From the IMG/VR virus record IMGVR_UViG_3300045988_121005: 64,000 bases of DNA. One strand, given 5' to 3'. The notes beneath the pieces are model-generated. The model had not been told where the DNA came from, did not search any database, and saw nothing but the letters and a program-made list of their open reading frames with translations. Source of the stretch: a virus. The number at the start of each line of letters is the position of its first letter. The first letter of the stretch is position 1. This document shows, one piece after another, positions 1-64,000 of this stretch. The position numbers were made by a program, and so were the translations under genes.

Positions 1-93
1 CGTTTTTCCCGTTTGGAAAAAAAGAATAAAAATGTTATACCGGTCGGCGGGCAATAGAATACCCGTGGCCGGTTTGTTTCACATAACTTTTTT

Positions 94-276
94 TTGGACA
101 TGAATATAGCACACGAATCTAAATCGAATAAAACCCCCTTGTATTTAATAGGAGAGTTGATTGGCGTACCGAATACGGTTATGGACTCAGCATTGCATGA
201 ACTGAAAGATAGAATAGACAAAGACCCTAAATATAAAGATGTTAAAAATTGGCTCGAATCTTTACCCAAGATCTGA
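94..276 (+). CDS. Hypothetical small protein (60 aa).
   Basis: Plus-strand ORF. A rho-independent terminator follows at 296-333. Confidence 0.3.
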   Translation: MDMNIAHESKSNKTPLYLIGELIGVPNTVMDSALHELKDRIDKDPKYKDVKNWLESLPKI

Positions 277-295
277 ACCTATTTTTTTCAATACC

Positions 296-333
296 AGGCC
301 CGATGCGATTTTAACGTATCGGGTTTTTATTTT
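296..333 (+). terminator. Rho-independent terminator.
   Basis: Hairpin CCCGATGCG-ATTTTAA-CGTATCGGG followed by TTTTTATTTT. Confidence 0.55.
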
Positions 334-403
334 AATTCATATTGTTTTATTTTAAATCTAATTAATTCATTGATGTCGTACATTTGTTGAAAAACTATTC
401 TAT

Positions 404-631
404 ATGGAAAATAAGGAAGATTACATTGGTTACGAAGACCAAGAGCTGTGTAACCAGTATTACAAAGAGGCTGAAGCCATGAGGCAAAAGCAGGACTGGC
501 CTCGGCTTAGGGCTGTCCCTGCTCCGGCTAAGGGAACGCCATCGCCCGGCTGGGGTCAGCTTGGACGTGGAAGTGATGTCCGTGTTAAGTACGTTAGCAT
601 CAATTCAGGATTGGGAGGGGATAGGTTATGA
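404..631 (+). CDS. Hypothetical protein (75 aa).
   Basis: ORF in a plus-strand operon; its stop overlaps the next start (ATGA). Confidence 0.4.
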   Translation: MENKEDYIGYEDQELCNQYYKEAEAMRQKQDWPRLRAVPAPAKGTPSPGWGQLGRGSDVRVKYVSINSGLGGDRL

Positions 632-843
632 CTGTAGAAGAATTGGCTAATAAAAGATACAGTGGCGAATTTGTTTTCATGCTTGGTCATTTGGAATGTG
701 TAACAAGATTTGTTTTTGAATGCTTTGATCCCAGACCTGATCACGAAGGTAAAAATACCTATATGGTTTCCTATTTTGATAAGCGCATCCGTAGAAGAGA
801 TGTGGTGGATGTACCGTGTTATATGAATATTTTGCTAAAATAA
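628..843 (+). CDS. Hypothetical protein (71 aa).
   Basis: ORF, translationally coupled to its neighbours. Confidence 0.4.
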   Translation: MTVEELANKRYSGEFVFMLGHLECVTRFVFECFDPRPDHEGKNTYMVSYFDKRIRRRDVVDVPCYMNILLK

Positions 844-1046
844 TGGAAACATTAATCTTAAATGTACCTGTATTTTCCGGTAAGATTATTTCTCCTACAT
901 GGATTAAGGCCGTAAGGGATTTCCAATCCAGATCGAAGGTAGAAAGAGACTTGTATTGTTCGGTTTGTGGATGTACAGGAGGGTGTAACTTATGCGATGA
1001 TGTAAGTAAATATAGGATTTCAGAACAACTAAAATATTATAGATAA
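816..1046 (+). CDS. Hypothetical Cys-rich small protein (76 aa).
   Basis: ORF with a CSVCGCTGGCNLCDD cluster; overlaps the upstream ORF. Confidence 0.4.
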   Translation: MLYEYFAKIMETLILNVPVFSGKIISPTWIKAVRDFQSRSKVERDLYCSVCGCTGGCNLCDDVSKYRISEQLKYYR

Positions 1047-1047
1047 C

Positions 1048-1683
1048 ATGGTTAGAATCGCATATTTCGGAACCGATGGCCACCCTGGTCATCACGTTAT
1101 TCCAATACGAGGTAAATTCACAGAAGAGGATATTAAGGTAATAGAATCTGTAGATTGTGATGATTTCTATAAGGTGTTTGACGTCATGCGTTTTAAGATA
1201 GCTGAGTTTAAAGGATGGACGATATTGGGAATCCCGGCAAGCTTAGACGATCATAGACCTGGAAGCAAAACCGTTATCTTCATAGAGGGTAAAGCTAACG
1301 AAGCTGATTTTATGGAAGTCATACAAGAGTACTCTTTTCTTAAAAATAAGGTAAAGAAACTTACCGAATTGTATCATGATGGAGAATGGCTTGCGACTGG
1401 TAAATTGAATCAAGATCCGCCTACTAACAAGGAGCGGTTTCAATTTACATTAGACAAGGATGATATTATTAACATGATTAGGGGAGTCATTTTAGATCCT
1501 TATTCTGATGTGGCGAATGAAATGGAGAAAATAGGATTGGGATTATCATCTGATTCTTCATATGAGGGTCCCACATGGTCTTGGTTTATTAACAAAGTAG
1601 AACTTTGGCAGAAGAATAATGTATGGGATAGTTTCTCCGCTGAGTTTTTGTGGGATTTGTATTGTAGGATAAAGAAAGTATAG
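1048..1683 (+). CDS. Hypothetical protein (211 aa).
   Basis: Long ORF; its start is 2 nt after the upstream stop. Confidence 0.6.
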   Translation: MVRIAYFGTDGHPGHHVIPIRGKFTEEDIKVIESVDCDDFYKVFDVMRFKIAEFKGWTILGIPASLDDHRPGSKTVIFIEGKANEADFMEVIQEYSFLKNKVKKLTELYHDGEWLATGKLNQDPPTNKERFQFTLDKDDIINMIRGVILDPYSDVANEMEKIGLGLSSDSSYEGPTWSWFINKVELWQKNNVWDSFSAEFLWDLYCRIKKV

Positions 1684-1694
1684 TAACAATTAAT

Positions 1695-2450
1695 TTGAAA
1701 CAAATCATGGGATTAGACGATTTTAAAAAAGATGTAATTAGAGTGATGACAAAAGAAGAGTTCGAATCAGCAATCAACGAAGATATTAAATTCGTTGAAG
1801 GAATTAAGCATTTTTTTAAACATGATGATGCTACGAGGGTAATGGAACACGTAAAGTCCGTGTTAGAAGCATCAGTGGACTACTGCTATCCGAATCATCC
1901 TGAACCTAAAGCAGAACCTGGAGACATGGGAGAGGTTTCTGATGGATACCATACTTTCAATGAATTGTATCGGTACCGCATGTTGTATAACGCTGCCTTC
2001 TTTAATCTATTAGCCAGAAATGGACAGGTTGAAGTTTGCAAATCAAGGAGACACAGCGACGGAGAAAAATGCTTCGGTTCTGATGATTGGTTTATTGTGA
2101 TGGCGATCCTACCTACCGGTCAGGTATCTAATCACTATGAAAGCAAATACTGGGATTTGTTTGATGTTCCTGAAAGAGAAACCGCTTTCGAATACGATGG
2201 CCATACACCAAATGAAGCTGCCGACAGACTTAAAAAGTATCTCAAACTGCCTCGTCGTGGCATGACATTCGAACAGGCTTTAGAACGGCTTAAATTAGGT
2301 CGTAAGATAAAAAGAATCGATTGGGGTAAAAAGTATATCTGTATGTTTGACGTAAATATATTGATGGTAGATACAGGTCAAAAAGTAGCATCAAATTGGA
2401 ATCCAACCGAACATGATATTATGTCTAATGACTGGGAGATTGCGGGATGA
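1695..2450 (+). CDS. Two-domain protein with an unknown N-terminal domain and a C-terminal DUF2829 (Tad2-like) domain.
   Basis: C-terminus reads MTFEQALERLKLGRKIKRIDWGKKYI...DIMSNDWEI. This matches the DUF2829 pattern MxFxEAL..LK.GKKI.R..W...DxxAxDWEi and is paralogous to ORF 61243..61587. Confidence 0.65.
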   Translation: MKQIMGLDDFKKDVIRVMTKEEFESAINEDIKFVEGIKHFFKHDDATRVMEHVKSVLEASVDYCYPNHPEPKAEPGDMGEVSDGYHTFNELYRYRMLYNAAFFNLLARNGQVEVCKSRRHSDGEKCFGSDDWFIVMAILPTGQVSNHYESKYWDLFDVPERETAFEYDGHTPNEAADRLKKYLKLPRRGMTFEQALERLKLGRKIKRIDWGKKYICMFDVNILMVDTGQKVASNWNPTEHDIMSNDWEIAG

Positions 2451-2722
2451 GTTTGTTTGTATGTTCAAAATGTGGCTGTATAGATAATACAGCCACATCA
2501 TATTACTGGGCTCTTATAAGACCTTGTAAGAATCGTATTTACGATAAGTCGCTAAAGGGATATGAAGGCAAGCATCTTTGTTCTGAATGTGCCGCTATTG
2601 AATATAGTAAGGAAGGCGAAGTGGTGGTAGTTCCTGGAACGTGGCACGGTAAGTTCAAGAAAGAATGGCCTACTGAAGAAGAAAAGAAACATATTGGTAA
2701 AAACGGAATATTAAATTTATAG
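2447..2722 (+). CDS. Hypothetical zinc-ribbon-like protein (91 aa).
   Basis: CSKCGC...CSEC cysteine pairs; 4-nt overlap with the upstream gene. Confidence 0.5.
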   Translation: MSLFVCSKCGCIDNTATSYYWALIRPCKNRIYDKSLKGYEGKHLCSECAAIEYSKEGEVVVVPGTWHGKFKKEWPTEEEKKHIGKNGILNL

Positions 2723-2724
2723 TC

Positions 2725-3030
2725 ATGTGCAATAAAGAAATCGTGATATGCGCTGCCATCTGGGTGCAGGACGGCAAGAAGCGTCCCTATCAGCCCACCA
2801 ATATACCATCCGGAACCGTGTTCTGTGGATTGAGACACCCCTCTATACTATCTCAACTTGCGGCATACGGTATAGCCCATAAAAACCGCAGTGTTCAAGG
2901 ATTTTTGACAAGCAAGAATCGGTTTTTAACAAGAGAGGAAGCGTCTGAACTTGTTAGAAACAATAATCAGGAGATGGTGGTAGATAGGAATGCCATTAGA
3001 GAACAGTTGTATTCAGAAGATTTGTATTAA
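2725..3030 (+). CDS. Hypothetical protein (101 aa).
   Basis: ORF in operon context. Confidence 0.5.
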   Translation: MCNKEIVICAAIWVQDGKKRPYQPTNIPSGTVFCGLRHPSILSQLAAYGIAHKNRSVQGFLTSKNRFLTREEASELVRNNNQEMVVDRNAIREQLYSEDLY

Positions 3031-3047
3031 CTAAAAAATAAAACAAT

Positions 3048-3398
3048 ATGGGATTTATAATCAGAAAGTCAATCATTTATAATATGATGGACGGCAATCA
3101 GTTAGAGTATGAATTTGACAACATAAATTTAGATCATATCACATTTAAAGGTAATGGTAAAGAACCTTTTTCATTTAACAGAGTCCTTGTTGAAAATTTA
3201 ATTGAGACATTTGAGACTATGCAAGATATATACTCTGATAATTACGGAATTAAGGTTTATACCGGTAATTGCATAATTCAACTGAATGTAAATCCAAAGA
3301 ACTTAAGTGAATCCTTTTTTGACGTATATGATAGAGATGGGATGAAATTGATATATAGCATACAAAATAGTATCTTGAAAGAAATGTTTGTCATATGA
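3048..3398 (+). CDS. Hypothetical protein (116 aa).
   Basis: ORF; 4-nt overlap with the next gene. Confidence 0.5.
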   Translation: MGFIIRKSIIYNMMDGNQLEYEFDNINLDHITFKGNGKEPFSFNRVLVENLIETFETMQDIYSDNYGIKVYTGNCIIQLNVNPKNLSESFFDVYDRDGMKLIYSIQNSILKEMFVI

Positions 3399-3712
3399 TT
3401 ACTAAACAAGATATACAAGCAGCAGCATCGTATATTTTCCGAAGCAGTTTTGTCTCGGAGGACCAGGCAAGGAAAGCAATGGTAAAAGCCGGCAATAACG
3501 CTACCAAGATCCTCGTCAAGACCTTTAGAGGCAAGTTGTTCAAGAAAGCTTTTGAAAGAGCCCGTAGAGGAAAGGATATCAGTTCTTTTGAAAGACAGGA
3601 AAAAGAAAGTGGTTTCAATTTTCTACATAATCCTAATAATGGTCGTATGCAAAGCGGTCATATTATAATAGATGGAATTGGTCTGTTTAAACAAATAATT
3701 CATGAAAGGTAA
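3395..3712 (+). CDS. Hypothetical basic protein (105 aa).
   Basis: ORF. Confidence 0.5.
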   Translation: MITKQDIQAAASYIFRSSFVSEDQARKAMVKAGNNATKILVKTFRGKLFKKAFERARRGKDISSFERQEKESGFNFLHNPNNGRMQSGHIIIDGIGLFKQIIHER

Positions 3713-3872
3713 AAAAGTTGATATTCGTTTAGGCAGAGGTCTGGCGAATCAGATTAAGATAAACAAAACCATTCCAGTGTCTCATAAACCAAAAGAAGAA
3801 CGTCGAATGATGTTTATTTGTGGTGATGATATTGCTTCTCTTATAAAGCGGTTTGAAAACGAATCAAAGTAA
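3702..3872 (+). CDS. Hypothetical small protein (about 56 aa; below the ORF-track cutoff).
   Basis: ATG at 3702. It ends just before a strong terminator. Confidence 0.3.
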   Translation: MKGKKVDIRLGRGLANQIKINKTIPVSHKPKEERRMMFICGDDIASLIKRFENESK

Positions 3873-3878
3873 TATAAA

Positions 3879-3908
3879 GTCGGACATGTGTCTTGTCCGA
3901 CTTTTTTT
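3879..3908 (+). terminator. Rho-independent terminator.
   Basis: Perfect 8-bp stem GTCGGACA/TGTCCGAC followed by T7. Confidence 0.7.
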
Positions 3909-3921
3909 ATATATTTGTGGC

Positions 3922-4245
3922 ATGGCAAGAGGTTATTATTGGATACCACAAACAGATGAAACGTTAAATGGCAGAAGCTATTACGTGGCTAAGATAGTAG
4001 GAGATATCACGTTTGATACTAAACGAAAAAGAATCGTATTTCAAGCTGATAGGTATTTCCCTGTAGGATCTGTTTTCCATTTTACGCACAATTGCTTCAA
4101 TTATATCATAACTTGCCGACTTCGTAAGCCGGGGCTTTGGTTTGAAGCCAGGAGAGAGGATTCGGGCCCTATTTGCCCTGAAGATATTGAGCGCTTTGAA
4201 TCGGGAAGGTTTATACACCGAGATGGGTACATGCATTACATATAA
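3922..4245 (+). CDS. Hypothetical protein; start trimmed.
   Basis: The ORF-track start at 3853 would be translated through the terminator hairpin. The ATG at 3922 follows a TATATTTG (TAnnTTTG) box. Confidence 0.45.
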   Translation: MARGYYWIPQTDETLNGRSYYVAKIVGDITFDTKRKRIVFQADRYFPVGSVFHFTHNCFNYIITCRLRKPGLWFEARREDSGPICPEDIERFESGRFIHRDGYMHYI

Positions 4246-4298
4246 GCCGAACTTGACGATTTTTCGTCAGATTATAATTTTTTTTCATATTATTTTTA

Positions 4299-4348
4299 AG
4301 CCATCAGACTGAGAAGTTAGGTGGCTTTATTTTTTATGATATGCTTTA
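4299..4348 (+). terminator. Rho-independent terminator.
   Basis: AAGCCAUC...GGUGGCUU stem (including one G-U pair) followed by a U-rich tract. Confidence 0.55.
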
Positions 4349-4362
4349 TTTTTAACTACCTT

Positions 4363-4370
4363 TGTCTCAT
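4363..4370 (+). promoter_or_regulatory. Candidate Bacteroidetes-type -7 promoter box (TACCTTTG).
   Basis: TAnnTTTG motif about 18 bp upstream of the giant-ORF ATG. Confidence 0.35.
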
Positions 4371-4387
4371 AACAAAAATGTTTTATC

Positions 4388-7300
4388 ATGGTATCAACGT
4401 GTATTATTAAAAGAGATAATAAAAAGAAAGTTGTTTCTGTCTCTACCAGATCAGGGGACAGGTCTATGTTGTTTGATAAGATAGCATCTATTCCTCTTAT
4501 GGAGAACAGGGAACGGGCTACTACTGTTTTTAAAACCGTATTTTCTAATAAGTTCTTAAAGGATTTTGGCGACTGGAGAAAGAGAGTGCCTATCAACAAA
4601 CCGGCTTATAATAAGGTTAAATCCAACATTGATCTTATTCCGGAAGCTTATAGAGAAAGGGTACTGGATAAGGCTTCTAAGATGAGTAATCCTGTTCTTG
4701 TATCAAAATCAGATGCAACTTATGGGATTCAAGAATCAGGCTTCGGATTCTATAGCCAAGATCTGGGTGATAATATTATGTTGGTGGATGCTATGATCCC
4801 ATCAAGTATTTCCGTACCGGAAGAACCAGGAATAGACGCCGGGCAGTATTTACAAGATGCTATATCTTCGGACTTCACTCCCGTATCTGTGGTACAGGAT
4901 AAGGGTGTTAATTATATGGTTATAAAAGACGGTCTTAAGATATTTAGCCCAGAAGAGCTACCAGAAACAGATTCTAATCCTGTGGGTGTAACGTATCAGA
5001 CTGGAGAGCCTCGTTTGTTTTTCATGAACGATCGTAGTCAATTATTTGAAGATTACGGAGAAGCTCTTCGCTCTGGCGGGAATGATATTAGAATAGGATT
5101 CTTATCAGGAACCGTTCAAGAATCTACCGTGGATGGCGTGGCAGACATTACTTACAAAGCTGGAAAGTATGTTCTTAATAATCCCAAGTCTTTTATACCG
5201 GTCATGACCGCTTCTGCTTCTACTTCTTTATCAACAAAAGGCGGGATAATTAACTACCTTATAAAGAAAGGTCTTTTGTCAGGATCTAAGATATTCGATT
5301 CTGAAACAAGAAGCTATTATCTTACAGGAGAAGGTTATACAGGACAAATTAGACTTTTCAATTCAGCCTTATCATACACCGAGCTCCGTAATCATTTTGG
5401 TTCCGATGTTTCCATGAACGACCAAGGTATGATAACCATAAGCTCGTTGGATAACAGTAAGGTAACTATGAGACTCGCCACCGGAGGAACGGAAAGGGTT
5501 AGTAGGGAACAGATAAAGAACGATCTTAAGTCAGGAAGATACAATGAATTGGACGCCAAGTACGATCATTTTGATGCGCTTGTAGTTTCATTCATATTAG
5601 AAGATAACGATCTTTATGCTGATACTAAAGCTAAGATCGTATCAGATTATAGCAGGCAGGAACGTGACCAACGAAATTCTATTGTCGAGATACTGAAAAC
5701 GCTTGGCGTTAGTGTCATAGGTATGACCGACTATATAGAGAAGTACCAAACCAAATACGGGCACGAACCTTCTGCTAAGGCATTGGCGGATATTGCTAAT
5801 AACGTAATAGCAGTTGGTGAAGATGCTACTTTATCTGATTTAGTAGAAGAAACAGCCCACTTCCTTGTAGAGGCATACAGAGATCAGAATGCTGTTGAGG
5901 CTGTTCTGCAAGATGTGGAAGGTACGGAAGAGTGGAACCAGTATGCAGGTCAGTATTATAATACATACGGTAAGGTATATGAAGGAGCTGAGCTTGATAA
6001 TGCTGTTAGGAGAGAAATTCTTGGAAAGATCCTCGCCAGGGAGATGCAGACCGGCACAGCACAGGCGCCGGTAGAGCCCACCTCCTTCCTGGGGCGCGTC
6101 CGGCGGCTTTTCTCTGGAATAGTAAGCTGGCTTAAATCAGCTTTATCAACCCAAAGACAAGATTTGAATAACGTTATTAAAAACATTCGTGATCTTGCCA
6201 TTACTGACATAGATAAAGGATTTGACACTTCTCTGTTAAAGGATAATGACTTTACATTATACTCCCTTTCTTCTATGAACAAGAACAAGTTTCTTGAGTC
6301 TAAGATCAGATCGCTAAGAAAAACATTAAGAGACTTACGTCAGATAAGCTCTGATAGGGCTGTAACTACGTCTATGACCCTTGCTCAGCTTAAGACCATA
6401 GAAGATAAGATAAATAAAGTAGAGACCGAGATAGACAAGAATGAGATGGCGGCTGCCATGAACAGCATGATCTCCACAGCCGAAGCTCAGGTCAGATACT
6501 TAAGCAATGTGGTGAACACCATCCTTCATGGTGATACCAAAGACGGTAAGCTTCACTTCAATACCAATGATCGAAAGAACGTAGATATTATCAACAATCA
6601 GGTTCTTCCGATCATGAACGATCTTCGAGGATATATCCGTAACAGAAGTACCGAATTTGATGAACGTGAAAAGCAGGATTATACAAATAGGATCAATACC
6701 GTCATTGCCGACATCAATGGTATTCAGTCTGATATTAAATCAGTACAAGACCTTGATGAAAGTACGTTGCTTGATAAGTTAATGAACGAACTTCATGTGC
6801 CGGCAGATAAGGTAAAGAGAGTAAAAGAATTTTTCGACAAGGTTCAACACGATGTTTCTTGGATAAGTAGGTGGTTTGGTATATTAGAGCATTCTTCCAG
6901 TCCGTTCAATAACGCTCTTGGAGCTATGATTGCCAAAGACAATTACAATGCGATGGTGAATGCCCAGCCCGCCATATCCGACTTCCTGGCATATGCTAAA
7001 AAGCATGGTTTTAACAAATCTGAATTTGAAAAACTGCTTCAGAAAGTAGACGGCAAAACTTCTAATTACCTTCGTAGTGCTCTTGATATGGCTAAATACG
7101 ATCGTAATAAGAAGCTGGCGCAGATGCGAGCGTTTGCGACTGCCATGAACATAGAGATATCAGAAGAAGAAATTGGTGATGTGGTTGACAATAACCGTAA
7201 TTACGTATTTAAAAGAGAAGTAGTTGACAAGGATGGAAATACGGTTACTGAAAACGCTAAATTCAAACCATCGTCTGATAGAGTTAATACCGATATTTTT

Positions 7301-10300
7301 ACCATCGAGCAGGAAAAGATTTATACAGAACAGATGGAAAAGTGGGATGCTGAAAATTCGGAACTGGAATTTAGTGAAAGTTATGCCACAAGAATGGAAT
7401 CCATATACAAAAAGGCCGAAGAAGAATTAGGGCATCCGGTTTCTCAAACAACTAAAGAATATCTTAATGCTCTTTCCCGGCAAAAACGGATATTGAGGCA
7501 GCCTTTTATTGATAGCGGTGGTAATTTTGATGAGGTTGCTTACTATAAGAGTAGTAACTACGAAGAAGAAGGACTGCTTCGTAAACAACGTAAGGAAGCA
7601 GCTTCGGAATACATATATGTTGGTACCAGACGTGTTGAAAAAACCGGAGACCAGCTTAAGATGGCTAAAGAAATACAAGCCATAAATGAAGTTTGGAGAA
7701 AAGAATCAAATAATGTCACTAATGCCGTATCAGAATCATTTTTGGAAAGATTGAGAACGATTCAGCGTGAGTCTGGAGGGGAAGCTGCGCTGAAGACGCT
7801 TATGTTGGGGGGTCACCTGTCATTCAACGATCGGTTTTGGAATGATGTAGAATCAGAACAGTCGGCGCGTACCGAATCAAATAACAAGGCTTCATATCTT
7901 AAAATGGCGCATGATATCATTAGTTCTACGACAAGTGATAGAGATGCAACTGACGTGGATTCGATTGTAAAAGATATAGAAAAAAATAAGGCCATTATCA
8001 AGGAAATAATCGGAAACAACCGAGATGTGGCTGATATCGGAGAAATTAATGAAGCGACATTTACCTCATCTGAAAGAGATGCTTTTAGGGCCGCATCTGA
8101 AACTATTGAAGCCGATTACGCTATTTTGATAGATTATGCTAAGATGGTGGGTCTTGAAGATATTGATAAATACCTTACTAAAAGCAGTAAGGCTGAAAAC
8201 GAAGTCAATCAGTCTTATTTAAATGCTCTTGCTGATTCCAAGGAAGTGGAATGGAAGTTTGTGCAACGTCATACTACGGCGAAGAAAGCAAAAAGGATTC
8301 AGGCTTTAAGGGATAAGCTATTTAAGGCTGCTGATAACCGATATCTGTTTACCGTATCTGAAACCAACTACCTGTCAGAAAAGCTTGGAATAAGCAAAGA
8401 ATTAGACGGTAGAGATTTTAAGAATGCTGTCAATGCTAAGATGGCCAGCTTATTTTTAAATAATACAAGGGAAGAGGGTATAGAAGAAGCCAATGCTATT
8501 GTTAATGAATTTGCCAGGAGCCAGGTCTTTTCGTACTATAAACGCATGGCGCCTACCGGATATGCGGCTATGATCGACAAAATAGGTCGAGGTGAGATAG
8601 ATGTGGCGCAGATGGTTAAGGACGTACAGAATGGGACTTCCACACAAGATTATGGTATGGACATATCATACCTGTCTTTCGACCCTGCAAGAGCGTGGGT
8701 GGCTGAATCTGAGGCCGAAAATAGCGGTCGTAACCCTGATTATGTAAAAGATCATGGGTATGGTCATCGTATGCCCAAGAAGAGCCTATATCGTGATGAA
8801 TCGTATTTCAACGACTTCGGCATTAAGTATGATGCTGATGGTAATGAGGTCGCTACTAAAAACGTAGAGCAATGGAATATGATTCAAAAACTCAAGGAAA
8901 TAAAAAGACAATCCCTTGATCTATATAAAGAGCAGAGCCCTAATCTGTATGCTATTCCACAGATATCCAAACAAGATATAGAACGTATAGAAGGGTTAGG
9001 TATCAGCCTTAAAAGTACGGTCAGGAACTTCGTATCCGACTTATGTCTTGACCGCGTAGATGACTCCCTGTATGGTAAAACACGCCAGGGTGAGGTATAT
9101 GATCCGGAAGATAGGGTTCGGTCCATACCTAAATACTACATATATGAATTAGAGAACCAAGATGACGTATCTCACGATTTTGGCTACTCTTATTCGATGC
9201 TTATGATGCAGTCATCGTTATACAACGAAAAGCAGAAGTCTATAGAGCTTGCCCAAGGACTAGAGCAGATGTTACTGAATAAACAATTTGAAGGCGGTAA
9301 GAAGGCTGAAGCAACCCAAGCATATCAGATGTTCAGGGACTTCTTCAACGATCATTATTATGGCATTAGGATGAACACCAAAAAACTGACGGTAAACATC
9401 GGTGGATACACAGTAGACCTTACCAGGATAATGATGGCCGTTGAAAGATTTATGTCGGTCATGAACCTGGCGCTGTCCCCGTTTGTGGCAGCTACCGGCG
9501 CCCTGACAGGTCATATCAACCTCATCATGGAATCTGCCGTAGGACAGTATATAAGCAAAGACTCCCTTAAATACGCATCGGCTGAATTTTCACGCCTTGC
9601 TCCATCTTGTATAGCAGAAACCGGAGACATAGATAGGAAAAGCAAATTATATGTCATAGGTGAGAGAATGGGGATATTCAATATCCGAAATCGTATGTAT
9701 GGTGCCGGATACAATAGAGTGGCCAGGACCTTAATGCGTTCACCTATGTATGCTTTTATGGAAATCCTGAACTACCCTCTTGATCCGCAGGTTATGATTG
9801 CTACTATGGACAATGTTCGTTATTACAAAGGCCGGTTCTACACGTTCCAAGATTTCAAGATGGAAAAAGAACGCAATAAAGAACAGAGTACCATAAAAAG
9901 AGAATGGAATGCATTAAAAGATCGTACTTTATGGAGTATGGTAGATGTCGTGGATGGGAAGGTGGTTGTAAAGCCCGGATCAGGTGTTACTGTTGAGGAA
10001 GTTGAAACCCAGATGGCTATAACCAGGAATCAAGTCCGTAGCTTGTCGCAGATATGTAACGGATCTTTGAATGAAGAAAATCGAACTGCCGCATCGCGCA
10101 ACTGGATAGCCAGGTTCATGACCGCCCACCGAGGATGGTTGGTGCTGGCGGCTCAACGCCTGTGGAAAAGACGTGGCTTCAATTTCCAAACAATGCAAGA
10201 AGAGGAAGGGTTGTCAATTACGTTAAAGAATATGATAGCCAAAACATTTAGCTTAGCTTCCGAGTCTGGTATGAAAAACATCATAGATGCCTGGAACGAA

Positions 10301-10810
10301 AATAAAGATAATATGAATGAGGTAGAGAAAACCAATATAAAACGTCTCAGTGTCTATGCCGGCACGTTCCTTATCATGCAAGCCGTATCCATGCTTCTTG
10401 CCGGATGGCGTGATGATGATGAAAACGAAGAAAGTTGGCTTACTCAATTTGGATCCTATGTCGGATTCAGAACCATAAACGAAATAGCTTCACAGATGCC
10501 GTTTATTATGGAGCTTAACGTGGTAGATATCATTAACGATCCGTTTGTTATGGGGCGAAAACTGAAGGATCTTACCGATCTTAGGAATTATTCACTTGAT
10601 AAAGTAACATCCGGTACATACAAGGGAGAGTCTAAGTTATTTAGGCAACTCGCCAAACAGACGTTTATCAAACAATGGTATAACATCAAGACGCCGGAAG
10701 ACATAGCGCGCGCCTATAATTGGTGGCAGCAGACAAACAACAAGTCAATGATGTTCTTCATCGGCGCCACTCCTGATTCGGAAGGAGACGATGATGTTAG
10801 TTACAAATAG
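4388..10810 (+). CDS. Giant multidomain protein (2140 aa); function unknown.
   Basis: Uninterrupted 6.4-kb ORF with its own promoter-like box and a downstream terminator. It contains long coiled-coil and acidic segments. No catalytic motif was recognised with confidence. Confidence 0.85.
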   Translation: MVSTCIIKRDNKKKVVSVSTRSGDRSMLFDKIASIPLMENRERATTVFKTVFSNKFLKDFGDWRKRVPINKPAYNKVKSNIDLIPEAYRERVLDKASKMSNPVLVSKSDATYGIQESGFGFYSQDLGDNIMLVDAMIPSSISVPEEPGIDAGQYLQDAISSDFTPVSVVQDKGVNYMVIKDGLKIFSPEELPETDSNPVGVTYQTGEPRLFFMNDRSQLFEDYGEALRSGGNDIRIGFLSGTVQESTVDGVADITYKAGKYVLNNPKSFIPVMTASASTSLSTKGGIINYLIKKGLLSGSKIFDSETRSYYLTGEGYTGQIRLFNSALSYTELRNHFGSDVSMNDQGMITISSLDNSKVTMRLATGGTERVSREQIKNDLKSGRYNELDAKYDHFDALVVSFILEDNDLYADTKAKIVSDYSRQERDQRNSIVEILKTLGVSVIGMTDYIEKYQTKYGHEPSAKALADIANNVIAVGEDATLSDLVEETAHFLVEAYRDQNAVEAVLQDVEGTEEWNQYAGQYYNTYGKVYEGAELDNAVRREILGKILAREMQTGTAQAPVEPTSFLGRVRRLFSGIVSWLKSALSTQRQDLNNVIKNIRDLAITDIDKGFDTSLLKDNDFTLYSLSSMNKNKFLESKIRSLRKTLRDLRQISSDRAVTTSMTLAQLKTIEDKINKVETEIDKNEMAAAMNSMISTAEAQVRYLSNVVNTILHGDTKDGKLHFNTNDRKNVDIINNQVLPIMNDLRGYIRNRSTEFDEREKQDYTNRINTVIADINGIQSDIKSVQDLDESTLLDKLMNELHVPADKVKRVKEFFDKVQHDVSWISRWFGILEHSSSPFNNALGAMIAKDNYNAMVNAQPAISDFLAYAKKHGFNKSEFEKLLQKVDGKTSNYLRSALDMAKYDRNKKLAQMRAFATAMNIEISEEEIGDVVDNNRNYVFKREVVDKDGNTVTENAKFKPSSDRVNTDIFTIEQEKIYTEQMEKWDAENSELEFSESYATRMESIYKKAEEELGHPVSQTTKEYLNALSRQKRILRQPFIDSGGNFDEVAYYKSSNYEEEGLLRKQRKEAASEYIYVGTRRVEKTGDQLKMAKEIQAINEVWRKESNNVTNAVSESFLERLRTIQRESGGEAALKTLMLGGHLSFNDRFWNDVESEQSARTESNNKASYLKMAHDIISSTTSDRDATDVDSIVKDIEKNKAIIKEIIGNNRDVADIGEINEATFTSSERDAFRAASETIEADYAILIDYAKMVGLEDIDKYLTKSSKAENEVNQSYLNALADSKEVEWKFVQRHTTAKKAKRIQALRDKLFKAADNRYLFTVSETNYLSEKLGISKELDGRDFKNAVNAKMASLFLNNTREEGIEEANAIVNEFARSQVFSYYKRMAPTGYAAMIDKIGRGEIDVAQMVKDVQNGTSTQDYGMDISYLSFDPARAWVAESEAENSGRNPDYVKDHGYGHRMPKKSLYRDESYFNDFGIKYDADGNEVATKNVEQWNMIQKLKEIKRQSLDLYKEQSPNLYAIPQISKQDIERIEGLGISLKSTVRNFVSDLCLDRVDDSLYGKTRQGEVYDPEDRVRSIPKYYIYELENQDDVSHDFGYSYSMLMMQSSLYNEKQKSIELAQGLEQMLLNKQFEGGKKAEATQAYQMFRDFFNDHYYGIRMNTKKLTVNIGGYTVDLTRIMMAVERFMSVMNLALSPFVAATGALTGHINLIMESAVGQYISKDSLKYASAEFSRLAPSCIAETGDIDRKSKLYVIGERMGIFNIRNRMYGAGYNRVARTLMRSPMYAFMEILNYPLDPQVMIATMDNVRYYKGRFYTFQDFKMEKERNKEQSTIKREWNALKDRTLWSMVDVVDGKVVVKPGSGVTVEEVETQMAITRNQVRSLSQICNGSLNEENRTAASRNWIARFMTAHRGWLVLAAQRLWKRRGFNFQTMQEEEGLSITLKNMIAKTFSLASESGMKNIIDAWNENKDNMNEVEKTNIKRLSVYAGTFLIMQAVSMLLAGWRDDDENEESWLTQFGSYVGFRTINEIASQMPFIMELNVVDIINDPFVMGRKLKDLTDLRNYSLDKVTSGTYKGESKLFRQLAKQTFIKQWYNIKTPEDIARAYNWWQQTNNKSMMFFIGATPDSEGDDDVSYK

Positions 10811-10936
10811 ACGAAGAATATCGGACTTGCATTGTTTTTGTATGATTCCAATATGTTATATTAGCATCGTCAAAGAGTAGATTGTACGTTTTTTGTTCTT
10901 ACTTGAAAGATTATGTAGGTTAAATTTTTTCTGAAA

Positions 10937-11323
10937 TTGTTTTCTTACCGGTTCTCAGTCAGAGATGATAGGGAACCGGTTTTTTTTATGTTGTCAATTA
11001 TTGCTATCTTGCAAACAAAAATCATGAGACGAAGATTTCAAATAGGGATGGGGGTAAATCCCTCGCTTATAATCAATAAAGGCATATACATCCAACATGT
11101 AGATGGAGGATTATATACAAAAGAAAATTGGTCTAATAAAGGATATTCCAATGATCTATGCAATGGAATAGCTCTTGTAGATAAAGTGTGTTTTGTTATA
11201 GCCACCGAATATATTGGCACATTTAGTTGGGGTAAGGATGGAAGAGTAGACAATGTATTTGCACAAACAAGTACAAGGAGTAATCCACGTTATGTCCGCC
11301 CCTTTACCGAATTAATTTTATGA
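10937..11323 (+). CDS. Hypothetical protein; the true start is probably the internal ATG at 11024 (MRRRFQ...).
   Basis: The N-terminal part of the ORF overlaps the terminator. The start context ATGAGACGAAGATTT is nearly identical to that of the next gene. Confidence 0.5.
   Translation: MFSYRFSVRDDREPVFFMLSIIAILQTKIMRRRFQIGMGVNPSLIINKGIYIQHVDGGLYTKENWSNKGYSNDLCNGIALVDKVCFVIATEYIGTFSWGKDGRVDNVFAQTSTRSNPRYVRPFTELIL
10953..10989 (+). terminator. Rho-independent terminator.
   Basis: CCGGUUCUC...GGGAACCGG stem followed by T8. Confidence 0.6.
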
Positions 11324-11327
11324 AATT

Positions 11328-12065
11328 ATGAGAAGAAGATTTGAAAATAATGCTAAACTATATGAGTATAAGATAGTTAGCAATTGTATAGGGGGGGGGG
11401 TAATCGTAGAAAGAAAGAAAGTAGGCACCATTCCACAGGGCGGGCAATTTATCTTTCTGTCTAAAAAAGAACGGCTGGATTCCATAAGTGTCCAAGGCGG
11501 TGTTCCAATGGAAGATAGGCAAGAGATCGATAGTCAGGTTGATACGACAGAGGAATTGCTTGAGCAGGATTCGGTGGTTCTTGCTATTGCTTTAACAACC
11601 TCTCCTTATTATGGATTTAGAGTAAGTGTGATAGCACCTGATGAGTTTACGCTAAGAACAACCAATAGGATTAATAGAACCTTTTTAATAACAAGCTTTA
11701 CTCCACCTGCTGCTATATACGGTGTAAACTTTGGTGATCCTATTGTCCTTAATTATGATAGTTACCAATATAAGATGCCAGATCTTGTAATTGATGGACC
11801 TCATGATAGAATAGTTAGGGCAGATCCTAATCTTACTTGGGGTGTAGGATGTACAGACGCCGACTTTAAACCTTTGCCATATCCAGAATCATGGTATGGC
11901 CAAGGTTTAAATTCTGTGTTCTTATCAGATATGAAACATCTTGCTCCTGGTGATCATCATGTATCATATACAGCTTATATTCATTTGGACTTGATAAATG
12001 ATGGCGGAAGTAAAGTTCATACTGAATATCTGATATTAGAAAAAACACTTAATTTTACGATATGA
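11328..12065 (+). CDS. Hypothetical protein (245 aa) containing a G10 homopolymer.
   Basis: ORF starting MRRRFENN. GGGGGGGGGG at 11391-11400 is in frame (encoding IGGGVIV). Confidence 0.6.
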   Translation: MRRRFENNAKLYEYKIVSNCIGGGVIVERKKVGTIPQGGQFIFLSKKERLDSISVQGGVPMEDRQEIDSQVDTTEELLEQDSVVLAIALTTSPYYGFRVSVIAPDEFTLRTTNRINRTFLITSFTPPAAIYGVNFGDPIVLNYDSYQYKMPDLVIDGPHDRIVRADPNLTWGVGCTDADFKPLPYPESWYGQGLNSVFLSDMKHLAPGDHHVSYTAYIHLDLINDGGSKVHTEYLILEKTLNFTI

Positions 12066-12154
12066 CAACAATCCCCAACCGTACGCCTATTGTATGGTTG
12101 GGGATTGTTGTAGTTACCATCTTTTCTTGTATAAGCAGAACATGAAATAAGTTT

Positions 12155-12643
12155 CTAAGCATTAACTTCATGACCTCCCCTATCTGTGAAAACTAAACCA
12201 ATACCTTCTATGATATGTCCTACTACAGGAGCTTTGTCAAATTCCTCCTTCGTAGCCCAAGTAGCATTATCAGGCATAAGATCCTTGAATGCGTCCGAAA
12301 CATCACCTTGACACCAGCAGTTATTTGATGTAACAATGCCTTTCCCTTCGATATTGATATACATTTTTCTTCCACCACATCCAAGGCTGTTCCATCCGCT
12401 CGGTACGTTTTCCACCATAGGCTTAAGCACCCAGCTTACACCGTCTATCCTAACCCATCCAGGATCGTCTTTGTGCTTGTCGTACAAGTTTTGCCAAAAA
12501 GAGCATTCGTAGCACCATCCCCTGTCTTCCATGACAGTTCTTATCTCACTCCTTTCAAATCCATCTGCATCCATCGTGTGCGGAGAATGAGGCTGGTGAG
12601 GGGTGCCACATTTTGGACATATGAGTTTTAAATTCTTTTCCAT
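12155..12643 (-). CDS. Hypothetical protein with an N-terminal zinc ribbon.
   Basis: CPKCGTPHQPH...CYEC. Confidence 0.55.
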   Translation of the reverse strand: MEKNLKLICPKCGTPHQPHSPHTMDADGFERSEIRTVMEDRGWCYECSFWQNLYDKHKDDPGWVRIDGVSWVLKPMVENVPSGWNSLGCGGRKMYINIEGKGIVTSNNCWCQGDVSDAFKDLMPDNATWATKEEFDKAPVVGHIIEGIGLVFTDRGGHEVNA

Positions 12644-12644
12644 A

Positions 12645-12881
12645 TTATTTAACTTTTACGATCTTAATAGAATCTCCGATATTGTATTCCCCTTGGTATC
12701 CAACGAATTTTATAAGCCTATTATTATAAAGTATTGAAATTCTTTCGTCTTTACCATAATACATTATACATCCATCTTCTAAAGGACGTAGATCATATAT
12801 AACCCATCCGTTATTAACCTGACTATCATCATGCGAACATGATGATAACACAAGTGCCATCAATAAAATAAAATACCTCAT
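12645..12881 (-). CDS. Small lipoprotein.
   Basis: Signal peptide with an LSSC lipobox (MRYFILLMALVLSSCSHDD). Confidence 0.55.
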   Translation of the reverse strand: MRYFILLMALVLSSCSHDDSQVNNGWVIYDLRPLEDGCIMYYGKDERISILYNNRLIKFVGYQGEYNIGDSIKIVKVK

Positions 12882-12888
12882 ATTATTT

Positions 12889-13080
12889 TCAACATAAAAA
12901 TTTATAACCTGTTTTTACAGCTTCCGCTTCTTCTCTCGTATCAAACATTAAGGTAGTGACAGCTCCTATGCCACAACAAACGTAAGATACTTTCACCCAC
13001 CACCTAAAAATCCCAGAGCCATAATCATCATAGTACGGCTCGGAAAGAATCTCTTCTACATACCCATCCAAATAATTCAC
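12889..13080 (-). CDS. Hypothetical small membrane protein.
   Basis: Hydrophobic stretch VCCGIGAVTTLMF. Confidence 0.4.
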   Translation of the reverse strand: MNYLDGYVEEILSEPYYDDYGSGIFRWWVKVSYVCCGIGAVTTLMFDTREEAEAVKTGYKFLC

Positions 13081-13316
13081 GATCGCTCCTCCTTATTTTT
13101 ATATTCTGCCTCTTCGAGTATGCTGATCACCTTATCAACAATATCCGAATCAGACATTTTCTCAATAAAAACATCCATTGCCTTAGTTATGTCATTGGCT
13201 TCTTTTTCTTCAAGAGCAATCTCTCCACCGGTAATAGCATCAGATAATGATGTAGATAAGTGTCTTATCTTATCAATGCTCATAAACGTAAATGGATTAC
13301 CACCCCCAGCCTCCAC
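13077..13316 (-). CDS. Hypothetical acidic protein.
   Basis: ORF; 4-nt overlap. Confidence 0.45.
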   Translation of the reverse strand: MEAGGGNPFTFMSIDKIRHLSTSLSDAITGGEIALEEKEANDITKAMDVFIEKMSDSDIVDKVISILEEAEYKNKEERS

Positions 13317-13800
13317 CCATTTCTTTCATAATCTGATATCCACCTGAAATAAGTCTGCCTGATGTCGTGGCCAAGGAGGATACGATTAGGGACAGTACCG
13401 CCACCTCCGTCCGCTCCTCGGACACGCCCTTCGACCACACGGCTGCCCTTATAGCGCCGGCCAGGTCGTCTATGTATGGCATGAGGCAATCTTCCATCGC
13501 TTGTGTTATATCAGCTATAACCTCACTACGCTCTTTATTTATGTAGTAGATAGAAGCATTGTACCTCTTTATCTCTTTGTCCATGTCATTTAAAAGACGC
13601 TTGATATTGTGCTTATACATAGGACTGGTTTTAATTACCTCCTTTAGCTTAAGAATGTAATTATAAGCCTGGTCGTTTACGAACAATGTCATGGTCTCAA
13701 CCGTTGAATGAAGCGTGTTAAGACTGTTAAGAATCTTATCGAAATTATTTATCAAATAAGCTTTTCTGGCTTTTGCTGCGTAATTAATCATCGCATTCAA
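13297..13800 (-). CDS. Hypothetical protein (167 aa).
   Basis: ORF. Confidence 0.5.
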   Translation of the reverse strand: MNAMINYAAKARKAYLINNFDKILNSLNTLHSTVETMTLFVNDQAYNYILKLKEVIKTSPMYKHNIKRLLNDMDKEIKRYNASIYYINKERSEVIADITQAMEDCLMPYIDDLAGAIRAAVWSKGVSEERTEVAVLSLIVSSLATTSGRLISGGYQIMKEMGGGWGW

Positions 13801-14314
13801 ATTTTAGATTTTCAAGTTCATTCAATTGTTTCTTAATAGATTCGATCAGGTGCGCTCTCCGTTCCTCTGCATGTTTTAAAGCTTCTTCTTTGCTCTCAAA
13901 AGCATCCCTTCCTATTTCATAAGGAGTGAACCTGTCAGGAATGTCAGCTAACAAAAGACCACCATACTCTTCTATTTTAGCTTTTACTTTTCTTATTATA
14001 CCGTCTCTCAGGCACGCATCCGTAACCCATATAAATCTATCGCATTCTTCTAATTCCCTTTCGTACAATTCATACCATTCCGGCTTAGGAAATCTTAATG
14101 TGAATCTAATTTCGGTATCTTTCTCTAAGACATTAATATCATATGCTTTCGGCCACAGTTCTTTTATGCTGTCTTCATCTTCAGCATACGCCACCAATAC
14201 AAATGAATTACTGGATTCTGCACTACACCAATACGGATATTTTATGGGCCATTTGACTGGACGGTAATCATTGTCACAGTCGTCTTTTCTAATATAAAAT
14301 CTTGCTCTGATCAT
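13784..14314 (-). CDS. Hypothetical protein (176 aa).
   Basis: ORF. Confidence 0.55.
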   Translation of the reverse strand: MIRARFYIRKDDCDNDYRPVKWPIKYPYWCSAESSNSFVLVAYAEDEDSIKELWPKAYDINVLEKDTEIRFTLRFPKPEWYELYERELEECDRFIWVTDACLRDGIIRKVKAKIEEYGGLLLADIPDRFTPYEIGRDAFESKEEALKHAEERRAHLIESIKKQLNELENLKFECDD

Positions 14315-14315
14315 G

Positions 14316-14624
14316 TTATTCTACTTTTTTGATTTCACTCAAATCGCCTTCATACACCAAATAAGATCCTCTTCCAGGTCTTCCTTCTTTATTAACTTCC
14401 TGGATTGTAAATATAACTGTTCCAGTACTCATGATTTGAACGCTCTTGAAGAAACCAACAAGAGGTACTTTCGAACGTTTGTAAAGAACGTTCACTTTAT
14501 CTCCCTTCTTGAATCCATAAACAGAATCGAAATATTCCTTTTTAATTCTTTCAATATTACTTCTATGTTTGTTCATTGCATCAAGCTCTGTGTCTAACAG
14601 TTGAATCATTTGTTCTTTTGTCAT
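14316..14624 (-). CDS. Hypothetical protein (102 aa).
   Basis: ORF; coupled to its neighbours. Confidence 0.5.
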   Translation of the reverse strand: MTKEQMIQLLDTELDAMNKHRSNIERIKKEYFDSVYGFKKGDKVNVLYKRSKVPLVGFFKSVQIMSTGTVIFTIQEVNKEGRPGRGSYLVYEGDLSEIKKVE

Positions 14625-15178
14625 TTCTTTTCCTCCTTATTTAATGGTATTAATCCTTTCCCGTGCTTATCATACCACAGCATAGCTATACAATTCCATG
14701 CACATTGTGCAAGATGAAAAGCTCCTGTATCTGAGTCTATTCTTTCCCCTTTCATGTATTCCATTAGGTGTCTGGCAGCCGCAGCACGATACCGTTCAAA
14801 CCCATTGTCAAGGTTCTGCCATTTATTGGGTCCGTACTTCTTGGCGCCAGCATGATAGACTCTTACAATGTCTTCAATCTCCTCCATTGGAAGCAAGTCC
14901 CATCGTAGTTTGTCGTCTATGATGTCATTCTTCACCGATTTATTTTCTACGGGGTCTTTGGAAAGAATAATATCCATAATATCCGTTTCTATGACGAACG
15001 TCTCCCCATTACAACAAACCTCAGCATATTTATCATTTACTTCTATGTCTGATACTGCCTCCGCTATAGCTCCTTTGGCTATTTTAAATTCTGCACTGAT
15101 TATATCATCTTTCAATATGCGAAAAATAGATCCTTTTGGATAAAGGATATTTTTAGTGTTATCATCCATCTTTTCCAT
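14621..15178 (-). CDS. Hypothetical protein; possibly nucleotide-binding.
   Basis: Conserved-looking C-terminal block VYHAGAKKYGPNKWQN...DSDTGAFHLAQCAWN. No confident family assignment. Confidence 0.55.
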   Translation of the reverse strand: MEKMDDNTKNILYPKGSIFRILKDDIISAEFKIAKGAIAEAVSDIEVNDKYAEVCCNGETFVIETDIMDIILSKDPVENKSVKNDIIDDKLRWDLLPMEEIEDIVRVYHAGAKKYGPNKWQNLDNGFERYRAAAARHLMEYMKGERIDSDTGAFHLAQCAWNCIAMLWYDKHGKGLIPLNKEEKK

Positions 15179-15230
15179 TGTTTTATCGTTGTTTTACCTC
15201 ATTTCTATAGTAATATAATCCATCTTCGTC

Positions 15231-15518
15231 TTACACTCTATCATTCCTGTTATTCTCAAAATATTGTCTTACGGCTTCAATCGCCTTATCGTCATCAAAA
15301 ACCTCTACAAATTCCTCATAGAATCTATTTCGTTCCATAGAGAACGTGTTGCTTCCTTCCGGAATGGTCCTGAATACAACTACCTTCTCTCCATCTACGT
15401 TCGTTCCTATGATGTTATTGTGAAGAATAATAGAATACCGCCCAGAGTTTTTGTTCTGGACGACACTATGTTCGAGATTGTAGAGTCTAAGTAGTTCTCT
15501 TATTTCTTTTACTCCCAT
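15231..15518 (-). CDS. Hypothetical protein (95 aa).
   Basis: ORF. Confidence 0.5.
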   Translation of the reverse strand: MGVKEIRELLRLYNLEHSVVQNKNSGRYSIILHNNIIGTNVDGEKVVVFRTIPEGSNTFSMERNRFYEEFVEVFDDDKAIEAVRQYFENNRNDRV

Positions 15519-15519
15519 A

Positions 15520-16287
15520 TTATTTTACGTTTTTAGAAGTTACAGCCTCTTCTCCCCATTTCTTTACATATATAGATCTCATCATGTTCATTAAATTAGA
15601 GAAAGAAGAGATGGTTCCCATCTCTATGCAGAATGCAAGATTAGACTGTAGGGTTTCAAGTTCTTTCAACTGCTCCTGTGTAGCCCTATTTCTTATCATG
15701 CTTTCATGCTCATTAAATACAATCCAATTTAAGCCTTTAGCCATCTTGGAGTAATCGGCATCCGGAAATCTTGATATAGCTCTTGACAAGACATTGTATT
15801 TATCACCTGCCTCTATTCGGTTTAAGATAAGCTTATCTGTTAACCACGTAACAACCTCAGCATACAACATAGGGTTTAGTTCCATAGCTACAAGCACCCA
15901 TATATATGGATTACACATAGTTCTCCTATTCTCTCCTCTACCCATTGTCTTATAAGCTCCCATTTTTTTCATCACTTTTATAAGTGACTCTTTTTCAACA
16001 GATTGTATAAAACCAGGAAATCCTGATTCTATCTTATATCCTTGTTTTTCAAGGATATAGTAAACACGTTCCGCACTCTCCTTATTAGATAGGATATTCT
16101 CTATTCTCTTTTCATTCCACCCCATCTCAACCCTCTTCTTCGTATAGGCTTCCTGAAGGTCTGTTAAGGACATAAACGAAGTTTTAGTGTCCTGCTTAAT
16201 TATTACGCCAAATAATTCTCGGTCTTTTGATACCATTGTAACATTTGTTTTCATAAAATATAACACATAAAAAATAATACGATACAA
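15520..16287 (-). CDS. KilA-N-like DNA-binding domain protein (tentative).
   Basis: The central segment NPYIWVLVAMELNPMLYAEVVTWL resembles the KilA-N C-terminal motif. The true start is probably downstream, at MVSKDRE. Confidence 0.4.
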   Translation of the reverse strand: MYRIIFYVLYFMKTNVTMVSKDRELFGVIIKQDTKTSFMSLTDLQEAYTKKRVEMGWNEKRIENILSNKESAERVYYILEKQGYKIESGFPGFIQSVEKESLIKVMKKMGAYKTMGRGENRRTMCNPYIWVLVAMELNPMLYAEVVTWLTDKLILNRIEAGDKYNVLSRAISRFPDADYSKMAKGLNWIVFNEHESMIRNRATQEQLKELETLQSNLAFCIEMGTISSFSNLMNMMRSIYVKKWGEEAVTSKNVK

Positions 16288-16351
16288 AAATATGTATCGT
16301 ATTATATCTATACAAATATATTGTGTTAAATTTTATGGTTGTATTTTTATA

Positions 16352-16714
16352 TTATGCGCCTATGGCTGCCTCTAAATTTCCTATAATATCAGTTTCTATC
16401 TCATCGATTTTATCATCAATGGTTGAAACCGCATTCTCTAAATCCCCTACAATACTTTCCATATCATCAACAACCGCCTCCATATTAGCTACAGCCTCAT
16501 CTGATTGATAATATCTTTCTGTATCTTGTAACGACTCCGGCATATTGTCTCTTGATTCTGTCTCTTCATCTAAAATCATATCAACATCATCCTTGGCTGA
16601 ATCCAAATTATGCCTAACCTCTGACAGCTTTGATTTGATAAACTCAAGATCTGTTTTATGCTTTTCCAAATTGGAAATAATATCCTCTATTTTCTTACGT
16701 CTTTTGCTGTTCAT
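16352..16714 (-). CDS. Hypothetical acidic coiled-coil protein.
   Basis: ORF. Confidence 0.5.
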   Translation of the reverse strand: MNSKRRKKIEDIISNLEKHKTDLEFIKSKLSEVRHNLDSAKDDVDMILDEETESRDNMPESLQDTERYYQSDEAVANMEAVVDDMESIVGDLENAVSTIDDKIDEIETDIIGNLEAAIGA

Positions 16715-18132
16715 GCTTTTATCCTATTATAATATTCGATAATCTTTTCTTTCCTATCTCCCGGTTTTACCGCCATATTCTCAGCCAGGAACCTAAAATA
16801 TGAAACCGGTATGTCTTTAAATCTAATTCCTTCATATTTTCCAAACCACATTATTATACTGTCAAGATCGTCTTCTCTCCTACCATCTCCATTCACAGAT
16901 TTAAGCGAGGCTGCCCTACGAAGGATCTCGTCTTTGGTAATAATATCCCCCATCCTTATATTGGACAGAAGCTGATTGCCGGCAAACATACACCAACCCT
17001 TAGAAGGGAATTGCTCGATTGTCAGGTCTTCTATCCGACCGAAACGCCTCATGTTGTCGCAGCAGTCAACAATCAGCGCCTCTTTCTTATCAGGATGAAT
17101 ACGAACGCACCTGCCGAGCACCTGGTAATATGTTGAATATGAGAATGTTGGTCTTCCAAACATCACACAATCAAGTTCGGGAAAATCAAATCCGGTAGCA
17201 AGCGTTGAATAATTAAACACGACCTTTAACTTACCTTCTTTGAAATCGGATATAATTTGCTCTCTTTTCTTTTTGGTTGTTAGCGATGTTACGACACCTG
17301 TTATGGCTCCCATCCTGGCATTCATAAACTCGGATATCCTATTACATGATTCTATAGAATCCATGCATACTAAAATGGCCTTACGCTCGTTCATAAGCTG
17401 AAGAAGACGCTTATAGATAGAGTTGTTTAAGCCGTTTCGTACAATACTTTCTTTAATAGATTCGTTGGTGTATTCGGCTCCGGTACTGTTTAACATCAGA
17501 GCCGATTCATCAAAAGACCATCGTTCGTACTTAAGTGGACACCAAAACCCTTGAGAAGTTAGTTCTTGTATTTGAGTCACATGAACTATTTTCTTGAAGA
17601 AGTTATGTTCGTCTTTCGTCAGCATATTGAGCTTGCTATAGTTCCCTTCCAGCATGGAGCTGTAGGTCCGGAGGCGGCAGGGAGTGGCGGTGAAGCCCAG
17701 CACCTTCGCCTCTGGAAACCCGTTCATAAACTCCATAAATTCAGAACCTTCCTCCGGGGAATACCCCGAGTGGCATTCGTCCACCAATAAGGTGTCTATC
17801 CCTATATCTTTCAACCTTGCTACGTCTTTCTTTATGCTTTTAAGTGTAGCATAAGTCATAGCCGACAGTTCCTTTATACCACATGAAGCAGAATATATAG
17901 TAGGTTTAGAACCGAATGATACGGCCTTTGCATAATTCTGCTCCAGAATCTCTTTTGAGGGCTGTAATACTAATGTCGGTCTATTTATTTCATGTGCTAT
18001 CTTGGATATCAGAAGGCTCTTTCCACATCCGCATGGAGCTACGATTATGCCAGGCTTCTTAGATCTTCCTGTAAGAAACTTAAGCCCGGCATCTACTGCC
18101 TCTTTTTGGTAAGGTCTAAGTTCAAAGCCCAT
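16711..18132 (-). CDS. SF2 DNA helicase of the UvsW/Rad25 type with a C-terminal UvsW.1-like (DUF3820-like) extension.
   Basis: LRPYQ, Walker A APCGCGKS, DEAH-type VDECH. C-terminal block MWFGKYEGIRFKDIPVSYFRFL. Confidence 0.75.
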   Translation of the reverse strand: MGFELRPYQKEAVDAGLKFLTGRSKKPGIIVAPCGCGKSLLISKIAHEINRPTLVLQPSKEILEQNYAKAVSFGSKPTIYSASCGIKELSAMTYATLKSIKKDVARLKDIGIDTLLVDECHSGYSPEEGSEFMEFMNGFPEAKVLGFTATPCRLRTYSSMLEGNYSKLNMLTKDEHNFFKKIVHVTQIQELTSQGFWCPLKYERWSFDESALMLNSTGAEYTNESIKESIVRNGLNNSIYKRLLQLMNERKAILVCMDSIESCNRISEFMNARMGAITGVVTSLTTKKKREQIISDFKEGKLKVVFNYSTLATGFDFPELDCVMFGRPTFSYSTYYQVLGRCVRIHPDKKEALIVDCCDNMRRFGRIEDLTIEQFPSKGWCMFAGNQLLSNIRMGDIITKDEILRRAASLKSVNGDGRREDDLDSIIMWFGKYEGIRFKDIPVSYFRFLAENMAVKPGDRKEKIIEYYNRIKA

Positions 18133-18499
18133 CGCAATCTATTTTACTGTTTTTTGAAAGTTCTATTATCGCCTCTTTCAACATTTCCCTTGCTTTATTC
18201 TCATTATCTTCGAGCAAGCATACACTGCACGATATGCCCATACGATCTCCATAAGCCTCGGCATTACCTAATGTGAATGCGCAGCAGTAATCATAATCCA
18301 TGTTTTTTGCTACGGCAATAAACTGATTATCTTCTATCAGTACAGCATATTCAGCATCAGTTTCACACATGATAATGGCTTTATCTTTTTTTATAGACAA
18401 TACCTTGTTTCTGAAAAGTCCGTTATAAATCCATAGTTCCTTTCCTGCATTTTTATAAAACGCAACCATATCTTCCTTGATTGTAACTTCTTTTTTCAT
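18122..18499 (-). CDS. Hypothetical protein (125 aa).
   Basis: ORF. Confidence 0.5.
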   Translation of the reverse strand: MKKEVTIKEDMVAFYKNAGKELWIYNGLFRNKVLSIKKDKAIIMCETDAEYAVLIEDNQFIAVAKNMDYDYCCAFTLGNAEAYGDRMGISCSVCLLEDNENKAREMLKEAIIELSKNSKIDCDGL

Positions 18500-18502
18500 G
18501 AC

Positions 18503-28667: not shown

Positions 28668-29983
28668 ATTATGAATCTTTTAGACATTTCCTCTGCAATA
28701 TCATACACGACCGTATGATCCTCTTCATTGTACGGCTTATTGATATTCAGCACTCCTTTTCTCACTTTGAACTTCTTATCTTTTCTAAGGTGATTCAACA
28801 TACCTTGTTGGAACACGCAGTCCGCCTTTTCAAGTGCTATACTGTCTTCTGTCCATTCTTTCAGCGTATATCCTTTGCTGCTCGTGCTTTTTGGAGAAAA
28901 GTTCATAATACGTGCATCAATCCCATACCATGCTTTAACCATTCTTCTTTCAGCTTCTAATTGAAATGCGTATGATTCCCATATTCCCCCTGATTTAAAG
29001 TCGAGAATAACCACTTCTTCCTTCTCCACTTCTCTTACCTCCTTCTTCGGATCACCTTTTTTAAACTGCCCTGTAGCCCTTTGATACACGGCTCCAAAAT
29101 AACCTTCTTCTTTGTACTTGAATGTCATTTTAACCATCGCATCTATCGGCGTAGCTACCAAATAGTCTTCTAATGACAATATTCTTTCAATCATCATCGG
29201 CTTAACCTTATACTCCGAACAAAACTTAGCAAACTTCATAACTCTGACAATCATATCGTCAAGATCATCTATGCTACCAAAGAATTTGTCAAGATTCTTT
29301 TTCGATATCTTCAGCTTGCCTTCTTGCACTGTCTTAACTATAAAACTTCGATTTAAGACCATATCTCTACCTGTTAGGTACAATCCGTATAAGTAGTGCA
29401 TGATCGTTCCCTTATCAGCTTCATACTGCGCCACCTCTTCCGGATTGCGACCAAGCATCTTCATCTCTTGCTTCCATTCCTGAAGTGCGGTCTTATCATC
29501 TACATACCCATCTTTGATTAAAGTTGTTACCGAAGCATATATCTTGGCCGTTCCATCATCCATCTTCCTTACATAAAAACGATTATCGTCTAATGTCAAT
29601 CTTACGAATTTGGGAGTCTCAATCTTCTTCAACTCATCGCAGATATAAAACGGCTCTAACGTTTCCTGATTTTCTGTAAACGGATTCGAATCTTCTTCTC
29701 CAGGGTTAGGAGCGGCTTCCTCCGCCAGAGCTTCCGGTTCCTCCTCCTTCTGGGCCTGCTCTGGCTCAGGCGCCGGCTCTTTAACTACTGGAACCTGTCC
29801 GCCTCTTTCTGCTATGTCTTTATTCTTTATCAAAGCCATAACTTCCTTTTTTAACTGCTCCGGTGTTTGATCAGGATCTGATACCGACATCACAACATCG
29901 TTCATTCTAAACAACGTATTTCCTTCTCCTTCTACCATAGGCGCAAACCCTAAATCTGTCAATATTTTTATTTTCTCTTTCAT
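28664..29983 (-). CDS. RecB-family PD-(D/E)XK nuclease (exonuclease-like) with an acidic N-terminal linker.
   Basis: ILDFKSG (motif III) and FQLEAERRMV (Q..Y-type motif). Pro/Glu-rich linker in the N-terminal region. Confidence 0.55.
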   Translation of the reverse strand: MKEKIKILTDLGFAPMVEGEGNTLFRMNDVVMSVSDPDQTPEQLKKEVMALIKNKDIAERGGQVPVVKEPAPEPEQAQKEEEPEALAEEAAPNPGEEDSNPFTENQETLEPFYICDELKKIETPKFVRLTLDDNRFYVRKMDDGTAKIYASVTTLIKDGYVDDKTALQEWKQEMKMLGRNPEEVAQYEADKGTIMHYLYGLYLTGRDMVLNRSFIVKTVQEGKLKISKKNLDKFFGSIDDLDDMIVRVMKFAKFCSEYKVKPMMIERILSLEDYLVATPIDAMVKMTFKYKEEGYFGAVYQRATGQFKKGDPKKEVREVEKEEVVILDFKSGGIWESYAFQLEAERRMVKAWYGIDARIMNFSPKSTSSKGYTLKEWTEDSIALEKADCVFQQGMLNHLRKDKKFKVRKGVLNINKPYNEEDHTVVYDIAEEMSKRFII

Positions 29984-30139
29984 GATCTTCCTCTAATCAA
30001 TTCTTCTTTAATACAATGTAACACTGTTTCCACTTCATCTTTATCTCTATCTTTCACTGCGATAGCTATATCCTTGCCATAATTCTCTCTTTGTATGTGA
30101 GCATAAAAGATAGTTTCATCGTCAGCTTATATTCTTATT

Positions 30140-30664
30140 TTATAAAGTTTTCTCATATCTGTCAATTATTTCAATAATTAATCTACCTCTTTCTTTGATC
30201 ATTCCCCTGCTTTCCATATCCAGCACCTTCTTTACCGCATATTTCCACACAAAAGGAAATTCTGTTTCAAGTTTATCAAATTCCATCCGGTCAAGATACA
30301 TGTCGAATACCGTATGCTCCGATTCATGTAGAAAAACTATATTATCTCTGCAAGTGGCAACCGACTTATATATCCTTTTTGGAAGTATGTGACATACGTT
30401 ACATACTGTAGGAAAATGAATAGCCCTACCGGTCATAGACATCCGAATACTATTCAGCTCTTCCAGCATAAGACGAAAAAACCCGGATAAATCCGGGCTC
30501 TCTAACTTTTTCTTCTTGCTGCTGTTTTTAATGGATGTAATTCTGTCTTTTTTTTTCGGAGTCAACTCTTTGCTCCTGCAAGCCTGGCATAAGCCATGAC
30601 TTCTTATCATCACTTTTCGTCCGCATCGTTCGCAGACGTATAGCTTCTTTTCCTTGCTTTCCAT
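30140..30664 (-). CDS. Zinc-finger protein, possibly NinG/Rap-like (tentative).
   Basis: CERCGRKV...CQACR and CNVCHILPKR motifs. Confidence 0.35.
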   Translation of the reverse strand: MESKEKKLYVCERCGRKVMIRSHGLCQACRSKELTPKKKDRITSIKNSSKKKKLESPDLSGFFRLMLEELNSIRMSMTGRAIHFPTVCNVCHILPKRIYKSVATCRDNIVFLHESEHTVFDMYLDRMEFDKLETEFPFVWKYAVKKVLDMESRGMIKERGRLIIEIIDRYEKTL

Positions 30665-30849
30665 TCGAATAATAATGATATTATTGAAAAGAACAATCCC
30701 GCTGAAGCCAGTAGATAAGGTACGTTCATTAACAATTTAGATACCTCCTCTGTCTTGATCACTATCAGAAGGAAAGCGCCTGCTGAAAGCAATGATATTA
30801 TCGCCACAACAAGCGCTATGTTGGAAACTACATCAGCCTTACTCTTCAC
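30610..30849 (-). CDS. Small membrane protein.
   Basis: Two TM-like segments. Confidence 0.35.
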   Translation of the reverse strand: MKSKADVVSNIALVVAIISLLSAGAFLLIVIKTEEVSKLLMNVPYLLASAGLFFSIISLLFEWKARKRSYTSANDADEK

Positions 30850-31309
30850 TCTTCTTCTCGCCTAATTTTTCAGCTCCCTTCTGAAGATCGTATTTGAATA
30901 CGTCAATGATCTTCGTTTCAGCAATAGCTTCGCAATTCCAGTCGCCCAACGTACCCTGCATGCCTTTAGTCAACACAGCTTCGGCATCCTTGGGATTGCC
31001 GGCCTGGACATACATATAGCATGGTGTTTTCTTTTCTTTACCTTTCTTTTCATCCAGTGTAATGTAATTCACCTTACACTTATACCAGTACTCAGCCTCT
31101 CCGTTGAAGAAGATTTCCGACACTTTAATAGGATTAATTTTTACAACCTCGAAAGAATTGTACAAATCCTTGAAGATCTCCAACGATCTTGATTCTGCCT
31201 CTGTGTAAGACAAGGCATCCACTAAATACTTTTCAGTTACCTTCTTTTTTTTGCCGTTCTCGATATTATCAATCTCGGCTTTTACCGTAATTTCAAACCA
31301 GCGATTCAT
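30839..31309 (-). CDS. Hypothetical protein (156 aa).
   Basis: ORF. Confidence 0.5.
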   Translation of the reverse strand: MNRWFEITVKAEIDNIENGKKKKVTEKYLVDALSYTEAESRSLEIFKDLYNSFEVVKINPIKVSEIFFNGEAEYWYKCKVNYITLDEKKGKEKKTPCYMYVQAGNPKDAEAVLTKGMQGTLGDWNCEAIAETKIIDVFKYDLQKGAEKLGEKKSEE

Positions 31310-31320
31310 TGTATTAATAT

Positions 31321-31626
31321 TTAACTAGTTGATTTCTTTCCTTTCTCTATACTGTTTTTAAATCTTTCAGAACACCACTGCAAAACATCCATCATCATCA
31401 TCTCATTATTAGATAAGATGCCTTTTATAATTAATGCCAATTGATGTTGTGACATTCTTAGGCTCATATCAAATCTTCTTTCCTCTTCATTTACTATCGT
31501 AGCTACGAAATACTTACACCCCTCTAAGTGCGTTAGGGCTTCAATCATAGCTTCTTTTATCTCTTTTTCTTCCATTCTGTTTTTTTTCGGACAAAGATAT
31601 GTCTTTTGTTGCTTAATAAGAAACAA
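31321..31626 (-). CDS. Hypothetical protein (101 aa).
   Basis: ORF. Confidence 0.45.
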   Translation of the reverse strand: MFLIKQQKTYLCPKKNRMEEKEIKEAMIEALTHLEGCKYFVATIVNEEERRFDMSLRMSQHQLALIIKGILSNNEMMMMDVLQWCSERFKNSIEKGKKSTS

Positions 31627-31642
31627 AATGATTTAATATAAA

Positions 31643-32311
31643 TTAATTTTCTTCCGGGTCAACATCGATAGACATATTGTATCTTTTCCTGATAAAGACT
31701 TCTGTTTCTTCATTAAACGGGTAGGCTTCTTTCAAGAAAGCCATAGCCCGCTCCGCATCTTTATCTGCTATCTCAATATATCTTTCGAAAGTCATGCAAA
31801 GGTCGATGTTGTACGCACGCTCCTGTTTTATCTTGTCCACGTATTTCAATACCCTGTCTTTGATTTCATTGGCTTTTTTCACAGTATCATTGAAAGAATT
31901 TATACTTTCCAATTCTGGATCTTTGTTTTCCTTGTTTACCTTATCAAACTCTTCCTTGCTATATCCCGCTTCTCCTGTAATGGCTGGGCAAACACTTCCA
32001 TTTATGATCCAAAACTGCTCATACGATCCTATCAGAAACTTTGATTCCATTTTAAATGCATTATATTTAATAAGCAAATTAGCCACCTCAGTTGCACCTT
32101 CTATGGTTCTAAAACCGATGCCGATATCTTTTAACATAAATACTGGAACTCCCGTTCTTGGATACACGACTTCTTTTTCGTTCTTTATATTCCAATTTTT
32201 AGCTTCAATTGGAATACCCTTACCAACAAGCTCTTTGTCTATATACAGACTTATCTCTTCGTCTGTCAATGCCACAATCTCATCTCTGCTTAAATCAAAA
32301 ACTGTTTTCAT
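31643..32311 (-). CDS. Hypothetical protein (222 aa).
   Basis: ORF. Confidence 0.55.
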   Translation of the reverse strand: MKTVFDLSRDEIVALTDEEISLYIDKELVGKGIPIEAKNWNIKNEKEVVYPRTGVPVFMLKDIGIGFRTIEGATEVANLLIKYNAFKMESKFLIGSYEQFWIINGSVCPAITGEAGYSKEEFDKVNKENKDPELESINSFNDTVKKANEIKDRVLKYVDKIKQERAYNIDLCMTFERYIEIADKDAERAMAFLKEAYPFNEETEVFIRKRYNMSIDVDPEEN

Positions 32312-32511
32312 TTTTTTTTATTCATTAGATTAAACAACTTACTTCTTTGTTCAGGCTCCGTATATTCCACCCATATATCGGCTGCCACATTCCTCAGAAA
32401 TTCCATAAAGTCTTGATGATCCCTGTATTCAGTAGAATCAACTTTCCTTACAAAATTTATAATTTCTTTTAGTATTTTATTGTTTTCTTCAAGAAGCTCT
32501 CTATCGGTCAT
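32308..32511 (-). CDS. Hypothetical small protein.
   Basis: ORF; 4-nt overlap. Confidence 0.4.
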   Translation of the reverse strand: MTDRELLEENNKILKEIINFVRKVDSTEYRDHQDFMEFLRNVAADIWVEYTEPEQRSKLFNLMNKKK

Positions 32512-32532
32512 GATCTCGTGAAAATATATTAT

Positions 32533-32880
32533 TCAACATGTAATAGGCAGTAAATTTTCGATGTATGCCCATCTTACGATATGGAAAATTCTAACAGCTA
32601 TTTTCCAATTAGAGTTATTTGGCCCACAGACAATAGGAGTTCCATCTTGTTTAATAGCAATCAACATTCCACTGTGTTGTGGTGTTTCGCTTGCATCATA
32701 CCACGCGCTGTTGATGCTCCATTCTGCACCCGCCATGAAGTCTTCACGGCAATTATCCTTGCGTAGAACATAATCGTCTGCATCCACTTCTTTAAGACCT
32801 ATGGAATAATCTTTTGCTGCTTTTTCAATATCTTCTCTTTTCATAATTTTATACTTTAATCTAACCTCCAATAAAATCAT
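32533..32880 (-). CDS. Hypothetical protein, paralogue A (AGAEW family).
   Basis: Shares AGAEW.INS.W.DA and RWAYIE.LLP blocks with ORF 33112..33363. Confidence 0.5.
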   Translation of the reverse strand: MILLEVRLKYKIMKREDIEKAAKDYSIGLKEVDADDYVLRKDNCREDFMAGAEWSINSAWYDASETPQHSGMLIAIKQDGTPIVCGPNNSNWKIAVRIFHIVRWAYIENLLPITC

Positions 32881-33196
32881 CGGGAGTTATATATCCTACT
32901 GATTCCATACGGTCTATAATCTCATTCGCATTCATTTCTGAACCGTTCCATTCAAGTATGATTTCATTTCCTGAAGCCATGCTCAAATTAGGCTCATTAT
33001 CTCTAAATCCTGAGAAAGCAAGATGTTCCCAAATGGATTGCAGTGCAAGGTCCGCTTCGTTTTGTTTGTTTTCTGCTTTCTTTATGGCATTTCTTAATTT
33101 TTTATTCATTATCACCCCCTTTCTTCTTCGCATGGGAGCAAGTCCTCGATGTATGCCCAGCGCATATAATGATCCTTTTCTGAAAGTTCTTCCCAT
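32861..33196 (-). CDS. Hypothetical protein (111 aa).
   Basis: ORF; overlaps a neighbour, so its start is uncertain. Confidence 0.4.
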   Translation of the reverse strand: MGRTFRKGSLYALGIHRGLAPMRRRKGVIMNKKLRNAIKKAENKQNEADLALQSIWEHLAFSGFRDNEPNLSMASGNEIILEWNGSEMNANEIIDRMESVGYITPDDFIGG

Positions 33197-33363
33197 GGCT
33201 TGCTCTTGGTTAAATAGACCAAATCATAAGCACCGTCAATATCCTCCACAATGAGCAGCTTCCCTTTGTCTGGCTTTTCTCTTGCATCGTGCCACACGCT
33301 GTTAATGCGCCATTCTGCACCAGCTTTAAAAAGAGGAACAGCATATTCTATATCTTGTTTCAT
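33112..33363 (-). CDS. Hypothetical protein, paralogue B (AGAEW family).
   Basis: Motif blocks shared with ORF 32533..32880. Confidence 0.5.
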   Translation of the reverse strand: MKQDIEYAVPLFKAGAEWRINSVWHDAREKPDKGKLLIVEDIDGAYDLVYLTKSKPWEELSEKDHYMRWAYIEDLLPCEEERG

Positions 33364-33407
33364 GTCTTATTATTGTTTAATTAATTTAAATATTTTTAGT
33401 TTTGAAA

Positions 33408-33653
33408 TTATTTAATATGCTTATCGGCTGGATTGATTATCAATCCATCGTCACATGAAGGGAATGATATGTTAGATTCTCCATTATCAAGATTAGTCAG
33501 TTTAACCGTTCCAGCATATTCATCATCCACAAAAAACAATTGACCCGAAAAAACCACAAACCTGCATTGATATGCATTCATCATTGCTCCAAGTTGTCTA
33601 ATCTTAGTTTTAATCTCTAAAAGTTGAGCGTTGTTGATTATATTCTTATTCAT
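33408..33653 (-). CDS. Hypothetical protein (81 aa).
   Basis: ORF. Confidence 0.4.
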   Translation of the reverse strand: MNKNIINNAQLLEIKTKIRQLGAMMNAYQCRFVVFSGQLFFVDDEYAGTVKLTNLDNGESNISFPSCDDGLIINPADKHIK

Positions 33654-33806
33654 ATTTTATTAAAGTTTATCTATTATTTTGTTACCCATTTCCTGCCATT
33701 CATCACTCACGCTTATAACCAATCCTATGACAGTGAATGATAATAACAACGTAAAAATAAGCCATAACAGAAAGCAGATAAAAACACATACATACCTCAT
33801 GATTTT

Positions 33807-34553
33807 TTAGTTGTTAGATAAAAGCAAAATCGGTTCATTTGACTCCGCAATTGCTTTTATTTGTTCTGGATTGATAAAACTCTTGACTTGTTCACTTATC
33901 TCACAAATAGATTTGATCATATCAACGAATAATTTTGAGGTGCATTCGTTGCATTCCACTTCCATTACCGGCTTATATCGATTGTATGATATGCATGTTA
34001 CATAATTCAGCCAGTGCGCATAAGTTCCTTTTTCTGTATTTAACCTGCCGTATTCTACTTTTGTCTCTCCATTACCATATTCAATTACTCTTTTTAGAAA
34101 TGGTTTTGCATAAACACTAAAACCGAAAGGTTGGGTGTTTAAGGCATCTAAACGGGAAGTTCCATCCCTCCATTTTCCATTCTCATCATTTCCTGTCCAT
34201 TCCTTAGAGGGGTTAGGGACAATATTTCCGTTTTTGTCATAGGAAAACATGCAATTCGTTTCCAGTTGATACTTAATAACAGGCACTTCTTCTACTATTT
34301 TATAACTTAAACATCTCTTCAGAACTTCCCTGATTTGACTTTCCAAATCAGAAAGTGCTATACTATTGAAATATCCTTCGTTGCCTAATCTGTTTGTAGG
34401 TAATTTGATCCCATAAGAATGAATCTTATCCACATCTTCTTTTGACAAGGTAGTGGTAAACACTCCTTCTTTGGTGACATTCACTTTAACAGTTACGGAC
34501 AAACTGTTATTAGCGTTCTTTTCCGTTATATTTAGTGTTGTTAATGCTGCCAT
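33807..34553 (-). CDS. Hypothetical protein (248 aa).
   Basis: ORF. Confidence 0.55.
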   Translation of the reverse strand: MAALTTLNITEKNANNSLSVTVKVNVTKEGVFTTTLSKEDVDKIHSYGIKLPTNRLGNEGYFNSIALSDLESQIREVLKRCLSYKIVEEVPVIKYQLETNCMFSYDKNGNIVPNPSKEWTGNDENGKWRDGTSRLDALNTQPFGFSVYAKPFLKRVIEYGNGETKVEYGRLNTEKGTYAHWLNYVTCISYNRYKPVMEVECNECTSKLFVDMIKSICEISEQVKSFINPEQIKAIAESNEPILLLSNN

Positions 34554-34571
34554 AATCAGATCTTTTTAAAA

Positions 34572-34823
34572 TCAATTCGAATAAATATAATACATTCCTG
34601 CTTCATATACCCTATGTACATCAGGGTCATTCTTGTCTTCCGGTTCCAATTCACTCTCTTCAAGAGTATAATCCCATTCAGAGTTGTAGTACATATTCTC
34701 ATTTGTTTTCTCCAAGGAGCAATCTTTCATCAAATTCAGATATTCTCCCCAAACTGCAACTTCCTGCTGTTGCTCTTCTTCTGTCATAAGAGATATTTTG
34801 TCTTTCAATTCTTTCCAGGTCAT
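34572..34823 (-). CDS. Hypothetical acidic protein.
   Basis: ORF. Confidence 0.4.
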   Translation of the reverse strand: MTWKELKDKISLMTEEEQQQEVAVWGEYLNLMKDCSLEKTNENMYYNSEWDYTLEESELEPEDKNDPDVHRVYEAGMYYIYSN

Positions 34824-34852
34824 AGCTTGATTTATAAAAGGTGATTACTAAT

Positions 34853-35236
34853 TTATTCCACATCAAAAAGTTGATCCAATATCAATAATTCTGCATTCAT
34901 ATCTTCATCTTTTTGGAAACGAACTTTTATGTTCCCGAACTTAGATGTCTTAAACAAGATGTAGGGGTTCATATCCTCGGCAGTTACCGGCTTATATTCC
35001 TTAACCTCCGACATCTTGAGATACCAGTCACCTATTTTCACAAATCCGGAGAAGACAGAACATAGATGCGCTTTCACGGACAGTATTTCCCTTTTATCTT
35101 TAAATGGTATAATTTCCTCCTTCCCTCTTATCCTGATTGATAGGAAAGGACGAATGTTATCTGTTTCATTTTGAAACTTAAAGCCTGTTATAGCTTGCTT
35201 GGGAATCCTTCTCCCCATTAATATAAAATAGCTCAT
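34853..35236 (-). CDS. Hypothetical protein (127 aa).
   Basis: ORF. Confidence 0.5.
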   Translation of the reverse strand: MSYFILMGRRIPKQAITGFKFQNETDNIRPFLSIRIRGKEEIIPFKDKREILSVKAHLCSVFSGFVKIGDWYLKMSEVKEYKPVTAEDMNPYILFKTSKFGNIKVRFQKDEDMNAELLILDQLFDVE

Positions 35237-35238
35237 TG

Positions 35239-35547
35239 TTATAAGTGATTTTGTTTTATATCAGGTAAGTAATTTGTAATAACATCAAGTGATATCCATA
35301 ACTCTGGCTCTATGCTGTTTTTTATTCTATCACTGAAAAGAGAATTATCATCACAATCACAATGAGAGATTGTGATATAACAATCTTGATAATCCCACCA
35401 ATAAGCCGATTTAAAATCGTCTCCTCCATTCCAAAACCCTATTCTTATACCTCTTGGGTTGAAATCTTCATCTATCCAACTTGGGTGATAAGCCAACACT
35501 TCTTCTCCCTCTGAAGGTTTTTCCTCTTTGAATTTCTTCCAGTTCAT
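35239..35547 (-). CDS. Hypothetical protein (102 aa).
   Basis: ORF. Confidence 0.5.
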   Translation of the reverse strand: MNWKKFKEEKPSEGEEVLAYHPSWIDEDFNPRGIRIGFWNGGDDFKSAYWWDYQDCYITISHCDCDDNSLFSDRIKNSIEPELWISLDVITNYLPDIKQNHL

Positions 35548-35647
35548 CTCACCTTTAATTAATTAGACACAAATATACAAGTTTTACTAAGATGCCCTTC
35601 TGTCATCTCTTTGACATACTCCCACACCTAAAGTTCGCGGTAGTATG

Positions 35648-36001
35648 TCAATCTATTGATTTCTTCCCAATCTTTTTAATCTTTGTTGGTCTTGACAATC
35701 GATAATCCTTTTCTATCGGCCTATCGAATACGTCATTCCTATATCCTTTATATCCTTTCTCGTAAATACTAACCCTTGCACAAAACTCAACCACATCGCC
35801 TGGTAATAAATCGGCGCTTTCGAATCCTTTTGTCAAATCAAACCACAAATGATCTGTTACTATTTTGCCATCGAGTAACACGTCTTGTAAAAGTATTGTC
35901 TTTACAGGTCCTTTATACCCATCCCTGAATCCAAAACGAATGAATGTCGCTGTAAATACGTGCCGATCTCTTGATCCTATTATTTTCAGTTCTTTTCTCA
36001 T
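35648..36001 (-). CDS. Hypothetical protein (117 aa).
   Basis: ORF. Confidence 0.5.
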   Translation of the reverse strand: MRKELKIIGSRDRHVFTATFIRFGFRDGYKGPVKTILLQDVLLDGKIVTDHLWFDLTKGFESADLLPGDVVEFCARVSIYEKGYKGYRNDVFDRPIEKDYRLSRPTKIKKIGKKSID

Positions 36002-36007
36002 TCTCTT

Positions 36008-36820
36008 TCATTTATTTGTTTCACTTATGAAATTGACAACATCCTTTAGATATCCTTCTGTCATCTCTATGAAATTCACACAATCTAATTTGCTTAACTT
36101 GTAAATCAATGCCGGATTGTGTACTATGGCTATAATTTGCGTTTGTAGTTTATGGAATGACAATACATTATAAATTTGCATTATATTGTCAATGTCAAGA
36201 TTCCTGTCTGGCTCATCCATGAGAACCGTGTATTCAAAACTGCTTTCTGCTAATGTTATGCGGTTTCTTTTATAATACTTCAACAGACTATCAATCCTTT
36301 TAATCCAAAACGCATTTGATTTTTTCTTGTATTCTACAAGATCTTGTATTGGAAACGTATAATCCTTTTGACCGAACATTAAATTGAAAAGTGATTCCAA
36401 TGATAACACCACTTTCTCTCCATAAGATCTTCGAATATTATTCACATACAAATCTAAGTTGCTGATGTTTTTCAATACGCTATCTCGATTTATCTCCGCC
36501 GATGGCAATAAACGGAATACTTTCCCTGCATAATCGGATGATATGTCAATCCCATCAAGAACCTTGTCATCATCATCATCATCAAATATAGGTGGAAAAT
36601 CCAGTGCCTCGATCGGTATTTCAGAGCACATGGATTTCTCACATAACGCATACATTGATATGATGTTAAGCAAGGTTGATTTTCCACTACCGTTTTTACC
36701 TACAATCACATTCACTCCTGGCTTGAAAATAAATTCTCTGCCATTTTCAAACGCTTCTATGTCAGAAACATATTCAAATGGAGTTTTCGTATTGTCTTTT
36801 ATTTTTACTGATGTTATCAT
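36008..36820 (-). CDS. ABC-type (AAA_21-like) ATPase.
   Basis: Walker A GKNGSGKST, Walker B VLMDEPDRNLD and a D-loop. Confidence 0.7.
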   Translation of the reverse strand: MITSVKIKDNTKTPFEYVSDIEAFENGREFIFKPGVNVIVGKNGSGKSTLLNIISMYALCEKSMCSEIPIEALDFPPIFDDDDDDKVLDGIDISSDYAGKVFRLLPSAEINRDSVLKNISNLDLYVNNIRRSYGEKVVLSLESLFNLMFGQKDYTFPIQDLVEYKKKSNAFWIKRIDSLLKYYKRNRITLAESSFEYTVLMDEPDRNLDIDNIMQIYNVLSFHKLQTQIIAIVHNPALIYKLSKLDCVNFIEMTEGYLKDVVNFISETNK

Positions 36821-36831
36821 TGTAATCCTTT

Positions 36832-37137
36832 TTAAAAATCAATTACCGTCCGAACCATGTCTCCGATGTGCTTGTTGCCAGTGCCCGTGAGGCCACTGGA
36901 GAAGACCACGTACCACGCGACGGCCTGGCTGCTCTCAGTACTGGACCAATACCACGTCGAGGAGAGGGGAGATGCCGAAACATAAGTGAATGCTTTGTTT
37001 AGTTCGTCCATATTATGGGCCATTAAATTTAATTGACCAAGAGATGGTATATACTCGCCATCTTCCAGCAGATTTCTCAATTTTGGATTTCTGGCTACAA
37101 GGCGTTCCGTATTGCGGCGTCCGTCACTATCAGCCAT
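36832..37137 (-). CDS. DUF1566 (Lcl C-terminal-like) domain protein.
   Basis: YWSSTE...AWYVVFSSG...VRTV motif. Confidence 0.5.
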   Translation of the reverse strand: MADSDGRRNTERLVARNPKLRNLLEDGEYIPSLGQLNLMAHNMDELNKAFTYVSASPLSSTWYWSSTESSQAVAWYVVFSSGLTGTGNKHIGDMVRTVIDF

Positions 37138-37143
37138 TACAAC

Positions 37144-37953
37144 CTATTCTTCTAAGCCATTCTCTATCATGACTTCCTTTATCAATTCATCTGTCTCCTC
37201 GTAACATCCCCAGCAAGAATCAACCTCTTCCCATTCTTCGCAATCTTCATCCTCTCTTGATTCGTCTTTGTATTTCTTGGTAAATGCTACCTTCTTTTCA
37301 AGAACGTACCCTTTTACATCTCCCCACATCCACATACCTATGGACTTTACTTCATTATCTATAATTTTGGCACAATCTTCCTTCCAGTCTCCTTCTTTGT
37401 TGCAGACTTCATTATCATATTTTTCTTTTGTAACGTATGCTATCCCTTTTATATAATCACCTTGATTATAACCCCTTGTTGACCACTCTATAGCTACCAC
37501 ATCTTTTCCATATTTGGATATGATATCTAACAAATCTTCGTCATCCAGATCCTCTATTAATTCTCCTCTGTAATCAAAGTCCTTCAAATCACCTGGTAAA
37601 AACTCTTGACCTATATATGGACTTGTCTTATGCTTCAACTCCCATACATTGCCACCTCTGTTGTATGTGAATGAGATCCCATTCGCTTCCCCTTTCTTTA
37701 AATATTTTACAATGTCTTTCTGTTCTATATGCTTCATTACAATAGCATCAATAACATCTCTAAGATCATGCTTGTTATCGTAGAAGAAAGTTTTCCAATT
37801 GCATTCATCATGCAATCGATGCGTATCAGAGTATTCAAAAAAGAATGACCCAAACAAACCCCAATTAGTTATAGGGCATTCTGAATCACGGCAATAATAC
37901 ACTTTAATGCGATAATCACCTACTTCTTTTGTTGTAATAAGATCGTCTTCCAT
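37144..37953 (-). CDS. Hypothetical protein (269 aa).
   Basis: ORF. Confidence 0.55.
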   Translation of the reverse strand: MEDDLITTKEVGDYRIKVYYCRDSECPITNWGLFGSFFFEYSDTHRLHDECNWKTFFYDNKHDLRDVIDAIVMKHIEQKDIVKYLKKGEANGISFTYNRGGNVWELKHKTSPYIGQEFLPGDLKDFDYRGELIEDLDDEDLLDIISKYGKDVVAIEWSTRGYNQGDYIKGIAYVTKEKYDNEVCNKEGDWKEDCAKIIDNEVKSIGMWMWGDVKGYVLEKKVAFTKKYKDESREDEDCEEWEEVDSCWGCYEETDELIKEVMIENGLEE

Positions 37954-37964
37954 GTCTTTAGATT

Positions 37965-38423
37965 TTAAATAGTTCTTAATTTTTCTTCGATAAATGCATC
38001 TATTTCATCATAGTATGATCCATCAAAATCACAATTCCCATATTCCTTTGTAAACTCTTTAGCCCACTCTTGAATGATGTTAAATGCCTCTTCCCTTCTA
38101 CATTCTTTTAATCCCATTAGATCATCCACGGCTGTCACTGACATCTCTTGCAGATTTCGTAAATAATTCAAATCTATGCTATACGGTAGCTTACCTACTT
38201 CTATACATACATAATGACCCTGTTTAAAGGCATCCTGTAAATCTTCCAAACTTTCTATCAATGACTCGGACTCGTCATCTACTCTCACCTTGTATAACTC
38301 AAAATCTTCATTTTCTGCCGACACCCATATCTTGTAGGCTTTTTCGTTGGACAATCTTTTCCAAACAAATCCGTCACTGAATACAATTAGGCTGCCTGTT
38401 ACTATCGTATTTTTCATAATCAC
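37965..38423 (-). CDS. Hypothetical protein (152 aa).
   Basis: ORF. Confidence 0.5.
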   Translation of the reverse strand: MIMKNTIVTGSLIVFSDGFVWKRLSNEKAYKIWVSAENEDFELYKVRVDDESESLIESLEDLQDAFKQGHYVCIEVGKLPYSIDLNYLRNLQEMSVTAVDDLMGLKECRREEAFNIIQEWAKEFTKEYGNCDFDGSYYDEIDAFIEEKLRTI

Positions 38424-38426
38424 TTT

Positions 38427-38741
38427 CTAATCTGTTACTCTGTAATAATAATCAAGTTCTTCTCCCTTAAAGTTGTTCATGGCATACTCGTCAGCTTCTC
38501 GCCATAACCGGTCATACAGTGCAGCCAGTTCACGATTGCTTTCATAATGCTGCCATATTTTATGATTCAATACGAGCGTTAATTCCGTGAAGAACTTATA
38601 ATCGTCTTTCCATTCATTAAACGCACGTCTGTAGGTATCTTTGACACCTACTATACCATACTTGTCGGCTATACTAAAATCTTCCCAAAAGGTAGTCAGT
38701 AGGTTATAGCCCACTTCTTTCATAAATTCTTTGAATGTCAT
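38427..38741 (-). CDS. Hypothetical protein (104 aa).
   Basis: ORF. Confidence 0.5.
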   Translation of the reverse strand: MTFKEFMKEVGYNLLTTFWEDFSIADKYGIVGVKDTYRRAFNEWKDDYKFFTELTLVLNHKIWQHYESNRELAALYDRLWREADEYAMNNFKGEELDYYYRVTD

Positions 38742-38757
38742 AATCTAATTGTTATCC

Positions 38758-39516
38758 TTATTTCTTCCAACACCAAAAATTTATAGCATATTTATTACGA
38801 AGAGTAATGAAAATTTTTTCTCCACTTACCTGAGCAAGAACTTTCTCGCCAAGTATCCTTTCAAGAAGAGGTGCGTATTTTGCGTCAACAGGGAGATCTC
38901 TTGTCTCCGTTATTGGCTTGTACGGAAAAAATATCCTGTTCCCATATACCATTTTTAAATATAATCCATCCGGCGATTCAAATACGTCTTTCTTTGTTTG
39001 TCTCATCCCGGATTGTATTACCTTCTCTTTTAACGATCGGATATATGATTTCTCATTGACCTCATTTATCTTATCAATTACCTCTTTCTTAAATTCGTAA
39101 TACTCATATATACGACCTTTATAATCAGCCACCATTTCTTCAACCTTGCTTTTGGATGCCCATAGCCCGCAATACACATAGCAATCCAATAATCTATCTA
39201 CTGAAGAAATGCCAATAAGCATCATCTCAGAAAAAGAATTTCCTTCTTTTTCTAATTCTTCTCTGGCTCTATCTGTCACCGCATCCCACCATTGTCCTTC
39301 ACACTTCTCTACCTCTCCATTATCAAGTACGATATCGAACTTTCTGCCTCCGAAAGCTTCTCTTCTCTCATTTCTCTTTGCAAGGAAATCATAGAATATA
39401 CCTCCTATTCTTCCAATAATGGTATCATCTCCGTACTTTGTGCTAATTTTATCAGGCATTTCGTCGAAGACAAGAAACTTCGATTTTCCTGACTCTACTA
39501 AGTATAATAGCTTCAT
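38758..39516 (-). CDS. Hypothetical protein (252 aa).
   Basis: ORF. Confidence 0.55.
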   Translation of the reverse strand: MKLLYLVESGKSKFLVFDEMPDKISTKYGDDTIIGRIGGIFYDFLAKRNERREAFGGRKFDIVLDNGEVEKCEGQWWDAVTDRAREELEKEGNSFSEMMLIGISSVDRLLDCYVYCGLWASKSKVEEMVADYKGRIYEYYEFKKEVIDKINEVNEKSYIRSLKEKVIQSGMRQTKKDVFESPDGLYLKMVYGNRIFFPYKPITETRDLPVDAKYAPLLERILGEKVLAQVSGEKIFITLRNKYAINFWCWKK

Positions 39517-39527
39517 GATTTATCTCT

Positions 39528-40007
39528 TTAGATGTAAGTTATGCTGCCAACATTAATCTGCATTATATCGTTTTCCAGCGTAATGAAATTATTTTGTTTT
39601 ATGGGTCCAAACATCAATCCATATACACTTACTGTATTAAACAGCCTAACAGTGTGAAAATTTTCATTTAGCTCTACCCTGTTTTTATCCCAATATCCCA
39701 AATCGTTGATAGTCGCCGGGAATCCTCCTATATCGTTATGCCTGTAGTAATCGTTTTTATTGAAAACGATTCCCTTTATTAACAGGTTACCGATGCTTTT
39801 CATGTTGAATCCGGACAACGCGATCTGCTCTGAGATATAACTAATCAAACAGTTATGATACGTGTTTGGCCTATCTCCTCTCTCGTTAATAATTTTCTTC
39901 CATTTCTTCGTTAATGGAACCCTAATATCCATATATGTACCAAATACGACTATGTTAGGACATTCTCCTTCAAACTTCGTTAAATCTTCTACTTTCATAA
40001 TTAACAA
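39528..40007 (-). CDS. Hypothetical protein (159 aa).
   Basis: ORF. Confidence 0.5.
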   Translation of the reverse strand: MLIMKVEDLTKFEGECPNIVVFGTYMDIRVPLTKKWKKIINERGDRPNTYHNCLISYISEQIALSGFNMKSIGNLLIKGIVFNKNDYYRHNDIGGFPATINDLGYWDKNRVELNENFHTVRLFNTVSVYGLMFGPIKQNNFITLENDIMQINVGSITYI

Positions 40008-40100
40008 ACATTTGTATTGTTTTCGTTGTTCACTATCTGATTAATGTATGATCCTGGCCACGAACAGCCAGGCTGACCTCATAGCAGGACGGGCGCTGCC

Positions 40101-40289
40101 CTACTCTAGCTGTTCTACCCACTCTCTGTACCCTACGTTAAAACCAATAGGATCATACCTTTTGATCATAGTACCATAATTCTCTCTACCGCAATACCTG
40201 TTTTTTCCTCCAATAATCCATCTCTCATCGTCTCTATCTGGAGATATGGAGTTAAGATACTTTTCATAATCCTTTCTACTCTTTCCCAT
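40101..40289 (-). CDS. Hypothetical small protein.
   Basis: ORF. Confidence 0.35.
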   Translation of the reverse strand: MGKSRKDYEKYLNSISPDRDDERWIIGGKNRYCGRENYGTMIKRYDPIGFNVGYREWVEQLE

Positions 40290-40635
40290 CTTTGTCTTGA
40301 TTTAAACAATAGTTAATAAAATAAGCAACCTGTTCATTTTCCCCTGTATTATCAAAATCACCTAAAGTCATATCATCATAATCCAGCAGAACCATACGAA
40401 AACCGTTTTTTTTGACATACACCTCCGTTAAAAACATAGGAATCCCAGCAATTTCTATTATCACCGGAAACTGATCATCAAAGTCAAACGCATTATTATC
40501 TTCTCCCCATTTTTTAAATTTTAGCTTTATACTTCCACCGTTCTCCACTAATGCCTCTTTGATGTACTTTAATCTTTTTGCATTCAGATCAATCTCTGCT
40601 TTTTCTATTTCTTTGTACAATTCATTCAGATCCAT
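40276..40635 (-). CDS. Hypothetical protein (119 aa).
   Basis: ORF. Confidence 0.5.
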   Translation of the reverse strand: MDLNELYKEIEKAEIDLNAKRLKYIKEALVENGGSIKLKFKKWGEDNNAFDFDDQFPVIIEIAGIPMFLTEVYVKKNGFRMVLLDYDDMTLGDFDNTGENEQVAYFINYCLNQDKDGKE

Positions 40636-41137
40636 ATTCCACTATATTTATGTTGTCAAATTTTTCTTTTATAACATCCAAGGCTCCACACTCGTTTGTT
40701 ATCATAGCATGCATCCCTGGCTTCATTCTCCACAGATTAAAATACCTTGTCACATTCATAGTGGCATTAAATAATGATATTTCATATCTTGTGTTTCCAT
40801 TTTTATCACGCCCTATGTTTTTAATATAACATATGTCTGGCTTGTATTTGAAATAATTAAAAAGCCTATACCATCCCTTCCCGTTACATGTTTCACGATT
40901 CCATATTCCAGCAAGCTTCCTATATCCCCTTACTGGTATTTTCTTTATTTCTTTTGGTACGATCTTGACATACTTTCCTTCTCCGATTGGTATGGTCATA
41001 TTACCTGCCTCTTCAGTACAAAAGTATTCTATTTCAGATGCCATTCCTTTATACACATAGAACCGGTATAAGTTCCCGTCAGGGTCTACCCGATCCATGT
41101 AATATAATATCACTTTGTCTACTTTTATCTTTTTCAT
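40622..41137 (-). CDS. Hypothetical protein (171 aa).
   Basis: ORF. Confidence 0.5.
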   Translation of the reverse strand: MKKIKVDKVILYYMDRVDPDGNLYRFYVYKGMASEIEYFCTEEAGNMTIPIGEGKYVKIVPKEIKKIPVRGYRKLAGIWNRETCNGKGWYRLFNYFKYKPDICYIKNIGRDKNGNTRYEISLFNATMNVTRYFNLWRMKPGMHAMITNECGALDVIKEKFDNINIVEYGSE

Positions 41138-41385
41138 TCCTTTATTCTACTTATCTTTAAATTGTTATTCCCACAGTATTCCTTCAGCCAACTATCCGTT
41201 AGATAACGATTAACTCTATCGTATTTCTTTTTCGGACCCTTGCTCCAGAATTTCCATTCGTTTGTGATATTGTACCCATATTTATCAAACCAATAGATAT
41301 AATACACTACGTTACCATATAAATCCACTCTTTTTCTTTCCTGTATGACTACCTCGTAAGGTATCTTCTTGTCTCTTTTCTCCAT
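41134..41385 (-). CDS. Hypothetical protein (83 aa).
   Basis: ORF; 4-nt overlap. Confidence 0.45.
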   Translation of the reverse strand: MEKRDKKIPYEVVIQERKRVDLYGNVVYYIYWFDKYGYNITNEWKFWSKGPKKKYDRVNRYLTDSWLKEYCGNNNLKISRIKE

Positions 41386-41462
41386 CTTTGTCCTCCTTTA
41401 TTGAATAAAAAAACGGCACCTATCTTCGCAGACCAGTGCCGGCAACTAACTTACATGGAAAA

Positions 41463-41873
41463 CTACTTAACCTCAACTAATTCTACAGAGCCGTAGAATT
41501 TAGTGAAGCTACCAACAAATTCTCTTATATTTTTATATTCTTCTGGTCGTTTTCTGTTACCATCTTTTATATAATTCACCCACAGTCTATCCTCTATGTT
41601 CTTAATCGCATTCTCTATCGTAAATTCGTCGCTGACGCTCATTAAACACGAAGACCCGGTTTTCTTATGTGGTTTATATATCCTTGAAAAAGACCACATT
41701 TTTATTCTATCATATATATATCCGTTGTTGGGATAAACGAATCCTATCCGGCTGTCACCTTCTTTAGCGTAAAACACACCTGGCTCCTTCCCGCCCTTTC
41801 TATATACTACAAATCCTTTTTCTTTTAGGATATTAACCACTTTATCTAATTTATTTTCTACGTTCATTTTCAT
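41463..41873 (-). CDS. Hypothetical protein (136 aa).
   Basis: ORF. Confidence 0.5.
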   Translation of the reverse strand: MKMNVENKLDKVVNILKEKGFVVYRKGGKEPGVFYAKEGDSRIGFVYPNNGYIYDRIKMWSFSRIYKPHKKTGSSCLMSVSDEFTIENAIKNIEDRLWVNYIKDGNRKRPEEYKNIREFVGSFTKFYGSVELVEVK

Positions 41874-42324
41874 GCAAAAATTTAAAAACGACTCTCATTA
41901 TAGTTGCGAAGTTCTCTACCTTAATCCACTCATGAGCTACTGCTCTAAGTACAGACGTTTCATATGTTGGAATATTGTCTTCTTCAAGCACCTTACAAGA
42001 AGCCAGAACTCCTTCGGTCGGCTTTAGTCCACGGTCATGCAGCTCGCGGAGACCGTCTGGCCGGCGGAATGCGCACCACCCGTCTTTCTCTGTCGGCTGG
42101 ATCATCGCTATTGGTTTTTCCTTCACTGCAAGATACCCTACCATCCACATTGTTTCTTTTAACCTATCAGCGTATCCGGCATCTATGATAGCCTCTATGT
42201 CTTTTGGCGTACCAATACAAGGAACCTTACACATGTTCTTGCATTTATCACATGTACAAGGTTGCTCCCATCTATTATGATCTATGCCTACCAACTTCTT
42301 TATCCGTTCTACTTCCTCTTTCAT
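41851..42324 (-). CDS. Hypothetical Cys-containing protein (157 aa).
   Basis: CTCDKCKNMCKVPC cluster. Confidence 0.5.
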   Translation of the reverse strand: MKEEVERIKKLVGIDHNRWEQPCTCDKCKNMCKVPCIGTPKDIEAIIDAGYADRLKETMWMVGYLAVKEKPIAMIQPTEKDGWCAFRRPDGLRELHDRGLKPTEGVLASCKVLEEDNIPTYETSVLRAVAHEWIKVENFATIMRVVFKFLHENERRK

Positions 42325-42325
42325 G

Positions 42326-42607
42326 TCACACTTCTTTCGTTAGTTTATCATAATATGCTTTCAATTCCGGTGAAGCATATTCCATAAATGCCTCAAATAA
42401 ACATGGTACTTCTACTATCGCGTATATAGCGCACCCTTTCATCGTTGAAAGCTGTTCAAGATCATTACTGTACAGGCACGTAACATAAGCACCTACATTA
42501 AATACATGTAAATCTATCCTTACGTATTCCATACATAAAGATAATGACTTAAACAAATCCTTTACATCATTCTTATCAAAGAGTTCTACAAATTCTCTCA
42601 ATTTCAT
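42326..42607 (-). CDS. Hypothetical protein (93 aa).
   Basis: ORF. Confidence 0.45.
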   Translation of the reverse strand: MKLREFVELFDKNDVKDLFKSLSLCMEYVRIDLHVFNVGAYVTCLYSNDLEQLSTMKGCAIYAIVEVPCLFEAFMEYASPELKAYYDKLTKEV

Positions 42608-42987
42608 CTTACTACCCTTTCCACGTGTTTAATTAATACTACTGCCATCCCTTTGCCGGTTTTTATCGCACATTCCGATCCTTTTATCCATTCTACACAT
42701 CCTACATACTTTTCTGTAGAATGAAAACCTGGATTGTATTTCCCGGATGTACTAAACTCTACCGTATCCCCTACCTTCAGATCCTCAAAAGCAATAGCCC
42801 ATGTGGTCCAAATTCTATCATGTCTTCCAGGCTGAATGGCTCCGATTACGCCTTTCTTACGACCGTTTTTTATTGCCTTTAGTATTATCTTTCTATCACC
42901 TTCAATAAGGCTGCAAAAACGCCCATAAAAGGTCAAATCAACCTGTTTTCCTCCTATTTCTTCTCTTATTTTTGTTATTCTGTTCAT
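42604..42987 (-). CDS. Hypothetical protein (127 aa).
   Basis: ORF; 4-nt overlap. Confidence 0.5.
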   Translation of the reverse strand: MNRITKIREEIGGKQVDLTFYGRFCSLIEGDRKIILKAIKNGRKKGVIGAIQPGRHDRIWTTWAIAFEDLKVGDTVEFSTSGKYNPGFHSTEKYVGCVEWIKGSECAIKTGKGMAVVLIKHVERVVR

Positions 42988-43211
42988 TTTCTGATTTTGT
43001 TTTATTTTTTTTCTTGTTTTTTCTATCTTCTATAGAAGATGATAATAACATTATCTTTTCTATGTTACTTTTTGACTGTAAAAAAGAATCGCATTTCATT
43101 ACTACTACGATCTTCTTAAGTTCCCCATTATCATACAGCGATACACGCATCATGTTTTGCGCCTCGTCCACTATCAGACCTGGAGTAGTCTTAGCCATTT
43201 TGCGTAGCTTA

Positions 43212-43496
43212 TTATACTCCGGTCTTTCCATTTCCTCTGTTTATTACTCTATAGTATTTATCTTTATCTCCCTCTTCCAACTTCTCCAAATAGAAAATTC
43301 CATCATGCAAATGAGACAAACAAAACCTGTATCCGTATTTCTGCGTTCTTCTTACATGATCCCGCAATCTTATCTCTTCACTTTTGTCTTGTACTTTGAT
43401 TTTAATACTGTCTCCTTCTTTGATTGTGTATAAAATAGTTTGAATCTCTTCTTTTTTCATCTTATAAAATATTTTAACGGCAGCACCTATACTCAC
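43212..43496 (-). CDS. Hypothetical protein (94 aa).
   Basis: ORF. Confidence 0.45.
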   Translation of the reverse strand: MSIGAAVKIFYKMKKEEIQTILYTIKEGDSIKIKVQDKSEEIRLRDHVRRTQKYGYRFCLSHLHDGIFYLEKLEEGDKDKYYRVINRGNGKTGV

Positions 43497-43523
43497 GCAC
43501 CACTACTGCCTTATGTTTAACAA

Positions 43524-44333
43524 TTAAATACTTAACTCTTCAATGGTCAAGCCTTTTTCTTTTGCCCATTTTAACATCGAGCATAATTCTGTTTCTGATT
43601 TATATTTCGGATCACGCCACGCCCATCCGAATTTATCCAGGACATGATGATATAATTCGTCGGCCTTTGCCGTGTAAATGTCTTTGAATAAATGCTCCGA
43701 ACCTTCCGGTATAAGCATCTCTGTTGTTGCAAAATCGGAATACGATAAACATCCGTAAGCATATTCTGTTATTTCACTCCACGCTTCTCCGGCTTTAAAT
43801 CCAAATTCTTTTACAAAAGCCAAAGTTAGATACATATTTAATAATATTGTTACATCATATCCCGAATCTGACTTTCTTTCTATTATTTTCTTTTCAAATT
43901 CCTTTAAATCTTCAGGTCCTAAAAAGATGTATCCTGATACCGACCGATAATTAGCCTCCGCATACTTCTTGCATTTATCATCATTAACAATCTTACCAAT
44001 GTTAGATAACATCTTTTGCCTCCATTCATCACAAAACTCTACCTCTACGTTTATCCAATCGGTACCATAATTGTATTCTTTTGGATGTCCGACCGATATT
44101 ACCTTTATGTTATTCACACCATATTCATAAAGGCGTTCGCCCACCTTATTCGCCCATTCCTGTACAAAAGGAATAAACTTATTGCAATAAGAATCAAAAT
44201 CAAAATCTAATTCCTCCTCATATTCCGGCATCTCTTCATAATCTTGTTCAAAGAAATAGCGAGGATCTGCTATTGTTTCATAGAAACTTACGTTAATGAA
44301 ACAAAACTCGTTGGTTGTCGTTTTTAATATCAT
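43524..44333 (-). CDS. Hypothetical protein (269 aa).
   Basis: ORF. Confidence 0.55.
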   Translation of the reverse strand: MILKTTTNEFCFINVSFYETIADPRYFFEQDYEEMPEYEEELDFDFDSYCNKFIPFVQEWANKVGERLYEYGVNNIKVISVGHPKEYNYGTDWINVEVEFCDEWRQKMLSNIGKIVNDDKCKKYAEANYRSVSGYIFLGPEDLKEFEKKIIERKSDSGYDVTILLNMYLTLAFVKEFGFKAGEAWSEITEYAYGCLSYSDFATTEMLIPEGSEHLFKDIYTAKADELYHHVLDKFGWAWRDPKYKSETELCSMLKWAKEKGLTIEELSI

Positions 44334-44584
44334 AGCTTTTTGTATTTACGTACATTTTTCTTGCCATAGAATCTACACATGGCACGAATCTGACTATAAA
44401 ATACTTTTGTCCTCCTGGCCTCAAAGTATTTAAACATTTCTTCATTCTTTGTTTCCCACACGTAATCCGTTTGAGAACTCATGTGATTTTTGTCCTTGCG
44501 TGAATAATGGTAATATGATACCACAACACGTTTCGCACCATTCTTTACAGGTACGATATTCACATCTATATTATTATCTGTCAT
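44330..44584 (-). CDS. Hypothetical protein (84 aa).
   Basis: ORF; 4-nt overlap. Confidence 0.45.
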   Translation of the reverse strand: MTDNNIDVNIVPVKNGAKRVVVSYYHYSRKDKNHMSSQTDYVWETKNEEMFKYFEARRTKVFYSQIRAMCRFYGKKNVRKYKKL

Positions 44585-44703
44585 ATTATTATCGTTTTAT
44601 ATATTATACAAATACAAAGAGCGCATACCTTCACAGGCCGGCGCTCTTTTCAATAAAAATGAAAAAACTAACATTACATAAACATATTGTTTTCTGCTCT
44701 TTA

Positions 44704-44937
44704 TTACAATACTTTTGTCCCACAATTGTTATATCGTCCGTACTCTTTTTTCGTATCATTCAAGATTTCAAACACCATCTTCTTATGATCTTTGTTTGGT
44801 AACTTGTCTTTAACAGCCGATATCACGCTCGCTATAGACGTAAAGCCTGAATCTGTTATTGAACACAACAACAAACCTCTGTCGTCGTCTGTGCTTATCG
44901 CTGACGCCTTTATAATATCATTCCTATATATTCTCAT
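44704..44937 (-). CDS. Hypothetical protein (77 aa).
   Basis: ORF. Confidence 0.4.
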   Translation of the reverse strand: MRIYRNDIIKASAISTDDDRGLLLCSITDSGFTSIASVISAVKDKLPNKDHKKMVFEILNDTKKEYGRYNNCGTKVL

Positions 44938-45115
44938 AATCTTTCGTTTTATTGTCTACAAACTTATCTATATCGTCTCTTATTCTTTTTAGCACTCCGG
45001 CTATAATTTCCGGCATCTCTCCTTCGGTACGGTTCAGAGTTTCTATCACCCCATCAATCCTACCAATTTGACGCCATAAGAAATTGGCGTCTTTCGCATT
45101 AAATTCCCTCATCAT
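44924..45115 (-). CDS. Hypothetical protein (63 aa).
   Basis: ORF. Confidence 0.35.
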   Translation of the reverse strand: MMREFNAKDANFLWRQIGRIDGVIETLNRTEGEMPEIIAGVLKRIRDDIDKFVDNKTKDYENI

Positions 45116-45347
45116 GTCTTATTTTACAGTAAACAACTTGCTTTTTTAAGCACCAGTCTTGCGATTCTGAGAGTGAACACCGTTCGGAGTTGTTAAAAAA
45201 TATACAATCTTTGCAGAACATAAGAGGATCTTCGTCGTCACCAACTACTTTGACATCATACTCTATACCATACAATTTTAATCTAAATACATCTCCTGTT
45301 TTTTTAGAAGACAAATCCATGTTCGGACCGAATGTTATTACTTCCAT
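45099..45347 (-). CDS. Small Cys-rich protein (paralogue family).
   Basis: CKDCIF motif; the N-terminus resembles that of ORF 46530..46790. Confidence 0.5.
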   Translation of the reverse strand: MEVITFGPNMDLSSKKTGDVFRLKLYGIEYDVKVVGDDEDPLMFCKDCIFFNNSERCSLSESQDWCLKKQVVYCKIRHDEGI

Positions 45348-45365
45348 ATAATTATGTTTTATTGT

Positions 45366-45452
45366 TTGTGAGATGCCCAGAATCGAACCAGGACCGGCAC
45401 ATACATACCGGCACGCCGCGCCATCCCTCTATGATACACAAATAGACATGCC
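45366..45452 (-). ncRNA. tRNA-like element; a non-canonical or interrupted tRNA.
   Basis: Minus-strand T-arm CCUGG-UUCGAUU-CUGGG, which pairs only in the minus-strand transcript. It is followed by a CAUCUCA acceptor strand. GC-rich island in AT-rich DNA. No full cloverleaf could be folded by hand. Confidence 0.4.
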
Positions 45453-45520
45453 TATTCTCACGAACCGACATGCCAAAACCCAAAACTTAATTTGATGAAT
45501 AAAATAGATTAACAAAAATA

Positions 45521-45835
45521 CTATTCTAACTCTTTTATAATATCTTTCACAATATTCAGCCTTACCTCCTTCGTTTCTGGACTAATGCAACCAAACCACC
45601 CATAAAACGTTCTTGTTTCCTCTGGTTCTGTGGCCATACTTATCTTCTCCTCCAATTCCGGGAAATATATTCTCACCATTTCGTCTGAACGAAACCCATA
45701 GATATTTTTATGTTTTTTGAAATACATAAACACTACATTTCTTAACGCAACACATATGTATTCCCCATCCTCTTGCCTATCAATCATCTCATATACCTTT
45801 TTCCATATGAATAATCGCTCTTCTTTTGTAAACAT
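45521..45835 (-). CDS. Hypothetical protein (104 aa).
   Basis: ORF. Confidence 0.5.
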   Translation of the reverse strand: MFTKEERLFIWKKVYEMIDRQEDGEYICVALRNVVFMYFKKHKNIYGFRSDEMVRIYFPELEEKISMATEPEETRTFYGWFGCISPETKEVRLNIVKDIIKELE

Positions 45836-45850
45836 ATCTCTCTTCGTTTT

Positions 45851-46192
45851 TTATAGTATTATTAGACTGTATGCAGACTTTTCCATGTACACAATATTAT
45901 GCTCCTGTCCAAACATTTTCTTTGCTGCCTCTTTCTTTATCGCACAATATCTTCCTGTGCGATACGGATTCTTTTGATCTGAGCCATCTTCGACTTCGAT
46001 AATAAAACAACCTCCTTCGTCTATTATCTTTTTGCAATTGTCACATACTTCGCCCGTGCATATATGATGCGGCGCCTGCCCTTTAATCCCATTTCCTAAT
46101 AAAGCAATCCCCATCTCTTCACCGCATACTATACATATTTCTATGGATGGATTAACTCCATACTCTGGGTGTAATACAATTCCGTCTTTCAT
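45851..46192 (-). CDS. Hypothetical Cys-rich protein; start trimmed to MKDGIVL.
   Basis: Strong RBS (AAGGAGGAAAG) precedes the ATG at 46192. The N-terminal extension of the ORF-track entry overlaps the tRNA-like element. Confidence 0.5.
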   Translation of the reverse strand: MKDGIVLHPEYGVNPSIEICIVCGEEMGIALLGNGIKGQAPHHICTGEVCDNCKKIIDEGGCFIIEVEDGSDQKNPYRTGRYCAIKKEAAKKMFGQEHNIVYMEKSAYSLIIL

Positions 46193-46220
46193 TTTTCTTT
46201 CCTCCTTTATTTTTAATATT

Positions 46221-46292
46221 GTGTGAGATCGCCGGAATCGAACCAGCCTACTGCACCATGAATCCCATAAAGCAAATGCTCCGATCTTCGCA
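46221..46292 (-). ncRNA. tRNA-like element.
   Basis: T-arm GCUGG-UUCGAUU-CCGGC. It is compensatory only on the minus strand. It lacks a clean acceptor and D-arm. Confidence 0.4.
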
Positions 46293-46529
46293 GACGGGAG
46301 CACTCTGTCTAAAGCATAAGAAAATTAATGAAGAAAATTCTTCTCACGCCATAGCGTCTAAAATAGATATCAATACCATTTCAATAACGAGCATGATAGA
46401 AAATATCTTAAATGCCTTTTTCATATCGCTATCTCCTCCTTTTTATTTTCACGTTCCACAATAAACTATTCCGGCTCTGCTTTGACCTACGTTCCACCTA
46501 CAACCGCAGGCCTTAGCCCAAGGCGCCGC

Positions 46530-46790
46530 CTACTCCCCCTCTATGGCAGCCTGTTCGTACCTACAAATCCGGTCTCCATCTACACAACTAACACTACGCG
46601 ATAACAAACATTTATCCTTATAACAATCATAAAAAATACACCTCTCACAACCGTAATCCTTAACGTCTACACAGCTAACTACCTTAGCATATACTATACC
46701 ATCACTGCCTTCTATTCCTTTCACCCCAAAAATAGAACCTTCTCCCTCCTTACTCAAATCTAAGTCAGGCGCAAAGTCATATACGTTCAT
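46530..46790 (-). CDS. Small Cys-rich protein (paralogue family).
   Basis: CERCIF motif. Confidence 0.5.
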   Translation of the reverse strand: MNVYDFAPDLDLSKEGEGSIFGVKGIEGSDGIVYAKVVSCVDVKDYGCERCIFYDCYKDKCLLSRSVSCVDGDRICRYEQAAIEGE

Positions 46791-46861
46791 GTTGTTTATG
46801 TTTTAATTGTTATACATTCCGATTACTACTAATCTATAGAATATAGTTTTCAACTCTCAAC

Positions 46862-47029
46862 CTATTGAATTTTGTAGAATAAACTCACATTATGCCGTTT
46901 TAAAGCACTGTAAGTCTTAATTTTGTTGGAAAACCATACATAATGCTGTTTTAAAACGCTGATCTGTTGAATTTTGTTGGAAGGAAGTTGAATTTTGTTG
47001 GAAGGAAGTTGAATTTTGTTGGAAGGAAG
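46862..47029. repeat. Direct repeats: 3 perfect tandem copies of the 21-bp unit TTGAATTTTGTTGGAAGGAAG, plus degenerate upstream copies. Followed by a C-rich tract (47030-47060).
   Basis: Seen directly in the sequence. Lies in an ORF-free region of about 1 kb. Confidence 0.8.
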
Positions 47030-47721
47030 TGCCCTCCCTCCCCCCCTCTCCAACCCCGGCTAATCCTCCGACTTTCTGCATAGAACCTGCGCTCTCGGCC
47101 TCACTACAGGCATACGGAGAGCGCTACAAGCTTATACTATGGCATGGGATATGGGGTGTTTAGAGATAATATCATTCCATAGAGAGAATAGAGAGCCTTC
47201 AGCCCACGCCCTACCGTCTGCTCCTCCTATCAAGATAGATATTCAAACCTATAATCAAAGCCAAAAACAAAAAGCAAAAGACCATTACAACATTATACTG
47301 ATCCGCTCCGTACTCCAACATAGAACGAATACCAACCGACAGAAAATAAAGATCAGCGACTAATAAAAACCACCACATAAAACAAAAAATTTACAATAAG
47401 TATGTCCGAAAATACGGGTATTATAAAACATAACTAATTGATAATCAGACATACCTTATTTTTAAGAAAAATACAATAAGCCTAATTTTCAATCCATAGA
47501 GACGAAAAAGGCGGCATCCGGCACCATATTTTGGGTCAGAAAACCGCCTACAGTTTCGTTTTAGACCAATTTTAACGACAATATATAGACAAAATACCGG
47601 CATTATATCCAAACAGCCTTATTTTTGTTTCGATTTGAACCAATATACGCATTCCTACCTTGTTTGTCGTCGTGTTCACTCTCAGAATATCTTACCCTTA
47701 AATAGAAAGAGTAGGATACGA

Positions 47722-47756
47722 AAATAGGGCTGCTCCGATATTCGGAACAACCCTAT
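47722..47756 (-). terminator. Stem-loop or terminator downstream of the minus-strand ORF 47763..47969.
   Basis: AATAGGG...CCCTATT stem with an inner TCCGATATTCGGA palindrome. Confidence 0.4.
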
Positions 47757-47762
47757 TCCTGT

Positions 47763-47969
47763 TTAAATACTGTTTATGTTCTCCTTCACGTATGTTCGTG
47801 ATGTATGGACTTTACGTTTGCATTTGTCCTTTCCTGTATCGGCATGATACGCTTCTTTGAGATCACGATACAACATAAATTCACGATACGCTCTTTTCCG
47901 CTTTTCTTTAGCTTCTTTCCTGGACAGACCGCGGACGTCTACCATATGAGATTTAAATTTCCTTTCCAT
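47763..47969 (-). CDS. Highly basic small protein (68 aa).
   Basis: K/R-rich ORF. Confidence 0.4.
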   Translation of the reverse strand: MERKFKSHMVDVRGLSRKEAKEKRKRAYREFMLYRDLKEAYHADTGKDKCKRKVHTSRTYVKENINSI

Positions 47970-48186
47970 TTTCTTTATGCTTTAATTATGATTAACCCCA
48001 GCGGTTAAGTGCTTCAATATAGAAACCCTCCGCCTCTTTGTACTCACTTTCGCTTAATGTTTCCACCGTATCTATGTAGTTACGCAATGTTATTTTTACG
48101 CAACTGTTTTTAGATTTATTGAACGCTTCAGTTAAAGCGTTAATCATTGCTTTCTTTTCCATGCTATTATATTATTTATAATTTAG

Positions 48187-48250
48187 AGGTTGCTCTGGAA
48201 TCGAACCAGACACGCATTCCTATTCTATACGAATTTTATGCTACAACCAA
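48187..48250 (-). ncRNA. tRNA-like element.
   Basis: Perfect T-arm UCUGG-UUCGAUU-CCAGA followed by an AGCAACC acceptor strand that pairs with an upstream GGUUGUA. At about 62 nt it is too short for a canonical tRNA. Confidence 0.4.
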
Positions 48251-48746
48251 CAGCCCGTAATTAGTACGTAGTTCTTGTGTACAGGCCCGTACTATGTTGT
48301 TATTATATTTTCCGTCTGCTACACAATTTAGCCACAAATAAAGGCGATTGTGTCCTTGCGTTTTGATACGGCACGTCCCTACATGGTAGGCTACATGCTT
48401 GTACCCTGTAATTTAATCTACAGCCTTGTTCTATTTTTCGTGTAAGCAAGTAAGACACGTTTCGATCTGGAGATAAACCTCATACAACGGCATGTTTTCC
48501 AAACTGTAATCACATACCTAACATAAATCACGCCTATTCGGGTGATTCATGCAGTAATACCAGCCCTTTAATTGCCAACGGCAAGGGCAACGGTATATCT
48601 ATCTCCAATATGTAAAATAACTCTCTGCTTGTCAGCTTCAGTCTAAAGCATACGCGGGACGTGCACCCACTGACAATGGCGTACAGGCGCGTTTTAAGGC
48701 ACGCGTAAAACCTTTGGAGAGCTTAACGGCGCTCTCCATGCCTTTG

Positions 48747-49349
48747 TTACTGCTGGTTGCTTTCATGTGCGAGGTATTCACTTACACACTTTGCCACAGT
48801 GCGAATAGAATAAGATTTGATCTTAACAGCCACATAAGTAGATTTGTACTCGTCGGTTTCTTTTATCAACCATTTAGTACTTTTTTTGGTCTCCAATGAT
48901 TCGGCAGTAGTAAAACCAAATGCTTTATATTCGCTACCGTAAACCACATTCTCGGCGCACCAATCAGCCGTTTTGGCTTCAATTCCTTTTTCTTTGTCTG
49001 CATTGGTATCTTTATACACTTTAGAGTATAAAGTAAACTTAACAAAAGTATTATCCACTTTAGGTAACATCTGACTACATACTGCCACCAGATTTTTTTT
49101 ATCTTTGGCGATGGCTGCTACCTTTACGGCGTATTCTGCCGGTATTTCCAAAGCCTTGCAAATAGCCTTAAGATCAGCTCCATTAGCAAATAGAGCGTTG
49201 TACAGTTTAACAGCACCTACCAAATTTGCAGCATTTTCTTTAATAACAGCATTCTGTAGTTTGTTTACATTTTTTTTCGTAATCATATCCAATATATTTT
49301 TAATTGTTAAACAAATGATATTCAATTTAATGACCCACAACGCAGGCAA
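48747..49349 (-). CDS. Hypothetical Lys/Ala-rich protein; the start is probably the internal MITKKN.
   Basis: ORF with a hairpin (GGAGAGC...GCTCTCC) just downstream of its stop. Confidence 0.5.
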   Translation of the reverse strand: MPALWVIKLNIICLTIKNILDMITKKNVNKLQNAVIKENAANLVGAVKLYNALFANGADLKAICKALEIPAEYAVKVAAIAKDKKNLVAVCSQMLPKVDNTFVKFTLYSKVYKDTNADKEKGIEAKTADWCAENVVYGSEYKAFGFTTAESLETKKSTKWLIKETDEYKSTYVAVKIKSYSIRTVAKCVSEYLAHESNQQ

Positions 49350-49683
49350 TTACAGATACATATATAATTCACCCAACGGGTACACTATATAGATTCACTA
49401 TGTTAACTCGTAATCTCTCTCGATCACGACGCAAATATACGACATTTGTCAATACTACAAATATATATGCTATCTTTTTTTTGTTAATTTGTATTAATTT
49501 CGATTCTATTATCTGATTATCAACAAGTTGTAGAACACACGAGAGCAGTATTATACGCGTACATTAATATGTAGGATATATGCTTATTTAAGTGGCTTAT
49601 AATCAATAGGTTATAATAATACATTGATTATCAATAATTTAAATAAGTGATTGATAATCAGACAGTTTGTAGGTTTAAGGTAA

Positions 49684-49735
49684 AAACGCGTTTACGGTTT
49701 TCAAGCGAAGGGGGTGTGGGGGAGAAAACGCGTTT
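49684..49735. promoter_or_regulatory. Two copies of the 10-bp perfect palindrome AAACGCGTTT, 42 bp apart.
   Basis: Copies at 49684-49693 and 49726-49735. Candidate dimeric regulator-binding sites. Confidence 0.4.
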
Positions 49736-49773
49736 CGGGGGCGGGAGGTTCGTGATAGGTACCCCCTCTCTCC

Positions 49774-49956
49774 CATCACATAAACATCTTTCATATCCCT
49801 CATCACATAAACATCTTTCATATCCCTCATCACATAAACATCTTTCATATCCCTCATCACATAAACATCTTTCTCATATCCCTCATCACATAAACATCTT
49901 TCTCATATCTCTCCCATCACATAAACATCTTTCATATCCCTCATCACATAAAAGTA
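49774..49956. repeat. Tandem direct repeat of about 27 bp (CATCACATAAACATCTTTCATATCCCT), roughly 6.5 copies. Iteron-like.
   Basis: Seen directly. Units are near-identical; some carry a 1-nt insertion. Confidence 0.85.
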
Positions 49957-50001
49957 TGGGGAACCTATCCAAAGTTCCCCATACTTATTTTACGACGGTA
50001 A

Positions 50002-50394
50002 TTATTTACTTTCCCATATTAGTTTATCTTCGGCTATTCCGATCTTTACTTCCTCGCACTTTCTTCCTATCCATCCATTGAGATACGAGAATGGTTCTGA
50101 GTTTTTTACTTCTTCTCCTAAGAAATTAAAAGCTTCAGTAGAAACATGGGATGCTTCATGGCGAACTGTTTCAAAATCAATTATTTTCTTATTAATAAAC
50201 CATATCAAAAATCCCGTATTAGGATTTAATTTACACCCTCCGTATGGAACGGATACAGTTACAGCCTTGCTATTATCTACGTAACTAAAATCGTTATTGA
50301 AACATTCTACCATGCCAGATACGTCTTTTCCTACGTATATCCACAGATTAAAAGGATAGACTTCCGGATAGAACTGATATAATTCACGCTTCAT
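50002..50394 (-). CDS. Small protein with an HExxH motif; putative zinc metallopeptidase-like.
   Basis: VRHEASHV. Last gene of a four-gene coupled operon. Confidence 0.4.
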   Translation of the reverse strand: MKRELYQFYPEVYPFNLWIYVGKDVSGMVECFNNDFSYVDNSKAVTVSVPYGGCKLNPNTGFLIWFINKKIIDFETVRHEASHVSTEAFNFLGEEVKNSEPFSYLNGWIGRKCEEVKIGIAEDKLIWESK

Positions 50395-51347
50395 TTCGAT
50401 AAAAGTTTTTTACTTTCAAGGAAGTCCTTAAACTGATCACTTGATACGTCTATAACGAATCCAGCAGCACCAGCATGTCCTCCACCACCGAATCTTTTAC
50501 TTACCTCACAGCAATCTACGCTGTCTTCTACGCATTCATAAAGAGAGAACCGTACTTTACCACCTGGCATGATACAAAATGGCATAAGGGCTTTAATTTT
50601 TCTACCGTCTAACCAGTCTCGTGTAAGAGAATCAAATACCTTAGAACTAAATTCGGTGGTATTCATCGCCACGACCTTCACCTCATCAACGTACGCTTCG
50701 AACGAATACGCACTTACCTCTTGTTCGTTTTTACCAGCCATGTAGTTAATTATAGCACGTCCTTCTTTAGCGAGATCATAAAAAATAAGATCAATTTCAT
50801 TGTCCTTCATATCTTCTTTAAAGTGATCATACAAATACGACAATGCTATTAATACATTGAGTCTTATTTTTGATCTCAAGGCATACTGGATAGCTACTAC
50901 CGTATCCCAGCCTAAACCGGATTCTTTATTCCACACATCGTAGTCTGACAGACACCGGACGATCGCCGGCACCTTCCCCATCAGCAGGTCCGAAGCCAGA
51001 GCGCACGCACCGACGCCGACTCTCCTAAGCCCTGGAACAGTGAATCCCCATGTCTTACTATCTTCGATAATTCCCTTATGATGATCTATCCACATCAGGC
51101 TCTTTCCTTCATCAAGCCACTTTTTGAAAACCGTTTTAGAATCGGCACCGAAAGACACATCAAGAACGTAAACAACATCTAAGTCACTCACCTTGCTGGT
51201 AACTTTCTTAACATCATCTTCATACGAATACGGGATATAAATAACATCCTTGTTTTTACTGTTTTCGTACATGGTTGCGATGGCTGCCGACACAACGCCA
51301 TCTAAATCTGATTTATGATAAACTATCGCCGTTTTTTTTACTTTCAT
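50391..51347 (-). CDS. DHH-DHHA1 family phosphoesterase (NrnA/RecJ-like).
   Basis: N-terminal HKSDLDGVVSA (DHH) and C-terminal GGGGHAGAAGF (DHHA1 GGGH). Confidence 0.65.
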   Translation of the reverse strand: MKVKKTAIVYHKSDLDGVVSAAIATMYENSKNKDVIYIPYSYEDDVKKVTSKVSDLDVVYVLDVSFGADSKTVFKKWLDEGKSLMWIDHHKGIIEDSKTWGFTVPGLRRVGVGACALASDLLMGKVPAIVRCLSDYDVWNKESGLGWDTVVAIQYALRSKIRLNVLIALSYLYDHFKEDMKDNEIDLIFYDLAKEGRAIINYMAGKNEQEVSAYSFEAYVDEVKVVAMNTTEFSSKVFDSLTRDWLDGRKIKALMPFCIMPGGKVRFSLYECVEDSVDCCEVSKRFGGGGHAGAAGFVIDVSSDQFKDFLESKKLLSK

Positions 51348-52188
51348 AATATAAGCTTGTGAATGTAATATTATTGTCTCCTTTATCTATTCTTATAATA
51401 TCGCTGTATCCTCTATAATCCTGATCTTTTTTAATACGAACCTTCAAAGTAGCTAAAGGAGGTTTACAGACAGGAGGAGTGTCAAACTCATCACTATAAA
51501 TATCTTGCAATTCAATTTTTATATTAAGATCAACTCCATATGGATTTTCAAGGATATATATATGATCGTTGTTTAGAATAACTATTCCTTCACTTGTATG
51601 TTCTTTGGACAATACATAATTTAAATCAAGATCTTTACCAACAAACTGAATAACATCCATATAGTCAATGCCGGCATTCTCAGCACATACCTTATCCGAA
51701 TCAGAGAACTGCCCTGGCAGACCACTGGCGCTTCCTACCATCAGCGTCATTGTCTCAATATCTTTATATGTTATACCATCCATCATCAACCTACAAGCAC
51801 CAAGTGCCTTATATACCATACCGGGATTAGGCTTCATCATCGGATCATATTCATCAATTGAAAAACACTCATAATGACCATACACTACTCCTCTTATACC
51901 TCTTTTCACTGCAAGATCATGAACGCATCTAAGGACATAATTTATCTTCGCATCAATATCTTCATCGGAAACAAACCCGACACCCACATCACATTGGTTG
52001 CTTATTATACCAAAGTATTTAACGCCATTTTGCTCCATAAGATCAAGTGCCCTATTCACGACATCTTGCTTAATCTTCATATCAGTAAGATCTTTTGCAT
52101 AAAGACCTCCAGATATGGTTTCAACCAACGTCCCGTCAAAATCAAATAGTAGTATTCTTTTGTTTTTAATATACAAATCTTTCATCAT
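51313..52188 (-). CDS. HAD-superfamily phosphatase (PNKP/HisB-like) with an extra C-terminal domain.
   Basis: Motif I LFDFDGTL, motif II IISNQ, motif III KPNPGM. Confidence 0.65.
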   Translation of the reverse strand: MMKDLYIKNKRILLFDFDGTLVETISGGLYAKDLTDMKIKQDVVNRALDLMEQNGVKYFGIISNQCDVGVGFVSDEDIDAKINYVLRCVHDLAVKRGIRGVVYGHYECFSIDEYDPMMKPNPGMVYKALGACRLMMDGITYKDIETMTLMVGSASGLPGQFSDSDKVCAENAGIDYMDVIQFVGKDLDLNYVLSKEHTSEGIVILNNDHIYILENPYGVDLNIKIELQDIYSDEFDTPPVCKPPLATLKVRIKKDQDYRGYSDIIRIDKGDNNITFTSLYYESKKNGDSLS

Positions 52189-52595
52189 TTTTCACTCCTA
52201 CTCTTTTTTATTACCCTAAACTGAAGACGGAATAGATTACTGTCTTCTTTTATAATATCATACACAGCATAAGAATTTTCTCCTATATCCCATCCAAGAT
52301 AATCGAGCAGGTCTTTTAAGTAAATCCTCTTGTATTTTACACCAAGGTTATTTACCTTAAACGATCTCTCGTCTTCAACATCAGAAGCAGCCAGATAAAA
52401 GACCGTATTTTCAACTCCTTCAAATATCTTCCCTTCTTCTAAGCCGATAACAACCGCATCCGTTACCCCCATCCAATTCAAATTATCGACAGAGATAGTC
52501 ATTATCTTACTTTTGCTGATTGACAACTTCCGGATCTTGCTTTCTTTAGTTTTAGATCCTAAAAAATCCGTACTGTTAAAAAAATCTACTTTCAT
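52185..52595 (-). CDS. Hypothetical protein (136 aa), first gene of the HAD/DHH operon.
   Basis: ORF; 4-nt overlap. Confidence 0.5.
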   Translation of the reverse strand: MKVDFFNSTDFLGSKTKESKIRKLSISKSKIMTISVDNLNWMGVTDAVVIGLEEGKIFEGVENTVFYLAASDVEDERSFKVNNLGVKYKRIYLKDLLDYLGWDIGENSYAVYDIIKEDSNLFRLQFRVIKKSRSEK

Positions 52596-52740
52596 GGTTA
52601 TAATATTTTATATTTATGTTGCAAACATACATAATAAATAATCATCAAAGAAATAAATAGGATTAAAATATGATAAAAAACACATAGCACTACGTATTTA
52701 ATAAAAATAAATCAATGACACAAGATAATAAAAATAATCA

Positions 52741-52748
52741 TATATTTG
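52741..52748 (+). promoter_or_regulatory. Candidate -7 promoter box TATATTTG.
   Basis: TAnnTTTG motif about 30 bp upstream of the ATG at 52780, in a divergent AT-rich intergenic region. Confidence 0.3.
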
Positions 52749-52779
52749 TCGGTATCTTAATCAATTAAAAATAAATGTC

Positions 52780-53436
52780 ATGGCAGAATCGAAAATAGTT
52801 TTTGTAACCTTCAATCCGGGATCAGGTGACGGTGCTCAGGCAGTCACCGTATCAGGTGAAAAATACGAAGGTCGTGTACAGCGCACGCAACAAGTAGAAT
52901 TTGGTGCCGAATCAGGCGGTGTTAAGAAAACTGCTACCATCAACCAAGCTGCGGCAGCTGAGTTTGTAAAAATAGATCCTACTGCATCCGTAGGGAAAGG
53001 AGGTGGTACTGTAACGATCAACGGTACAAGTAACTCAACTAAATTAACGTTCTCTCTAACTCCGGACGAGACTCATCCTCTGACGTTGGAAATACCTGCC
53101 AGTTATCAGGCGGCAGGCAAGGCTACCAGCAACGGCGCTGTTATTGCCGACGACCCTGGTGCAACAGGGGGCTTTGCTTTCAGTATCGTATTCTCCGGTA
53201 TTGCAGCGAACACTAATATAAACGATCTGGTAAATACTCTTAAGGTTACGGCCGCTGGTGGTCAGACAGCTAATACGGTTATTACCCAGACAGCAGGTGA
53301 TCCGTTCTTGGAAATAGACAAGGAGGTAATCAACTTGGATGCAAACGGTACTCCTCAGACTATCAATGTTAATGCTAACATCAGGTGGACTATCACACAA
53401 GCTGTTTCTAAGTTGGTAAGGACAGTAATGAAGTGA
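52780..53436 (+). CDS. Gly/Thr/Ala-rich protein (218 aa); possibly virion-associated.
   Basis: Isolated plus-strand ORF with a strong downstream terminator. Confidence 0.6.
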   Translation: MAESKIVFVTFNPGSGDGAQAVTVSGEKYEGRVQRTQQVEFGAESGGVKKTATINQAAAAEFVKIDPTASVGKGGGTVTINGTSNSTKLTFSLTPDETHPLTLEIPASYQAAGKATSNGAVIADDPGATGGFAFSIVFSGIAANTNINDLVNTLKVTAAGGQTANTVITQTAGDPFLEIDKEVINLDANGTPQTINVNANIRWTITQAVSKLVRTVMK

Positions 53437-53471
53437 TGTGATTATTCACGTCTGTATTGCTTATAAAAAAC

Positions 53472-53504
53472 AAAAAGGGACGTCTATTTGGCGTCCCTTT
53501 TTTC
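53472..53504. terminator. Bidirectional rho-independent terminator.
   Basis: AAAAA-GGGACG-loop-CGTCCC-TTTTTT between convergent genes. Confidence 0.75.
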
Positions 53505-53753
53505 TATGCATTGTATATAGTATTTATCTTTTTGCCTACTGACAAAAATCTTTTTGAAAATCATCTGTTTCCTGATATGGACTCTTTTCCCGTCATCTAA
53601 TTCTCTCCAAATTTCATTAAAAATCGAATCTATTAACTCCATAACCTTCTTATCGGAAACGAGATTCTTTCTACCGGGGCTAACCCATCCATCATCAGTC
53701 ATCTTACCGGCTATCCTATTAGCTATTCTACTTAATTCACGTGGGGTGCTCAT
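53484..53753 (-). CDS. Hypothetical protein (89 aa).
   Basis: ORF. Confidence 0.45.
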   Translation of the reverse strand: MSTPRELSRIANRIAGKMTDDGWVSPGRKNLVSDKKVMELIDSIFNEIWRELDDGKRVHIRKQMIFKKIFVSRQKDKYYIQCIEKRDAK

Positions 53754-54442
53754 TTCAATCTGTTTTTAAATATTCTACCTTTTTCACACTGAAGTATGCA
53801 GTCTCTCATGGGATGATCTTGTTCGTGATCGTCACACATCGGAAATTCTTTTCCATAGGGGAAAGCAATGTGCGGGCACTGCGCCCTGAACGCATCCCAG
53901 GCCGACTTCCTCACAGCCTCAGCTCCGGCACGCACGCCTTTCTCTCTTTCCTTGGCCGGGTCAGCATACACGTTTGAAATAGCTCTTTTCTTCCAAGTAA
54001 GCATATTGTAGTAAAACTTATCCACCAGTTTCCTACCCACTACATCAAACTTCTGTCTATGAATTAAAGGTGCGACCTTAACGACGTTCTTCCTATTTTT
54101 ACTGACATCGACATAAATCAGCCCGGCATAAGACGGAACTTCACTTACGTCAATCATATTAGGCGGACAGGCGTAGTAGAAATAGTTTGGAGGATAGCTT
54201 ATGACACCACCTACTTTAATAATGCCGTCTTTAAGAACCTTATGTTTTTTATCCTTTTTGAAGTCGTTAAAGAAATCTTGTTTAGACATCTTGACCTCTA
54301 CTTCATAAGCGTACAATGATCTTGTTATGGCCAGGAAGTCAGATTCCCAATCATATATATGAAGATTGTTAATAACATACATCGGATTACTTAACAGATC
54401 CCTATTAAGGATCTTAAGAATTTGTTGCTCTGGGTAGTTCAT
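53750..54442 (-). CDS. Hypothetical protein (230 aa).
   Basis: ORF; 4-nt overlap. Confidence 0.55.
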   Translation of the reverse strand: MNYPEQQILKILNRDLLSNPMYVINNLHIYDWESDFLAITRSLYAYEVEVKMSKQDFFNDFKKDKKHKVLKDGIIKVGGVISYPPNYFYYACPPNMIDVSEVPSYAGLIYVDVSKNRKNVVKVAPLIHRQKFDVVGRKLVDKFYYNMLTWKKRAISNVYADPAKEREKGVRAGAEAVRKSAWDAFRAQCPHIAFPYGKEFPMCDDHEQDHPMRDCILQCEKGRIFKNRLK

Positions 54443-54458
54443 TGTCTTACTTTTTTTA

Positions 54459-54530
54459 GAGGCTTGTGGCGGAATCGAACCGCCCTACGAGGTTTTGCGG
54501 ACCCCTGACTAAACCACTCATCCAACAAGC
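54459..54530 (-). tRNA. tRNA-Cys(GCA): tRNA-Cys (GCA).
   Basis: 72 nt. Acceptor GGCUUGU/ACAAGCC, T-arm GGCGG-UUCGAUU-CCGCC, anticodon loop CCGCAAA. Confidence 0.7.
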
Positions 54531-54533
54531 CAT

Positions 54534-54607
54534 GTAGCCCAACCGGGAGTCGAACCCGGAACTAAAGTTTAGGAAACTTTTGTTATATCCGTTTAACTAC
54601 CAGGCTA
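54534..54607 (-). tRNA. tRNA-Arg(CCT): tRNA-Arg (CCT).
   Basis: T-arm CCGGG-UUCGACU-CCCGG. Anticodon stem AAAGU/ACUUU with loop UUCCUAA. The acceptor stem contains several G-U pairs. Confidence 0.6.
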
Positions 54608-54674
54608 TTTAATGTTTGCTATGTTCACACACCGCAAACACTGAGATAATTAACATTTCCACAAAAACTTATCG

Positions 54675-54745
54675 TTATCCAAGGAGGATTCGAACCTCCG
54701 ATAACAGAACCAAAATCTGTTGTGTTACCACTACACCATTGGACA
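54675..54745 (-). tRNA. tRNA-Gln(TTG): tRNA-Gln (TTG).
   Basis: D-arm GUGU/ACAC, anticodon stem ACAGA/UCUGU with loop UUUUGGU, T-arm GGAGG-UUCGAAU-CCUCC. Confidence 0.75.
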
Positions 54746-54746
54746 G

Positions 54747-54820
54747 TGGTCCCGGAGGGATTTGAACCCACGATCTTGCGGTTATGAGCCGCCTGCTTTC
54801 ACCACTAAGCTACAGGACCT
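54747..54820 (-). tRNA. tRNA-Met(CAT): tRNA-Met (CAT).
   Basis: Acceptor GGUCCUG/CGGGACC, D-arm GCUU/AAGC, anticodon loop CUCAUAA, T-loop UUCAAAU. Confidence 0.75.
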
Positions 54821-54959
54821 TAAAAATATGCAGGAGTCTTCACAGACGCCTGCATATAACAGCTAAATATTAACTAATAATTATCCTAAAAACTCTCTCA
54901 ACGCAAAGTTAAGTACTAACATACAATATGGCAAACATTAAAGAATAAAAAGGATTAAA

Positions 54960-55697
54960 TTATTTCTTTTTCTTCTTCTTTTTAGCGTCTTTTACTCGTT
55001 CAGCTTCGTTTTCGGGCTCCACAATATCACCGGCTTCTTCCTGAATCACATCCGTCTCAGGAACAACATCAGACTTCTCCGACTCAGCCACATCCTTATC
55101 TGACTCCTCATCTTTATCCAATTCCGGCTCAGCGGAATCGTTTTTGTCTTTACCGATTATACCTATCTGGTAGCCTCTTAATTCTACTTGCATTAATTTC
55201 AGCTTCGATTCTAACTCTTGTATTGTTTTGGACCCAACCGAAACCTCGTTTTCCAAATCTCCGATTCTGATCCTGGCTTCAATCAATGCATTTGATTTCT
55301 TTTTTAATTCAAATGATATACTGTTTTTCTTTTCTTCCAAGTTACTGATTTTGTAATTAGCCTCATCAAGATCAGACTTAGCTTTGTCAAGATCAGCCTT
55401 GACCGCATCAAGTTCTTCCGTTTTCTTCTTGACGCTTTTTATCAGCTTTTTCTGATTTTCCTTCAAGGCGTCAATCTTTTCCTTAGACTCAGAAAGATCT
55501 TTGCCAATAGATAAAATCTCTTTATCCTTTGAAGCTATATCTGACTTAAGCTCTGAAAGCCTTTCCTTATAAGAATCAGCCTTATCCTGCATTTCCTCAA
55601 TTTCTTTTGCAAGATTTTCGGATTTAATAGCTTTCTCCCTGTACATTGACAGCTTGCTGTCTGTGATGAATGTAAAACCTAACATGCTCATTTTCAA
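54960..55697 (-). CDS. Coiled-coil protein with a poly-Lys C-terminus.
   Basis: Heptad-rich sequence ending KKKKKKK. Confidence 0.5.
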   Translation of the reverse strand: MKMSMLGFTFITDSKLSMYREKAIKSENLAKEIEEMQDKADSYKERLSELKSDIASKDKEILSIGKDLSESKEKIDALKENQKKLIKSVKKKTEELDAVKADLDKAKSDLDEANYKISNLEEKKNSISFELKKKSNALIEARIRIGDLENEVSVGSKTIQELESKLKLMQVELRGYQIGIIGKDKNDSAEPELDKDEESDKDVAESEKSDVVPETDVIQEEAGDIVEPENEAERVKDAKKKKKKK

Positions 55698-55709
55698 AAT
55701 ATTTAAACA

Positions 55710-56381
55710 TTACTTAACTCCAGAACTACCAAGACCTTTTTCTCCACGTTCATTTCCGTCTTCTACCTCAATATCTGTCACCTCTTCCAATACCATTTTG
55801 TATTGTGGAACGATTTCCATCTGAGCTATTCGATCGTTTTTATGGATTACGGTCGGTTTTTTATTGATTTTAGTAAGATTAACCATATACTCTCCTTTGT
55901 AAGTAAATTCGCATTTACCGGGCGCGTTAGTAACTACCACTCCCTCGTCAAAAGAGAATCCTGATCTTCCTTCTACATTCACGCACCATCCTTCTGGGAT
56001 ATTCAATTTGAATCCTGTTCCGATTCTAACAGAATAACCTTGATATAAGGTGATTGATTCAAAATCGGAAGGAACATCTATTTCCACTCCCATGTCATTC
56101 ATCATCTTCACCACTCTATATGCACGAATATCACAACATGCATCACCATCATGTTTGTATTCAGGTGCAACGACATCGGGATACATCTTCTTAATACCTA
56201 CCTGAACAGTCTTCTGATACCCTGGAGTCAAATACGATTCAGGTATTTTATTAACGACCTTATCTTCTTTTTTATGTTTGTTGTTCTTTTCAGAAACAGT
56301 ATCCTTCTTGCTATCTTCTTTTTCAGAAAGAAGTCTTTCAATATCTTCTAACTTATCCATGATCATATTTTTATAGTACAA
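55710..56381 (-). CDS. dut: dUTPase (trimeric dUTP diphosphatase) with an N-terminal extension.
   Basis: Motifs GDACCDIRA, GRSGFS and RIAQMEIVP. Confidence 0.7.
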   Translation of the reverse strand: MYYKNMIMDKLEDIERLLSEKEDSKKDTVSEKNNKHKKEDKVVNKIPESYLTPGYQKTVQVGIKKMYPDVVAPEYKHDGDACCDIRAYRVVKMMNDMGVEIDVPSDFESITLYQGYSVRIGTGFKLNIPEGWCVNVEGRSGFSFDEGVVVTNAPGKCEFTYKGEYMVNLTKINKKPTVIHKNDRIAQMEIVPQYKMVLEEVTDIEVEDGNERGEKGLGSSGVK

Positions 56382-56611
56382 TAAACAATACCTTCTTTTT
56401 TTATGTCCTTCGTTGATTCATAACACTCACGAAAAGTACTTATGTCTGCATCATTAGGATCATCGACCCACTCATCTCCTTGCTTATATTTTTCTCTGGT
56501 TTCTGAGTAGATCATACATAATTTATCCCCATGCTTCGCCATAATCCTTTCTTCTGTCACTTTCCTACGAAGTTTAATAAGGGGAAATCTTGTAACTATT
56601 TCTACCATCAT
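56363..56611 (-). CDS. Hypothetical protein (82 aa).
   Basis: ORF. Confidence 0.4.
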   Translation of the reverse strand: MMVEIVTRFPLIKLRRKVTEERIMAKHGDKLCMIYSETREKYKQGDEWVDDPNDADISTFRECYESTKDIKKEGIVYCTIKI

Positions 56612-56666
56612 TCTACACTATCTTTAAAAGCCCAAGAGATGTTATTCTCCTGGGCTGATGTTTATA

Positions 56667-57614
56667 TTAAAATGGAAGGTCATCTTCTTCCATGGGAGGG
56701 AAGTTCGGCATCTGTGCTTGCGGCTGTGGCTGCGTCTGATGCTGAGGCTTGGTGCTCCTTGTGGTAGGTGCCGGGGCCGGGGCAGCAGGCTGAGCCGGTG
56801 CCTGATACTGTGCTGGCTGTTGAGCAGGCTGTTGGTAATTCTGATACGGAATAGCACTCGGAACAGACTGAGGTTGTTGAACCTGTTGTGTTGCAGCCGG
56901 ATGCTGGGTATAAGTCTGAGGAGTTGCCGGCTCTTGCTGAGTATTTCCCCCTAACCCTAATTTAGCCATTATACCATCTCTGATATCTTTAATAGAAGCA
57001 TTGAACCTGTTTGAATATTCAGTAATCTTCTGATAAGTAAAGTTGTTTTGAGCTGAATAATCGAGGCTTTTCTTGCCATCAAATCCTGTAACTTCAACAG
57101 GGTCAGGCCAACCATTTACGCCTTTTTTATAAAAACGTTCAACAAGCTGATCTTCTTCTCCGTCTACTCCGGCATATGCGATAATAAGCTCCGAAGATCC
57201 AAACTCGTCATCTTTCTTCTTCTTAAAGACATTGAAATAAATTTCACGACTGAAATCGATATTTTCGTAGTATTTTACGAAGCTCTTAACAAAGCCCTTG
57301 ATATTTCCTTTTTGATTTACGAGAGGTATGGAAATACAATAGTTTTCATTAAGCTCGTAATCTTTCAACACGATAAGGAAATTAGTAGCAGTATTTCCAT
57401 TAGAGAAAGTACTTGTCTTTAACCCGATGTAGTTGATGTACCCAACTATTCCATTATAATACTCTTTCCAGTATCCTGCTGGCTGACCATTATTAGGATT
57501 TATGTGCTGAACGAAACCTTCTTTCGGTTCGTTACTTTTTTCATACAAGTTACCATCCGAATTAATATACAGATAATAAGTTGTACCAAAACTTCTGTTT
57601 TCTCTAAAAGCCAT
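56667..57614 (-). CDS. ssb: Single-stranded DNA-binding protein.
   Basis: Long Gln/Pro-rich linker with the acidic C-terminal tail MEEDDLPF (SSB DDDIPF-type). Confidence 0.5.
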   Translation of the reverse strand: MAFRENRSFGTTYYLYINSDGNLYEKSNEPKEGFVQHINPNNGQPAGYWKEYYNGIVGYINYIGLKTSTFSNGNTATNFLIVLKDYELNENYCISIPLVNQKGNIKGFVKSFVKYYENIDFSREIYFNVFKKKKDDEFGSSELIIAYAGVDGEEDQLVERFYKKGVNGWPDPVEVTGFDGKKSLDYSAQNNFTYQKITEYSNRFNASIKDIRDGIMAKLGLGGNTQQEPATPQTYTQHPAATQQVQQPQSVPSAIPYQNYQQPAQQPAQYQAPAQPAAPAPAPTTRSTKPQHQTQPQPQAQMPNFPPMEEDDLPF

Positions 57615-57627
57615 ATTTTTATTTTTT

Positions 57628-58737
57628 TTATAGATTATACAATGTTTGATTTAAGACGTATGTTGATTCGTATTTAGGATTGAACATCTTTATCATCTTA
57701 TACTGATCAGACCAATCCATAACAGTATCTCCTTTTATAAGAGATTTTACGGATGAAAGTATATTTTCCTTACTGATAGAAAAATTAAAACACGGACCTT
57801 CAAGCGCATTTAAAGGCATTGATTCCATTATCCTTTTTCTATTTCCAAAATCCTCAGACATTACCGTTATACCGTTTTCTTCATCTACCTTGACATTAAC
57901 AACATTATCCACTAAAGTCATAGAATTAAGAACAGACATAAACAAATCCCTGTCAAACTTAACCCTCGACGATTTCTCGAATTTGTTACATACGTATTCG
58001 TAGTTAGGATACTGTTGTTCTACGTTCATATCCGATATAATCACATTATCAAAACATAAAAACGTCCTAATACCATCTGTGGAAATACTGATCTCCGTAT
58101 CTTTATCAGATAGAAAGCGGTATAAGATGGAAGCCGCGACCTCGCTTAGCATAATTGACCTTTCTGCTACCGCATTAGCATACTCTTTCCTGTTTATAAA
58201 CAGACGGAACATGTCAGTAGAAACAATGTCAATATAGTCCTTCTTCACATTAAGGAGAATCGAGCATATAGCCGGTCTAAACTCATCCGATCCAACAAAC
58301 GCAAAAGATCTTTTCATAGACTGAATGAAAGACGAGCTCATAACACGAATACCGTCACCTACAGGATAAAAGAAATCAGGGAAAGCCTTATCCTCAATCC
58401 AAGTAGAAGAAAAAGATCCTCTATCGTATTTAAAAACGATACTGTAATCGTTTTTAATCTCTATCTCTATATCCTGGTTATGATTTTTAAAAAACGAAAT
58501 AAGAGTCCCGGCATCTACTAAAAGAGAAAACTTATGGTCACAAGAAATATCAGTATTCACATCGAAAATATCATCCGTATATGTTATACGTTCGTTCATG
58601 GCTTGTATCCGGATATGATCAAAATATAAAGTAATTTTTATATTCGATGTGACACAATCCTTTAAAACCTTATCAAACATCTTTGAAATGTTTGAAAGTT
58701 TCTCATTCATTAGTATGCCAGGAACTCTTACTTTCAT
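57628..58737 (-). CDS. Hypothetical protein (369 aa). Its size and context would fit a sliding clamp, but there is no motif support.
   Basis: ORF between the SSB and the resolvase. Confidence 0.5.
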   Translation of the reverse strand: MKVRVPGILMNEKLSNISKMFDKVLKDCVTSNIKITLYFDHIRIQAMNERITYTDDIFDVNTDISCDHKFSLLVDAGTLISFFKNHNQDIEIEIKNDYSIVFKYDRGSFSSTWIEDKAFPDFFYPVGDGIRVMSSSFIQSMKRSFAFVGSDEFRPAICSILLNVKKDYIDIVSTDMFRLFINRKEYANAVAERSIMLSEVAASILYRFLSDKDTEISISTDGIRTFLCFDNVIISDMNVEQQYPNYEYVCNKFEKSSRVKFDRDLFMSVLNSMTLVDNVVNVKVDEENGITVMSEDFGNRKRIMESMPLNALEGPCFNFSISKENILSSVKSLIKGDTVMDWSDQYKMIKMFNPKYESTYVLNQTLYNL

Positions 58738-58833
58738 TTTTTAAAACTTACGATTATGACTATCTAACACTGCAAATGTATTATTTTAAAATCTAATTAC
58801 GAATTAATTGGATTTAAAATGATTTAAAATAGA

Positions 58834-59367
58834 TTAAATGGTTCTTCTTGCTGCTTCTGCTATAAGCATCGCATCGACTATACCGTCATGGGCTGTCTTA
58901 CATCTTTCGTTTTTAACGAACGTATCGTTTGGCCACAGCCTTTTAGCGCAAGCCAATGACGTTTTCTTAGTATTTACCTTACTGGCTTCCATAACCTTAT
59001 CAGAATGCGTCCAAACCAATTTCTGCCATGTTTTAGGGGCTATGAAATTAACGGAGCAACTTATGTCCGTAAATGCCATGCAGAGGGAGAGGAACAGCCC
59101 ATGCAGTTGGCCTTTGTTCTCCATGAGGGAGGCTGTAGAGGACGTGCTGACCCCGTACAGTGCGTGGACGTCCTCTATGACAAATACTACCCTATCAGGA
59201 TTGTTTTCTACGATCGTATCTCGGCAAAAAACATATTCTTTAGTCAAGTCTACTGGTCCTGAAACTGATATTCTTGGAGTGGAGATTCTTGATATTAGTT
59301 TACTGTCCTGATCGATGCAGGCTATGGCTCCATCTTTTCCTGGATCTGCTGCTATATATAATACCAT
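58834..59367 (-). CDS. RuvC-like Holliday-junction resolvase.
   Basis: LYIAADPGKDGAIACID (Asp motif), FVIEDVH (Glu) and C-terminal HDGIVDAMLIAEAARR. Confidence 0.6.
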   Translation of the reverse strand: MVLYIAADPGKDGAIACIDQDSKLISRISTPRISVSGPVDLTKEYVFCRDTIVENNPDRVVFVIEDVHALYGVSTSSTASLMENKGQLHGLFLSLCMAFTDISCSVNFIAPKTWQKLVWTHSDKVMEASKVNTKKTSLACAKRLWPNDTFVKNERCKTAHDGIVDAMLIAEAARRTI

Positions 59368-59373
59368 AATATA

Positions 59374-59808
59374 TCAATTTAGATTCATGTCAATTTTGAC
59401 AATGCCGTCATCATTGTCAAAACCGCCATTGTCTGTAAGTTCGTAATCAATAGCCACAGCACCGTTACCAAGAATGTAAAATCCTTTAAACATCTTTCCT
59501 ATCTCAATAGGATACACGACATTTACGTCCCTTCCAATATCCTCAAACGGCATAGAGATATCTTCTGTTTCAGCTTCTTTTTGTTTTGCTAATACACCAA
59601 CGGGTATATTTTTACCTTTTATAGATGCGTATGTAACCATATACAGAACATCGTTATTAACAAACGCCCTATCACTACTCACCTTATCCAAGCTGACATA
59701 TATAATGTGTTTTATAAAACTATCGATATCTCCACATATGTTAATAGCTTCTACTTCTTTAGGAATAACGACTTCCACTTCTTCTGGTTTTATATTTTTA
59801 TTTTTCAT
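59374..59808 (-). CDS. Hypothetical protein (144 aa).
   Basis: ORF. Confidence 0.5.
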   Translation of the reverse strand: MKNKNIKPEEVEVVIPKEVEAINICGDIDSFIKHIIYVSLDKVSSDRAFVNNDVLYMVTYASIKGKNIPVGVLAKQKEAETEDISMPFEDIGRDVNVVYPIEIGKMFKGFYILGNGAVAIDYELTDNGGFDNDDGIVKIDMNLN

Positions 59809-60053
59809 TGCATTAACCTTTTTGTATTTTGTTTTACTTCTTCAACAAGATCCTGATCTTTCATCATCTCTTGCTTAAGTTCCTCATTCTCCTTAATTCT
59901 TTTCACCCTATCGGCAAGAATCTTTTTGTATTTCTTATCCGATATTTTAATAAACCAAGGACAGTTCCTTGATGGAATCCTTTTACATGGATAGTCAGTG
60001 AGACCGTTCGGTCCAAACTGCTCGCATCGGTTACATTTCTCTTCGCCCGTCAT
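59805..60053 (-). CDS. Hypothetical zinc-finger small protein.
   Basis: CNRCEQ...C cysteines. Confidence 0.45.
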   Translation of the reverse strand: MTGEEKCNRCEQFGPNGLTDYPCKRIPSRNCPWFIKISDKKYKKILADRVKRIKENEELKQEMMKDQDLVEEVKQNTKRLMQ

Positions 60054-60058
60054 TGTAA

Positions 60059-60361
60059 TTATATTTTAGGGAAACATTCTTCCAGTTCTCTATAAGAGCA
60101 CTCTACTACAACAGAATCTCCTTTAGGGAGAAATACTAAAATAGAATCGATAGAAAAAACACTATCTACTTTTCTTACAAGTTGGCCATGCTTGTAAGAA
60201 GACATGACCAACCTAATTCCATACGTATCAGAATAAGAGCCTTTCCTACATGGAATTATGTTTTCAACAATATAATCAAAGCCTCCGATATTAACTTCAT
60301 CGCCGGCACTGATTTCCATAATAGGAATCATTTTGGCTCTTCTATCTATGCTTATTTTCAT
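60059..60361 (-). CDS. Hypothetical protein (100 aa).
   Basis: ORF. Confidence 0.45.
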   Translation of the reverse strand: MKISIDRRAKMIPIMEISAGDEVNIGGFDYIVENIIPCRKGSYSDTYGIRLVMSSYKHGQLVRKVDSVFSIDSILVFLPKGDSVVVECSYRELEECFPKI

Positions 60362-61230
60362 TTAGCTACTTCGAATTTTATTTGCTCCTTTGGTTCATAA
60401 TTCCATACCTCAAAATCATCAGCCACAAAATCATAAAATCCTTTCCCTTCCATACGAGACGAGATAGTAACCTGTGGAACCGGGCCGAATAGGGATCGAC
60501 GAAGGAGATCGTTTGCCTGCTCTTCGTGCCGGTCATATACGTGCATATCTTGAATGAAGTGCGTAAAAATAGCCGGCCTTAACCCGGCGTCGTGAGCGAA
60601 CATCATCATAAGTGCAGCGTACTGTGCTACATTCCATAGGCCGGCAACAATAGCATCCTGGCTGCGCTGGTAAAGAGTCATATATAACTCATCTCCTTTA
60701 ACAGATAAATTGACCTGAAACGCACATTCTTGAAGAGGTTTTAGTCCATTGGTTTCAGGATCGAACATAGATGCTACTATTCTTCTTGATGAACGATCAT
60801 TCTTGAGTGACCAAAGAATGAAGTCTGTTTGGTTAAGAAAACCGTAAAGACCATCATGGATGTCTATCATACCCTCTGGAGCTTTACCGGTACCCATATA
60901 AACATGTCTGTTCACCATATCTCCATAACATCCTTCTATCTTTCCATTATCATCAGCCCACTGATCCCATATATGAAGACCAAGATCTTTAATATCTACC
61001 GATCTTTTTTGAAAAATCCATAAAATTTCCTTTATGGCATTTTTTAGATTAGTGGGTCTAAGTGAACCAAGAGGAAATTCCCGACGAAGATCGTACTGGT
61101 TGCATACTTGCAGGATACGCTTCACCTTGACGCCTGTCCCATCACAGTAGACCGGTCGCTTTACCTCTTCCCATGGCTGGCTCATTATAAGAGCCAAATT
61201 GTCTTGAAATATTTTATCTACTCTTGACAT
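60358..61230 (-). CDS. thyA: Thymidylate synthase (ThyA-family) homologue. A dUMP hydroxymethylase cannot be excluded.
   Basis: ThyA-like blocks LWIFQ, DIWDQWADDNG and YQRS.D, catalytic-type Cys in ECAFQVNL, and Asn in GLWNVAQY. Confidence 0.8.
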   Translation of the reverse strand: MSRVDKIFQDNLALIMSQPWEEVKRPVYCDGTGVKVKRILQVCNQYDLRREFPLGSLRPTNLKNAIKEILWIFQKRSVDIKDLGLHIWDQWADDNGKIEGCYGDMVNRHVYMGTGKAPEGMIDIHDGLYGFLNQTDFILWSLKNDRSSRRIVASMFDPETNGLKPLQECAFQVNLSVKGDELYMTLYQRSQDAIVAGLWNVAQYAALMMMFAHDAGLRPAIFTHFIQDMHVYDRHEEQANDLLRRSLFGPVPQVTISSRMEGKGFYDFVADDFEVWNYEPKEQIKFEVAK

Positions 61231-61242
61231 GTTTATATTTTT

Positions 61243-61587
61243 TTAACCAACTACCATCCAGTCATCAGCCAACATATCTGATTGAGAAGCTAACCATCCA
61301 TTTACAATATTATCGTTAGCATCTTTCATGCACAGATAAGAACAGAATTTAATCATGTTGGTTTCTGTTATGTCATAATAGTCGTTTACGTATTTTTTAA
61401 ACGAATCAGGCAATGACTTTACTCTATTAACTATCATATCAGTAGACAACCAATCTTCCGGTCGCTGGAATACGAACATACCTTTACCATTCCATCCTGA
61501 ACGAGCAATTAACTTACCTTCTTTTACTGCCTCTAAAGCTTCTCCAAATTTCATAACTGTATTTTTTTTATAAATTAAACTCTTCAA
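61243..61587 (-). CDS. DUF2829 family protein (Tad2-like candidate anti-Thoeris signal sponge).
   Basis: MKFGEALEAVKEGKLIARSGWNGKGMFVF...DMLADDWMVV. Confidence 0.65.
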   Translation of the reverse strand: MKSLIYKKNTVMKFGEALEAVKEGKLIARSGWNGKGMFVFQRPEDWLSTDMIVNRVKSLPDSFKKYVNDYYDITETNMIKFCSYLCMKDANDNIVNGWLASQSDMLADDWMVVG

Positions 61588-62995
61588 AATCTATTTCAGA
61601 TCCGGTTGACAAATTGATCATTGACTTCTCAAGTTCTTCCATTGGAATAGGATCAACAATTCCATCGTTTGAAAGTGTTTTCTTGTAGAAGTCGTTTACC
61701 ACCGGATCGCTTGTTTTTATTGTCTTAGGAATAGGTTGACGAAGATACATTCCTTCAAGCGATTTTACTCTTGAAAGAGCTGTATATAACTGACCTGTTT
61801 CGAAAGAGTTGGATACGTCCATCATCGCTGCATCTAAAGTTAGGCCCTGGCATTTATGGATAGTTATGGAGTAACCGATTTTTATCGGATACTGAGTAAT
61901 AGATCCAATTACCTCAGACTCCACTTTATACCCGTTTCTGACGTATTTTACTTTATCGAACGAACACGGTGTAATAATAACCTTAGTATGTTCTTCATCT
62001 TTAGGACGATCAAGAACGACTTCGATCTCTCCATTCTTAATAGAAGACACAACGCCAAGAGAACCATTGACATACTCTCCTCCGTTTCTAGTGATCATAA
62101 CCCTGGAACCTTCTTTTATAAGAAGCGTCTTTTCAACAGGAGCTTCTTTAGGATAATCACCTTTTATAATAGCTTCGAATTTTCTTAATGATCCAGGAAC
62201 AGAATTTATTCTCATTTCATTAATGGCCGTAGCCTTAGCGTTGGTTGTAACGATCTCAACATACCCGGCACTATTTTCAGGCTGAATACATCTACTGTTT
62301 AACGTACTAAACACATCATCGTCCATCTGACCATCACGAACCTTATTAAGGATGCTGATAAATTTCTCATCTTTCTGACGATATATTTTTTCAAAAGACA
62401 CCATTTCCATACCAGAAGCCATAAGAGACTTCGAACTAAAGAAATAAGATGTATCGTATATTTCTCTAAAGAAATCTTCTTTGATTACAGGTGGTAACTG
62501 AAATAAGTCTCCTACCATAATAAGTTTCACGCCGCCAAACGGATCCTTGTCGCCTCTTGCACGACGAAGAATGTCCGCAACATTATCAAGAAGATCAGGT
62601 CGAACCATAGAAATCTCGTCTATGATAAGATATTTTATATTCTGTAAAATCTTTTCGGATTCTCCTCTGAACTTGTTTTCACAATTGTCCATAAACTTGC
62701 CATTCCTTATCTCTGGAATGTAAGGTTGCATACCGATTCTGAAAAAAGAATGAATGGTTTGGCCGCCTGCATTAACAGCAGCAATACCGGTAGGAGCGAC
62801 AACAACCGCATTTTTTAATACCGGTATAACACGTTTAAGGAAGTACGTTTTTCCTGTACCTCCTTTTCCCGTAATAAACAGCGGTTTAGGTGACTTACAA
62901 ATAGACTTAATAGCCTTTCCCTGGGCGACATTACCTTCGGACATAACTGAACGAAGAACGCATTCCATTAGTTTTTTGTTGTAACTTATAGCCAT
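61568..62995 (-). CDS. SF1 DNA helicase of the Dda/Pif1/RecD type.
   Basis: Walker A ITGKGGTGKTY, Walker B IIDEISMV and the GDLFQLPPV motif. Confidence 0.85.
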   Translation of the reverse strand: MAISYNKKLMECVLRSVMSEGNVAQGKAIKSICKSPKPLFITGKGGTGKTYFLKRVIPVLKNAVVVAPTGIAAVNAGGQTIHSFFRIGMQPYIPEIRNGKFMDNCENKFRGESEKILQNIKYLIIDEISMVRPDLLDNVADILRRARGDKDPFGGVKLIMVGDLFQLPPVIKEDFFREIYDTSYFFSSKSLMASGMEMVSFEKIYRQKDEKFISILNKVRDGQMDDDVFSTLNSRCIQPENSAGYVEIVTTNAKATAINEMRINSVPGSLRKFEAIIKGDYPKEAPVEKTLLIKEGSRVMITRNGGEYVNGSLGVVSSIKNGEIEVVLDRPKDEEHTKVIITPCSFDKVKYVRNGYKVESEVIGSITQYPIKIGYSITIHKCQGLTLDAAMMDVSNSFETGQLYTALSRVKSLEGMYLRQPIPKTIKTSDPVVNDFYKKTLSNDGIVDPIPMEELEKSMINLSTGSEIDFEEFNL

Positions 62996-63251
62996 ATTTT
63001 TCTGATTTTGTTCTACAAAACAAAAGTATGAAAATAAGATAAAACATAAAACATAAAATGAATTAATTAGAATTAAAAAGAAATAATAAATTAGATAAGT
63101 GGCTTTGTGGCAGACAGTAATGTAGTTTCGTATTGATACAGTTATGGCATAGTAGTGGCTAACGGGTGTTTCCGTCGGTGTTCTACGAGATTATCGTTTT
63201 TCGGCTCTGTCGGCGACTACTAAGAACAGACCCTCTCTCAAGTACCAATCA

Positions 63252-63944
63252 TTATAATGATGAATACTGAGATATAGGATAAATATAGGTATCATTATAG
63301 AGTGATAGTTCTTCAAATGGTATATCCTTGAATACAGATTCACCATCTAATTCTTTATCATTATCTACTGTTATACTAATATTAGGTAATGATTGGACAG
63401 ATATATCCATATTCCCTATCTTTTCCTTAAACTGTTCTGCCTTAACATACGTATAGATGTCTTCGCTTACCGATCCCACCGCTTTAGCCATCTCGCCGGC
63501 GAACTCAGCATACATATCCCGTACCTCATTAAAACCTGCCTTTTTGTCAGGAGCGGTATTGTTATAGGTTTTCATTCTCCTACTTACTCTACCGCAGACA
63601 CCGGCAACGGACGTCCCTACCTCAGCACAGCAGGCTTCCGCATCAGCCAGTCCTGCCTTTACTGTGGCTACCTTCTCCTTGCTCCATCCACTAACCTTGT
63701 CGTATGATTGTTTAAGACGGTTTAAGAACATGTCCATTCTGCGCTTCTTATCTTCTGCTATGATAGCGCGATAGTACTTTCTTACAATCTGGTTTTGTGT
63801 ACTTCGCTCATATCCGTCCCAGAAGTCTTTGTGCGCTTCTTTAGCCATAACAGAAGCCAATGATCTTGCTTCTTCTTCTTTTGTCTTTTTACGATCTATG
63901 CCAAGGATTTCCCCATCTTCGGAAACAACTTCTTCTGCATTCAA
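63252..63944 (-). CDS. Hypothetical protein (230 aa).
   Basis: ORF. Confidence 0.5.
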   Translation of the reverse strand: MNAEEVVSEDGEILGIDRKKTKEEEARSLASVMAKEAHKDFWDGYERSTQNQIVRKYYRAIIAEDKKRRMDMFLNRLKQSYDKVSGWSKEKVATVKAGLADAEACCAEVGTSVAGVCGRVSRRMKTYNNTAPDKKAGFNEVRDMYAEFAGEMAKAVGSVSEDIYTYVKAEQFKEKIGNMDISVQSLPNISITVDNDKELDGESVFKDIPFEELSLYNDTYIYPISQYSSL

Positions 63945-64000
63945 GAAACGTAGGATATGAGTGTTGTCTTTTAAGAAGAAATTGAAATCGTCTTTCTTAC

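Follow-up and report, generated by a model that had tools for sequence, protein, structure and literature searches.

Iteron-type origins of replication carry at least three direct repeats of a 17–22-bp initiator site, and both the number and the phasing of these repeats are conserved among relatives. In the P1 and F layout the iterons stand on both sides of the rep gene (incC-repA-incA in P1), in pSC101 the iterons are accompanied by inverted-repeat operators, and the origin of lambda is placed inside gene O. Transcription-primed (R-loop) origins are known from ColE1 (RNA II), from T4 (oriF and oriG) and from mitochondria (CSB II). In T7, series of short repeats flank the terminal repeat.

The epsilon group of crAss-like phages, which is estimated to account for ~13–18% of the crAss-virome reads in the human gut, lacks both a DNA polymerase and the crAss transcription-gene block (PMC7886860). 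These phages must therefore use host polymerases, which makes host-type -7 promoter boxes relevant to them. An integrase is not detectable in the group, which encodes a repressor and anti-repressors, the repressor gene being missing from the second epsilon genus, and a non-integrating temperate lifestyle is considered possible by the authors of that survey (PMC11054128). In the crAss-like phage phi14:2, abundant early lncRNAs are produced from long intergenic regions (10.1101/2020.03.07.982082). The epsilon phages are uncultured, and no origin, switch or packaging signal is known for them.

The DNA analysed here is a 64-kb stretch, referred to as the window, which is assigned by its sequence to an epsilon crAss-like phage. 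Its only relative in GenBank is phage crAssE-Sib from the human gut (OR575929, 151 kb), which is 84.5% identical across the locus under study and was placed in the proposed genus Epsilonunovirus (PMC11054128). The locus is a 715-bp gap (49287–50001) separating two minus-strand genes and sits within a minus-strand gene block of ~57 kb. Genes for a helicase, a clamp, SSB, tRNAs, PNK and NrnA lie upstream of it, and downstream a run of small genes is followed by a primase and a DnaB-like helicase. The 179-aa protein encoded on the downstream side belongs to no Pfam family, and the searches revealed neither a Rep-like fold nor similarity to Rep_3 or winged-helix proteins. The element in the gap is mentioned neither in the papers on epsilon phages (PMC11054128, PMC7886860) nor in the broader literature searched.

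The comparison drew on ~150 related contigs. Scans of IMG/VR by the block pattern and by the 130-aa protein produced ~120 loci, to which a looser palindrome pattern added more. The sister lineages were found via distant homologues of the 179-aa protein and via a diverged block pattern; the exact L186-type pattern gave 0 matches among viral contigs.

A preliminary description of the region had proposed an iteron-like array that could be either an origin or a regulatory hub. The hub is the best-supported reading. There is about an even chance (probability ~0.5) that what lies between the two genes is a cis-acting control module conserved among epsilon crAss-like phages, to which the array belongs as an accessory, rapidly evolving minisatellite. 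The features of the locus, and those of a second, mirrored module (Region A), are collected in Table 1.

Table 1. Features of the intergenic locus and of Region A, in window coordinates.
Feature	Position	Strand	Remarks
Region A	46850..47075		tandem array abutting conserved polypyrimidine block
Region A array	46966-47030		21 bp x 3.1; C-free on the plus strand
Region A polypyrimidine block CCCTCCCTCCCCCCCTCTCC	47031-47075		conserved
179-aa gene	48747-49286	-	first gene served by the putative module; always alongside the G/C block
Two perfect Bacteroidetes-type -7 boxes TATATTTG	49465->49458, 49439->49432	-	for the 179-aa gene
AT-rich spacer	49490..49682		73% AT; carries operator-like palindromes
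TGATnATCA palindromes	49514, 49625, 49652		operator-like, in spacer
15-mer ATTGATAATCAGACA	49650-49664; inverted 2-mismatch copy 49510-49524		operator-like
Third ACGCGT site	49555-49560		within TACGCGTACATTAATATGTA
Candidate plus-strand -7 box	49670..49677	+	TAGGTTTA here, TAnnTTTG in most relatives; points into block and array
G/C block	49683..49773		~90 bp; near-invariant in ~130 genus contigs
Palindrome AAACGCGTTT, copy 1	49684-49693		in G/C block
G runs GGGGGTGTGGGGG	49710-49722		between the two palindromes
Palindrome AAACGCGTTT, copy 2	49726-49735		in G/C block
GGGGGCGGGAGG	49737-49748		in G/C block
GGTACC	49758-49763		in G/C block
CCCCCTCTCTCC	49762-49773		in G/C block
Tandem array	49774-49952		6.4 units of 27-31 bp; TRF period 27, 93% matches, score 297
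Hairpin (predicted terminator)	49952..49986	-	13-bp arms, 100% complementary, 9-nt loop, then TTTTAT on the minus strand
130-aa gene	50002-50394	-	upstream of the gap

At the level of the genus, positions 49460–49780 are better conserved than the flanking coding sequence. The 38 nt past the search anchor played no part in the selection of sequences and differ in two of them only. In the sister lineages L186, L189, L191, L192 and L195–L198 the G/C block is ~80–85% identical, and the homologues of the 179-aa protein encoded by the same lineages are 26–43% identical. There are exactly two copies of the palindrome AAACGCGTTT in the 64 kb, 42 bp apart from start to start, precisely as had been noted, and the G-rich tract reported with it is the series of G runs located between the two copies. 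Within the genus, the linkers between these runs vary while the runs stay.

The distance between the CGCG-centred palindromes is 42, 41, 42 and 43 bp in four lineages, and such a fixed spacing of 41–43 bp over deeply diverged lineages agrees with the proposal of a regulatory hub with palindromic operators. The order of the elements is also fixed. GG(T/A)ACC is followed by CCTAYCAYGAACCYCCCGCC, one palindrome, ~28 nt of G/C-rich sequence and the other palindrome, with a third ACGCG(T/A) site at a distance of 99–131 bp; a TAnnTTTG box stands ~100 bp beyond this site, and the gene comes last. In L189 there is an additional TAnnTTTG box ~40 bp after the third ACGCG(T/A) site. The hexamer ACGCGT is found four times in the window, where 4.6 occurrences are expected by chance, and all four lie within 1.03 kb, a clustering with a chance of roughly 2e-5; in the 151-kb relative it is found three times only, all within the module.

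Among 62 relatives the arms of the inverted repeats show no compensatory changes, which marks them as sequence-conserved sites and favours protein-binding DNA over a structure. In the unrelated phage L144, a pair of AAACGCGTTT palindromes is placed between divergent XRE genes, where it forms an apparent operator. A G-quadruplex of the form G5-N3-G5-N14-G5-N-G3 was considered as the conserved function of the G runs and rejected, since L189 and L191 replace one of the runs.

The AT-rich spacer that connects the block to the promoter keeps a length of ~200 bp across lineages. The whole region had been called AT-rich, which is correct for positions 49458–49682 (75% AT) and incorrect for the G/C block (42%); the array has 66.5%, as compared with 62% for the window. 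A third ACGCGT and three TGATnATCA or 15-mer operator-like sites are present in the spacer, in line with the suggested palindromic operators. The 15-mer also occurs at 47437, in a second non-coding region (2–3 occurrences as opposed to 0.46 expected). The two perfect -7 boxes stand on the gene strand exactly where the promoter of the downstream gene is expected, in keeping with a regulatory hub. A sigma-70-like match coincides with these minus-strand boxes, and equivalent boxes are located ~100 bp past the third CGCG site in L186, L189, L191, L192 and L195–L198.

On the other side of the locus, the hairpin is predicted to be the intrinsic terminator of the 130-aa gene and to form the distal boundary of the array. 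Three different hairpins are found at this place in relatives, each after an A-run on the plus strand, that is, a T-run on the minus strand.

The array itself was described as ~6.5 near-perfect copies of a 27-bp unit, and TRF gives 6.4 copies with a period of 27, by far the strongest tandem repeat of the window; units 4 and 5 measure 29 and 31 bp. In each unit a conserved core, CATCACATAAACnTnTTT, is joined to a T/C-rich tail that varies, with no G on the plus strand, and the tails are low-complexity variants of one another. The 12-nt core CATCACATAAAC has eight matches at ≤1 mismatch, as opposed to 0.42 expected, seven of which are inside the array. The units abut and spacers are absent, so that the array is not a CRISPR, as stated before.

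In relatives, where 66–86 complete arrays could be compared, the array contains 0–14 copies (mode 3) in a tract of 75–470 nt. Unit length across the genus is 27–34 bp (27 bp, 44; 29 bp, 37; 30 bp, 57; 31 bp, 37; 32 bp, 19; 33 bp, 23), and with such lengths the cores lack helical phasing and a conserved reading frame is impossible. There are 84–94 unit types in the genus, often arranged as higher-order repeats, and in the closest GenBank relative the array is down to 3.6 degenerate copies. One third of the protein-anchored contigs (16 of 49, 33%) end inside array units, indicating that the array breaks short-read assemblies.

The sister lineages keep the block, the spacer, the promoter and the gene, but their array shrinks to 2, 1 or 0 copies. 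A short motif resembling GTTTGTTTAAGGA is present in two copies in L189, L192 and L196 and in one copy in L197, and no repeat is found at this position in L195 and L198. Unrelated short repeats occupy the same place in L186, (GGGGA)x3.8, and in L183, TTTTATGAGGGAC x8. Being variable in the genus and reduced or lost in sister lineages, the array behaves as a VNTR and not as an essential set of iterons, and these comparisons identify it as a hypervariable, dispensable and genus-specific VNTR or minisatellite at the edge of the conserved module. The reading as an iteron array is not supported, in view of the copy number, the unphased spacing and the loss from lineages that retain the rest; a repeat that is absent or variable in relatives is what the preliminary description itself had named as the sign of a simple VNTR.

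Taken alone, the array is an ordinary kind of element. Some constraint on it is hinted at by the conservation of the core CATCACATAAACnTnTTT (94% mean majority base, as opposed to 58% for the tail) and by the near-absence of G (135 of 14,421 array bases, or 0.9%, on the plus strand across relatives) in spite of many substitutions, a hint limited by the fact that the units were located by matching the core and share descent. A resemblance of the core (ATCA-C-ATAA) to an operator half-site (ATCAATAA) was considered too weak to use.

The gap had also been described as ORF-free. Mechanical ORFs do span it, 144 aa on the plus strand and 61 aa on the minus strand; such ORFs cannot be conserved, because the unit lengths are often not multiples of three and the lengths of the G runs vary. 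The chance that the array encodes a repetitive peptide, read from the 61-aa minus-strand ORF (49675–49860) or from the 144-aa plus-strand ORF (49647–50081), is negligible. In its favour are the ORFs themselves and the annotation, by the depositors, of the 61-aa ORF as a 55-aa CDS in the relative (L001, 1938–2105). However, units of 28, 29, 31 and 32 bp are common, differences in the G runs shift the frame, the copy number is variable, the invariance of the block at the nucleotide level covers the would-be wobble positions, and the 144-aa ORF has no PHROG match. A repeat peptide was rejected on grounds of frame, given the lengths of the units and of the G runs.

In the direction of the genes, along the minus strand, the upstream operon stops at the intrinsic terminator, which is followed by the array. 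Next comes the ~90-bp G/C block, whose two CGCG-centred palindromes are separated by four helical turns, and after it an AT-rich stretch of ~200 bp that carries the third ACGCGT palindrome and the TGATnATCA and 15-mer operator-like sites. The host-type TAnnTTTG boxes and the 179-aa gene come last, and this gene opens a further operon, whose genes are small and probably early. It is hypothesized that the palindromes, which lie on the same face of the DNA, and the operator-like sites are occupied by one or more dimeric DNA-binding proteins that control the promoter in this way; the same nucleoprotein complex might also serve the initiation of replication. A repressor, an HU-like protein and zinc-finger proteins are annotated in the relative and are candidates for such a regulator. 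Slippage or unequal recombination, acting in a single genus on a short motif beside the block that is C-free in the gene sense, would have led to the growth of the array, which would occupy poorly transcribed DNA between the terminator and the promoter. At most, the array may modulate the module, for instance by adding binding sites of low specificity or by serving as a strand-asymmetric spacer.

Several observations argue against control of the promoter. With the palindromes 220–290 bp upstream, their distance from the -7 boxes is large for simple repression. In an ordinary operator region it would be unusual for a non-coding block to be conserved so far beyond the proteins on either side, and such conservation would also be compatible with an origin, an RNA or a packaging signal. 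Moreover, several of the changes in the block are G·U-compatible and three are both-sided, in agreement with an RNA fold.

For a phage that borrows the host replisome, the palindromes of the block might be initiator sites, the AT-rich ~200 bp the site of unwinding, and the promoter a source of transcriptional activation. The strand-asymmetric repeats would then represent an asymmetric stretch as in lambdoid origins, or extra initiator sites. An origin function of this sort is conceivable but rather unlikely for the conserved block, and is not supported for the array. A phage with a minimal replication set and no DNA polymerase would need a specific recruitment site, and the module is located between two replication-gene clusters, contains sequence motifs that are unique in the genome, has the AT-rich spacer (75% AT, compared with 62% for the window) next to the block, and carries a block conserved above the level of the proteins. 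The second array and block, 2.7 kb away, recall the P1/F layout, and the non-integrating temperate lifestyle considered possible for the group would be compatible with an origin here. In the unrelated GC-rich phages L166, L179 and L180, 2–4 GAAACGCGTTTC sites are followed by a strand-asymmetric short tandem repeat. These sites are found, in a lambda-O-like manner, inside the gene at the initiator position (DUF1376, beside Toprim-DnaB or a DnaC-like loader). The analogy is partly circular, however, since it was found by searching for the same palindrome, and as the palindrome pair is seen both in the operator setting of L144 and in origin-like settings, the motif alone does not discriminate between them.

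An initiator, on the other hand, was not recognised: the 179-aa protein shows no Rep_3 or winged-helix similarity, and the annotated ‘replication factor’ matches exonuclease PHROGs. A DnaA-box cluster is absent from 46500–50100, where only three scattered one-mismatch matches occur, and the variable, unphased and dispensable nature of the array likewise speaks against an origin. The GC-skew check that had been suggested turned out to be uninformative, as no origin signal is visible in the profile of the 64-kb window or in that of the whole relative. In the complete 151-kb relative no pattern of origin and terminus emerges from the strand-corrected (coding-sense) GC/AT skew, which is dominated by gene orientation.

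A broader form of this explanation, by which the block and the AT-rich spacer are a replication origin or a combined centre for the origin, the early switch and the start of packaging, with accessory minisatellites, is unlikely. According to it, the phage may have a plasmid-like carrier state, and the two mirrored, strand-asymmetric minisatellites would be functional accessories, for instance tunable landing pads for the initiator or host factors, or R-loop or unwinding elements. In a variant of the same explanation, the block would act as a cis-RNA on the gene strand.

That the block and array function as a non-coding RNA or a cis-acting RNA element is rather improbable, and two versions can be distinguished. 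In the first, a genus-specific plus-strand transcript would start from the candidate box at 49670–49677 and would comprise a 5' domain that is G-rich and structured, a repeat devoid of both G and structure, acting as a protein/RNA sponge or a Rho-loading site, and a 3' hairpin. The plus-strand box is perfect in 31 of the 52 distinct genus variants, with the ‘nn’ positions variable, but it is defective in the window and in ~40% of the variants and is absent in diverged lineages. The hairpin at 49952–49986 is followed by ATTTT on the plus strand, a weak T-tail, the G-free composition is retained despite divergence, and the early lncRNAs of phi14:2 provide a precedent.

In the second version, the block would be read through on the gene strand, with the palindromes pairing and two helices forming, and would be a second terminator or a processing element. 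RNAalifold applied to 17 diverse blocks predicts a 13-bp helix between the palindromes and a helix of the G runs with C runs. In this fold 96% of the cells are paired and three pairs change on both sides (AU>GU>GC at 15/36; 49/99; 58/89). In L195 and L198 the block is located ~30 nt after the upstream stop codon, with no terminator. However, the block taken as a single sequence folds no better than shuffles (z -0.08 and -1.28), and the covariation term is -0.54 kcal/mol, with few independent events. The counts of covarying pairs and of pair types are not above those of shuffles (170/500), the score alone exceeding all shuffles. The G·U pairs favour the gene strand, which contradicts the first version. 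As the palindromes are self-complementary, conservation by protein binding explains the same pairing pattern. Scans of Rfam, with gathering and E-value thresholds, returned only tRNAs elsewhere and a sub-threshold, terminator-like ctRNA match.

Region A is positioned ~2.7 kb to the left of the 27-bp array, in a mirrored arrangement. In 69 relatives its array is made of 21–45-bp units in 1 to >8 copies, and its block is conserved; CCCCCTCTC is found in the 151-kb relative only at the blocks of the two modules. Between the modules lie a start predicted by PhageTerm, the 179-aa gene and two small ORFs, as well as a stretch that resembles a degenerate tRNA and a conserved segment poor in ORFs. A length of ~2.75–2.84 kb, equal to the distance between the arrays, is shared by many short contigs with the 179-aa gene.

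The two modules, each an array with a block, might flank the packaging start as pac or terminase-recognition sites, but this is a very remote prospect. The start of the relative's record, which was set by PhageTerm (P = 1.5e-22), maps to ~47710 in the window, between the modules, its distance being 0.65 kb to block A and 2.0 kb to block B, and the motifs are unique in the genome and the modules mirrored. Against this, the predicted start is 2 kb from the array locus, the terminase genes are ~20 kb away, and the many contigs that end in the array are accounted for by assemblies breaking within repeat units. That these contig ends are physical genome ends was rejected, as they fall inside the units. 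A role as attP or a prophage junction was also considered; a scan of genome contigs gave only a 3.9-kb Veillonella MAG contig that ends at the array, which is uninformative on integration.

A non-coding module of ~330 bp that outlasts protein divergence and contains genome-unique motifs offers a testable handle on control or replication in these phages. The two minisatellites explain why, in this group, one assembly in three is interrupted at the same position, and through VNTR typing they might be used as strain markers of high resolution to follow these phages from person to person.

In its behaviour the array is similar to the VNTR loci of bacteria and phages, which are likewise intergenic head-to-tail arrays whose copy number and mix of units vary among close relatives, with higher-order repeats, diverged edge units and assembly breakage. 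Unlike these, it retains a 12–18-nt core and the absence of G over 90+ unit types, always abuts the same invariant block, and has a similar second array 2.7 kb away.

With iteron-type origins and replicons, the locus shares direct repeats in one orientation beside palindromes, an AT-rich stretch and the promoter of an adjacent gene, as well as a second repeat cluster a few kb away, a strand-asymmetric stretch and genome-unique motifs. It differs from them in that neither a Rep- or O-type initiator nor DnaA boxes are recognised, the 0–14 units of 27–34 bp are unphased and dispensable in sister lineages, and conservation resides in the palindrome block instead of in the direct repeats. The genus also has a promoter-like box pointing into the G5-N3-G5...G5-N-G3 runs, which is reminiscent of CSB II and other R-loop origins, but neither the G runs nor the plus-strand box are conserved in the sister lineages, L189 and L191 having replaced one run. 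The similarity to the sources of the phi14:2 early lncRNAs, a long intergenic region in the early or replication part of a crAss-like genome, is one of position, and the fold statistics are weak here.

Phage operator/promoter regions, such as the lambda-type immunity region, correspond to the proposed control module in having palindromic sites at a fixed spacing on one face of the DNA, which adjoin a host-type promoter heading an operon, in a phage group that has a repressor and anti-repressors. Here, in contrast, the palindromes are >200 bp upstream of the -7 boxes, and the block is more conserved across genera than any neighbouring protein. A further difference from lambda-type immunity is that the second genus lacks the repressor gene, while diverged lineages keep the block.

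The module, the 715-bp gap that carries the 27-bp array and the twin palindromes, is accompanied at a distance of 2.7 kb by a second hypervariable tandem array with an adjoining conserved polypyrimidine block (CCCTCCCTCCCCCCCTCTCC), and the array-plus-block architecture of the one is the mirror image of the other. The second array consists in the window of 3.1 copies of a 21-bp unit, lacking C on the plus strand, and among relatives of 1 to more than 8 copies of units of 21–45 bp, some of which contain a perfect -7 box, TAATTTTG, on the plus strand. The two non-coding regions have in common the 15-mer ATTGATAATCAGACA, for which the chance expectation is 0.46, and which has the look of a protein-binding site shared by both.

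Many Logan/ENA contigs with the 179-aa gene, the first downstream of the module, are ~2.75–2.84 kb long, which equals the distance between the arrays. A 3.9-kb piece of the same phage, ending at the array, is found in a Veillonella MAG (NZ_DXLG01000138.1), where its presence is probably a binning artefact. Another ORF-poor stretch of the window holds one copy of the array-core variant CATTACATAAAC with one mismatch and, near it, a short tandem repeat.

Features of the window outside the array and palindromes of the module
Feature	Position	Strand
Gene annotated as replication factor	28664-29983	minus
ORF-poor stretch with CATTACATAAAC copy	44333-45521	
Tandem repeat, 15 bp x 2.7	44567-44607	
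Copy of CATTACATAAAC, 1 mismatch	44672-44683	
Second array and polypyrimidine block	46850-47075	
15-mer ATTGATAATCAGACA	47437-47451, 49650-49664	
15-mer, inverted copy, 2 mismatches	49510-49524	
ORF-poor gap after 179-aa gene	48170-48746	
tRNA-like stretch	~48175-48235	minus
Segment conserved across genus	48410-48680	

Beyond the 3' end of the 179-aa gene or its homologue, all lineages examined (the window and the loci L183, L185, L186, L189 and L191, which carry distant homologues) have an ORF-poor gap of ~600 nt, and in the window a segment of it is 94–96% conserved across the genus, above the coding sequence. The gap could encode a long non-coding RNA or serve as a leader. It includes a tRNA-like stretch (GGUUGUAGCAU...GUCUGGUUCGAUUCCAGAGCAACC), in which a canonical T-arm and a single long arm accompany the acceptor stem. 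Neither ARAGORN nor Rfam calls this stretch, which may be a degenerate tRNA or the tRNA-like end of a longer RNA.

In the GenBank relative, phage crAssE-Sib (OR575929.1), the operon that follows the module downstream has a coding-sense GC skew of 0.27–0.33 and the upstream operon one of 0.14–0.21 (136–150 kb compared with 1–17 kb of the record). AT skew shifts as well, and the pattern would fit a switch to another transcription unit, or to another level of expression, at the module. ACGCGT occurs only three times in this 151-kb genome (L001, L122–L124), always within the module, against an expectation of ~11 when the shuffle estimate for the window is scaled to that length. The rest of the genome appears to avoid the motif, either to escape restriction or because a unique signal is selected for.

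The gene annotated in the relative as 'DNA replication factor' matches exonuclease PHROGs (phrog_298, E = 1e-12), and no initiator family. In unrelated GC-rich phages (L166, 3900–4010; L179, 4800–4900; L180, 5170–5310), two to four GAAACGCGTTTC sites, which code for 'ETRF' repeats, precede a run of (GGACAG)n or (CAGAGAA)n within a gene at the initiator position that adjoins a primase-helicase or DnaC-like loader. These palindrome-plus-repeat regions are probably origins located within the initiator gene, the arrangement known from lambda O.

Follow-up and report, generated by a model that had tools for sequence, protein, structure and literature searches.

Results

Gene call and start codon

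The window (the whole stretch of viral DNA that was analysed, 64,000 nucleotides) carries on its minus strand a Tad2-family gene lying between a helicase gene and the thymidylate synthase gene thyA. The features of this locus are as follows.

61243..61554, minus strand: Tad2-family gene, 103 aa plus stop (MKFGEALEAV...DDWMVVG*), a single-domain DUF2829/PF11195 protein
61339..61461, minus strand: insertion (extended) domain of the Tad2 protein, codons 32-72, between beta2 and beta5, placed by the ungapped alignment to HgmTad2
61555..61587, minus strand: TTG extension of the open reading frame, 33 nt (11 codons), comprising the helicase 3' end, its stop, and a 13-nt A-rich spacer
61568..62995, minus strand: PIF1/Dda-like helicase, 475 aa (PF05970, E=1.1e-32; PHROG 325, Dda-like, E=9e-69)
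60358..61230, minus strand: thymidylate synthase thyA, 290 aa (PF00303, E=2e-58; PHROG 160, E=5.5e-54)
63021..63028, minus strand: TACTTTTG, located 26 nt ahead of the ATG of the helicase gene and matching, by sequence reading, the Bacteroides -7 consensus TAnnTTTG

The initial annotation had described a 114-aa protein at this site. An open reading frame of that length, counted from a TTG at 61587, does exist at 61243..61587 on the minus strand and was confirmed as real, and the ORF list contains no competing ORF of at least 40 aa on the plus strand beneath it; however, the true start is almost certainly the ATG at 61554 rather than the TTG, which gives a protein of 103 aa. The ATG is preferred because the TTG extension runs over the final 20 nt of the helicase gene (stop at 61568), because the methionine it encodes pairs with Met1 in the alignment to HgmTad2, and because independent gene calls on other contigs yield the exact 103-aa product. 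An identical 103-aa product is indexed in 272 blocks of a public collection and is called on other human-gut contigs. In addition, nine lineage members have A-runs of 6, 7, 8, 9, or 10 nt between the TTG and the ATG; the frame of the TTG is thus not maintained, again favouring the ATG. Judging from the sequence, translation of Tad2 most likely does not include 61555..61587. The motifs that had been quoted for the protein are present, with MKFGEALEAVKEGKLIARSGW at the ATG-proximal end and DMLADDW near the C-terminus.

Gene neighbourhood and transcription signals

The helicase stop lies 13 nt ahead of the Tad2 ATG in the same orientation, and thyA, whose adjacency had been pointed out before, starts 12 nt downstream of the Tad2 stop. 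The co-directional block to which these genes belong comprises the helicase, Tad2, thyA, three small ORFs, a RuvC-like resolvase, a sliding clamp, an SSB, and a dUTPase, and independent human-gut contigs carry helicase, Tad2, and thyA in the same order. Because Tad2 sits in this tight co-directional block, it is probably made together with the replication and nucleotide-metabolism module. The TACTTTTG element is a candidate promoter of a helicase-Tad2-thyA transcription unit, although the match is suggestive only. A scan of 57-64 kb found no sigma-70 promoter or intrinsic terminator between helicase, Tad2, and thyA, its counts being at chance level and its model ill-suited to Bacteroidota; the full Bacteroides -33/-7 pattern matched five times in the window as compared to 2.1 expected, with no match at the helicase-Tad2-thyA operon.

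Family membership and fold

The protein is a clear member of the Tad2 family. An HMM search against Pfam, which had been proposed as a check of the DUF2829 assignment, gave a match to PF11195 (Tad2-like, formerly DUF2829) far beyond chance (E=2.9e-24; 85.8 bits against a bit-score cut-off of 25), covering the entire profile (1-73 of 73) with about 30 extra residues in the middle of the profile; matches to PHROGs 1048 and 872 were obtained as well (1e-24 to 1e-26). The family is large, with 2,783 non-redundant Tad2 homologs reported in IMG/VR and 2,399 matches returned by our homolog search. By phmmer against PDB sequences, the best match is the Phocaeicola dorei AcrIIA7 (pdAcrIIA7, 9KZR; E=2e-43), followed by HgmTad2, which is the metagenomic AcrIIA7 (8KBI and related entries; E=8e-43), then SptTad2 (E=3e-31), with SPO1 and Myroides Tad2 at approximately 1e-14. 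The alignment to HgmTad2 is ungapped over residues 1-102, of which 66 (65%) are identical and 36 are substituted. The term "standalone" that had been applied to the protein is apt, in that the domain occurs alone, without the 48-residue head domain of P. dorei AcrIIA7.

An AlphaFold2 model of the single chain, built from 90 homologs, has a mean pLDDT of 95.8 and a pTM of 0.80, and its five helices and seven strands follow the element order of the AcrIIA7 core and extended domains. When this model was compared with the PDB by Foldseek, the top 24 matches were all Tad2 (E 8e-15 to 2e-06) and the next, unrelated match had E ∼0.5; the best were 8KBK and 8KBI, with TM 0.84-0.86 and 65% identity. 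The second check proposed earlier, a structural comparison with Tad2, thus shows a predicted fold that resembles the subunits of solved Tad2 tetramers and nothing else in the PDB.

The insertion domain and the two ligand pockets

By sequence, the protein is assigned to the long-insertion HgmTad2/AcrIIA7 subfamily, which is associated with Bacteroidota. In HgmTad2, residues 32-72 form an insertion, a beta-hairpin and two-helix extended domain, that builds a second pocket and that is short in SPO1 Tad2, and the tetramer binds two gcADPR and two cyclic dinucleotides in separate pockets, the ligands of the second pocket being cGG (picomolar), 3',3'-cGAMP, cUG, and 3',2'-cGAMP (Li et al., bioRxiv 10.1101/2023.11.15.567273). 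Binding of cGG and gcADPR by meAcrIIA7 and pdAcrIIA7 was confirmed in a second laboratory (Lee and Park, PMC13133391). In the AlphaFold2 model, the insertion of the window protein has strands at 34-37 and 67-70 and helices at 38-43 and 50-59, with pLDDT above 90, in agreement with the HgmTad2 insertion, and it carries P32, D34, L36, K46, S47, and F70.

Because the alignment is ungapped, HgmTad2 numbering transfers directly to the window protein. In the gcADPR pocket, 9 of 12 residues are identical to those of HgmTad2 (W21, N22, G23, M76, V84, W87, L88, S90, and D93); the three differences, A78D, T82N, and T92S, all fall on residues that contact the adenine, and no contact to the ribose or the diphosphate differs. 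T92S is a conservative change in which serine retains the hydroxyl. In the cyclic-dinucleotide (cGG) pocket, eight of nine residues are identical (R31, P32, D34, L36, K46, S47, F70, and N85), and the remaining difference, T71C, is at a main-chain carbonyl contact. Mutation of W21/N22, S90/T92/D93, R31/N85, S47, or F70 abolished binding in HgmTad2 (bioRxiv 10.1101/2023.11.15.567273), and all of these positions are kept in the window protein except T92, which is serine. W21, N22, S90, D93, R31, N85, S47, and F70 are, moreover, invariant in all 90 homologs (57-98% identity). The D78/N82/S92 trio, in turn, is confined to the phage's own clade (6 of 90 homologs), and the residues at these positions vary among proven gcADPR binders (K/N/T in SPO1 Tad2 and S/D/T in SptTad2), because of which the trio is probably tolerated. 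Beside the gcADPR pocket, the protein is predicted to have a second one for cyclic dinucleotides of the cGG type.

Selection and disrupted alleles

The Tad2 gene is under purifying selection, with a dN/dS of 0.11 (15 synonymous and 8 non-synonymous differences) when compared to the allele of phage csAssE-Sib. The latter genome is annotated with an 89-aa DUF2829 protein, and we considered whether a different Tad2 version had been swapped in as a cassette; DNA alignment identified the same gene, in which loss of 1 bp from an A7 run (A7 to A6) accounts for the 89-aa annotation. Many near-identical homologs are likewise internally deleted, frameshifted, or fused. Among their lesions are in-frame losses of 7-33 aa, a 14-bp deletion removing W21-K24, and an 8-bp duplication, and in the fusion alleles Tad2 is joined to the helicase, a TnpB remnant, the neighbouring 66-aa gene, or thyA; the 66-aa gene beside Tad2 in csAssE-Sib had no Pfam match (best E=0.036). 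Four lesions were verified in DNA as independent. Metagenomes with disrupted alleles include ERR11778028/24, SRR32732890, and SRR22402308. Because disrupted alleles circulate, including in the deposited csAssE-Sib genome, the gene must be dispensable in at least some settings.

Recurrent inactivation specific to Tad2 was considered and rejected, as a length-matched neighbour gene (60059..60361) bears the same kinds of lesion. The ratio of rearranged to intact clusters was 15 to 5 for Tad2 and 16 to 11 for the neighbour (Fisher p=0.35). Counted by member sequences there is a 6.6-fold excess of Tad2 lesions, but it comes from two clusters and few sequencing runs, and together with the cluster p-value this leaves a claim of Tad2-specific lesions unsupported.

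Phage lineage and host

The window shares 93-94% identity, along most of its length, with csAssE-Sib (OR575929), a 151-kb genome from human gut, uncultured and with no host recorded, whose record already annotates the gene as DUF2829; a literature search found no paper on this phage. The phage carrying Tad2 is an approximately 150-kb, virulent-looking gut phage, with the gene in its replication module. None of the nine genes examined was preceded by a Shine-Dalgarno-like motif. In bacterial genomes, the nearest relatives (47-63% identity) come almost exclusively from Bacteroidota, i.e., Phocaeicola vulgatus, Bacteroidales and Rikenellaceae MAGs, Prevotella, Dysgonomonas, and Salegentibacter sp. 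BDJ18. Leaving aside the uncultured csAssE-Sib, the closest isolated phage among the best 30 records listed is Phocaeicola phage PV4-TP1, which infects P. vulgatus; its homolog (62% identity) is the sole close one from an isolated phage in that list. The missing Shine-Dalgarno-like motifs, the Bacteroidota relatives, and the PV4-TP1 homolog together suggest a Bacteroidales host, which is probable, although none of these observations proves it.

Discussion

A predicted sponge for two classes of immune signal

Our study establishes the family membership, fold, subfamily, pocket conservation, purifying selection, and gene context of a Tad2 protein from a gut phage. The homology, the fold, and the pocket residues support the initial annotation in its view of the protein as a candidate Tad2-like anti-Thoeris sponge, and it is from homology that we infer the sponge function. 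As to specificity, the expected gcADPR pocket has been kept, and the picture is refined by membership in the long-insertion subfamily and by the predicted second pocket of cGG type. We consider it very likely that the protein sequesters at least one nucleotide immune signal, and probable, with somewhat less assurance, that it is a homotetrameric dual sponge acting against both Thoeris and cGG-type CBASS.

If the protein behaves as its solved homolog does, it would form a tetramer of 11.8-kDa subunits whose pockets are of two kinds, independent of each other. The Thoeris signal gcADPR (1''-2' and 1''-3') would be taken up by two of them, at the dimer-dimer interfaces, and cGG and related 3',3'-cyclic dinucleotides, which serve as alarm signals in Bacteroidota CBASS (CdnE/CdnB with TIR-STING or TM-STING effectors), by two others, formed by the insertion domains. 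With these signals sequestered without being degraded, the NADase or membrane effectors of the host would stay off and abortive infection would be prevented. Tetramer formation, the ligands, the timing of expression, and the presence of the targeted systems in the host are inferred. The second pocket has a plausible target, since in Bacteroides cGG serves CBASS as a signal to STING-type effectors (bioRxiv 10.1101/2023.11.15.567273). The main caveat on the dual-sponge reading is that Tad2 ligand specificity is plastic, with homologs taking gcADPR, His-ADPR, N7-cADPR, cUMP/cCMP, or cyclic dinucleotides, and A78D, T82N, and T92S at the adenine contacts of gcADPR are to be counted against it, as are the disrupted alleles in circulation.

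The anti-CRISPR question

The closest characterised relative carries a disputed anti-CRISPR label, which the initial annotation did not mention. Head-less AcrIIA7 was reported to bind tracrRNA through a basic groove and to block assembly of the Cas9 RNP, the groove residues K58, K66, K71, K93, and R101 of pdAcrIIA7 corresponding to positions 11, 19, 24, 46, and 54 of the window protein (Lee and Park, PMC13133391). Instead of or besides acting as a sponge, the window protein might thus be an anti-CRISPR of this type, its head-less tetramer binding tracrRNA in the groove and stopping crRNA:tracrRNA pairing and Cas9 RNP assembly. Its two best PDB sequence matches are indeed AcrIIA7 entries, and the inhibitory 48-residue head domain is absent, as it is in the active meAcrIIA7 and deltaN48 forms: the protein aligns from residue 1 of meAcrIIA7 and from residue 50 of pdAcrIIA7. 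Four of the five mutation-tested groove positions are also basic (K11, K24, K46, and K54, the last being arginine in AcrIIA7). However, the fifth, position 19, is serine, and its equivalent is K66 of pdAcrIIA7, whose mutation abolished RNA binding; the set K11, S19, K24, K46, and K54 therefore falls short of a five-residue basic groove on a positive core. R12 of HgmTad2 is glutamate in the window protein, which is acidic overall (net charge -3, pI 4.8) whereas HgmTad2 is basic (+2, pI 8.9), and the core domain has a net charge of -1 as compared to +3 in HgmTad2. Among the 90 homologs, glutamate is the most frequent residue at position 19 (38 of 90) and only eight are basic; with the ligand pockets invariant, this indicates that the RNA groove is not a conserved trait of the family. 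The activity is itself in dispute, since Li et al. found none for HgmTad2 either in vitro or in vivo (bioRxiv 10.1101/2023.11.15.567273), and it is known only against type II-A SpyCas9, at micromolar protein and with pre-incubation (PMC13133391). On these grounds we regard an anti-CRISPR role of the window protein as unlikely.

Other explanations

Slightly less likely still is a Tad2 sponge with an ADPR-type pocket shifted away from gcADPR, to His-ADPR (the type II Thoeris signal), to N7-cADPR (the type IV signal), or to an uncharacterised Bacteroidales signal. Such a shift could be read from the adenine-contacting residues D78, N82, and S92, which differ from HgmTad2 and are clade-specific, the more so as Asn and Ser also occupy the sites corresponding to 82 and 92 in ModTad2, which binds His-ADPR, and Tad2 homologs of altered or multiple Thoeris specificities have been documented. 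Yet the same three positions are variable among the proven gcADPR binders SPO1 Tad2 and SptTad2, the hydroxyl is retained in T92S, the ribose and diphosphate contacts are identical, and the protein shares 65% identity with HgmTad2 as against about 33-37% with ModTad2. The published Tad2 papers examined did not yield the residues that set a preference for His-ADPR or gcADPR.

One could also see the protein, in this clade of an abundant gut phage, as a natural separation-of-function variant of HgmTad2/AcrIIA7, its sponge pockets intact, its RNA groove lost (K19S, R12E, acidic), and its adenine sub-pocket remodelled in this clade alone (D78/N82/S92) and possibly retuned to another TIR-derived signal of Bacteroidales, be it His-ADPR, N7-cADPR, or an undescribed molecule. 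We hold this to be improbable; if true, it would settle which AcrIIA7/Tad2 activity is under selection in gut phages and would reveal a new ligand specificity.

Finally, it is highly improbable that the gene has no anti-defence role, being a decaying accessory gene, a nucleotide-binding helper of the adjacent genes, or a manipulator of host c-di-GMP: although Tad2 has thyA, helicase, and dUTPase genes around it, some alleles in the lineage are frameshifted or deleted (csAssE-Sib included), and the cGG bound by HgmTad2 with picomolar affinity is a general second messenger in many bacteria (bioRxiv 10.1101/2023.11.15.567273), the low dN/dS and the lack of variation in the pocket residues speak for a ligand-binding function that has been maintained, identical intact copies of the protein are widespread, the length-matched neighbour has a similar number of disrupted clusters, so the lesions are not gene-specific, and in Bacteroides, which are without the usual diguanylate cyclases, cGG is a CBASS signal (bioRxiv 10.1101/2023.11.15.567273).

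Significance

The dual-sponge reading, if correct, means that a phage lineage widespread in the human gut, with Bacteroidales as its probable hosts, invests in countering nucleotide-based immunity of both the Thoeris and the cGG-type CBASS kind, which is of relevance to gut phage-host dynamics and to the choice of phage or host for therapy and engineering. With its ligand pockets kept and the basic RNA groove absent, the protein also offers a natural test case for the dispute over whether AcrIIA7/HgmTad2 is a sponge, an anti-CRISPR, or both. The family, the subfamily, the fold, and the mechanism have all been described already, and current understanding is unchanged; the functional annotation nevertheless adds some value because, among the best 30 public phage records listed, none labels the homolog as Tad2 or anti-defence.

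Comparison with known Tad2 and AcrIIA7 proteins

The nearest counterpart is HgmTad2, i.e., meAcrIIA7, from a human gut metagenome (PDB 8KBI-8KBM, 8WJC), which is likewise about 103-104 aa long and head-less, has the same 41-residue insertion domain, and is also linked to phages of Bacteroidota. It differs from the window protein by A78D, T82N, and T92S, by the lysine at 19 and the arginine at 12 that the latter has lost, and by the change from a basic pI of 8.9 to an acidic pI of 4.8. pdAcrIIA7 of P. dorei (PDB 9KZR) aligns along its core and extended domains (residues 3-102, E=2e-43), and the two proteins have in common the order alpha3-beta1-alpha4-beta2-beta3-alpha5-alpha6-beta4-beta5-beta6-alpha7-beta7. 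Only pdAcrIIA7 has the 48-residue N-terminal head domain, which blocks its Acr activity and which the window protein is without, and one of its five basic tracrRNA-groove residues is not conserved in the window protein.

SptTad2 of Sphingobacterium thalpophilum (PDB 8WJD; E=3e-31, 53% identity, TM 0.80) and SaTad2 of Salegentibacter sp. BDJ18, whose locus was recovered in our search at 59% identity, are long-insertion Tad2 proteins of Bacteroidota as well, and both bind cGG and related dinucleotides. The insertion of SptTad2 is six residues shorter than that of the window protein, and both SptTad2 and SaTad2 come from bacterial (pro)phage regions, whereas the window gene comes from a large, lytic-type gut phage.

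More distant are the founding member, SPO1 Tad2 (gp34.65; PDB 8SME/8SMF/8SMG), and ModTad2 of a Myroides odoratus prophage (PDB 9EIB, 8V3E). The former shares the DUF2829 core and the gcADPR-pocket motifs GWNGK...W.PSQTD.LAEDW with the window protein (E about 1e-14, TM about 0.6, identity about 35%) but has a short insertion (36-59), an occluded second pocket, and no binding of cyclic dinucleotides (bioRxiv 10.1101/2023.11.15.567273). The latter has the Tad2 fold with two pocket types, comes from a Bacteroidota prophage, and, like the window protein, carries Asn and Ser where residues 82 and 92 align; it differs in its shorter insertion, its 33-37% identity, and its ligands, which are His-ADPR and cUMP/cCMP rather than gcADPR and cyclic dinucleotides.

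Disrupted Tad2 alleles in gut metagenomes

Many near-identical Tad2 alleles in gut metagenomes are broken by independent lesions, at three related loci and in the homologous proteins listed here (P0006–P0014, P0031, P0036, P0038, P0042, P0043, P0061, P0088, and P0111):

L088 3001-3213, disrupted Tad2 allele
L090 1493-1790, disrupted Tad2 allele
L091 3402-3938, disrupted Tad2 allele

Among the lesions, one in-frame deletion of 99 bp lies at an ATG[A/G]T microhomology, another deletion removes 14 bp between AGGA repeats, and a duplication adds 8 bp; in other alleles the gene is fused to its neighbours. Because a length-matched neighbour gene (window 60059..60361) is similarly disrupted, the Tad2 disruptions look like variation of a general background kind, or noise from assembly, in this abundant lineage, and any excess of lesions in Tad2 over this neighbour is at most modest.

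The Tad2 allele of the sister phage csAssE-Sib (OR575929, here L001) is frameshifted in the deposited genome:

L001 10580-10905, minus strand, Tad2 allele of csAssE-Sib

Its A7 run at codons 11-12 is short by 1 bp (GTAAAAAAAGG to GTAAAAAAGG), which places the frameshift in the N-terminal helix, and because of this shift the record lists only an 89-aa Tad2 product that starts internally. Other contigs (P0006, P0036, P0061) have the intact "EEVKKGALIARAG" allele. Either the homopolymer was misread in sequencing or the allele is a genuine null.

One of the disrupted alleles contains foreign sequence: at about 3700-3938 of L091, the 3' end of Tad2 is replaced by a TnpB-like C-terminal remnant (...GKLINADVNGALNIMRKVV...). 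In some relatives, a TnpB-type gene sits between the RuvC-like and sliding-clamp genes:

L004 6852-8042 and L005 6854-8044, TnpB/IS605 OrfB-type gene, 396 aa (weak PF01385 and PF07282 matches)

The window lacks this gene, the corresponding gap being 58738..58833. The insertion in relatives and the remnant in L091 therefore suggest that an IS605-family element is active in this phage lineage.

Variable and neighbouring genes

Directly adjoining Tad2 is a presence/absence polymorphism. The variable gene, of 66 aa (MKTKEEKQKKFVTEFEING...), lies between Tad2 and thyA where it is present:

Window 61231..61242, site without the gene
L001 10306-10506, L088 3286-3486, and L089 303-503, site with the gene

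It is carried by csAssE-Sib and some metagenomic relatives and is absent from the window and from the related loci L002–L005, where a 12-nt spacer alone separates Tad2 from thyA. Its product is annotated as a "putative DNA binding protein"; a Pfam search with it gave no match (best E=0.036). Small and variable beside an anti-defence gene, it may be an accessory gene or have an anti-defence role of its own.

Elsewhere in the window are the following:

50391..51347, minus strand, DHH/DHHA1 (NrnA-like) phosphodiesterase gene (PF02272 E=4e-07, PF01368 E=4e-05)
51313..52188, minus strand, polynucleotide kinase 3'-phosphatase-type gene (PF08645 E=5e-12)
54459..54819, minus strand, four-tRNA cluster (Cys-GCA, Arg-CCT, Gln-TTG, Met-CAT)
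58834..59367, minus strand, RuvC-like resolvase gene, 177 aa (PHROG 1770 E=1e-13)
58838..59311, plus strand, antisense ORF inside the resolvase gene, 157 aa

DHH-DHHA1 enzymes break down short oligonucleotides as well as some cyclic dinucleotide products. The phosphodiesterase gene overlaps the kinase-phosphatase gene, and a role in RNA repair or in degradation of nucleotide signals is possible. A four-tRNA cluster is likewise annotated in csAssE-Sib. In L002 and L091 the automatic gene caller gave the antisense ORF in place of the RuvC-like resolvase, a call that is probably an artefact.

A second Tad2-like gene

The phage encodes another Tad2-like domain, fused to a WDGH domain in a single protein:

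Window 1695..2450, plus strand, 251-aa protein with WDGH and Tad2-like domains

The WDGH domain is N-terminal (PF25311, E=1e-36), and the Tad2-like domain (residues 190-249; PF11195, E=5e-11) is short, divergent, and without the insertion. The orthologue in csAssE-Sib carries a DUF2829 annotation. The pocket motifs are altered, W-N-G-K reading W-G-K-K and S-Q-S-D reading T-E-H-D, and similarity is weak both to the 103-aa Tad2 of the same phage (BLASTP E=4e-05) and to the founding family member, SPO1 Tad2 (E=0.004).
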